Positions 1 to 32,000 of a DNA stretch of 32,000 nucleotides are shown here, piece by piece; the stretch's first letter is position 1, and each line of letters begins with the position of its first letter. The DNA comes from Pirellula staleyi DSM 6068 (GTDB lineage: Bacteria > Planctomycetota > Planctomycetia > Pirellulales > Pirellulaceae): NCBI GenBank assembly GCA_000025185.1, contig CP001848.1, positions 2,370,001 through 2,402,000 on the forward strand. The letters run 5' to 3'. The notes beneath the pieces are model-generated. The model was not told where the DNA came from and did not search any database. It saw only the letters and a list, made by a program, of their open reading frames with translations. The position numbers and the translations under genes are program-made.

Positions 1-59
1 CAGGAGCTGCGAGTCTTTTGCCAGCCTCGCCTCCCACACCGCGATAAAGCTCGGCACAC

Positions 60-656
60 TTAGTAGCGCCAAGCATTCGGCACGTTCTGAGCGCTGGGGT
101 GCTGAGGAGCGAGCGAAGGCTTTTGATCAGCCGCCTCGGTCGTCAGGATCTGAGAAGCGGCCGAGTCGATATAGCCTGTGATCCCGTTGAGCAATCGCTG
201 ACTTGCACCATCGAGCTTCTGCTCGACATACTGCTCCCGAGCCATCGTGCCGGTGCCTTCATACTGACTCGCCACCGAATGCGGGAGTGGCTCGCTCGGA
301 GCCTGCCAAGGGGTGGCGGTCATCGGCTCCTCTCCATACCACGGGTCGCTGCCAGTGGGAGCTGGAAAGGCCGGGCCGGTATAGCTGCGGTCGACCGTAG
401 TTTGAACTGTTGCGGGAACCGCCGGAAGCTGAAACCAGTTCGACGCCTCGGGGGCATTCGGGCCGGCGGTCGTTTGGGCAGCAGCTTGGGGAACCAGCCG
501 ATCGAGTTCGCTGGTCCAGCGCTGCCAGTCCACTTGGGGCAGCATCCACACCAGAGCCAAAGCCCCAAGCACTTCCACAATCGTGGCCGAGAAAAAACGA
601 ATGGGATTGAGACGCACTAGAGCACCCCTTCCTTGGTAACACTCACTACCAGGCAC
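60..656 (-). CDS. hypothetical membrane-anchored protein (one N-terminal TM helix, Pro/Ala/Thr-rich linker)
   Basis: 198-aa ORF. Hydrophobic segment IRFFSATIVEVLGALALVWML lies near the N-terminus. Overlapping ORFs in other frames are Arg/Gly/Ser-rich and look like nonsense. No family recognised. Confidence 0.45.
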   Translation of the reverse strand: MPGSECYQGRGALVRLNPIRFFSATIVEVLGALALVWMLPQVDWQRWTSELDRLVPQAAAQTTAGPNAPEASNWFQLPAVPATVQTTVDRSYTGPAFPAPTGSDPWYGEEPMTATPWQAPSEPLPHSVASQYEGTGTMAREQYVEQKLDGASQRLLNGITGYIDSAASQILTTEAADQKPSLAPQHPSAQNVPNAWRY

Positions 657-888
657 TCGCCGATCCTTGGCGACCTCGATAGCGGCTCGTTTTTGCCAGC
701 GGCTTTCAAAGCGAAAGCACCAGCGTCATTGCTGCTGGCAACACGCTAGGGGGAAACAGCAACGACTGTGCCGTGCGTAATGAAAAGTCGCAACTTTGCG
801 CCCTAAGGTACGTCGTATCTTCGGCTTGCTGACTTTGCGGCCTGCGGCGACAGCTTTCCGCGATTGCATTTCTGTCTCAAAATTGAAG

Positions 889-1116
889 TCAGAAGTTCTC
901 AGGCTGAGAATCCTCGGCGGCGTCATCGCCCGAACTATCGAGCATGCTAGCACTTGCGGAAGATTGGGCCGCTTGACGCGTCAGGGCTCGCTGCAGCCGA
1001 TCGATTTGCTCGGCTTGCTCCCGCACCACCTGCGAGAGGACCTCCACCTTCCGGTCGAGATGCGTGATCAAGATTTCGAGGTCGATCAGGTGCTCTTCCG
1101 CCGAACGCTGAGCCAT
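889..1116 (-). CDS. slyX: SlyX-like small coiled-coil protein (75 aa)
   Basis: The internal ATG at 1116 of ORF 889..1245 gives MAQRSAEEHLIDLEILITHLDRKVEVLSQVVREQAEQIDRLQRALTRQ... The heptad pattern, length and acidic/Pro tail resemble the SlyX family. The upstream 43 aa of the track ORF look non-coding. Confidence 0.5.
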   Translation of the reverse strand: MAQRSAEEHLIDLEILITHLDRKVEVLSQVVREQAEQIDRLQRALTRQAAQSSASASMLDSSGDDAAEDSQPENF

Positions 1117-1426
1117 CGCAAGATCTCGCCGAACTAAAAGAATCGAGCCTCTTTCGCCAAGCTTCGATTTTAGCGAGTTGCGTCTACGAAAAAACGCCTG
1201 GCATACCCTCACCCCAAAACTGCCCCTTGGTGCGCGAGTATGCAAGGCGTCTAGCCTAGGTCATCGGCCTCCACGTTGGATCAACATTTCGACATTTGTA
1301 GTTTTCGAGGCATTTTGCGCATCGCCGCAAGCGATGTTCGCTGCGGCCGGCCGCAGGATTTCAGCGGCGAAACAGGTGCCCGACGGGACCGATTATCGTG
1401 CCTGCAGCGAGTGGCCATCTCCTGCT

Positions 1427-1533
1427 GGTTTCCGCGCGACCAGCGCGCGCTCGCGCGTGTCGACGTGTGCCGTTTAAGGGGATTTCGCTGGCCGCCGCGC
1501 AGCCAGCGCGCGCTGGCGCAAGTCGGCGCGCGC
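1427..1533. repeat. diverged tandem duplication (about 45-55 bp x2) of a GC-rich palindromic motif
   Basis: CCAGCGCGCGCTCGCGC at 1440-1456 versus CCAGCGCGCGCTGGCGC at 1503-1519 (16/17). 1503-1516 is a perfect 14-bp palindrome, CCAGCGCGCGCTGG. Both units start with GG(A)TTTC and end with GTCGRCGYGYGCC. Confidence 0.7.
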
Positions 1534-1880
1534 CCCTCCGCCGGAATTGCCCCACTGCCGATCCCCCATCGGCTCGCGAGTTCGGCCCCCAAACCGCTCC
1601 GCCCCCTTCGCGCGCTCATTGCCAACCTGCGCTGCTGTCCGACTCGCCACCCCTGCAGCACCCCGCCACAGCCTCTCCGAAGCCTCGCGACGGTAAGATG
1701 TAACGCCTACGCACGAGATAGCACCGCTAGCGACACGATAGCCACCCCCAGCGGATAGAAATTTTTCGTCGTAAAGTATTTTCCAGGAATATACTTAGGA
1801 CGAATTTGGTGACGAGGGGGTTTTGCTCGCCGAGCCCGACCGTCTACAATCTGGGCATCGAAATTCGCGAAACCTTCAAA

Positions 1881-2123
1881 ATGAGACCCTCCACCATGAA
1901 CCTAACACTACCAGAACTGCTGGATGGTTCGTCGCCCACTACGGCGGCAGTGGTTGCTCGTAGCATCGTCGACCCTGCTCGGTTCCGCGAGCTGCTTGTT
2001 TCGCATCGCCGCATGGAACGCTTTCAAGAGCCTTCCCGAATCAAGATGCGTGGCCTCAAGGACCTCGACACCGGCGAGATCTTCCTCGTCGACGAACGCC
2101 GCCTCCTCGAACGCAGTCGCTAA
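1881..2123 (+). CDS. hypothetical small protein (80 aa)
   Basis: First ATG within ORF 1806..2123. Amino-acid composition is balanced. No recognisable family and the start is uncertain (alternative ATG at 1896). Confidence 0.35.
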   Translation: MRPSTMNLTLPELLDGSSPTTAAVVARSIVDPARFRELLVSHRRMERFQEPSRIKMRGLKDLDTGEIFLVDERRLLERSR

Positions 2124-2244
2124 GCTCGGCCGCGCTCCCATCGGCATTCTCTATATCCCCAGGCAAATCGCTGCGCTCTGCACGCCGTGATGCCGCAGGC
2201 CACTCTTCCACGCTGACAACCTCGCCGCAAGGTGCCTGCTCTCA

Positions 2245-2286
2245 GGTGCCATGCTCCTGTCACGAAGTACGGGTGCGATGCTCCTC
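2245..2286 (+). repeat. family A element, two orphan left arms
   Basis: GGTGCCATGCTCCTG (2245-) and GGGTGCGATGCTCCTC (2271-) match the head plus left stem of family A. Neither has a right arm. Confidence 0.6.
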
Positions 2287-2298
2287 TTTGCCCGGCTC

Positions 2299-2339
2299 GG
2301 GGTGCCATGCTCCTCTCGCGCAGCAGGAGGAGCATGCGA
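2299..2339 (+). repeat. family A-short palindromic element (GGGTGC-CATGCTCCTC-TCGCGCAGCAG-GAGGAGCATG-CGA)
   Basis: 41/41 identical to 2459-2499, and its reverse complement matches 11515-11554. It has a 10-bp perfect stem and an 11-nt loop. Confidence 0.9.
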
Positions 2340-2378
2340 CCTGCCACAGCGGGCTTTCTCGCAGCTAACTTGTCCTCA

Positions 2379-2432
2379 GCATGCTTGTCCTCCTCCGTGC
2401 CCATGGCACTTCGTCGGGCAAGCATGGCACCC
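2379..2432 (-). repeat. family A-long palindromic element (reverse orientation)
   Basis: GCATGCTTGTCC...ACTTCGTCGGGCAAGCATGGCACCC. It is near-identical to 6273-6324 and related to 11439-11490 on the opposite strand. Confidence 0.85.
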
Positions 2433-2458
2433 AGCTAGCAGCTCCTTGGTTCGTCAAA

Positions 2459-2499
2459 GGGGTGCCATGCTCCTCTCGCGCAGCAGGAGGAGCATGCGA
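2459..2499 (+). repeat. family A-short palindromic element
   Basis: Exact copy of 2299-2339, 160 bp downstream. Confidence 0.9.
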
Positions 2500-2570
2500 A
2501 GCTTGGCTCATGCTTCCTATTCTCCGGCTTGTCCTACTACTTCATCGAGCAATCAATGTTAGGCAAAACG

Positions 2571-2604
2571 GGGTGGCACTGCTGGCTTGTCCAGCAGTGT
2601 GAAT
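2571..2604 (+). repeat. family B palindromic element (GGGTGG-CACTGCTGG-CTTGT-CCAGCAGTG-TGAAT)
   Basis: Its reverse complement is 34/34 identical to 5883-5916. It has a 9-bp perfect stem and a 5-nt loop. Confidence 0.9.
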
Positions 2605-2977
2605 CGCAGCTGAGGGTGACATTAACCGATATACGAAGTAATACTTGCTCCCGTGTGCACTTCGTCGAGCTAGCCTCGCCCCAGCATTCGTGTGGCGCGT
2701 GATAGCACCGCTAGCCTCGACCTTCTTCACCCTCCACGTCAGTCGCAAGTCGACGCTAGCAATGCTTTTTCCATGCATTCCCGCTCGCGCCGGAGGCTAA
2801 TCCGAATATCTTGCCAAAATCGATGTCGACACGATTGGCAAAATGAGCATAATCCCACCCCGCCTGCCAAAGTGCACAGCCGTCAAAAGCCGATTCAGTT
2901 GCTAGGACCTAATCGGTGTGTGATGGCTCGCCAAGTTGGCGGCAGATGGACGGATCCAGACCCAAGTCCGCAGCAGC

Positions 2978-3874
2978 ATGATGCACCGCTGTGGCACGCG
3001 AGATTCAATCGTGGCCAACATTCACCCAACGGCTGTAGTCGACAGCAGCGCCGAAATCGGTGCTGACGTGACGATCGGCCCGTTTTGCGTTATCGAGAAA
3101 GGGGTGGTGATTGGCGACGGCTGCACGCTCGAAAGTCGCGTGGTCGTCAAAAGTCGCACTTCTCTCGGACGTCAAAACGAAATCGGCGAAGGGACCGTCC
3201 TCGGCGGCCGCGCCCAACATGTGCACGTCCTCGATCCCGGAGGTGTGCTCATCATCGGCGACAACAACCGGATTCGCGAAAACGCGACGGTTCATCGTGG
3301 CTATGCCAACGATGCCAAAACCACGATCGGCAACAACAATCTCATGATGGTCGGAGTGCACGTCGCTCACGATTGCACCGTCGGCAACAACACCATCATC
3401 GTCAACAACGCCATGCTCGCCGGGCATGTACAGGTCGAAGATCGCGCCTACATCTCCGGTGGCGTTGCGATTCACCAATTCTGCCGCGTCGGAAAATTGG
3501 CCATGGTGGGTGGCCTCGCCAAGGTGACCCAGGATGTGCCCCCGTTCGTGCTCGTCGAAGGTGGTGGCGCTCCCGAAGTTGTCGGACTCAATAAAGTTGG
3601 CATCCGTCGCAATGGCTACACCGCCGACGAAATGCTGCAGCTCAAAACCGCCTATCGTGTGATCTATCGCCAGGGACTCCGCTGGAGCGAAGTGCTCGAG
3701 ATCCTGCAGCGCGATTTCCCGACCGGACCTGCCGCCGCGATGCACGAATTTTTCGTCACCGGCAAACGAGGCTACGTGCAAGAACGACGTATCTCGCGCA
3801 AGGCCACCCTCAAACTCGCCGCTCCACCAGCGGACGAAGATGCCAGCGAATCTCGCGGTCGCGGCGCAGCCTAG
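2978..3874 (+). CDS. lpxA: acyl-ACP--UDP-N-acetylglucosamine O-acyltransferase
   Basis: Left-handed beta-helix hexapeptide repeats (IHPTAVVDSSAEIGADVTIGPFCVIEKGVVIGDGCTL...). LpxA-type C-terminal helical domain (GLNKVGIRRNGYTADEMLQLKTAYRVIYRQGL). Start placed at the first ATG (2978) inside the TTG-initiated track ORF. Confidence 0.9.
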   Translation: MMHRCGTRDSIVANIHPTAVVDSSAEIGADVTIGPFCVIEKGVVIGDGCTLESRVVVKSRTSLGRQNEIGEGTVLGGRAQHVHVLDPGGVLIIGDNNRIRENATVHRGYANDAKTTIGNNNLMMVGVHVAHDCTVGNNTIIVNNAMLAGHVQVEDRAYISGGVAIHQFCRVGKLAMVGGLAKVTQDVPPFVLVEGGGAPEVVGLNKVGIRRNGYTADEMLQLKTAYRVIYRQGLRWSEVLEILQRDFPTGPAAAMHEFFVTGKRGYVQERRISRKATLKLAAPPADEDASESRGRGAA

Positions 3875-3887
3875 TGCCCCAGAAGCA

Positions 3888-3927
3888 GAGGCTAGGGGCT
3901 AGAGATTAGAGATTAGAGGCTAGTCCC
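3888..3927. repeat. short CTAG-rich tandem repeat
   Basis: GAGGCTAG occurs at 3888 and 3916, flanking AGAGATT x2.6 (3901-3918). It lies immediately after the lpxA stop. Confidence 0.6.
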
Positions 3928-3988
3928 GTAGGTCAGGTCCCCTCTCAGGGACCTGACGGGAGTTGATCTAGCCATTCTTTCGCCGGGT
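3928..3988 (+). repeat. family C REP-like element: GTAGG + hairpin GTCAGGTCCC/ctctca/GGGACCTGAC + 31-nt tail
   Basis: 58/61 identical to 5236-5296. The stem is a perfect 10 bp. Confidence 0.9.
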
Positions 3989-4043
3989 TCATCTCCCCGC
4001 CATTGAGTCAACATAAACTAGCCGGGTGCCATGCTCCAGAACT

Positions 4044-4083
4044 GGGTGCCATGCTCCTGTCGCGCCAGCAGCAGGAGCATGCT
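4044..4083 (+). repeat. family A-short palindromic element
   Basis: GGGTGCCATGCTCCTGTCGCGCCAGCAGCAGGAGCATGCT. The stem CATGCTCCTG/CAGGAGCATG covaries relative to the other copies. An orphan head, GGGTGCCATGCTCC, precedes it at 4024-4037. Confidence 0.85.
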
Positions 4084-4111
4084 GAAGCCCGCGTGTCAGC
4101 AGGCCCATCTC

Positions 4112-4136
4112 GTAGGTCAGGTACTCCGTACCTGAC
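4112..4136 (+). repeat. family C REP-like element (GTAGG + GTCAGGTAC/tcc/GTACCTGAC)
   Basis: GTAGG head and a 9-bp perfect stem. Same head and first 7 stem bases as 3928/5236, with a different, self-complementary inner stem. Confidence 0.8.
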
Positions 4137-4190
4137 AGCGCACCAACCCGCCATCCACTCACCCCACCTGGCGTCTCTTCGCGCATTTCA

Positions 4191-4218
4191 TTGACTCCCG
4201 GCCCGCAATCTGCAGAAA
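4191..4218 (+). promoter_or_regulatory. candidate sigma70-type promoter TTGACT-N16-CAGAAA in a duplicated leader
   Basis: The identical architecture TTGACT-N16-CAGAAT recurs at 4609-4636 within an otherwise diverged (about 60-65%) direct repeat. Each copy sits about 95-100 nt upstream of a small ORF start. Confidence 0.3.
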
Positions 4219-4318
4219 AATCTCAGGCTTGGAAATTGCGGAGTTCGGTCTACGATTCGTTCGGCGGCTGACTAGCACCGGTGAACATTGGCGGGAAAAT
4301 CCCGTGGGAGGTAGGGCG

Positions 4319-4543
4319 ATGCGTACCCTGAGTTTCATCCTGCTCGCTCTGGGAGCGATCAGCATGTTGATCTCCTTGCCCCTCTTGGGGTTTGCTGTTC
4401 TCGGGTTTCTTGGCGTTCTGGCCGACGTGGGCGTTTCCGAGAATCGCGAAATGGGGATGCAGCTAGTCTTGATGGGACTTCCACCCCTGATCGGCGGTGT
4501 GGTCTTCTGCGCGATTGGCCTACTCGTCCTGAAGTTCAGGTAA
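4319..4543 (+). CDS. small integral membrane protein (74 aa, 2-3 TM segments)
   Basis: ATG at 4319 is preceded by GGGAGG (4305-4310). The product is strongly hydrophobic (FILLALGAISMLISLPLLGFAVLGFLGVL; LPPLIGGVVFCAIGLLVL). The stop TAA lies inside a degenerate family C hairpin. Confidence 0.45.
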   Translation: MRTLSFILLALGAISMLISLPLLGFAVLGFLGVLADVGVSENREMGMQLVLMGLPPLIGGVVFCAIGLLVLKFR

Positions 4544-4556
4544 GTGCATACCTGAC
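4534..4556 (+). repeat. degenerate family C hairpin (TCAGGTA/agtgca/TACCTGA) overlapping a stop codon
   Basis: 7-bp stem. It occupies the same position relative to the duplicated leader as 4112-4136, but the GTAGG head is replaced by GAAGTTCAGG. Confidence 0.55.
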
Positions 4557-4608
4557 AACACACTAGGCCGCCATCCACGTAGCAAGTCTGTGTCTCGCTG
4601 GTATTTCG

Positions 4609-4636
4609 TTGACTCCCCACCCTCGAACTGCAGAAT
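4609..4636 (+). promoter_or_regulatory. candidate sigma70-type promoter TTGACT-N16-CAGAAT in a duplicated leader
   Basis: Second copy of the 4191-4218 motif, 94 nt upstream of the ATG at 4730. Confidence 0.3.
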
Positions 4637-4729
4637 AGTTTGTGTGTGGAGTTGGTGGAGTTCTGTCTATTGGTTCTGTCTCTAAATCGAACCTACGTGA
4701 AACGGATCGTGTTTCGAAAATTCATCGCC

Positions 4730-5239
4730 ATGATTCGACAGCTTCTCGGTCAGCCCCAGACCGAATCAGCAGGCCGATGGGACATCGGCACTGCACACTT
4801 GCAATACGACTCCATCGAGGACTGGATGACTGGCGAAAACGTTCCGCTGGAGTTCATCAAGGAACCCGATCCGATACTTCGTGACAAATACATTCGGCAA
4901 TATGGAGAGCTTCGGCGTCACTTGTACGCAAAACACGTTGGTACGCTGTCACCTGACGTTCAGCAGGCAATCCATCAAGGGTGCCATCCGTCACAAAGCC
5001 ATCGATTCGCCGATGATGCTCAACCATACTGCGAGCTATTGCAGCGTCATTTGGCAACACTTGGCGTGGATATGTCGAACGTACAGTTGGGCTGGTACCA
5101 CATGGATAGGATCGTGCTCACAGTCGAAACGCCCAAGCAGTTTGATGTCGCAAGCTCCCGAGGGCTTCCATGGCTCTTTCAGGGCTTCGAGGTAAAATAC
5201 ATCTCCACTGCAGGCAAAGACGTTGCAGAAGACTTGTAG
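4730..5239 (+). CDS. hypothetical protein (169 aa)
   Basis: First ATG in ORF 4640..5239. Soluble-protein composition and no recognised family. The stop TAG is the TAG of the GTAGG head of element 5236. A paralogous 3' fragment lies at 5374-5466. Confidence 0.5.
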   Translation: MIRQLLGQPQTESAGRWDIGTAHLQYDSIEDWMTGENVPLEFIKEPDPILRDKYIRQYGELRRHLYAKHVGTLSPDVQQAIHQGCHPSQSHRFADDAQPYCELLQRHLATLGVDMSNVQLGWYHMDRIVLTVETPKQFDVASSRGLPWLFQGFEVKYISTAGKDVAEDL

Positions 5240-5296
5240 GTCAGGTCCCCTCTCAGGGACCTGACAGGAGTTGATCTAGCCATTCTCTCACCGGGT
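5236..5296 (+). repeat. family C REP-like element (61-bp form)
   Basis: 58/61 identical to 3928-3988. It is followed by a degenerate family A head, GGGTGCCTGTGCT (5293-). Confidence 0.9.
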
Positions 5297-5348
5297 GCCT
5301 GTGCTCGAAGCAGCTCAACCCAGTTTTGGCCAAACCTCGCATTATCTT

Positions 5349-5369
5349 GTCCGGTGGAACCGGACCTAC
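5349..5369 (-). repeat. family C REP-like element (reverse): GTAGG TCCGGT/tcc/ACCGGA C
   Basis: Its reverse complement has the same loop and length as 22923-22948. Stem changes are compensatory (GCCGGT/ACCGGC becomes TCCGGT/ACCGGA). Confidence 0.8.
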
Positions 5370-5373
5370 CTTC

Positions 5374-5466
5374 TTCGAGATAAAATACAGCTCCACAGAA
5401 GGCAAAGACGTGGCAGAAGCATGCGGTGAACCAGAACTGCCTGTGATCCGAGATTCGAAGTCCTAG
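5374..5466 (+). pseudogene. 3'-terminal remnant of a paralog of the 4730..5239 gene
   Basis: 5373-5421 aligns with 5185-5233 at 42/49 nt. In frame this reads FEIKYSSTEGKDVAE versus FEVKYISTAGKDVAE, then runs to a TAG at 5464-5466. No upstream ORF body exists; the fragment starts right after hairpin 5349-5369. Confidence 0.5.
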
Positions 5467-5540
5467 TTTGGGGCGGCCATTCCATTTTCTGCCGTCGTTA
5501 TGCATTCAGTAATCATCGAGCCTAAGGGAGTACATCCGGT

Positions 5541-5783
5541 ATGAATGGCAAGCAGCCGAATAATCCCTTGCACGGAGTCACGCTTGAGAGTGTCGTCGTG
5601 AGGCTTGTTGATCACTATGGCTGGGAAAATCTTGGCCTTCATATCAATATTAATTGCTTCAAGAATGATCCCTCGGTGAAATCTAGCCTGAAGTTTTTGC
5701 GACGAACACCTTGGGCCCGAGCGCAGGTCGAGAATTTGTACGTCGCTACCTTTCCGCTTCGTGGAAAGTCGGAAAATGCATAG
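5541..5783 (+). CDS. DUF2132 / VF530-family small DNA-binding-like protein
   Basis: [25 protein letters not shown]...[29 protein letters not shown] matches the VF530/DUF2132 signature ([30 protein letters not shown]). An AAGGGAG RBS lies at 5524-5530. GC is lower than the flanks. Confidence 0.8.
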
Positions 5784-5882
5784 CTAGAGGTTCACTTGGA
5801 CCATCTTGTAGTAGTCCGTCTACCGATCCATGTCATAATCCTCGGAGTGTTTGTGCACGCCGCAGCTCAAGGGCTTATAGAA

Positions 5883-5916
5883 ATTCACACTGCTGGACAA
5901 GCCAGCAGTGCCACCC
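5883..5916 (-). repeat. family B palindromic element (reverse)
   Basis: Exact reverse complement of 2571-2604 (34/34). Confidence 0.9.
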
Positions 5917-5986
5917 GGCCGTTTGATGATGGCGGCTGAGCTTTGTCGTTCGGCGATGCAGATCGTTACCCCTCCCAGGGTGCCCC

Positions 5987-6208
5987 ATGAAGGCGATTGA
6001 GATTTGGCGGAACGGTGAGAAGTTGGCAGCCGCAGGGTTGGTCGATGGTATGGTCACCGTCACGCTTACGATCAGAAATCCAAGCGACCCCATTTGGTTG
6101 GACGCGCGAGGACGCGATGCGTCGACAGGTGGGCATGCCGAATGGCTCCACGAATCTGCTCAGATTGGAGACGAATTCGTCCTTCGCTTGGTTGAAGTTG
6201 AACCGTAA
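5987..6208 (+). CDS. hypothetical small protein (73 aa)
   Basis: ATG-initiated ORF with balanced composition, bracketed by repeat elements at 5883 and 6273. No family recognised, and alternative overlapping ORFs exist. Confidence 0.4.
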   Translation: MKAIEIWRNGEKLAAAGLVDGMVTVTLTIRNPSDPIWLDARGRDASTGGHAEWLHESAQIGDEFVLRLVEVEP

Positions 6209-6272
6209 TACTTCGTCGAGCAAGTCGTTAGACGCAGAGATAAAACGTTTGCTAAGCGATGCCGCCCGGTTC

Positions 6273-6324
6273 GCATGCTTGTCCTCCTGCGTGCGAAGCA
6301 CTTCGTCGGGCAAGCATGGCACCC
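6273..6324 (-). repeat. family A-long palindromic element (reverse)
   Basis: GCATGCTTGTCCTCCTGCGTGCGAAGCACTTCGTCGGGCAAGCATGGCACCC, near-identical to 2379-2432. An extra ACTTCGTCGGGC motif lies at 6334-6345. Confidence 0.85.
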
Positions 6325-6404
6325 AGGTAAAGGACTTCGTCGGGCTAGGATGGGAGCCAGGGAAGTGGGGATGAAGGTTGAGGGGAGAGCAGTGAGGTGG
6401 GATC

Positions 6405-7949
6405 TTAGAGGCCGAGGAGGGGGACGGGGACGAGGAAGGCGTGCTGTTCGAGCAAACTCGCGGCGCCGTGCCAGCTGGTGAACTGCGTGATGAAGACGAT
6501 CAGCACGTACCACAGCACGATCGGAATCGCGGCCAGGCGGGCCATCCAGCGGACGAGGAAAAAGCGGGGCTGTTCTCGTTTTTCGGCCCGTCCGACTGCC
6601 CATCCGGTGAGGAGTCGCGCGGGGTAGATGAAGACCACAAACACCAGGCTCGGTAGCCAGGTGAGCTCGCGCGGGGTGTATTCGATCGTCAGCAAGTAGA
6701 GCGGAATGGCAAACAGGAGCGTGATGGCCAGCGAGAGCCAAAACGCAATGGGTGCGCGGCGAAACTGCTGCCGGACGAGCCGCAGATCAAACACGGTCCA
6801 GAAGCGATTGGTCGCGGCCAGGTTGGTTTGCAGGAACGGCAGGTAGAGGACCACGGTGGCCATCAGCAGCGCGCCGAGCCATCCGAGCAGAAAACCGGCG
6901 ACGCTCGGAAGCGTGGTGCCGGCCATCATCAGCAGGCCGGGTATTGCCAGCCACGCCAGTGCGCCGAGAAAGCCTTTGAGTCCCAGCATGAAGTAGTGTG
7001 GCAATTCGAGCGCGCGGACAAAATCCCACACGCTGTCACGGGCTTCTGCATAAACCTTGCCGCGCCACAGTCCGCTCCACAAAATCGCTGGCGGAAACCA
7101 CTCCGAGAGGGGCCGGGGGACATACAGGTCGGCGGCGAGATGGGGGGAGAGGTACTCGACAGCGGGGCGGACCAGCGGGCCGACAATGCCCCCAAACATC
7201 AGCCGCATGCCGAGCTGAAACGGCGCGAGGAGTGGCCAGAAGAAGTGTCGCAGCCGACCGCCGCTGTACCACGCCAGCACGATGTGCCCGACCATCAGCA
7301 CGGTGGCGACGAGCAGGCCCAAACGCCACGCGCGGGTGGCGGGGCCATCGGGATCGATCAGCGCGGCGGAATAGGCCAGGTCTGACAAAAATCGCAGCGG
7401 CAGCAGCATCAGCCACGTCCCGGCCACCACACTGCCGATGCGGGCAAACAGATGGGTGTCGATGAAGCCATCGCGGAGCTTACCAGTCCGGGCGACCCGT
7501 CCACTCGCTTCCAGCAGGTAGCCGAGGCTGACAAACTGCACGACCGGAATGGCTGATGCAAACGCGAGGAAGACCACCACGCTCGCCACGCCGAAGAGGG
7601 ATTCGAGCCCAAAACAGAGGCCGTACCAGATCTTCATTGGCCAGCTTTTCGGCCAGATCAGCTGAATCGGCCCGACCGCCTCGGCGACAATCGCCCCAGG
7701 CAGTTTTTCGGGAGGGCTCTTTTCGCTAACGAGTGCCGATTCGACCGCGATTGGCTCGACAATCTCTTCGGGGGTAACTTCATCGGGGCCCGAGCTTTTG
7801 TCGGTGGCCGACTCGTCGTCCAGGAGATCGATGGCCAGGAAGGGGAGCTGTTTGGGGGGAGTCGCTGGCGGGCCGACGAGTTCGGCTTCCAGCGCGCGGT
7901 CGAGCACCTGCTCGATAGCATCGTCGGTGGAACGTCGCGAACCGCTCAT
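6405..7949 (-). CDS. polytopic inner-membrane protein of unknown function (514 aa, about 10 or more TM helices, acidic N-terminal domain)
   Basis: Long hydrophobic ORF. Start moved to the ATG at 7949 (MSGSRRSTDD...) because the upstream 116 aa of the track ORF look non-coding. The GYLLEASGRVAR motif after a TM pair is reminiscent of DUF4013-type proteins, which is unverified. Confidence 0.75.
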   Translation of the reverse strand: MSGSRRSTDDAIEQVLDRALEAELVGPPATPPKQLPFLAIDLLDDESATDKSSGPDEVTPEEIVEPIAVESALVSEKSPPEKLPGAIVAEAVGPIQLIWPKSWPMKIWYGLCFGLESLFGVASVVVFLAFASAIPVVQFVSLGYLLEASGRVARTGKLRDGFIDTHLFARIGSVVAGTWLMLLPLRFLSDLAYSAALIDPDGPATRAWRLGLLVATVLMVGHIVLAWYSGGRLRHFFWPLLAPFQLGMRLMFGGIVGPLVRPAVEYLSPHLAADLYVPRPLSEWFPPAILWSGLWRGKVYAEARDSVWDFVRALELPHYFMLGLKGFLGALAWLAIPGLLMMAGTTLPSVAGFLLGWLGALLMATVVLYLPFLQTNLAATNRFWTVFDLRLVRQQFRRAPIAFWLSLAITLLFAIPLYLLTIEYTPRELTWLPSLVFVVFIYPARLLTGWAVGRAEKREQPRFFLVRWMARLAAIPIVLWYVLIVFITQFTSWHGAASLLEQHAFLVPVPLLGL

Positions 7950-8280
7950 CTCGGCCTCTCTTCCAGTTTCCGCCTCGCATCCCCCACGATAGCAGCCCTT
8001 GGAGCTGCACCCAAGCAAATGGGGCTCCGCCAAGTCGTCACGAACCAATACCTGGCGCAATCGCAGCAAGTTCCAAGGTTTTTGTCCAAAGTTTTTGGCA
8101 ATCTGGAGCTGCTGGGCGGGCCTTGCGGAGGGAGAAAGCGGGTGGCTCGATGAAGATTCTCGCTTTGGAAACTTCCGCGTCACTTGGTGGGTAATGTATT
8201 CGTCGCGAGCGAGGCAATTGTCGTAAGATACACGGCGGTCAGCGGTTCCATCGTCAAGCCACACGGGTGAGGTCCCTCCC

Positions 8281-10047
8281 ATGCTTTGGGCACGCAACCT
8301 ACTGTTTGTCGCACTTTGCTTGCTGGGCGTTGCGCTGGTGGGGCGCGAGATTCTCCGTCAGGATCGGATCAGCACGCCGCAGTCGTTTGCCCCCAGCCGA
8401 TTTCAGGTCCGGAGCGTCAGTTCCTCGCAGCCAACAGCAGCCGCTGCCAAGCCGGGAGCCGATTCCTCCGCCGACCCTGCTTCCGCTGCACGCTCGGGGC
8501 GATTTTTCAGCTCGCGCGAGCCTCAAGACTGGGGTGTCGTGCTCGAGCGATTCAATCAAGAGTTCGAGGAGCACTGGAAAAAACAGGGGCTCCAAAAGAC
8601 ACCGACCGCCGACAGTTTCACAATTGCCCGCCGACTCTCGCTGGGGCTAACTGGCACGATTCCATCGCTCGAAGAAGTCCGGGCGCTCGAGCAGGTGGAT
8701 GAGCAGCAGCGGGTGGAATGGTATGTCTCGCGGCTGCTCGAAGATCGCCGCTTTGCCGACTACTGGGCCGAGCGTTTGGCGCGGGTTTATGTCGGCAACG
8801 ATATGGGGCCCTTTTTGGTCTTTCGTCGCCGTCTGTTTGTCACCTGGCTCTCGGAGCATCTAGCCGAGAATAAACCTTATGATGATCTTGTAAGACAATT
8901 GGTTTCTGATAATGGTCTTTGGAATGGTTCGCCCGCAGTTAATTTTGTAACTGCGACGTCGGATCCCAATCGCGATAATCAGCCGGATGAAATTAAACTG
9001 GCTGGTAAAACCGCACGTGCCTTTTTAGGGATGCGGATCGATTGTTTGCAATGTCACGACGATAAGCTTGGGACCATTAATCTCGGCGAACGCCATAATC
9101 CGCATGGTGGTGCTCAGGCCAATTTTCATGAGCTGGCGGCGTTCTTTGGGGAAGCACGCGTTGGTCTCACGGGAGTGCAGAACGACAACAAGCTGAAGTA
9201 TGAGTACAAGTATCTCGACGCCGAGAAGGAAGAACTGATCCCGGCCAAAGTTCCTTTTGCCCAGCATTTGGTCGATGGGCACGGAACTCGCCGCGAGCAG
9301 CTGGCGCGCTGGATCACGCACCCTGAGAACAAAGCGTTTGCCCGGGCGACGGTCAACCGGGTTTGGGCCTTGATGTTTGGCCGGGCGCTGATGGAACCGA
9401 TCGACGACCTGCCCCTCTATGGCAAATATCCTCCGGCGATGGAGCTGCTGGCCGACGACTTTATTGCCCACGGCTATGACCTGCAGCGGATGATTCGGCT
9501 GATCGCTGCGAGCGAGCCGTTTCAGCGCGACAGCCGCGCCGATTTCGAGATTACCGAGAAGCACGACGAGCAGTGGGCTTCGTTCCCGCTCAGCCGACTT
9601 CGCCCCGAACAAGTGGCTGGCTCGCTGGTGCAGTCTGCTTCGGCTTCCACCATCAACGCCGATTCGCATGTGATCGCGCAGCTGGTGAAGTTTTTTCAGA
9701 CGCGCGAGTTTGTCGAGCGTTATGGGGATATGGGGCAAGATGAGTTCACCGATCGGGGTGGGACCATCACTCAGCGGCTCTTGATGATGAACGGCGAGCT
9801 GGTGAAAGAGCGGACGGGCGAGAACATTGTGATGAACGCCGCCACGCGCATGGCGGTGCTTGGTCACAGCGACGAAGCGGCGGTGGAAGCCGCTTATCTG
9901 GCCCTCTTCACGCGCTATCCCGATGGGGACGAGCGGTCGCATTTCGCGGCAAAATTGCAGGGCAAACGAAATCAAGCACGGATCGCGGCGATGGAAGATA
10001 TCTACTGGATTCTGGTCAACAGCACCGAGTTCAGTTGGAACCATTAA
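8281..10047 (+). CDS. DUF1549 + DUF1553 domain protein (planctomycete PSCyt2/PSD1 type)
   Basis: N-terminal signal anchor. RIDCLQCHDDK with CxxCH at 9043-9057 is typical of DUF1549. The C-terminal block ends YWILVNSTEFSWNH, typical of DUF1553. It is immediately followed by its usual DUF1501 partner. Confidence 0.9.
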   Translation: MLWARNLLFVALCLLGVALVGREILRQDRISTPQSFAPSRFQVRSVSSSQPTAAAAKPGADSSADPASAARSGRFFSSREPQDWGVVLERFNQEFEEHWKKQGLQKTPTADSFTIARRLSLGLTGTIPSLEEVRALEQVDEQQRVEWYVSRLLEDRRFADYWAERLARVYVGNDMGPFLVFRRRLFVTWLSEHLAENKPYDDLVRQLVSDNGLWNGSPAVNFVTATSDPNRDNQPDEIKLAGKTARAFLGMRIDCLQCHDDKLGTINLGERHNPHGGAQANFHELAAFFGEARVGLTGVQNDNKLKYEYKYLDAEKEELIPAKVPFAQHLVDGHGTRREQLARWITHPENKAFARATVNRVWALMFGRALMEPIDDLPLYGKYPPAMELLADDFIAHGYDLQRMIRLIAASEPFQRDSRADFEITEKHDEQWASFPLSRLRPEQVAGSLVQSASASTINADSHVIAQLVKFFQTREFVERYGDMGQDEFTDRGGTITQRLLMMNGELVKERTGENIVMNAATRMAVLGHSDEAAVEAAYLALFTRYPDGDERSHFAAKLQGKRNQARIAAMEDIYWILVNSTEFSWNH

Positions 10048-10092
10048 GCCGAGTTGTTTTTCGCGTTTCACCATTTTCCTAGTTGGTGGCTT

Positions 10093-11409
10093 ATGTGCAC
10101 TCCTCACGACGTCGCTTGTGGTTCCAGTGATCATCTTTCGCGGCGTTCGCTCCTGAAGGTCGCCGGATTGGGTGGGCTCACCTGGCTGACACCACTTGCC
10201 GAGCGACTGGCCCTAGCGCATGCCGCTGGCGATCCGAAAGCACCTGCCCAAAGTGTGATTGTTCTGTGGATGCAAGGGGGACCGAGTCAGTTCGAAACCT
10301 TCGACCCACATCCCGGTACGAAGATTGGCGGCAGCACCAAAGCGATTAAGACAGCGGCGAAAGGAATCGAGATTGCCGATGGTCTTGAGCAACTGGCCGA
10401 TCAGATGCAGCACGTTTCGCTCGTGCGCTCGATTGTGAGTAAAGAAGGGGATCACGAGCGAGCCACTTACACGGTGAAAACGGGTTGGCGTCCCGATCCG
10501 ACGGTGGTGCATCCTTCGCTCGGCGCGGTTGTTTGTCATCAGCTTTCGGACAAGGTTGAAATCCCGCGGCACATCAGCATCCTCCCCAACACGTTCAGTG
10601 CGCGTGGTGGCTATCTGGGGGATCAGTTCGACGCGTTCCGCTGTCCCGATCCCATCAACACCATCCCCGATGTGATTCCTCGCGTGGAGAACGATCGCTA
10701 TCTCGCGCGGATGAGCGATTTGCAATCGGTGGTGGAAGGGAAGTTTGCTCGCGGCCGGCTGAAAGATCTCGATCAAAAGCGGACACTTCATGCCACGGCA
10801 ATTGAGGGGGCCCGGAAAATGATGACCTCCGAGCAGCTCAAGGCATTTAATGTGAAAGATGCCCCTCAAGCCTTACAAGAGGAGTTTGGAGATACTCCGT
10901 TTGGCCGAAGTTGTTTGGCTGCCTTACAGCTGGTGGAAGTTGGGGTCCGTTGTATTGAGATCACGCTCGACGGCTGGGATACGCATGCCAATAATTATAA
11001 CTTTTGCATGAACAACAAAAAGATATTAGATCCTGCTTTCGCCTCGCTCCTGAAACATTTAGGAGAGCGCAAGCTGCTGGATAAAACACTTGTGTTATGT
11101 GGCGGCGAGTTTGGGCGGACACCGCAGATTAATCCGGCGGAAGGACGCGATCATTGGCCGCATGGATTTAGCCTGGCGATTGCCGGGGGTGGAATTGCCG
11201 GTGGACGTGTGATCGGAGAGACCGCCCCGGAGCCCAAACTCGACGAAAAAGATCGTTTGAAGGATGTCGCCCGGCCGGTGGAGGTGGAAGATATCCACGC
11301 CACGGTTCTGTCGGCTTTGGGAATTGATTATGCCCAGGAACTCGAGACCCCCATCGGCCGCCCCATGGCACTCTCGAAGGGGAAAGTGATCCAGGAACTG
11401 ATTGCCTAG
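10093..11409 (+). CDS. DUF1501 domain protein (sulfatase/alkaline-phosphatase-like, Tat-exported)
   Basis: Twin-arginine motif SRRSLLKVAGLGG. Conserved blocks GGPSQFETFDPHPG, GWDTH and GGEFGRTPQIN...GRDHWP are present. Start set at the ATG at 10093 inside the track ORF. Confidence 0.9.
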   Translation: MCTPHDVACGSSDHLSRRSLLKVAGLGGLTWLTPLAERLALAHAAGDPKAPAQSVIVLWMQGGPSQFETFDPHPGTKIGGSTKAIKTAAKGIEIADGLEQLADQMQHVSLVRSIVSKEGDHERATYTVKTGWRPDPTVVHPSLGAVVCHQLSDKVEIPRHISILPNTFSARGGYLGDQFDAFRCPDPINTIPDVIPRVENDRYLARMSDLQSVVEGKFARGRLKDLDQKRTLHATAIEGARKMMTSEQLKAFNVKDAPQALQEEFGDTPFGRSCLAALQLVEVGVRCIEITLDGWDTHANNYNFCMNNKKILDPAFASLLKHLGERKLLDKTLVLCGGEFGRTPQINPAEGRDHWPHGFSLAIAGGGIAGGRVIGETAPEPKLDEKDRLKDVARPVEVEDIHATVLSALGIDYAQELETPIGRPMALSKGKVIQELIA

Positions 11410-11438
11410 CTCGCCCGGTGAAGGGTTGGATCTTCTCT

Positions 11439-11490
11439 GGGTGCCATGCTTGTCCGGTGAAGTGCGCAGCACGGAGCCAGGACAAGCATG
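11439..11490 (+). repeat. family A-long palindromic element
   Basis: GGGTGC-CATGCTTGTCC-(24-nt loop)-GGACAAGCATG with a perfect 11-bp stem, 30 nt after the DUF1501 stop. Confidence 0.85.
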
Positions 11491-11514
11491 AGAATGGCGA
11501 GCGTTTGCTGCACT

Positions 11515-11554
11515 TCGCATGCTCCTCCTGCTGCGCGAGAGGAGCATGGCACCC
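11515..11554 (-). repeat. family A-short palindromic element (reverse)
   Basis: 40/40 match to the reverse complement of 2300-2339. Confidence 0.9.
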
Positions 11555-11657
11555 GGGCTTCAAGGTTGGCATGGCACCCCGACTTCACACTGGCCAGAGG
11601 CCAGTGGCACCCAATGAAATCGTGGCACGCGGCATCACACCGGGAGGACAGTGGCAC
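11547..11657. repeat. array of five TGGCAC(C) motifs, including a family B-like hairpin at 11583-11612
   Basis: TGGCAC at 11547, 11572, 11605, 11623 and 11652. CTTCACACTGGC-cagag-GCCAGTGGCACCC resembles the reverse form of family B. Confidence 0.7.
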
Positions 11658-11929
11658 CTGGAGCACTCTATTCGGGGCCGAGCACCCCGGAAAAACCTTG
11701 CTTGGGCCCGAGCTGGAAGCGCTGGGGCCTACTCTCGCGGCTATCTGCAGGCTCGGGTACGATAAGGGGTCTGTCAGCAAGGCGTGGTGCTGGTCGGGAA
11801 ACCATCGATTCAGGTGGTTTTCGAGCCCGGTTGTCGCACGACCCAGCAGCAGGCCTCTCTCCCGAGTATTCGCCGCTGCCAGGAACTTGCCCGAAGCATG
11901 TGACTTGAAATTCTCTCGCAAGGTGAACG

Positions 11930-14083
11930 ATGGCCGTCGATCCGTATCAGCCCTGTCCCTGTGGCATCGATAAGAAACTGAAGTTCTGCTGTGGCAACGA
12001 GATCGTTGGCGAGTTGGAACGTGTCGAGCAAGCGATCGGTGGCGAGCAGCGGCTGGCTGCGCTCGATCTGATCAATCGCCTGCTGTCGGAGAACAGCAAA
12101 CGTCCCTGCTTGCACATGTACAAAGCGATGGTGCAGATGGGGCTGTCGGAACTCGAAGCCGCCCGCGCCACGGTGCAAGAGATGCTCGCGCTGGGGGAAG
12201 ATAACCCCGCCGCCCAAGCTCTCGCAGCGATGATCGACGCCATCGACGGAGAGCCTCGCAAAGGTATCGCCCGTTTGCAGCGTGCGCTCGAGCTTGAGCA
12301 GGGGAAACTGGTCGACGTCGTTTATCAGGCGATCGGCACCATCGGCCGCGCACTGTATGAGTCGGGCGAAATGCTCGCCGCACGGGCCCACCTGATGTTC
12401 CAGGTGGGAGCCAGCGGAAGTAAAGATCAACAAGCAGTGGAAGGGCTGATCGAACTGCAGTCGTCGGGCCAGATGCCGCTGGTGGCGTATAGCGCCGCCG
12501 ACCTGATGCTTCCCGATGCTGCCGGGCCACTCTCGGCCGCTGGCGTTGCTGCCGTGAACGAATCGCTTCGCGAAGCTGCCATCGGTTGCTGGGCCAAAGC
12601 GATCAAAAAACTAACGGAACTGACCGCTCGCGAAAACGAGCCGATGCTCTGGAAAAACATCGGCGTGCTGCATACCTACCTGGCACAAACCGACGAAGCG
12701 ATTGCCGCATTTCGTAAGTACGTCAGCCTCCCCGGTGTGCCGCGCGATGAAGCGGTCGAAATCGAAGCGCTGGTGCAGTATCTTTCGCCCCCCAGCGATG
12801 TCGATCTCGTTTCGGAGATGACAATCACGTACAGCGTGACCGATGCGCTGGCACTGCAAGAACAGCTCCTCTCGAATCGTCGTCTGCAAGCGATGCCAGT
12901 CGATCCGACGATGTACCGCACGGCGGAAGAACCACCTCCGATGTCGGTCTACATGGTGCTCGATCGCGAGATTCCAGCATCGGCCGAAGGGCTCAAAATC
13001 GAGGCGATTCCTCGCGTTCTCGGCGAATTGTTCCTGTTCGGTAAGCAGACCGATCGGAATGCTCGCGTCGAGTTTGTGACGCTGAAGGACGATCAGTACT
13101 GGAACAAAACGCTGTCGATCGCCGAGGTGCTCGGACGCTTCGGTGGTGGAAAAGAAAGCGAAGAGGGGATCCCCAGCATCAGCAACGTCGGCGCGGCGCT
13201 GATGGTGAATTGGCGGCTTCCCGATGGAACACCGCTCGAGCTGCGCGATGCTTTGGTGGCCGAACATCGTCAGCATCTGATGCTGAAAGTTCTGCCAGAA
13301 ATTCCCCGCAGCGTGCTCGAGGGAAAAACGCTGCGTCAAGCAGCGGCTGAACCTGCGCTGCAGAACCGGGCACTGGCGGCGATCCTGCTCCTCGATCTCG
13401 CCGAGCCTGATGAAAACCCGATCTACAACGAACTGCGTAAATCGCTCGGACTTCCGACAGCCGACCCAATCGACCCGAGTGGCATTCGGCTCGGAACACT
13501 CACTCCGGCACGTTTGGTGCGCGTCGATGTGACGAAGCTCGACGATGCCTCGCTGGTGCAGGCTTATCGTCAATCGATGATGCTCGCCGCTGCTCGGCTG
13601 CTGAAGACGATCGCGGCTGAAGTGATTCGTCGACCTTCGCTCGATGCCGAGCTCGATAAGGCCGAGGTCTACTTCCTGCTGCATCGTACGACGCAGAGCA
13701 TGGATGAGGCGCTCGACTATATCCAGAAGGCACAAGCGGCCGCTTTGGCCACCGGCAAATCGCCAGCCCAGTATCTGCTGGCCGAAGTTCCGCTGCGGGT
13801 GCAGCGCCGCGAACAGCAAGAGTTCGTGCGACTCGTCGACACGATTCGCAGCAAGTACATGAGCGAACCAGGGGTAGCCCAGGCGCTGTATCAAATCCTG
13901 GCTCAGCTGGGACTCGTGCGCCCGCAGGGTGGAATGCCGATGCCCGGTGGCATGCCAGGACCGATGGCTGGCCCGCCACCTGCCGCTGCAGCGCCCGGCT
14001 TGTGGACTCCCGATGCACCTGCCGCTGCTCCGCCCGCTGCAGGTGGCAAGGGAAGCAAGCTCTGGCTGCCGGGGATGGATTAG
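11930..14083 (+). CDS. SEC-C-motif-containing helical/TPR-like protein with a Gly/Met/Pro- and Pro/Ala-rich C-terminus (717 aa)
   Basis: The N-terminus PCPCGIDKKLKFCCG matches the SEC-C zinc-binding motif (CxCx8CC). The rest is long and alpha-helical in composition. The tail is GGMPMPGGMPGPMAGPPPAAAAPG. The antisense 508-aa ORF is Arg/His-rich nonsense. Confidence 0.8.
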   Translation: MAVDPYQPCPCGIDKKLKFCCGNEIVGELERVEQAIGGEQRLAALDLINRLLSENSKRPCLHMYKAMVQMGLSELEAARATVQEMLALGEDNPAAQALAAMIDAIDGEPRKGIARLQRALELEQGKLVDVVYQAIGTIGRALYESGEMLAARAHLMFQVGASGSKDQQAVEGLIELQSSGQMPLVAYSAADLMLPDAAGPLSAAGVAAVNESLREAAIGCWAKAIKKLTELTARENEPMLWKNIGVLHTYLAQTDEAIAAFRKYVSLPGVPRDEAVEIEALVQYLSPPSDVDLVSEMTITYSVTDALALQEQLLSNRRLQAMPVDPTMYRTAEEPPPMSVYMVLDREIPASAEGLKIEAIPRVLGELFLFGKQTDRNARVEFVTLKDDQYWNKTLSIAEVLGRFGGGKESEEGIPSISNVGAALMVNWRLPDGTPLELRDALVAEHRQHLMLKVLPEIPRSVLEGKTLRQAAAEPALQNRALAAILLLDLAEPDENPIYNELRKSLGLPTADPIDPSGIRLGTLTPARLVRVDVTKLDDASLVQAYRQSMMLAAARLLKTIAAEVIRRPSLDAELDKAEVYFLLHRTTQSMDEALDYIQKAQAAALATGKSPAQYLLAEVPLRVQRREQQEFVRLVDTIRSKYMSEPGVAQALYQILAQLGLVRPQGGMPMPGGMPGPMAGPPPAAAAPGLWTPDAPAAAPPAAGGKGSKLWLPGMD

Positions 14084-14191
14084 TGCGAGTCGCACCGACC
14101 GATAGCGTGCGTAGTGCTCGTAATGCAAGCGGAACATGACGAAACAGCCGCTACCAAAAAGTGAGATGCGCTCTAGTCTCGGGAGCCTGCG

Positions 14192-15313
14192 ATGAGTGCG
14201 ATCGACCGAGGATCAGCGGCGAGTGACGAGGCTTTTATGCGCGAAGCGATCGAGCTTGCCGAGCGCGGTCTGGGGCTCGTCGAACCTAATCCGATGGTCG
14301 GATGCGTGATCGTGAGCCCGAGGGGTGAAGTGGTCGGGCGCGGCTGGCACGGACGCTTTGGTGGTCCGCATGCCGAAGTCGAAGCGTTGCAGCAAGCAGG
14401 TGAGCAAGCGCGCGGCAGCACGCTGTATGTCACGCTCGAGCCCTGTTCGCACTTCGGCAAAACACCACCTTGTGCCGATGCGGTGATCGCTGCCGGTGTC
14501 GCGCGGGTGGTGGCTGCGATGACCGATCCGTTCCCGAAAGTGCAGGGGGGTGGCTTTGCCAAGCTCCGCAGCGCAGGGATCGCGGTCGAGTCGGGTGTTT
14601 GCGAAGCAGAAGCTCGCGCACTTTGCGCCCCGTATCTGAAACTCGTCACGCGCGGCATGCCGTGGGTGATTGCCAAATGGGCGATGACACTCGATGGTAA
14701 AATCGCGACCCGCAGCGGCTATAGCCAGTGGATTTCGTGCAGCCAATCGCGCGAACTGGTGCATGGGATTCGGGGACGTGTCGATGGCATTATGGTGGGC
14801 CGCCGAACAGTGGAGCTCGATGATCCGCTCTTAACCGCGCGGCCCCCTGGAAAGCGAACTCCCGCGCGAATTGTGCTCGATTCGCAAGCACGCTTGCAGA
14901 ACAGCACACAGCTGGTGCGCACCGCGCGGCAATCGCCGGTGCTGGTGGTGACCGGCCCGGAAGCGGACGACAAAGAGATTCGCCGCCTCTCGATGGCCGG
15001 ATGCGAAGTGCTGCCGTTTCTCGCAGCGACTCACTTCGAGCGGCTGCTCGAATTGCTCAGCGAACTAGGGCGTCGGCAGATGACCAACATCCTGGTCGAA
15101 GGGGGCGCGAAACTGCTCGGGTCGCTGCTCGACGCGCGACTCGTCGACGAAGTGCATGTCTTTATTGCCCCCAAATTGTTCGGGGGCGAACGTGCCCCAG
15201 GACCAGTGGCAGGAGCAGGGGTCGAGCAAGTCGCCAGCGCTCTCGAGCTACGCAATCTGAAGATCGACCAGATCGGAACCGACCTCTACGTGTCGGGTCG
15301 GCTCCACAAATAA
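14192..15313 (+). CDS. ribD: bifunctional diaminohydroxyphosphoribosylaminopyrimidine deaminase / 5-amino-6-(5-phosphoribosylamino)uracil reductase
   Basis: Deaminase zinc motifs HAEVEAL and LEPCSHFGKTPPCA. Reductase block KWAMTLDGKIA...GIMVGRRTVELDDPLLTAR is also present. Confidence 0.92.
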   Translation: MSAIDRGSAASDEAFMREAIELAERGLGLVEPNPMVGCVIVSPRGEVVGRGWHGRFGGPHAEVEALQQAGEQARGSTLYVTLEPCSHFGKTPPCADAVIAAGVARVVAAMTDPFPKVQGGGFAKLRSAGIAVESGVCEAEARALCAPYLKLVTRGMPWVIAKWAMTLDGKIATRSGYSQWISCSQSRELVHGIRGRVDGIMVGRRTVELDDPLLTARPPGKRTPARIVLDSQARLQNSTQLVRTARQSPVLVVTGPEADDKEIRRLSMAGCEVLPFLAATHFERLLELLSELGRRQMTNILVEGGAKLLGSLLDARLVDEVHVFIAPKLFGGERAPGPVAGAGVEQVASALELRNLKIDQIGTDLYVSGRLHK

Positions 15314-15349
15314 GCTGCTCGCCTGCGAGCGCTACTGCGTGAGCACATT

Positions 15350-16279
15350 TTATTCGGTGATCACATTGCCATCGGCAATGTCGGCCAGATAGCCGAGTGT
15401 GGTGCTGTTGATCGTCACGCTGACAGTCTTCACGCTGCCGTCGATCATCACGAACTGACAAACGCCGGGATGAAAACTGCCGAAGCGATTCGTCAGGTTA
15501 TCCTTCGGCGTGCGGGCGAGTGTCAGGCTCGGTCCAGCACCTCGATAAGCACATCCCTTGTCGCCGTTGTAGGTCGAGCAGTCGCCACCAAACTTGCCAA
15601 AGTTGCCGGCCTGCACATGCTTCTCGCCCACCATGAAGGTGTTGCTGGTGCCGTCGGTCACGCTCGCCATGTTGTTGCCCGGCAGCAGCTGGCCAAAGCC
15701 GGCGTTGCTCCAGTTGTTCGACAACTTGAAGAGCCCACGATTCGGTGTATTCGCGGACCCATCTTGATTGGTGCTCCACCAGTAATCGCTTCCCGTCGAA
15801 CCGACCGAGCAGGCGTAGTCGGCGCAAGCGCCGGGAACATGGGCGTTGCTGGTGTTGTCTTGCACGTCGTTGGTGATGCTCACGCTCCCACCCATTACAG
15901 CGGTGCGGCGACTGGGGCAGAAATAAGCGTTCACCGTGGTCGTGCGAGCCACCAGCGTTTGGCCATAGTACGACGTGTTCAGCTTCCACTGATCGTGCAG
16001 TGTCTTCTGCTCCATGAACGGCAGAATATCGACCGCCCAGGTGTAGCGGTTATCGACGCGGCTGTTGGGGAAGGTTTGCAGCGTATCGTGATGGTTGTGC
16101 ATCGCGATGCCGAGCTGCTTCAGGTTATTTTGGCACTGCATACGGCGTGCGGCTTCGCGCGCTGACTGAACCGCGGGCAACAGCAGCGCGACGAGCACCC
16201 CAATAATGGCGATGACGACGAGAAGTTCGACGAGGGTGAAACCTTGGGGCTTTCGGCTCCGATACGGGTGCGTTACCAT
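15350..16279 (-). CDS. DUF1559 protein with prepilin-type N-terminal cleavage/methylation domain (H-X9-DG family)
   Basis: [53 protein letters not shown] is the canonical planctomycete DUF1559 N-terminus. C-terminal FVMIDGSV motif is present. Confidence 0.9.
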
Positions 16280-16438
16280 CGGTCTGACTCGGCTGAAAAA
16301 TACTTCGGATCGGGGAAAGTGACGCGTTGGCGTCCAGTAACGACAGATTAATGGCCAGTGAACCGCCTTAGGCCCGTCTCGTAGACTAGAGATTGCTCTG
16401 CAGGTTCGTCAATCCAAAAACCCCCAAAATGGTTGAGA

Positions 16439-16924
16439 ATGATGCAAATAGGCAACATGCTGCTAAGCTTCGCTAGCGCCCGATTGGGGCCCGGCGATTC
16501 TGCGAAAGGTGTCGCTGCGTGGCTGCTGTTAGTCGCCGCTTTTAGTAGCTTTGTGGGGTGTGGTTCGGGGGGCTATATCCCGGTGACTGGTCGCGTGGTC
16601 GATCGTGAGGGACAGCCGATCACGGGGCTCGAGGGGGCTCAAATCGAGTTCGAGTCGGTCGAAAAGCCGATCTCTTCGGTTGGCGAGATCCAGGCAGATG
16701 GCCGGTTCGAGCTGATCACCGCCAATCCGGGCGATGGGGCGGTGGCTGGCAAGCACCGCGTGCTGATCGCGCGGAAGTATTTTGATCCCGAGCGAGCTGC
16801 TCCGCGCGTCATCGCCGAGCGCTACGAAAGTTTCGAGACCTCAGGCCTGGAAGCCGACATTTCCCCCGAGAATCACCATTTCGAATTCAAACTCGATCTC
16901 TATGGCGCACCGACCGGTCCGTAA
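16439..16924 (+). CDS. lipoprotein with carboxypeptidase-regulatory-like (beta-sandwich) domain
   Basis: Hydrophobic leader ending in FVGC (lipobox-like), then VTGRVVDREGQPITGL...GRFEL...GKHRVLI, typical of the small lipoproteins next to DUF1559 genes. The start is ambiguous (ATG 16439, 16442 or 16457). Confidence 0.65.
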   Translation: MMQIGNMLLSFASARLGPGDSAKGVAAWLLLVAAFSSFVGCGSGGYIPVTGRVVDREGQPITGLEGAQIEFESVEKPISSVGEIQADGRFELITANPGDGAVAGKHRVLIARKYFDPERAAPRVIAERYESFETSGLEADISPENHHFEFKLDLYGAPTGP

Positions 16925-17063
16925 TAGTTGACGACTGCAGCGGCCAGTAGCACCCACAGACCATTGCAGTCCGTGTGAAGTTTTCTCCCACTTTGCAAGC
17001 GATCAGTTTGACCAGCGAATAGACTGCTGGCCGAACAAAACCTCTCTCTGCCTAGGAGCCGAC

Positions 17064-17474
17064 ATGCGAACAATCACCTTACTTGCGCTCCTCACGCTCG
17101 TTGGTTGCAGCGGGCCTGCTGCCCCTGCGATTCCGCCTACGGCCGGAGACTTCGTCAAAGTCGAAGATGGTGTTGGGAGCGCGCGAGCTTTTGGGATCGA
17201 CTTTTTCGCACCCGTGAATGAGGATGGCGCAACCACCGAAGCTGCCATCGATGCCAATCTCACCGATCCTCAGCAATCAAGTGCCTCGAAGCGTTTTACT
17301 TTGGGTGACGATATCGCGATTGAACTCCAAAGCATCGATGCCTCGAAAGTTCAATTCCGCTTCAATGGGCAAGATTTTGGTACGCTCGATGTCGGGGACA
17401 AAGTAGTGATCGATGATGAGCGAAACGTGGATGTCAACGGAACTCCACGGTCCCCCAAATCGGCAGCGAAATAA
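17064..17474 (+). CDS. hypothetical lipoprotein (136 aa)
   Basis: MRTITLLALLTLVGCSG is a classic signal peptide with an LVGC lipobox. An AGGAG RBS lies at 17054-17058. Confidence 0.65.
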   Translation: MRTITLLALLTLVGCSGPAAPAIPPTAGDFVKVEDGVGSARAFGIDFFAPVNEDGATTEAAIDANLTDPQQSSASKRFTLGDDIAIELQSIDASKVQFRFNGQDFGTLDVGDKVVIDDERNVDVNGTPRSPKSAAK

Positions 17475-17582
17475 CGGTGCCATCCGTTCACGCAGATTCT
17501 CCCCAAAAACAAGTCGCTGCGCGCGGAGTCATCGCCCGGTAAGCGCTTGCTGCTCGCTCAACCAGCGTGTCGCCTCAGGAAA

Positions 17583-18725
17583 CTATGCCTGACGCGCTGC
17601 TGCGGCGAGTAGCTCGGTTTTCAGCAGCCGAGCGGCGGTGGCGGGATCAGCGGCGCTGCTCACGGCGGCACTCACAGCCACTCGCGAGAATCCGGCCGCC
17701 GTCACTTGGGGCAAATTCTCGAGCGTAATGCCGCCGATGGCAAAAGCGGGCAACTGAATCTCAGCTGCCACTTGCGCCAGGAACTCAGTCCCGACGAAGC
17801 TTCCAAATTGCTTGGTATTCGAGGGAAAAACAGGGCCGCAGCCGATGTAGCTCGCACCATCGAGCACCGCTTGCCGGGCCTGCTCGATCGAGTGGGTGGA
17901 AACGCCAACCAGCATCTCGGGTCCGACGATTTTTCGCACCGCATCGACCGGCAATTCATCCTGCCCCACATGCACCCCGTCGAGCCGCGCCAGGAGTGCC
18001 AGATCGGGGCGGTCGTTCATCACCAGCAAGGGGCGCTCGGCAGTTTCCTCCGCACCAGCGGGAGCAAATTGCTCGACCAGGCTTTTCAGGAGCTGGGCTT
18101 TCTCGAGGAGTTGGCGATCGGTGAGCCGCTTGTCGCGCAGCTGAAGCACGTCGACACGCGCCTCGACCAGCATCCGCACGAGCGAGGCAAACTCCGCGTC
18201 GCTCGCTCGGCCGTCGATCAGCACATACAGCAGGCGCTTGGCCATCTGCTGGCGATGGTGGTCGGTCAGCAGCATGGCGCGGGCCAAGGTGTAGGCGCGA
18301 TAGCGGAGCTGTTTCGCGGCGGCACTTAGCTGCGGATATCCGAGCTTGGCATACTCCTCAATCGCGCGGAGCGATTGCTCGACCCGTTTGGTGCTCGCAA
18401 TCACGACGTCTAAGATCCCTGCGCGCGTTTTCTCGCTCCCCAGCGTCACGCCGGTTCCCACATCCCGAAGTGTCTCGCGAGCTTTTGCCAAGGTTTCAGG
18501 AGAAATGCCAGCAGCAAGATGGCCTATGTCGTGGCGGATCTCTTTGGCATTTTGGGCAAGATGGCGATCTTCCAGGGCAAAGCGGCAGTATTCTTCGACC
18601 ACGCGCAGCCCCTCGCTTACGCGGTTGAAATTGGCATCGAGAATGCGCAGCGCCGCGAGTTGCTCGCCGGAGCTTGGCGGCAGATTGGGCCTGTGGTCGT
18701 CGCCACTATTTTTGTCGTAAGTCAC
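17583..18725 (-). CDS. thiE: thiamine-phosphate synthase with an N-terminal ThiD2-like extension
   Basis: The C-terminal approximately 210 aa carry ThiE blocks (LLYVLIDG, VDVLQLRDK, LLVMNDRPDLA, GVHVGQDELP, VGVSTHS, YIGCGPVFPSNTK, FAIGGI). The N-terminal approximately 160 aa (LRILDANFNRVSEGLRVVEEYCRF...) resemble the domain fused to ThiE in some phyla. The start is an apparent GTG. Confidence 0.88.
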   Translation of the reverse strand: MTYDKNSGDDHRPNLPPSSGEQLAALRILDANFNRVSEGLRVVEEYCRFALEDRHLAQNAKEIRHDIGHLAAGISPETLAKARETLRDVGTGVTLGSEKTRAGILDVVIASTKRVEQSLRAIEEYAKLGYPQLSAAAKQLRYRAYTLARAMLLTDHHRQQMAKRLLYVLIDGRASDAEFASLVRMLVEARVDVLQLRDKRLTDRQLLEKAQLLKSLVEQFAPAGAEETAERPLLVMNDRPDLALLARLDGVHVGQDELPVDAVRKIVGPEMLVGVSTHSIEQARQAVLDGASYIGCGPVFPSNTKQFGSFVGTEFLAQVAAEIQLPAFAIGGITLENLPQVTAAGFSRVAVSAAVSSAADPATAARLLKTELLAAAARQA

Positions 18726-19072
18726 TGCGATATCTCGGGGAATAAGGGGCTGGCGTCATTCGCAGCGCCGCTGCTGAGGACTGCCGGAATCGTTTGGCCC
18801 AGGCTTTGCATCTTACGCTGATCAACTTCCGCTCACCTCCCAATTTGGCAGGCGAGCGGAGTTGAAACCAGCACAGCGGCGCGGCCTGCTAGCGGTCACT
18901 GCCACCAAGAGGCAGTTCTGCGGAGCTCGTCTGGTTTCCGCTAACTGATCGTAACTCCATCGTAGAAATCGACTTGCCTTGCTTGAAAGGGCCCCAAACG
19001 GTAGACTCCCCCTGCTGGGTCGTCTCCGCACTCGTGGTGCCCAGCGGCAAGGAAGCCAGGGCGATATAACGC

Positions 19073-19738
19073 ATGCAATCGGGCCTCGGGATGACGTGGA
19101 TTTGGCCAGGACTCTCGCGTCTATGGACGCGTGGAGAGTGGGCCGGTCTTGTTTTGGCCGTCGCCTTTGCCACCTCGCTCAACCTGGCTCTGGTCGCCAC
19201 ATTCGTCTGGCCCGAGCTCCTCTCGCGTCAGATTTCTCCGATTGTAACGATCACAGCGGCTTGGGTTTTAGTCGTTGGCTTTTGGATCGTCGGCTGGATG
19301 GACTTTCGCAATCAGCGGGCCAAACTTCCAGTACAGCAAACCCCCGCGGAGATCGCTACCGCTACGGACCGGCTGAGGCAGGCGCAGCGTGAGTACTTGC
19401 GCGGCCAGTATGCACTCGCCGAGCAAACGATCCGCTCGGCACTGACTCCGAAAACACCCGATGTCGAACTCGCTTTGATGCTGGTCGCGATTTTGCGTCG
19501 CACCGGTCGCCGAGCTGAGGGACTTCGGTGGATCGATAAACTGATCGGCATGCCCGGCGCAGCACGCTGGGTCGCCGAAATAGAACACGAACAAAAACAG
19601 TTGCACGCACTCACCGACGACAGCCAGCCGCCCACCGGCGAACTTGCGAGTCACGGCCTGCGTCCTGAAGAGAACAGCCCACTTGTCGAGCAGCAGAATC
19701 AGCCAGCTTCCTCACCGCCGCGATCGAAAGCGGCTTAA
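19073..19738 (+). CDS. hypothetical membrane protein (2-3 TM helices, TPR-like C-terminal helix pair)
   Basis: ATG ORF. TM segments are WAGLVLAVAFATSLNLALVATFVW and IVTITAAWVLVVGFWIVGWM. No family assigned. Confidence 0.6.
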   Translation: MQSGLGMTWIWPGLSRLWTRGEWAGLVLAVAFATSLNLALVATFVWPELLSRQISPIVTITAAWVLVVGFWIVGWMDFRNQRAKLPVQQTPAEIATATDRLRQAQREYLRGQYALAEQTIRSALTPKTPDVELALMLVAILRRTGRRAEGLRWIDKLIGMPGAARWVAEIEHEQKQLHALTDDSQPPTGELASHGLRPEENSPLVEQQNQPASSPPRSKAA

Positions 19739-19984
19739 CGGAAGCGAGCCAGCGAGGTCGTCTACTTGAGTCGACTCGCTACAATTCAGACAATGCAGTT
19801 AGGTTGCGACCTGCAGCGTTGTGCAGAGCAGTCAGACAAGCTGGGATGGAAACGAAGAAAAATCAACCACGAAGATCGTTGGCTGAAGTGTCGGTAGGGA
19901 ACCAAACGTTGTTCAGGTAACAGATCGCAGGTTTCGGGCGGCGACTGCCGAGTCGTCCGAGGTCGATCCTAGGGGAAAACACCC

Positions 19985-22543
19985 ATGTATGAACGTTTTA
20001 CGGACCGCGCTCGCAAGGTTATGCAACTTGCGAATCAAGAAGCACAGCGGTTCAACCACGAATACATCGGCACCGAGCACATCCTGCTTGGTCTGGTGAA
20101 AGAAGGTAGTGGTGTTGCCGCCAACGTGCTGAAGAATCTTGATGTCGATTTGCGCAAGATTCGCCTCGAAGTGGAAAAGCTCGTCCAAAGTGGCCCCGAA
20201 ATGGTCACCATGGGCAAGCTGCCACAAACGCCGCGTGCCAAAAAGGTCATCGAATATTCGATGGAAGAGGCACGCAACCTGAACCACAACTACGTCGGCA
20301 CCGAGCACATCCTGCTGGGACTTTTGCGCGAGCAAGAGGGTGTCGCCGCCCAAGTGCTGATGAACCTCGGCCTGAAACTCGAAGAAGTTCGCGAAGAGGT
20401 GCTGAACCTCCTCGGTCACGGACTCGAAGGGGAATCGACCGGCGAACGTGGCGGTCGCGAAGGAGTCGGTGTGGGTGGTCAGTCGGGCGAACAGCAAGCC
20501 GCTGGTCGGGGTAGCAAAAGCAAAACCCCTGCGCTCGACAGCTTTGGCCGCGATCTCACCGAACTCGCTCGTCAAAATAAACTCGATCCGGTCATCGGCC
20601 GCGAACGCGAAATCGAACGGGCCATCCAGGTCCTCTGCCGCCGGACGAAAAACAATCCTGTACTGCTCGGTGAAGCAGGTGTCGGCAAAACGGCCATCGT
20701 CGAAGGCTTCGCCCAGCGCGTGGTCGCCGGCAGTGTTCCTGAAATTCTGGCCGACAAACGAATCGTGGTCCTCGACCTCGCCATGATGGTCGCTGGCACC
20801 AAGTATCGCGGTCAGTTCGAAGAACGTATCAAGGCGGTGATGAACGAAGTTCGTCGCGCTCGCAACACGATCTTGTTCATCGACGAACTCCATACCCTCG
20901 TCGGAGCCGGTGGTGCTGAAGGTGCCATCGACGCCGCGAACGTTCTGAAGCCAGCCCTCGCACGTGGCGAAATCCAGTGCATCGGCGCGACGACGCTCGA
21001 CGAATACCGCAAGTACATCGAAAAAGATGCCGCTCTTGCGCGTCGTTTCCAAGAGATCATTGTCGAACCGACGAGCAAGGACGAAACGGTCGAGATCCTC
21101 AAGGGTCTGCGCGAGAAGTACGAAGACCACCATCGCGTGCAAATCACCGACGATGCCCTCGTCGCTGCTGCCGAGTACAGCGAACGCTATATCACCGCTC
21201 GCTGCTTGCCCGATAAGGCGATCGACGTCATCGACGAAGCAGGCGCTCGTGTCCGTCTGCGGGCCATGACTCGTCCACCAGATCTCAAAGAGATCGACGA
21301 CGAAGTCGAACGCCTCAACAAAGAAAAAGAAGAAGCTGTTGCCAATCAAGATTTTGAAAAGGCAGCCGCTCTTCGCGATCAAGCCGACAAGCTGAAGCGC
21401 AAGAAAGACAACATCACCAAGGAATGGCGCGACAAATCGCGCGAGACCGATGGTGTGGTCGACGAAGAAGTGATTGCCGAAGTGGTCAGCAAGATGACCG
21501 GCATTCCGCTCACGCGCATGAGCACCGAAGACAGCTTGCGTCTGATGAAGATGGAAGAAGAGCTGCACAAGAAGGTGATCAGCCAAGATCAGGCCGTCAC
21601 CGCGATTGCCAAGGCGGTCCGTCGTACGCGGAGCGGTCTCAAAGACCCACGTCGTCCTGCCGGCTGCTTTGTGTTCGCTGGTCCGACCGGTGTTGGTAAG
21701 ACGCTGCTGGCCAAGGCACTCGCCGAATTCATGTTTGGCGATGCCGACGCGCTCATTCAAATCGATATGAGCGAGTACATGGAAAAGCACAACGTCAGCC
21801 GACTGATCGGTGCTCCTCCCGGCTATGTGGGCTACGAAGAAGGTGGCCAGCTGACCGAGAAGATCCGTCGTCGTCCTTACGCGGTGGTGCTGCTCGACGA
21901 AATCGAAAAAGCCCATCCCGACGTCTTCAATACCCTGCTGCAAGTGATGGAAGAAGGCCGTTTGACCGACAGCTTCGGTCGCCGCGTCGACTTCCGCAAC
22001 GTCATCCTCATCATGACGACCAACGCAGGTGCTGAAGCGATCAAGAACGAATCGGACTTTGGTTTCCGCCAAGGTGATACCGACGCTTCGTACGACGGCA
22101 TGAAGGCTCGCGTGATGGACCGCATCGAACGTGTGTTCCGTCCGGAGTTCCTCAACCGTCTCGACGACGTGATCGTGTTCCAGCACCTGACCAAGGACAA
22201 CCTGAAGCTGGTGATCGATCTCGAATTGCTCAAGGTTCGTCAACGTCTGGCCGAGCGTGGTTTGCAGCTCGAACTGACCGACACGGCCAAAGAGTTCATC
22301 ATCAAGAAGGGTTCGAATACCGATTTCGGTGCTCGTCCGCTTCGTCGCGCGGTGGAAAATTACATCGAAGATCCGCTGGCCGAAGAACTCCTCAAGGGAG
22401 AGTTCCAAGGAAAGGATTTGATCCAAGTCGACGCCATCCGCGACGACGAAGGAAAACTCCGCCGGCTCGACTTCAAGGGTGTCACCACCTCAGCTGCTCC
22501 CGTCGCCGCCGCTCCCAGCAGCAGCGAATCACAGCCGAGCTAA
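19985..22543 (+). CDS. clpC: ATP-dependent Clp protease ATP-binding subunit ClpC (class I AAA+)
   Basis: Clp_N repeats ([37 protein letters not shown]...). Two Walker A sites ([16 protein letters not shown]). UVR-like linker ([16 protein letters not shown]). Sensor motif GARPLRR is present. Confidence 0.95.
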
Positions 22544-22552
22544 TGGATGAAA

Positions 22553-22573
22553 GTAGGGCCGGTTTCGCCGGCC
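22553..22573 (+). repeat. family C REP-like element (GTAGG GCCGG/tttcg/CCGGC C)
   Basis: GTAGG head plus hairpin, 10 nt after the clpC stop. Confidence 0.8.
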
Positions 22574-22626
22574 TGAAAAACCAAGGTTGATCGCCACGCG
22601 ATCCACTGAATTTTGATAAACCCCAG

Positions 22627-22661
22627 ACCGCCGCGAGCCCTCAAACTCGTGGCGGTTTTTT
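22627..22661 (+). terminator. Rho-independent terminator of clpC
   Basis: ACCGCCGCGAG (22627-37) pairs with CTCGTGGCGGT (22646-56): 11 bp with one G-T pair and an 8-nt loop. A run of six T follows (22656-22661). Confidence 0.7.
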
Positions 22662-22711
22662 CATGCGCCGCCACCTGTAAACGCACGCCGTGCGTGTGGT
22701 ATGCCATCCGT

Positions 22712-22737
22712 GTAGTGGCCGGTGCAGCCGGCCCTAC
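22712..22737. repeat. family C REP-like element, symmetric form (GTAGtGGCCGG/tgcag/CCGGCCCTAC)
   Basis: GTAG...CTAC flank a GGCCGG/CCGGCC stem. Confidence 0.8.
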
Positions 22738-22752
22738 AAGCGGCCACTTGCC

Positions 22753-22773
22753 GTAGGGCCGGTTTTACCGGCC
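22753..22773 (+). repeat. family C REP-like element (GTAGG GCCGGT/ttt/ACCGGC C)
   Basis: GTAGG head and a 7-bp stem. Confidence 0.8.
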
Positions 22774-22790
22774 GAGCAATTAACAGCAGA

Positions 22791-22830
22791 TCACATGCTC
22801 TTGCTGCTGCGCGACAAGAGCATGGCACCG
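22791..22830 (-). repeat. family A-short palindromic element (reverse)
   Basis: Its reverse complement is 38/40 identical to 27343-27382. The stem is CATGCTCTTG/CAAGAGCATG and the loop is the conserved TCGCGCAGCAG. Confidence 0.9.
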
Positions 22831-22875
22831 AGGCGCATGGTACCCAGGCATATGGCACCCAGGCGCATTTGTGCC
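22816..22875 (+). repeat. tandem 15-bp repeat x4 derived from the family A head
   Basis: The in-phase units are AAGAGCATGGCACCG, AGGCGCATGGTACCC, AGGCATATGGCACCC and AGGCGCATTTGTGCC. Confidence 0.8.
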
Positions 22876-22922
22876 TGATGTGGGGATGTCCCACTAACGT
22901 TGCATGCGTCGAGATCACACCG

Positions 22923-22948
22923 GTAGTGGCCGGTGGAACCGGCCCTAC
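22923..22948. repeat. family C REP-like element, symmetric form (GTAGtGGCCGGT/gga/ACCGGCCCTAC)
   Basis: Same architecture as 22712-22737. Its reverse complement resembles 27322-27344. Confidence 0.8.
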
Positions 22949-22976
22949 GATAAGTGTTGGGACTTCGCGAGAGCGA

Positions 22977-24728
22977 TTAGGGATTCGCTAAATCGGCCGG
23001 GATGCCGTCTGCGGGAGCAGCGGCGGGTGCTGCTGCAGGGGCAGCAGCAGGAGCCACAGGGGCTGCTGCTGGGGGAACTGCCGCCGGTGGAGCGGCGGGG
23101 ACTTCGAGGTCCTCGGTGACTGCTGCAGCGGCAGCAGGGGCACGTGCCGGGGCGGCTGGAGCCGCTGGCAGATCGTCGAGATCGGCCGGAGCCGGAGCTG
23201 CCGGGGCCGGTGCCAAACGGGCTGCGACGGGAGCGACTGCCTTCAGTTCGGCACGCATCTCTTTGTCGATCGTTTCGAGGTACAGATCGGGCTTCTCGAC
23301 CACCGCGATCAGCCGCTTCACGGCGGTCGCTGCTTCGTCGACAATTTTCTTATCGGCAGGCGTCTTGGCGATGTTCTTCATCCCTCGCGTCGGCGCGGCG
23401 ACATTGGCGCGATCTTCGGGGTCTCCTTCGAGGGCAATTTGCACGTGATACAGGTCGTAGCGAATCCGCTTACGAGCCCCTTCGACGCGATAGTTCTTCG
23501 GGTCGAGCGAAGCGGGATCGATCGGGGCGGCACCTGGCATTCCAGGCATACCGCTACCAGGCATCATGCCGGGCATCATTCCTGGCATCATCCCAGGCAT
23601 GCTGCTGCTAGGCATCATCCCTTCAGCGCCGTAGCCCGACATGCCAGCCTGACCGCTCATGTAGAGCTGTTGTTCTTTTTCGTTCTTCTTGAGGTTCGCC
23701 AGACGATCGATTTCGCCGGTCGCCGAGGCGATGGCGAGAGTCATCAGCTGACCGGCGACTTCGGAAATCGGCAGCGTGACTGGTGCGACGTAGTTCGAAC
23801 GTCCAATGGCATCGGCTGCTTGCAAACGAATCGCGAGAGGCTCGGTGTTGTCCGACAAAGTCTTCAGGAACAGGTCAGCGGTGGGCTGAGCGATTTTCAT
23901 GTAACTGGCGTTGGCCAGGGCCTCGATCGCGCGGCGACGGAGCCAATGATGACCACCCGCATCGCGACCGACAGGGACCTTTTTATCAGCAGCAACTGCC
24001 AGCAGGGCGGTCATCGCTTCGGTCCGAATCGAGGCTGGAATCTGCGTGTTCTGAGCGCGGAAGTTATCCCACAGCATGTGCCGGCTGATCCCCAGCAGCG
24101 CTGCGGTGCGAACCGCGTCGTTCTCGCCGTTTTTCAGTTGATCGATCATGAACGGCAGCGCTTTGGTGTGCGGTTCGGGGATCGACTTCGAGGCCCCCAC
24201 GCGCACCACTTCGGTGTCGTTGAGGCTGCCGATGATCAGCATCGCGTTGTAGCGGACTGCTGGATGAAAATTCCCCTTCACCACCGGCTGCAGCTCGGTG
24301 AGGGTGAGCGCCACCAGGTGGTTGTGTGCGTTGGTGTCTTTGGCCGATTCCAAATGGTCGCGGAGAAATCGGATACGTTCGTTGGGGAGGTTCTGCAGCG
24401 CCTCTTGCGAGGTTTGCGTGAGACGTGGGAAATAGAACTTCGAGTAATAGCCGTCGAAGATCACCAGGTAGTCGTTGAGAGGTGTCTTCCCTTCCAGTAC
24501 ACCCTTCACCTGGTTCCAAATCTGGCTCTCTTTGGTCTTGCTCGAGGCGAGGGTCGGATTGATGGGAAGCAGTGCGTAGCCGTTTTCGTCTTCCGCAGCC
24601 GCCGCTGGTGCGGGACGAGCAGGTGCTGCTGCCGGTGGCATCGGATCGGCAGCTTCCTGTCCCCAAACGGGATTAGCCAGAACCGCAGCAACAAGCCAAG
24701 GCGCGAGTGTGCGAATTGGGCGTGGCAT
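22977..24728 (-). CDS. secreted HEAT/armadillo-like repeat protein with Pro/Ala-rich termini and an internal (M)MPG repeat
   Basis: Signal peptide MPRPIRTLAPWLVAAVLANPVWGQE. Helical repeats (AVRTAALLGISRH, RRRAIEALANAS, AIRLQAADAIGRS). SMPGMMPGMMPGMMPGSGMPGMPG is also present. Start placed at ATG 24728 rather than GTG 24746. The opposite-strand 444-aa ORF is His/Arg-rich nonsense. Confidence 0.75.
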   Translation of the reverse strand: MPRPIRTLAPWLVAAVLANPVWGQEAADPMPPAAAPARPAPAAAAEDENGYALLPINPTLASSKTKESQIWNQVKGVLEGKTPLNDYLVIFDGYYSKFYFPRLTQTSQEALQNLPNERIRFLRDHLESAKDTNAHNHLVALTLTELQPVVKGNFHPAVRYNAMLIIGSLNDTEVVRVGASKSIPEPHTKALPFMIDQLKNGENDAVRTAALLGISRHMLWDNFRAQNTQIPASIRTEAMTALLAVAADKKVPVGRDAGGHHWLRRRAIEALANASYMKIAQPTADLFLKTLSDNTEPLAIRLQAADAIGRSNYVAPVTLPISEVAGQLMTLAIASATGEIDRLANLKKNEKEQQLYMSGQAGMSGYGAEGMMPSSSMPGMMPGMMPGMMPGSGMPGMPGAAPIDPASLDPKNYRVEGARKRIRYDLYHVQIALEGDPEDRANVAAPTRGMKNIAKTPADKKIVDEAATAVKRLIAVVEKPDLYLETIDKEMRAELKAVAPVAARLAPAPAAPAPADLDDLPAAPAAPARAPAAAAAVTEDLEVPAAPPAAVPPAAAPVAPAAAPAAAPAAAPADGIPADLANP

Positions 24729-25021
24729 GATCACTTTTCTTTCCACATGACAACCTTGTCGTCTGCCCCGTGAACGAAATCACTGGTACGCAAGATTAGC
24801 GAGAAGTTGCAAACCGAGAGGAGAGGGAACGTTTGCAGGCGGATTGCTGCCAACTTCCCTAGCTTCACTATCCGCAAGATTGGTGGCAGTGTCAATCTTT
24901 CCTGGGTCACAAGCGGGTCACGCACGCTAATTTGTAGCGGCGGAATAACCGGCAGAATGGTCGCAGCCTGCTGTCAGGGGGACGTAAGGGAGCTGGACGA
25001 GCCCACGAAAGCCCCGCAGAG

Positions 25022-26110
25022 CTAAGGATTTCCGACGCCGCTGTCGCTTGGCGAATCGGCATGCTTGCGATCGGGCAAGTCGCCGTTTTTGGCCACTTTG
25101 GCAATCGAGGCGAGCATCGGCATTTTCTCAGGGGCCGATTTATCGGCTACTGCCAGTGCTTTGGCCGCGAGCATTTCGTCGCTGGCGCAAAAGGCGACGA
25201 TCTCGCGTGTGCTGCGCTCGATGGTGCGGGTGATGTCGTCGGTTCGAATGTCGTCGTCGCTGGTCCCAAACGGCTCTTCCACTTCCTCGGCAATCACTTC
25301 GGTGCCGATCATAAAATAGCCCGCCAAGGCGCAGGCCAGTACGGTCCACCAGTGGAACTCCGAAATCAGCCCCCACGGCAACGAGAGGAGATAAAACACA
25401 ATCGCCTGACGAATGAACCAGAGATAGCTCCGCGAGAGCTGCGTTTTGCGAATCCGCTCGCAAGCCCCACAGATTTGCATCAGCTGATTGGCGTGCAAAT
25501 CGAGCATCATGTAGTCGAAGCGGTCGATCTTGCTGGCGTTCTGCCAGGCGGCGAGTTGCTGATAGACCAAATGCGTTAAATAGGCCGGAACGTGCTGAAT
25601 CTGAGCGTTTTGAGGAGTCACTGCTGGCGGGTAAACATCTTGCAGCCGCACTCCAAACCGCAGATGCTCTTTGAGAGCCCAGGCAAACGCAATCAGCAGG
25701 TCGGGAATGTAGTTCCGCTCCGCAGCGGGAACCTTCACCATATGCTCGACTTTGATCGTGAAGTCGCGGATTTCGTTGACCAGGCTTCCCCACAACTTGC
25801 GAGCTTCCCACCAACGGTCGTAGGCCGTGTTGGTGCGAAACACAAGAAATAGACCAAGACTCGCCCCGAGCACGGTGTGCATTTCGCCGGGAACGTTCAG
25901 ATGCTGCGTGATGTAGTGGGAATCGAGCCAAACTACCAGCGCGGTGTAGAACGTGTAGAGTACCACCCACATTGAAATGCGGATCGCAATCGTGCGCTGG
26001 TAAAACGAAATCACGCTCAAAAGCAGTCGCATCATCCGTGCTAGATTCCACCCGCGAAGTTTCGACCGGGCCGTCGTGGGGAAGAGTCTGCTGAGCAACA
26101 GCGAGCCCAC
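25022..26110 (-). CDS. bestrophin-family (UPF0187/YneE-like) anion channel homolog
   Basis: GASLGLFLVFRTNTAYDRWWEARKLWGSLVNEIRDF is the family signature. Four TM segments are present. The start could be the internal MMRLLL (26035). Confidence 0.85.
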   Translation of the reverse strand: MGSLLLSRLFPTTARSKLRGWNLARMMRLLLSVISFYQRTIAIRISMWVVLYTFYTALVVWLDSHYITQHLNVPGEMHTVLGASLGLFLVFRTNTAYDRWWEARKLWGSLVNEIRDFTIKVEHMVKVPAAERNYIPDLLIAFAWALKEHLRFGVRLQDVYPPAVTPQNAQIQHVPAYLTHLVYQQLAAWQNASKIDRFDYMMLDLHANQLMQICGACERIRKTQLSRSYLWFIRQAIVFYLLSLPWGLISEFHWWTVLACALAGYFMIGTEVIAEEVEEPFGTSDDDIRTDDITRTIERSTREIVAFCASDEMLAAKALAVADKSAPEKMPMLASIAKVAKNGDLPDRKHADSPSDSGVGNP

Positions 26111-26260
26111 GCGGGCTAAGTGACATGCAAGATGACGATTTTGTTAGGTCGTGCATCTGTGCACATCTTACACAGTTGTTCGCTGCTGACGAGCGATCTT
26201 TCACCCCCACAACGAACTATTTTCCAGCAATTCATCGACGAATAACGGAGAACCAGGGGC

Positions 26261-26773
26261 ATGCCACCGATCCGCTTCGCTTGCCAGAGTCTCCTTTCGA
26301 TTGCGCCCGAAGCGATTGCGGAGCAAATCCTCGACCTTGCGCAGTGGACGAGCTTTCAGGGCTACGGGCCGATCCCCGGCATTCGGTCCGCCACCTTTGC
26401 TCTGCGGACTGAAGGGGTCGTTGGGACCCAGATCAGCGTGGTGAATCGCGACGGCTCGGCCCATATCGAAGAGATCACCGAGTGGGAGCCAAACTCGCGC
26501 CTCGCGCTCCGGATGCACTCGTTCACACCCCCTGTCTCGCTGCTGGCGACACACTTCATTGAGACCTGGACCTTCGCCCCCGAGCCCCGCTCGAATTCCG
26601 ATGCTTCAGCCTCACCTGGGGCGCGAGAAGTGACTCGCACGCTTGCCACCCGCTCGTTCGAACTCCATCCGAGGTCGATCTTCGCCCGCCCGATCCTGTG
26701 GCTCATTTCTTTCTTCTTAAAAGCGGCGATCCAAAAACATACGCAGAAAATAGCCTCTGCTGAGGGGATTTAG
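26261..26773 (+). CDS. SRPBCC (START/polyketide-cyclase-like) family protein
   Basis: 170-aa ORF whose pattern (W..F.....I....F.........G......V..DG....E.I.EWEP...L...M) is typical of SRPBCC ligand-binding proteins. The assignment is by eye only. Confidence 0.6.
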   Translation: MPPIRFACQSLLSIAPEAIAEQILDLAQWTSFQGYGPIPGIRSATFALRTEGVVGTQISVVNRDGSAHIEEITEWEPNSRLALRMHSFTPPVSLLATHFIETWTFAPEPRSNSDASASPGAREVTRTLATRSFELHPRSIFARPILWLISFFLKAAIQKHTQKIASAEGI

Positions 26774-26838
26774 CTGTAAGATCGTGGCACATGTTACCGC
26801 CGACCATCGCCACTCTTACCACGTGAAGGAATCGCCCG

Positions 26839-27309
26839 ATGAGCGACATCGACCTTATTCACCGCTGGCTCAAGGCCTTCCAGAGCAGCGATTACGACAC
26901 GATGGCCACGTGCTATCATCCCGACGCCACCTTCACCGATATCGCGTTTGTTTTGCAGGGGCAAAAGCAAATTCATGCGATGTGGCACATGATCTGTGAA
27001 AACGGAATCGAGGTGGAGCTTAGGGAGAGCCCCCGCGCAAGTGGCGAGACGGTGACGACGAAAATCATCGACACCTATAAGCTTTCCAACACCGGCCGTC
27101 AGGTGAAGAACCCGGTGCTGTGCACCTTTCGCTTTCGCGAAGGAAAGATCATCGAGCAGCGCGACGAGTGTGATCCCATCGCTTGGGCCGCGCAAGCTTT
27201 CGGCGGCATCAAAGGGTGGTTCGTCGGCCGCATCGGCCTACTCCGCCGCATCGCCGCCCGAAAGAAAATCGAAGCCTTCATCCAGCAGCATCCCCAGTAC
27301 GCCGAATAA
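26839..27309 (+). CDS. SnoaL-like / NTF2-fold protein
   Basis: IHRWLKAFQSSDYDTMATCYHPDATFTD...REGKIIEQRDECD is the canonical nuclear-transport-factor-2/SnoaL pattern. Confidence 0.75.
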   Translation: MSDIDLIHRWLKAFQSSDYDTMATCYHPDATFTDIAFVLQGQKQIHAMWHMICENGIEVELRESPRASGETVTTKIIDTYKLSNTGRQVKNPVLCTFRFREGKIIEQRDECDPIAWAAQAFGGIKGWFVGRIGLLRRIAARKKIEAFIQQHPQYAE

Positions 27310-27321
27310 GGCCGTCAACTG

Positions 27322-27344
27322 GTAGGGCCGGTTCCACCTGCCGG
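27322..27344 (+). repeat. family C REP-like element (GTAGG GCCGGTTCCACC(t)GCC)
   Basis: Matches the reverse complement of 22923-22948 with a 1-nt insertion. Overlaps the next element's head by 2 nt. Confidence 0.75.
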
Positions 27345-27382
27345 GTGCCATGCTTTTGTCGCGCAGCAGCAAGAGCATGTGA
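27343..27382 (+). repeat. family A-short palindromic element
   Basis: GGGTGCCATGCTTTTGTCGCGCAGCAGCAAGAGCATGTGA, 38/40 to the reverse complement of 22791-22830. It lies in a 97-bp gap between convergent genes. Confidence 0.9.
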
Positions 27383-27406
27383 TTACCCGCGAGGCTGCTC
27401 CCGAAG

Positions 27407-28009
27407 CTACTTGGCGGCTTCGGCGAGGGTGGGGAGCGAGGTGGTTTGGCGGTTGGTAGCGAGTCCGAGCTGAATGGCGGCGGCGTAGCTGCCAAAGAGG
27501 ACGACACCGAAGAACATGTCCCCCGCGAGTGTGTAGCGGAAAAAGGGGAGGCCCTGCACCATGCAGTGCATCAGACCGTCGAGATCTTGCGAATAGATCT
27601 TCGAGCCGGGCCAGCAAGCGAAGTTCGAGGCGGCGTAGAACAGCAGCGACGAACTGAGCGAGCACGACAGGAGGGTGACGAGGGCGAAAGCGGTCTCGGT
27701 CCAGCGTCCTTGTTCGATTTTGAGGTAGCGGTGCAGAAGTCCGTTCCAAACGACCGGGAGGGTCAGGAAGGTGTAAACCGTGGCCATGATGTGCCATTGA
27801 TAGCCGCCGATCACCATGTCGGAGAGGCACATTGCTGCGAGGGGAACGACAGCCGCTCGCGAGGCGCTACGGAAGTAGTAGCCAGCGAAGAGGGCAATGG
27901 CGGCTATGGGGGCAAAGTTAGGTAAGTCGCGAAACGTGATGCGCATCCCAGCGCCGGCAGCCATCAGGGCAATCATTACGGCAAGGTCGGTTGCTGATCG
28001 TCGGTTCAC
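27407..28009 (-). CDS. DUF6580-like polytopic membrane protein (putative transport protein)
   Basis: About 6 TM segments in 200 aa. N-terminal NFAPIAAIALFAGYYF and C-terminal FFRYTLAGDMFFGVVLFG patterns fit my recollection of the DUF6580 family. GTG start at 28009 or ATG at 27976. It lies 65 bp downstream of the DUF4430 gene on the same strand. Confidence 0.6.
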   Translation of the reverse strand: MNRRSATDLAVMIALMAAGAGMRITFRDLPNFAPIAAIALFAGYYFRSASRAAVVPLAAMCLSDMVIGGYQWHIMATVYTFLTLPVVWNGLLHRYLKIEQGRWTETAFALVTLLSCSLSSSLLFYAASNFACWPGSKIYSQDLDGLMHCMVQGLPFFRYTLAGDMFFGVVLFGSYAAAIQLGLATNRQTTSLPTLAEAAK

Positions 28010-28074
28010 GCGTACGTCTCACTCAAAGATAGGAAAATTGCAGACTATCCAGCCTGTCACACCGCAGCCCGATT

Positions 28075-28506
28075 CTATTCGTATTCGGCGAATTGCCACA
28101 AGACCGCGTCCCCCGGCGCGAGCTCGACGAGGGCCGAACTGCGGTCTCCCAGGTCGCCATTGACGCGGAACAGCCAGTTTCGCTCCGAGCCGGTGTTGGT
28201 CAGTTCGTCGATCGCAATCACCATGGTGGTGGAGCCCCGCCCGGTGGTCTTCACTTTCACACCGCGAGGGTGTTTGACGGCCTCTTCGAGCGCGGCGAAC
28301 ACCGTCAGCTTCTCTTTCCAAGGAATTTCGGAAAAGACTTTCTTCACCCCATCGCCGTAATCCACGGTGAGGGTGACGGTTTTCGGGGCCGTTTTCTCTT
28401 GAGCCTTGAGCGCGGAGAGGCTCGGCAGCAGGCAGCCAGCAATCAGCAGAGCGGCAAACAGCCAAGTGCGGCGAGCCATCGGAAGGGAGCCGGGGAGGTG
28501 CGTCAT
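28075..28506 (-). CDS. DUF4430 domain lipoprotein (transcobalamin/intrinsic-factor beta-domain-like)
   Basis: Signal peptide with lipobox LIAGC. VTLTVDYGDG...FAALEEA...VIAIDELTN...NWLFRVNGDLGDRSSALVELAPGDAVLWQF is the DUF4430 pattern (W.y.vNG......ga....l..GD.v.w.y). Confidence 0.75.
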   Translation of the reverse strand: MTHLPGSLPMARRTWLFAALLIAGCLLPSLSALKAQEKTAPKTVTLTVDYGDGVKKVFSEIPWKEKLTVFAALEEAVKHPRGVKVKTTGRGSTTMVIAIDELTNTGSERNWLFRVNGDLGDRSSALVELAPGDAVLWQFAEYE

Positions 28507-28744
28507 CGCGATGGTTTCCCGAAATCGAAAGAGGAGCTGTTTTTCATGGATGGGACGGACTGGCAGGCTGACTAGTACTTCAAGCTATCTCGCGCTCGTA
28601 GTTTAGTTCGCAGGCCGAGCGAGGGGGAGTCGGTTTTTGCGATTGTTCCCACAGCGGACCGCTTCTCCCGGCTTTCGCCGACCGTGGTGCGTCAGTAGCA
28701 TAGCGCTTCCGGTCAATCTGCTCCTCTCTGATGCTCATGGTGTT

Positions 28745-30901
28745 ATGTCCAGTGCGATTCGCTTAACGATAGAAGATCACGTCGCGATCCTGTCGCTCGA
28801 TGTTCCTGGAAAGCGCGTGAACCTGCTGTCGGCCAGCGTCCGCCAAGAGCTGTCAGAGCATCTCGAGACGCTCGCCGCGCAAAGCGACATTCGAGGGCTC
28901 GTCATTCGCTCGGCTAAGCCGGGATCGTTCCTAGCGGGGGCCGATCTGAAGGAACTCGCAGCGCGGCTCGCTGATCCAGCCGAGCTGACCGCGCAGCTGA
29001 TCGAAACGGGACGCGCCATCTACGCCCGCCTCGCGTCGCTCCCGTTTCCCACGGTCGCCGCGATCGAAGGAGGTTGCCTCGGAGGTGGTCTCGAACTGGC
29101 TCTGTGGTGCGATGCCCGCATCGTAGCCGACACCCCTGCGACGCAGCTTGGACTCCCTGAAACCAAACTGGGGCTCATTCCAGGCTGGGGTGGCACCGCG
29201 CTTTTGCCACGTCTGGTGGGACTTCCGCAAGCGGCCAGCCTGATCACGTCGGGGCAAACGCTCTCGGCTGCGCAGAGCGCTGGGATACGGCTCGCCGATC
29301 AACTGGTCCCGAGCGACGCACTCTTAAGCGCTGTGAGGGCTTGGATCGCCGAGGTGCAAGCGGCGGGGGATTTGGCCGCGCGTCGTCAGCTGCGTGTGGC
29401 CGACGTCGTGCTGCCGCAGGCAGAGTGCGACTTTGTGCGCTTCAGCATCGCGGCCGAGCCGCTGTCGTCGGAGCCCCACCTTACACGTGCTGCCCATGCA
29501 GCACTCGATCTGGTGGTGCGGTATGCGCATCAGCCGCTCGCGCGGGCGCTCGCTGCAGAGACAAAGCTGTTCGCCGAGCTGTGGGGATCGGACGAGAATC
29601 GAGCCCTGCTGAACGTCTTTTTTCTGACCGATCACAACAAACGGGATGCGGGGCTCGATGCTCCCGCCGCGCTTCGCGATGTGCGCGAGGCGGGTGTGAT
29701 TGGCGTGGGGATCATGGGAGCCGGAATTGCCGCCGCAGCGCTCAAGCGGAACGTGCCGACCACGATTTACGACGCCGATCTCACAGCCGTCGAGCGCGTC
29801 GCACCGACGATAGTTAGCGAAGCGGCCTATTCCAAAACATTGCGGGCCGCTGATCCCGCGCAAGCGATCAAACTGGCGACGATTCTCCGCTCGGCTCACT
29901 CCGACTCCGACCTGGCCCGCTGCGATTTTGTGATCGAAGCGGTGGTCGAAAATCTCGACGTCAAAAAATCATTGCTGCCGCGCGTCGAAGCCCATCTAAC
30001 GCCCGGCGCGATTCTCGCCTCGAACACCTCGACCCTGCAGATCAGCAAACTGGCCGAAGGACTCGCGCGACCAACCGATTTTTGCGGACTCCACTTTTTC
30101 AATCCGGTCCGCCGCATGCAGCTGGTGGAAGTGATTCGTGGCGACAAAACAAGCGACCAGACCGTTGCGACCGCTGTGGCGTTTGCCAAACAGATTGGCA
30201 AGATGCCGATCGTGGTGAAAGATGGCCCCGGGTTTCTCGTCAACCGGGTCCTCTCTCCGTATCTCAACGAGGCGCTGCAGCTGTTTGCCGACGGGGCCGA
30301 GATCGATGCGATCGACGCCGCTGCGATTCGCTTCGGCATGCCACTCGGTCCGTTTCAGTTATACGACATGGTGGGGCTCGACACCGCGCTCTATGCTGGC
30401 CGCACGATGTGGGAGGCGTTTCCCGAACGTGTGCTCGCCTCGCCGGTCATTCCGGCGCTCGTGAAAGCGGGGCGTCTCGGTCAGAAAAAAGGGGTCGGGT
30501 TCTATACCTATCCCGGCAAAGGCAAGATGTCGCGGGTCGATGCCAAATCGCGCGAGATCGCGCTCCAGTATCGCCGCAAAGAATCGCGACTCGCTCCCGA
30601 ATCGCTCGCCGATCGACTCTTGTTTCCGATGCTCCTCGAGGCAACGCGGCTGCTCGAAGAAGGGCGCGCTCGCGATCCACGCGATGTCGATCTCGGCGTG
30701 ATCTTTGGACTCGGATTTCCGTCGAGTCGAGGGGGACTGCTCTACTGGGCCGATACCATCGGCGCGAGTGAAATTTTGCGCCGACTCGAGCCGCTGGCCG
30801 ACATTGGTCCCCGCATGCAGCCGACCGAACTCTTGCGCGAAATGAGCCGGACGGGTAAGAAATTCTACGATCTTGTGACCACCCCACCGCTCCCCAGCTG
30901 A
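28745..30901 (+). CDS. fatty-acid oxidation multifunctional enzyme (enoyl-CoA hydratase + 3-hydroxyacyl-CoA dehydrogenase), FadB/FadJ-like
   Basis: N-terminal crotonase fold (FLAGADLKEL, GGCLGGGLELALWCD, LGLPETKLGLIPGWGGT). NAD-binding GVIGVGIMGAGIA and HCDH blocks (HFFNPV..M.LVEVI, GPGFLVNRVL). Start at ATG 28745 (MSSAIRLTIEDHVAIL) inside the longer track ORF. Confidence 0.9.
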   Translation: MSSAIRLTIEDHVAILSLDVPGKRVNLLSASVRQELSEHLETLAAQSDIRGLVIRSAKPGSFLAGADLKELAARLADPAELTAQLIETGRAIYARLASLPFPTVAAIEGGCLGGGLELALWCDARIVADTPATQLGLPETKLGLIPGWGGTALLPRLVGLPQAASLITSGQTLSAAQSAGIRLADQLVPSDALLSAVRAWIAEVQAAGDLAARRQLRVADVVLPQAECDFVRFSIAAEPLSSEPHLTRAAHAALDLVVRYAHQPLARALAAETKLFAELWGSDENRALLNVFFLTDHNKRDAGLDAPAALRDVREAGVIGVGIMGAGIAAAALKRNVPTTIYDADLTAVERVAPTIVSEAAYSKTLRAADPAQAIKLATILRSAHSDSDLARCDFVIEAVVENLDVKKSLLPRVEAHLTPGAILASNTSTLQISKLAEGLARPTDFCGLHFFNPVRRMQLVEVIRGDKTSDQTVATAVAFAKQIGKMPIVVKDGPGFLVNRVLSPYLNEALQLFADGAEIDAIDAAAIRFGMPLGPFQLYDMVGLDTALYAGRTMWEAFPERVLASPVIPALVKAGRLGQKKGVGFYTYPGKGKMSRVDAKSREIALQYRRKESRLAPESLADRLLFPMLLEATRLLEEGRARDPRDVDLGVIFGLGFPSSRGGLLYWADTIGASEILRRLEPLADIGPRMQPTELLREMSRTGKKFYDLVTTPPLPS

Positions 30902-30943
30902 GCGTGCTTTTGTGTCGCTGCCGCTTTCCTCGTGAGCCGCTTG

Positions 30944-32000
30944 CATGCCTGCATCCGCCGTGATCGTCGATGCGATTCGCACTCCTGTCGGAAAAAGTTC
31001 CGAGAGTCACGGCCTCTATCGACAAACTCGCTCCGAAGATCTGGTGGTTGCCTGCCTGCGAAAGCTAGTCGAGCGCTGCGAACTCGATCCGCACAGCATC
31101 GACGATATCTACTTGGGCTGCACGCAGCAGCTCCGCGAGCAAGGGCTTAACATCGCGCGAATGGCTGCCCTTCTCGCAGGCTTTCCACCGACCGTGCCGG
31201 GAGCGACGATCAATCGCCTGTGCGGCAGCAGCCTCGAAGCGATTCGCATCGCCGCACAGCAGATCGAGCTTGGCGAAGCTGAAGCGATTCTCGCCGGTGG
31301 TGTCGAGCATATGCAGCATTTGCCGATGGAATCGACAGTCGATTTGCATCCGGAACTGGCGCGCTATACCTCCCGCGCGAGTGTGCGCATGGGAATGACA
31401 GCCGAGTTTCTGGCGGAGCGGTTTTCGATTACACGCGCGGAGCAAGATGCGTTTGCCCTGGAGAGTCATCATCGCGCAGCACGCGCTGCTGAGCAGGGCT
31501 GTTTCGCGCGCGAAATGGTGCCGATCTCGGGTCTCGATACAAGCGGTCAGCCAGTGCTGGCCACGCGCGATCAGCCGACGCGGGGGGATACATCGCTCGA
31601 GCATCTCGCAGCGCTCCCTGCTGCCTTTTGTCGCCACGGATCGGTGACTGCCGGCAACAGCTCGCCCCTTTCCGATGGGGCTGCGATCACTCTTGTGATG
31701 GACGAAGCGACGGCGAAAGCACGCGGACTTCAGCCCCTCGCGCGGATCGTCGGCAGCGCGGTGGCGGGGCTCGAGCCGTCGCTGATGGGGCTCGGACCTG
31801 TCGTCGCCTCGCGCAAGCTGCTCGCGAAGCAGAAGCTCGACGTCGCCGAGATCGATCGCTGGGAACTGAGCGAAGCGTTCGCCGTGCAGACACTCGCCTG
31901 CATCGAGCAGCTGGGGCTCGCGCCGCAGCGCGTGAATCTGTCGGGAGGTGGGCTCTCGATCGGGCATCCGCTCGGCGCCAGTGGTGCGCGAATGATGGCG
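30944..32000 (+). CDS. fadA: acetyl-CoA C-acyltransferase (3-ketoacyl-CoA thiolase), 3'-truncated by the window end
   Basis: My own translation from ATG 30944 gives MPASAVIVDAIRTPVGKS...ATINRLCGSSLEAIRIAAQQIELGEAEAILAGGVEHM...GGGLSIGHPLGASGARMMA, with thiolase active-site Cys and C-terminal motifs. The ORF is open to the window edge and so is absent from the ORF track. Confidence 0.9.

Follow-up and report, generated by a model that had tools for sequence, protein, structure and literature searches.

The hairpins dispersed through the window, the 32-kb stretch of Pirellula staleyi DNA analysed here, are very probably REP-type elements of a Planctomycetota-wide family, largely arranged as REPIN-like inverted doublets and served by a cognate planctomycete subfamily of REP-associated tyrosine transposases (RAYTs). 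Inverted copies of the hairpin bracket a RAYT gene in related planctomycetes, the layout of a REPtron, which argues that the elements are of the REP/REPIN type. Given this bracketing and the REPIN-like doublets, the conserved loop and foot are most plausibly the features by which that enzyme recognises single-stranded DNA, and not parts of a new RNA. Most likely, the hairpins are read as single-stranded DNA by that RAYT.

Repeat units in the 32-kb window

The basic unit comprises an unpaired 5' foot, GGGTG(C/G), a 10-bp stem, an 11-12-nt loop and a short tail, spanning 38-39 nt. In type A the stem opens with CATGCT and closes with AGCATG around the loop TCGCGC(C)AGCAG, and the tail is CGA, TGA or CTGA. 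Three full forms are present: a short type-A form with a GGGTGCC foot (n = 6), a long-loop type-A form that retains the foot and basal stem and carries a loop insert of 23-25 nt (n = 3), and a type-B form that shares the foot and has a shorter, unrelated stem (n = 3). Several units have a foot-only fragment 15-25 nt upstream (4024, 11569-11579 and 22831-22860). Thus, the 32 kb hold 12 full units plus fragments, all of them intergenic and spread over the interval 2245-2684 and five further stretches between genes (Table 1). The octamer GGGTGSCA was observed 17 times against 2.2 expected, a count reached in 0 of 100 shuffles. Two proteins encoded in the window are identical to ADB16553.1 and ADB16552.1 of P. 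staleyi DSM 6068. Every unit falls outside the genes that could be confidently assigned, from Pfam assignments and from the genes called on a MAG contig of 98% identity. The lone GGGTGCCA within an ORF, at 4979, is a bare octamer scoring 11.8 bits and is probably there by chance.

We built a covariance model, R1, from 53 distinct copies, just four of which came from the window. The model scores the short type-A units at 58-64 bits, the long-loop forms (6273-6324 and 2379-2430 on the minus strand, 11439-11490 on the plus strand) at 16-28 bits and the type-B forms (2571-2600 on the plus strand, 5887-5916 and 11585-11612 on the minus strand) at 12-17 bits. The gap in score between the foot strand and its complement is about 40 bits.

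An earlier reading from the sequence only had listed 11 intergenic copies in both orientations. All 11 are genuine members that lie outside confidently assigned genes, and R1 recovers every one of their coordinates. The exact identities that it reported also hold: 2299-2339 equals 2459-2499 (41/41), and the reverse complements of 2300-2339 and 2571-2604 equal 11515-11554 (40/40) and 5883-5916 (34/34), respectively. Its compensated stem variants, CCTC/GAGG, CCTG/CAGG, CTTG/CAAG and TTTG/CAAG, the last with one T-G pair, are found as described around a constant loop. Between 2245 and 2684, where it had counted at least six full or partial units in a BIME-like mosaic, we find two full short units, one long unit, one type-B unit and two degenerate units, and the mosaic is real. 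The mosaics of the window mix type-A, type-B and foot-only units with GTAGG-headed REPs, which form a family separate from the GGGTG(C/G)C hairpins.

Table 1 Hairpin units and fragments of the GGGTG(C/G)C family in the window.
Positions	Strand	Unit	Evidence	Remarks
2244-2281	+	Degenerate type-A: foot and 5' arm, then a second foot-like GGGTGCGATGC	R1 16 bits	
2300-2337	+	Short type-A (GGGTGC CATGCTCCTC TCGCGCAGCAG GAGGAGCATG)	R1 61.4 bits; fold; doublet fold	Left half of inverted doublet 2300-2432
2379-2432	-	Long-loop type-A, 25-nt loop insert	R1 16 bits; fold; doublet fold	Right doublet half, tail to tail with 2300-2337
2460-2535	+	Short type-A at 2460-2497 (same as the 2300 copy) with truncated or degenerate partner	R1 61.4 bits	76 nt, 84% complementary to 11479-11554
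2571-2604	+	Type-B (GGGTGG CACTGCTGG CTTGT CCAGCAGTG TGAAT)	Fold; R1 11.9 bits	
2657-2688	-	Degenerate remnant, foot-proximal part of a long type-A unit	69% identity to 2406-2437	
4024-4034	+	Foot-only fragment	10.1 bits	20 nt upstream of the 4044 unit
4044-4082	+	Short type-A, 12-nt loop TCGCGCCAGCAG	R1 64.1 bits	Flanked on both sides by GTAGG-type REPs; downstream of lpxA
5883-5916	-	Type-B	R1 11.9 bits	Exact reverse complement of 2571-2604
6273-6324	-	Long-loop type-A	R1 28.5 bits; fold	
6332-6363	-	Degenerate foot-proximal copy of a long unit	78% identity to 2406-2437	
11439-11490	+	Long-loop type-A	R1 22.8 bits; fold z = -3.5	Left half of doublet 11439-11554
11517-11554	-	Short type-A	R1 61.4 bits	Right half of doublet 11439-11554
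11569-11579	-	Foot-only fragment	Octamer count and R1	
11585-11612	-	Type-B (GGGTGC CACTGGCC TCT GGCCAGTG TGAAG)	R1 17 bits; fold	
11648-11659	-	Foot-only fragment or degenerate type-B unit	7.4 bits; without stable fold	
22793-22830	-	Short type-A	R1 58.8 bits	
22831-22860	-	Two tandem 15-nt foot-only units		Copy number strain-variable; absent in strain contig L039
27343-27380	+	Short type-A	R1 58.5 bits	Abuts a GTAGG-type REP (27322-27342)

A covarying stem between a constant foot and loop

The 53 distinct copies align as a single strand that folds, with a covarying stem and a constant loop and 5' foot. Pairing is observed in 93.8% of cells. The six basal pairs, CATGCT/AGCATG, are almost invariant, and the distal three to four pairs differ between copies in a compensated way; at three of these, both partners have changed together in 16, 24 and 23 sequences. 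The observed values were not reached in any of 500 shuffles, and alignments slid out of register pair at 18-49%. The loop, TCGCG(Y)CAGCAG, is almost invariant.

Across the 85 distinct matches to R1, each position of the foot, basal pairs and loop has one base in at least 85% of copies, and most exceed 95%, a constancy to which the search pattern and the model themselves contribute. The exceptions are the loop-closing pair, which is Watson-Crick in about half of the copies and A-G in the rest, and one loop position that is optional (alignment column 24). Stem mismatches read on the foot strand comprise 21 G-T against 6 A-C, and this excess suggests that the foot strand is the one that folds, although the ratio is somewhat inflated because the covariance model rewards G-U pairs. 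A pseudoknot between CGCGTC in the loop and a downstream GACGCG was considered and rejected; GACGCG is the centre or partner arm of an inverted doublet.

Distribution and inverted doublets

We searched for the short-form pattern in one genome per species. This returned 37 matches, of which 35 were single chance or coding matches and two were true loci, from two Planctomicrobium genomes. Many of the chance matches derive from one coding stretch (...GAMLLSRDAI...) in Acidimicrobiia. In the Planctomicrobium copies the foot and loop are unchanged and the distal stems read CATG/CATG or CATA/GGTG; the copies adjoin a B-type unit and a foot-only fragment. Since Planctomicrobium belongs to the Planctomycetales and P. 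staleyi to the Pirellulales, the family spans two orders.

For metagenomes, only the foot, loop and 5' basal arm were specified in the pattern, and the 3' arm was left free. It produced 104 matches on 89 contigs, of which 103 on 88 contigs are true copies; the remaining match was a chance hit in coding sequence and was excluded. The unconstrained 3' arm was complementary in nearly all of the others.

The dispersed form is mostly a REPIN-like inverted doublet. Neighbouring units in the metagenome loci are ordered plus then minus, tail to tail, in 47 cases and minus then plus in one. The two halves carry different stems, have inverted ends of roughly 40 bp and are separated by a spacer of 20-29 nt, which gives doublets of 98-102 bp. 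An extra foot-only copy usually lies on one side of the doublet, about 30 nt upstream. The metagenome doublet folds as a single long hairpin (z = -7.8). Two doublets are present in the window, 2300-2432, which pairs a short with a long unit, and 11439-11554, long then short, whose fold has z = -4.8.

A RAYT gene bracketed by the hairpins

Among ORFs called in six frames across the hairpin loci, a screen for HuH...Y motifs followed by clustering identified three kinds of Y1 gene. The first is a GTAG type, found in two loci (L079 and L061), where the gene is bracketed by GTAGG-headed palindromes in the canonical REPtron layout. Such REPtrons explain the GTAGG-headed repeats interleaved with the hairpins in the window. 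The second encodes a 171-residue protein (L054) and is bracketed by inverted hairpins with a GGGTGGC foot, a different stem (CCCCGAAAG...) and a GGCGCAGCCG tail; its homologues in Symmachiella dynata and Blastopirellula marina have similar flanks. The third encodes a 190-residue protein. Its start codon in L050 is preceded, at a distance of 20 nt, by a type-A unit, and in L053 a fragment of the gene lies amid type-A units.

All three tested proteins pass the NCBIfam model NF047646 (REP_Tyr_transpos), with 110.7-188.5 bits against a cut-off of 80, and score above the cut-off for Pfam Y1_Tnp (PF01797). Among solved structures, E. coli TnpA-REP (4ER8) is closest to the 190-residue type, and the two align at the HuH and Tyr motifs. 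The motifs of the 190-residue type, PEHVH and YIHANPV, are of the class 2, RAYT-like kind. At E <= 1e-10 its homologues fall into 2,689 database clusters.

Five loci of 190-residue homologues (L134, L135, L137, L138 and L140) were fetched by protein and not by hairpin. In Rubinisphaera sp. JC750 (L134), the gene at 5001-5573 lies between a plus-strand unit at 4927-4964 and a minus-strand unit at 5580-5617, with their feet outward, 36 nt upstream of the gene and 6 nt after the stop codon; both score 57.6 bits. In L137 the gene likewise sits between units at 3057-3094 (plus) and 3716-3753 (minus), scoring 53.8 and 55.5 bits. L138 has a foot-identical hairpin variant with another loop on both sides of the gene, and L135 and L140 have weaker flanking R1 matches. 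Thus, the REPtron layout for the GGGTGCC hairpin is seen in related genomes, completely in L134, L137 and L138 and partially in L050, L135 and L140. The pairing is specific to the 190-residue RAYT, since two loci of the 171-residue subfamily (L132 and L133) have no adjacent R1 matches. RAYT genes, the 190-residue type included, are absent from the window and from strain contigs L038-L042, and P. staleyi has no entry among the best 120 listed homologues of either RAYT query.

These results divide two of the proposals made from the sequence only. The folded strand stands, supported by the covariation and the constant loop and foot. The contrast that was drawn with mobile-element DNA does not, as inverted hairpin copies bracket a RAYT gene in related planctomycetes; the units are essentially what had been offered as the opposing case, the terminal inverted repeats of an element. 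The family had also not been recognised as a described one. That it is undescribed may be literally true, as the literature searched yielded no published description of a GGGTG(C/G)C hairpin family or of P. staleyi repeats, but the kind of element is well known.

Comparison with known repeat systems

The closest parallel is the REP/REPIN-RAYT system of E. coli (TnpA-REP, 4ER8) and the Pseudomonas REPINs. The planctomycete elements share with it extragenic palindromes with an unpaired conserved 5' foot, common inverted doublets, a RAYT bracketed by inverted copies, the lack of a target-site duplication, a position downstream of genes and BIME-like arrays. They differ in the foot, which is GGGTG(C/G)C in 85 distinct copies with GTAG (GTRG) absent, and in the six invariant basal pairs, the different stems of doublet partners and the extra foot-only copy often found 15-30 nt upstream. 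They also differ in the 11-12-nt loop, conserved across two orders of Planctomycetia; the REPs treated by Di Nocera et al. (2013, PMC3733652) have short, variable loops.

The same survey catalogues GTAG- and CGTC-tagged REPs and non-GTAG 'TIRtrons', and names Rhodopirellula baltica as rich in genes and repeats of the latter kind (PMC3733652). As described there, TIRtrons and their TIRYT genes resemble the present family in having RAYT-like genes with non-GTAG inverted repeat flanks, and in that some of the repeats are self-complementary and form dispersed families, dimers or clusters. Compared by that description, they differ in the TIR motif, GGGGWSAS, which the foot here does not fit. Class 3 TnpA-Y1 proteins are enriched in Planctomycetes and have multi-copy hairpin flanks with 'atypical secondary structures' (Quentin et al. 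2018, PMC6006769). They are likewise a Y1 group of Planctomycetes with a REPtron-like arrangement of multi-copy flanking hairpins. Membership of class 3 was rejected, however: its motifs are NHVH and YV..EQ with a 5' CnGA foot, against PEHVH, YIHANPV and GGGTGSC here. Taken together, the foot, loop and enzyme motifs of the planctomycete hairpin family match neither of these two accounts.

Enterobacterial BIMEs are similar as mosaic intergenic arrays of alternating REP units with other short motifs mixed in, although the unit sequences differ. The subterminal hairpins of IS200/IS605 are also strand-specific and read by a Y1 HuH enzyme, with a 5' guide sequence and no target-site duplication. 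Here, in contrast, the enzyme scores as a RAYT and reaches only 22-28 bits with NF033573 against a cut-off of 55, and the planctomycete hairpins far outnumber the gene.

REP/REPIN-RAYT work has dealt almost entirely with Proteobacteria with GTAG REPs, and the family described here extends the scheme to Planctomycetota. The different foot and the loop conserved across orders set this family apart, but it opens no new class of biology, the kind of element being already known. The RAYT of about 190 residues and the GGGTGCC hairpin form a testable pair of enzyme and substrate.

Proposed mechanism and alternative readings

E. coli TnpA-REP and the IS200/IS605 TnpA of IS608 bind the folded foot-carrying strand, cleave near the foot and transfer the strand without duplicating the target. 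By analogy with these enzymes, we propose that the planctomycete RAYT would bind the hairpin when the foot-carrying strand is single-stranded, reading the foot and, in this family, probably also the loop. It would then cut and rejoin the foot strand, copying or moving units or doublets in trans with no target duplication. The doublet can be viewed as a REPtron minus its gene, and a covarying stem with a constant foot and loop is what a strand-specific enzyme that reads single-stranded DNA would maintain. Copies would persist where they are least harmful, downstream of genes, and arrays would expand, contract and recombine into BIME-like mosaics such as 2245-2684. Effects on mRNA 3' ends would be secondary, if there are any.

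Comparison of strains is informative on the behaviour of the arrays. At the 22.7-kb cluster, a contig from a 98%-identical strain has an extra 226 bp that consists of a B-type doublet, a duplicated REP and half a type-A unit. Another strain contig (L039) lacks exactly the two 15-nt foot repeats (30 nt) at this cluster, and its hairpin also differs, with G-T and a loop substitution. These differences look like recombination or slippage in arrays rather than clean transposition. An all-against-all megablast of related contigs revealed no clean insertion polymorphism and three indels only, all between strains of the window species and none of them a simple unit insertion. A 440-bp indel at window positions 6219-6252 is a deletion between direct repeats that are unrelated to the hairpins. 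In planctomycete genomes the units give rise to spurious short ORFs, interrupt assemblies and lead to indels between strains, so that the covariance model is useful for annotation.

Conservation of the loop across orders is atypical for the REPs described so far and makes a reader other than, or besides, the RAYT possible. In one version of the REPIN-RAYT scheme, the GCGCAGC loop core and the 7-nt foot would constitute a non-GTAG mode of recognition in an ancient, vertically inherited and possibly domesticated system with a host function. The loop may be read base-specifically by the RAYT or by a host factor, inheritance may have been vertical since before the split of Pirellulales and Planctomycetales, and the host function possibly concerns mRNA 3' ends or chromosome organisation. 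We regard this version as rather unlikely.

The hairpin could also be primarily a functional RNA, acting as a 3'-UTR stabiliser, a protein-binding RNA or a small RNA, with its loop read by a host factor and its spread in the genome incidental. Beyond the covarying stem, the constant loop and the excess of G-T over A-C on one strand, the gene context is consistent with this proposal. Units lie mainly downstream of genes: of the window's clusters, four separate convergent genes and two separate tandem genes, with none in a divergent gap, and the metagenome loci comprise 39 tandem, 21 convergent and 5 divergent contexts. Single units in tandem contexts are sense in 13 cases and antisense in 4, and those of the window share the orientation of the nearest gene end. 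However, half of all units are antisense in whichever direction transcription runs, because most copies are inverted doublets, and the hairpin brackets a transposase gene. Units are gained and lost between 98%-identical strains, unlike a conserved cis-regulatory RNA. Rfam had no match over the whole window at the gathering threshold, and at a relaxed threshold over 2200-2700 it gave only a chance miRNA match (E = 9); no tRNA genes were found in the window. Every feature that speaks for an RNA is also expected of a strand-specific enzyme acting on single-stranded DNA. A primarily RNA-based function is therefore improbable, and an RNA-level role may exist as a secondary function.

Of all parts of the A, B and C hairpin types, the foot varies least, and tandem foot-only copies recur with periods of 15-25 nt. 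Both observations would fit units kept chiefly as double-stranded sites for a host protein of the nucleoid-associated or gyrase-like kind that has been proposed to bind E. coli BIMEs, with the GGGTGCCA foot as the site. Such a site has no need of a covarying stem, and it leaves the strand asymmetry of G-T over A-C and the bracketing of the RAYT gene unexplained. We consider this very improbable as the explanation, although it is compatible with the REP/RAYT assignment and does not exclude it.

With a length of about 100 bp and inverted ends of roughly 40 bp, the doublets resemble MITEs that arose by deletion from a DDE-transposase insertion sequence; its terminal inverted repeats would begin GGGTGCCATGC. 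In L007, moreover, an IS630-like ORF ends about 1 kb away from the cluster. Yet none of the 44 distinct doublets has a target-site duplication, the flanking direct repeat being 0-1 nt, and the sole gene found bracketed is the Y1/HuH RAYT, with no DDE transposase gene bracketed by units in about 650 kb of loci. The chance that the doublets are MITEs is thus extremely small.

That the hairpins are intrinsic transcription terminators is scarcely credible. Their G+C-rich stems do lie downstream of genes, but none of those in the window leads into a T-run, and units are found in arrays and in either orientation. A canonical terminator is used after clpC, where a stem with TTTTTT at about 22607-22642 precedes the hairpin cluster.

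GTAG REPs interleaved with the GGGTGCC hairpins

A second repeat family is present in the window, composed of GTAGG-headed palindromes such as GTAGGGCCGGTTTCGCCGGCC(CTAC) and GTAGGTCAGGTCCCCTCTCAGGGACCTGAC, whose copies are interspersed among the GGGTGCC hairpins. In the metagenome loci L079 and L061, a REP-associated tyrosine transposase (RAYT) gene of a different type is flanked on both sides by palindromes of this kind. Thus, the GTAGG-headed palindromes of the window are canonical GTAG REPs.

Positions of the GTAGG-headed palindromes and of the tailed hairpin flanking 171-aa RAYT genes
Feature	Contig	Position
GTAGG-headed palindrome	window	3928-3957
GTAGG-headed palindrome	window	4111-4137
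GTAGG-headed palindrome	window	5236-5265
GTAGG-headed palindrome	window	5344-5369
GTAGG-headed palindrome	window	22553-22573
GTAGG-headed palindrome	window	22712-22737
GTAGG-headed palindrome	window	22753-22773
GTAGG-headed palindrome	window	22923-22948
GTAGG-headed palindrome	window	27322-27342
171-aa RAYT-flanking hairpin with GCGCAGC tail	L133	9868-9915
171-aa RAYT-flanking hairpin with GCGCAGC tail	L132	9796-9843

Two inverted GTAGG REPs form the ends of a 141-bp segment at the 3' end of the ORF at 4640-5239, lying between the copies of a direct duplication (5185-5231 and 5373-5419, 47 bp, 89% identical). The arrangement looks like the insertion of a REP doublet that has duplicated the end of the gene.

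Motifs in common between hairpins

The heptamer GCGCAGC occurs in the loop of the type-A hairpins (for example, window 2316-2326). The 171-aa RAYT genes are flanked by a different hairpin, and its 3' tail (GGCGCAGCCG) contains the heptamer as well. Similarly, CGACGAAGT is common to the long-loop A forms, which carry a 23-25-nt loop insert, and to a tail variant of the 171-aa RAYT-flanking hairpin. GCGCAGC and CGACGAAGT may both serve as shared signals for recognition or cleavage.

Other features of the window and related contigs

A further GC-rich palindromic unit, GCTGG...CCAGCGCGCGCT, is found in two copies (1424-1471 and 1487-1534, 77% identical), both inside the doubtful ORF 1276-1758. This region may be non-coding repeat DNA, since the ORF has no Pfam match and its translation is of low complexity. 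The product of a small ORF at 5542-5783 (+) presumably resembles the VF530/DUF2132 family. Relative to window 6219-6252, a strain contig 98% identical to the window (L038, 20013-20491) contains ~440 bp extra, placed between two copies of a ~90-bp direct repeat. This length difference reflects a polymorphic deletion or duplication and has no connection with the hairpins. Upstream of the repeat cluster, clpC is directly followed by an intrinsic terminator of canonical form (~22607-22642), consisting of CCGCCGCGAGCCCTCAAACTCGTGGCGG and then TTTTTT. Finally, within one group of metagenome contigs (L043, L061, L069, L108 and L130), the ORFs immediately downstream of hairpin doublets look like Rhs/YD-repeat fragments.

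Follow-up and report, generated by a model that had tools for sequence, protein, structure and literature searches.

The window, by which we mean the whole 32-kb stretch of Pirellula staleyi DSM 6068 DNA analysed here, carries ten short hairpins spread over five intergenic locations, none of them inside a long ORF and most of them just 3' of genes. Direct reading of the window places all ten sites where the preliminary description had put them and returns the stem sequences listed there. The arrangement it proposed, a GTAG followed by a palindromic stem, is likewise found, with the qualification that the site at 4534 is degenerate and without GTAG and the site at 27322 has one mismatch. The ten sites, named here as putative REP copies, are:

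3928..3957, plus strand: REP copy GTAGGTCAGGTCCCCTCTCAGGGACCTGAC, GTAG followed by the 10-bp stem GTCAGGTCCC with loop CTCTCA; dG -13.5, z -3.9
4112..4136, plus strand: REP copy GTAGGTCAGGTACTCCGTACCTGAC, GTAG followed by the 9-bp stem GTCAGGTAC with loop TCC; z -3.8
4534..4556, plus strand: degenerate copy GTTCAGGTAAGTGCATACCTGAC, head GAAGT rather than GTAGG, 7-bp stem TCAGGTA; weak, z -1.8
5236..5265, plus strand: REP copy, sequence as at 3928; z -3.1
5349..5369, minus strand: REP copy GTAGGTCCGGTTCCACCGGAC (read on the minus strand); z -3.4
22553..22573, plus strand: REP copy GTAGGGCCGGTTTCGCCGGCC, 10 nt past the clpC stop (gene 19985-22543); z -3.3
22712..22737, minus strand: 'double-foot' REP GTAGGGCCGGCTGCACCGGCCACTAC (minus-strand reading); z -3.9
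22753..22773, plus strand: REP copy GTAGGGCCGGTTTTACCGGCC; z -2.3
22923..22948, minus strand: 'double-foot' REP GTAGGGCCGGTTCCACCGGCCACTAC (minus-strand reading); z -3.7
27322..27342, plus strand: decayed REP copy GTAGGGCCGGTTCCACCTGCC, one stem mismatch; folding lost, z +0.1

The 3928 copy lies 54 nt past the stop of an LpxA-like ORF (2936-3874) and opens a 72-nt unit (3928-3999) sharing 89% identity with 5236-5307. The degenerate 4534 copy overlaps the stop of a small ORF (4321-4543) and is paralogous to the 4112 unit, with 83% identity over the 30 nt downstream, while at 5236 the TAG of the GTAG is itself the stop codon of ORF 4640-5239. The 5236 copy on the left and the copy at 5349-5369 on the right make up a head-out pair of 134 bp (5236-5369). 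The 22712 and 22753 copies make up a tail-to-tail pair, and the latter also starts, on the left, a 196-bp head-out pair closed on the right by 22948, in which the inverted repeat runs 8 nt past the GTAG. Two copies, 22712-22737 and 22923-22948, have GTAG on both sides (the 'double foot'): their plus strand reads GTAGTGGCCGGT..CCGGCCCTAC, and their minus strand gives GTAGG and the stem, with CTAC at the end. Because these two copies end in CTAC, their GTAG is able to pair with it. The 22923 copy has as its core the 21-mer predominant in Planctomycetota. Finally, the 27322 copy lies 13 nt past the stop of a SnoaL-like ORF (26839-27309) and directly adjoins a GGGTGCCA-family repeat. At least some copies, those at 27322 and 4534, are decaying. 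Overall, most copies are singletons, accompanied by the loosely spaced pairs of 134 and 196 bp; four copies stand in sense orientation 0-54 nt past stop codons and three in the opposite orientation.

How strongly is GTAG tied to these hairpins? Counting each GTAG that directly abuts a perfect stem of 6 bp or more, we found 8 in the window, whereas 200 dinucleotide shuffles averaged 0.2 and never exceeded 2, and among all 256 tetranucleotides GTAG ranks first in the head position before perfect stems in the window. Moreover, a GTAG head stands on every G[GT]C[CA]GG[TC] heptamer of the window that has an exact 7-nt inverted partner at most 20 nt away. GTAGG by itself shows no enrichment in the window (24 against 19.9 expected). 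Folded as single-stranded DNA, eight of the ten sites give stable hairpins (z -2.3 to -3.9), the perfect stems in the copies being 6-10 bp long, and three stem types, GGCCGGT, GTCCGGT and GTCAGGT, each self-complementary, are found side by side. A curated RNA family was also considered, and Rfam 15 at gathering score gave no match over the whole window; as for Rho-independent terminators, all of the GTAGG hairpins lack the combination of GC hairpin and T-run.

The same hairpins occur in other genomes. A scan with GTAGGKCCGGTNNNACCGGMC, in which the patterns were built from the window and the closing pair was left free with all four combinations allowed, found matches in no fewer than 120 genome stretches; Planctomycetota account for 88 of those listed. 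Among the Planctomycetota matches listed, the closing base pair is G..C in 97, T..A in 29 and non-pairing in 1, and 81 of the 127 have TCC as their loop; among the listed matches from other phyla, the closing pair is mismatched in 10 of 32. Since the scan patterns came from the window, resemblance among the hits is built in, and independent evidence comes only from RAYT adjacency and covariation. Judged by sequence, the stems GGCCGGT, GTCCGGT and GTCAGG differ through compensatory changes, the stem itself being kept between subfamilies. In addition, Planctomycetaceae and Pirellulaceae have the 21-mer GTAGGGCCGGTTCCACCGGCC in common, down to the loop.

In other Planctomycetota, GTAGG hairpins with GGCCGGT, GTCCGGT or GTCAGG stems stand in inverted orientation on both sides of the genes of a single Y1/HUH family. 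Such RAYT-flanking hairpins were found at no fewer than 11 related genomic or metagenomic loci, the genomic REPtron loci being L021, L064, L078, L245, L246, L247, L250 and also L004 (L004 and L078 are partial). The order in L021 is GTAGGGCCGGTGGTACCGGCC, RAYT (1571-2132), GGCCGGTACCACCGGCCCTAC, and L064 is a second copy, frameshifted. L246, from Rubripirellula, has RAYT P0275 between GTAGGTCCGGTTCCACCGGAC repeats, a 21-mer identical to window 5349-5369; the repeats are GTAGGTCAGGC in L247 and L250 and GTAGGTCAGG in the metagenome loci L162, L202, L132 and L231. It is this E. coli-like family that the GTAGG hairpins flank in every RAYT locus examined. Its members carry PF01797, are 44-47% identical to E. 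coli RayT in a MAFFT alignment and match PDB 4ER8 (TnpA_REP) over the full length with E=8.1e-40. Invariant in the alignment are H59 and H61 of the HUH motif, the catalytic Y115 and the GTAG-contacting residues W94, Q95, E100 and H101, while W99 is kept in six of the seven aligned proteins and R104 is not conserved; the planctomycete RAYTs have a 17-residue insertion (alignment columns 90-106), and in five of six an E replaces R104. The RB11751-type RAYT was tried as the cognate enzyme and rejected: in Rhodopirellula and Roseimaritima it is flanked by GTAG repeats of another kind, GTAGCCGGATTCGCC.. and GTAGTGGATCTTG.., so that it belongs to a different REP family.

Because the hairpins flank such RAYTs and their closing pair covaries, we conclude that the ten sites are very probably GTAG-tagged REPs of the E. 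coli-like RAYT family, that is, short stem-loops with an unpaired 5' GTAG foot. The preliminary description had proposed palindromes of REP/RAYT type, and this is borne out by the same hairpins flanking RAYTs in the related loci and by an enzyme homologous to TnpA_REP. It had stated that the proposal would fall if neither the genome nor close relatives had a RAYT/Y1 transposase homologue and the GTAG head were not enriched next to hairpins genome-wide; relatives do have RAYTs and GTAG is enriched in the window as given above, so the proposal does not fall. The resemblance it saw to the end of the E. coli REP holds up as well, the E. coli rayT flanks being GTAGGCCGGATAAGG... Its view of GTAG as the recognition and cleavage determinant needs a qualification: according to studies in E. 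coli, GTAG reportedly serves for recognition or as a guide and is not itself the site of cleavage. Following the paradigm of E. coli and IS200/IS605, a RAYT would bind the folded hairpin together with GTAG on single-stranded DNA, for instance at a replication fork, and would cut and rejoin the DNA via its catalytic tyrosine, and this cutting and rejoining could lead to the seeding and rearrangement of copies. A copy directly past a stop codon would become part of the transcript's 3' end, a position in which hairpins of this kind can have an mRNA-stabilising effect, and a secondary RNA role besides REP identity is possible.

Does P. staleyi itself have the enzyme? We ran tblastn on the window and the second-strain locus with E. 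coli RayT, RB11751, RB2408, Oter_2468 and 297 collected proteins as queries, and in about 36 kb of P. staleyi DNA (window, L123 and L124) there is no RAYT or remnant of one. No P. staleyi protein is among the best 120 matches of either RAYT search, which is weak evidence; the Pirellulaceae orthologue P0275 is present among them. In Table S1 of Quentin 2018 (PMC6006769), which is a set of manually curated REPtrons and no full census, P. staleyi is represented only by two subclass-2.6 TnpA_Y1 genes with non-GTAG flanking repeats, encoding ADB15620.1 and ADB18706.1, and we found no published link of P. staleyi to RAYT or IS200 beyond this table. Since no RAYT lies in the window and no P. staleyi protein is among those best 120 matches, the copies may be orphans.

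The corresponding locus of a second P. staleyi strain (L123) is 97-99% identical to the window, and two strain-specific breakpoints abut GTAG/CTAC exactly, at window 4112 and 22734. At the former, L123 identity starts exactly at the G of GTAG in the 4112 copy, and at the latter a unit duplicated in L123 starts exactly at the CTAC of the 22712 copy. The GGCCGG-type copies vary between the strains (GTAGGGCC to CTAGGACC, and one stem with an additional C); the TCAGGT-type copies are the same in both. Within 3.9-6.4 kb the hairpins are located between small genes that vary between strains: L123 lacks window ~4577-5230, where an ORF comes with a promoter-like TTGACT box of its own, and has an additional small ORF at the position matching window 6252. 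A second strain indel is flanked by 34-nt direct repeats of another family. Small promoter-bearing genes beside the hairpins have likewise been gained or lost between the strains. We considered GTAG...GTAG as the boundaries of the ~654-bp strain indel; on realignment a single deletion fits best at 4576/5231 and a two-deletion model fits too, and since both fit, the junction is ambiguous, with no confident GTAG placement, and this indel is left out of the GTAG/CTAC breakpoints given above.

One alternative is nested within the REP identity and disputes only that the system is operating. It holds that the copies are orphan or fossil REPs, seeded by an ancestral P0121-family RAYT whose gene has been lost in P. 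staleyi, and that they persist passively or by host-level selection and are rearranged only via ordinary recombination. We regard this as a substantial possibility, though short of an even one. It agrees with the absence of a RAYT from the window and L123, with the two RAYT searches, whose best 120 matches include Pirellulaceae P0275 and no P. staleyi protein, with the presence of only subclass-2.6 genes for P. staleyi in Table S1 of PMC6006769, with the decay at 27322 and 4534, and with the differences between GGCCGG-type copies of strains that are otherwise nearly identical. There is moreover a precedent in E. coli strains that have lost REPtrons and kept REPs (PMC3733652). However, the absence rests on about 36 kb of the P. 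staleyi genome, the exact GTAG/CTAC strain breakpoints hint at recent foot-adjacent breakage, and the TCAGGT-type copies are unchanged between strains. A related idea, that P. staleyi is without a cognate E. coli-like RAYT and the GTAGG hairpins are nonetheless still sites of DNA breakage and joining, seems to us unlikely; if true, it would imply cross-mobilisation by subclass-2.6 Y1 enzymes, or REP feet as hot spots shuffling small accessory genes. We consider it very unlikely that the hairpins are substrates of the subclass-2.6 enzymes ADB15620.1 and ADB18706.1 with the E. coli-like RAYT uninvolved. These two are the sole P. staleyi entries in Table S1, and GTAGG hairpins often adjoin GGGTGCCA-family repeats (27322/27343; 22753-22860), but the repeats flanking those two genes have other feet, GA[TC]GGGTGG.. 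and TTCA.. (PMC6006769), the E. coli-like family is the one bracketed by GTAGG hairpins wherever a RAYT locus was examined, and the GTAG-contacting residues are conserved in that family.

We disfavour two further explanations. Host-evolved 3'-end RNA hairpins of local origin, unconnected with a transposase and serving as terminators or mRNA stabilisers, would account for the four sense copies close behind stop codons. Against this, a T-tract follows none of the copies, a terminator scan of the window picks up none of them, clpC has a separate classical terminator-like hairpin at ~22627-22662, and three copies lie in the opposite orientation; the 21-mer recurs, loop included, at unrelated loci in different families of the phylum, and the hairpins bracket RAYT genes, which together leave this account highly improbable. 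The variable small genes in 3.9-6.4 kb, with hairpins between them, the ~4577-5230 ORF missing in L123 and the extra small ORF there at the 6252 equivalent, might instead recall attC-like sites of a gene-cassette array. We give this the least credence of all: there is no integrase among the window's called genes and Pfam hits, the hairpins measure 21-30 nt as against 57-141 nt and are without GTTRRRY/RYYYAAC cores, the 4577/5231 junction has no confident GTAG placement, the second indel is bounded by the 34-nt direct repeats of a different family, and the same hairpins stand after the housekeeping gene clpC and around RAYT genes.

Reading the ten sites, then, as GTAG-tagged REPs, it appears that one RAYT family serves a set of hairpins differing only by compensatory stem changes, and this naturally occurring set lends itself to tests of how foot, stem and loop are read by a RAYT. 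These repeats account for many short intergenic palindromes. They flag sites of strain-level rearrangement and also error-prone spots for planctomycete assemblies and gene calls; for the latter, it is relevant that in one case the foot's TAG is used as a stop codon.

The closest well-studied counterpart is the E. coli REP/BIME system with RayT (TnpA_REP, YafM; 4ER8; RAYT group 2 / TnpA_Y1 subclass 2.2), with which the window copies have in common a 5' GTAGG foot and a CCGG-containing stem. They are likewise extragenic, mostly at gene 3' sides, and form head-out and tail-to-tail pairs, but they have short, perfect stems, either 7 bp around a 3-nt loop or 9-10 bp long, where the E. coli stem is bulged and about 13 bp. 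Between E. coli RayT and the planctomycete hairpin-flanked RAYTs, the HUH, the Y and most GTAG-contacting residues are invariant. The Pseudomonas REPINs of Bertels & Rainey 2011, a study cited in PMC3733652, are reportedly inverted REP doublets with a single-copy RAYT. Compact doublets of the window's hairpin family are likewise present in the relatives L246 and L250, but the window pairs span 134 and 196 bp, with spacers that are non-self-complementary and hold other repeats; neither 5236/5369 nor 22753/22948 has the short spacer and the folding of the whole into one long hairpin that mark a REPIN. With IS200/IS605 elements (IS608, ISDra2) the system has in common the HUH-Y1 fold and the reading of a subterminal hairpin and a short tetranucleotide on single-stranded DNA. 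In contrast to them, the REP unit has no internal transposase and no defined left and right ends; the REPs are not autonomous, and their enzyme is encoded by a single-copy chromosomal gene.

Planctomycete GTAG REPs and RAYTs have already been published (Di Nocera 2013, PMC3733652; Quentin 2018, PMC6006769), namely R. baltica GTAG-20/21 and those of Planctomyces limnophilus and P. brasiliensis (PMC3733652; PMC6006769 Table S1). The coexistence of several REP families per genome is known in planctomycetes, and 'double-foot' forms GT[AG]G...C[TC]AC have been described (PMC3733652; PMC6006769). The main text of Nunvar 2010 leaves planctomycetes unmentioned, and the GTAG REP analysis of PMC3733652 did not include the P. 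staleyi genome. The published repeats are of the same phylum and have the same GTAG(G) foot as the window copies, and the flanks of P. brasiliensis ADY61482.1, GTAGGGTCCGCTCCGCGGACC, have a 7-bp stem and TCC loop as in the window (PMC3733652; PMC6006769), whereas the window stems GGCCGGT, GTCCGGT and GTCAGG are absent from Table S1 (PMC6006769). The hairpins described here constitute no new class of system; with them, the REP/RAYT catalogue now reaches Pirellula staleyi.

Our analysis indicates that the repeat signal in the window is GTAG joined to a hairpin and not the pentamer GTAGG alone, which occurs 24 times against 19.9 expected. There are eight places where GTAG abuts a perfect stem of 6 bp or more; 200 dinucleotide-preserving shuffles average 0.2 such places and never exceed 2. 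Moreover, GTAG ranks first among all 256 tetranucleotides abutting such stems, and wherever the stem heptamer G[GT]C[CA]GG[TC] has an exact inverted partner of 7 nt no more than 20 nt away, it has a GTAG foot. Direct reading confirms the ten GTAG-type sites of the preliminary description, with GTAG immediately at the palindrome foot in nine of them; when folded as single-stranded DNA, eight sites give stable hairpins (z -2.3 to -3.9) and 4534 a borderline one, and 27322 has lost the ability to fold. The copies with distinctive sequence or position are as follows.

3928, sense, 54 nt past the LpxA-like ORF
4534, degenerate copy, stem TCAGGTA kept, head mutated to GAAGT
5236, sense, the TAG of its foot (5237-5239) being the stop codon of ORF 4640-5239
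5236 and 5369, a 134-bp head-out pair
22553, sense, 10 nt past clpC
22712-22948, a group between convergent genes, with one tail-to-tail pair and one 196-bp head-out pair
22712-22737 and 22923-22948, "double-foot" copies, plus strand GTAGT...CCCTAC, in which GTAG is able to pair with CTAC
27322, sense, 13 nt past the SnoaL-like ORF, single stem mismatch

The window is ordinary chromosome, encoding an LpxA-like acyltransferase, a VF530 protein, a PSCyt2/PSD1 and DUF1501 pair, ThiD/TMP-TENI, ClpC, SnoaL-like and DUF6580 proteins, and a RibD identical to P. staleyi DSM 6068 ADB16552.1. All hairpins are intergenic, and four (3928, 5236, 22553 and 27322) are sense-oriented and the first element past a stop codon. 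In Rubripirellula, too, a foot TAG is a stop codon, there of the RAYT gene itself (locus L246, 4565-4567). None of the copies is followed by a T-run, there are no terminator-like calls among the hairpins, and an Rfam search over the window gave no match. A classical terminator-like hairpin, CCGCCGCGAG...CTCGTGGCGG and then TTTTTT, lies at about 22627-22662, some 55 nt past the clpC REP. Transcripts need not rely on the REP to end there.

Other repeats adjoin these sites. A short tandem run, ggctagagattagagattagaggctag, occupies 3885-3925 just upstream of hairpin 3928. The final 47 nt of ORF 4640-5239 (5185-5231) recur with 89% identity at 5373-5419, just past the 134-bp pair, where they open into a longer C-terminal frame, apparently the remnant of a paralogous gene end. 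The stretches of about 100 nt that follow hairpins 4112 and 4534 are likewise paralogous (4129-4240 versus 4549-4650, reading GCCATCCAC ... TTTC[AG]TTGACTCCC ... CTGCAGAA), so that hairpin and promoter-like leader together form a duplicated unit in front of two distinct small ORFs.

A second P. staleyi strain (locus L123, MAG GCA_002483025.1) is 97-99% identical to the window over about 4.1-25.1 kb, and the differences concentrate in the repeat-rich spacers. At 4112 identity begins exactly at the G of GTAG, the upstream sequences being unrelated, and in the 22.7-kb cluster L123 has 147 nt extra and a duplicated unit whose start coincides exactly with the CTAC of copy 22712. These two exact breakpoints are compatible with foot-adjacent breakage, two cases being no proof of it. 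An ORF-bearing segment of about 654 bp (window ~4577-5230) is absent from L123, with a junction that cannot be confidently placed on GTAG. Between the strains, several GGCCGG-type copies differ by substitutions, and the TCAGGT-type copies are identical. The small-gene region as a whole is variable (window 3900-6400, L123 1-2250): the ORF in ~4577-5230 has a TTGACT-16-CAGAAT box at 4609-4636, and L123 instead has an extra segment of about 477 bp that carries a small ORF and is bounded by 34-nt direct repeats, which match window 6219-6252.

The same hairpins occur in other genomes. With the closing pair left free, the pattern GTAGGKCCGGTNNNACCGGMC matched at least 120 stretches when one genome per species was scanned; 88 of the 120 listed are from Planctomycetota (Planctomycetaceae, Schlesneria, Rubripirellula, Novipirellula, Allorhodopirellula and Pirellulales MAGs). 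The stem is demonstrably maintained through compensatory change: among the planctomycete matches listed the closing pair is G..C in 97, T..A in 29 and mismatched in 1. Matches from other phyla, with a mismatched closing pair in 10 of the 32 listed, are largely due to chance. Since 81 of the 127 planctomycete matches listed have a TCC loop, GTAGGGCCGGTTCCACCGGCC is conserved including its loop. In a Candidatus Binatia MAG (five loci: L015, L036, L093, L106, L120) the core GTAGGGCCGGTTGTACCGGCC is found again within longer flanks that are also conserved, cgataaagtcgc...ggtcgggtggaa, and P0260, a RAYT of the same family as the hairpin-flanked ones, is annotated from Binatia; the family thus extends past Planctomycetota. 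Some genomes carry head-to-tail tandem hairpin arrays (L045 1-200, L121 30-130, L132 1300-2740) with periods of about 25-50 nt and about 109 nt, an arrangement not present in the window.

When known RAYTs were compared by tblastn with the hairpin-bearing loci from the genome scan, genes like E. coli RayT were found adjoining the hairpins. A metagenome scan for GTAGGTCAGGTN{3,12}ACCTGAC added at least four further RAYT genes with hairpins of this type on their flanks.

L021: GTAGGGCCGGTGGTACCGGCC, 46 nt, a 186-aa ORF whose stop is overlapped by GGCCGGTACCACCGGCCCTAC
L064: frameshifted second copy, flanks as in L021
L004 and L078: partial copies, TCC-loop hairpin form
L245: GGCCGG[CT] flanks, reached via the protein family
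L246, Rubripirellula, of Pirellula's family: RAYT P0275 between several GTAGGTCCGGTTCCACCGGAC, reached by the protein route
L247 and L250: RAYTs flanked by GTAGGTCAGGC... doublets, reached by the protein route
L162, L202, L132 and L231, metagenomic: RAYTs with hairpins of the GTAGGTCAGGTN{3,12}ACCTGAC type

The 21-mer GTAGGTCCGGTTCCACCGGAC of L246 is identical to window 5349-5369, and listed members of the RAYT family are about 59-78% identical to each other. Because each hairpin type adjoins a RAYT, the window's three stem types are all REPs of one RAYT family.

Family member P0121 has PF01797, its sole match among solved structures is 4ER8, E. coli TnpA_REP (E=8.1e-40, full length), and homologues in Planctomicrobium, Symmachiella and Rubinisphaera are annotated as REP-associated tyrosine transposases. 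In the alignment with E. coli RayT the HUH histidines are invariant, as are the catalytic tyrosine, within D-Y-I-x-x-N-P-V-K-H-G, and W94, Q95, E100 and H101, which are among the GTAG-contacting residues (PMC6006769); W99 is present in six of seven sequences and R104 is not conserved. The likeness to the E. coli REP end noticed earlier holds, as direct reading of the K-12 rayT flanks gives GTAGGCCGGATAAGGCG... and GTAGGACGGATAAGGCG....

How might such a system work? In the paradigm of E. coli TnpA_REP and IS200/IS605, the hairpin and its GTAG guide are bound on single-stranded DNA, and cleavage by a tyrosine is followed by rejoining. By analogy, the planctomycete RAYT would bind the folded hairpin and GTAG guide, and its tyrosine would cleave nearby and then rejoin, so that copies are seeded and rearranged; copies transcribed into 3' ends may be retained for mRNA protection. 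The binding, cleavage and rejoining scheme is summarised in PMC6006769.

The repeats are foot-plus-hairpin units outside genes, and in relatives the same units demonstrably stand on both sides of a conserved HUH-Y1 gene. The REP/RAYT-type reading of the preliminary description is thus supported by hairpins bracketing E. coli-RayT-like genes, a resident enzyme being the caveat. No cognate RAYT was found in about 36 kb of P. staleyi DNA, nor any P. staleyi RAYT among the best 120 matches of either of two RAYT protein searches, and Table S1 of PMC6006769, which is manually sampled rather than exhaustive, gives P. staleyi two subclass-2.6 Y1 genes only, flanked by GA[TC]GGGTGG... and TTCA... repeats. 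The window copies may therefore be orphan REPs, which we regard as possible but somewhat doubtful. Of the features that define REPs, the short stem-loop, the GTAG foot and the compensatory stem change were observed, as were, in relatives, the inverted flanking of RAYT genes and the RAYT-type enzyme; the copies in the 32 kb number ten, at five intergenic places. Strictly defined, the window copies do not count as REPINs.

Other repeats were also seen. A second, commoner repeat family, with a GGGTGSCA foot and variable palindromes (17 sites versus 2.2 expected; window 2299-2339, 2459-2499, 2571-2604, 4023-4090, 5883-5916, 6298-6329, 11437-11612, 22786-22860 and 27342-27382), often adjoins the GTAGG hairpins and is probably a second REP-like system; the same design, a GGGTGG/GGGTGC foot plus hairpin, is found on the flanks of the P. 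staleyi subclass-2.6 TnpA_Y1 gene ADB15620.1 and of a P. mikurensis RAYT (PMC6006769 Table S1). The RB11751-type RAYT (L001 9780-11130; L002 9850-10680), for which no Pfam hit is recorded, has 863 homologues with about 60% identity across Pirellulales. Its flanks are GTAG doublets that differ by species (GTAGCCGGATTCGCCAGAATTCGG in Rhodopirellula, GTAGTGGATCTTGTTAAAGATCC in Roseimaritima), and it is a separate planctomycete REP/RAYT lineage.

GTAG-tagged REPs and RAYTs are established in Proteobacteria and previously reported in planctomycetes: such REPs in R. baltica, P. limnophilus and P. brasiliensis (PMC3733652, where P. staleyi is not among the genomes analysed for them), and subclass-2.2 REPtrons in P. 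brasiliensis and P. limnophilus, together with double-foot REPs (PMC6006769). The stems found here are not in Table S1 of the latter; one of its REPtron repeats, GTAGGGTCCGCTCCGCGGACC, shares the design of a 7-bp stem and a TCC loop.
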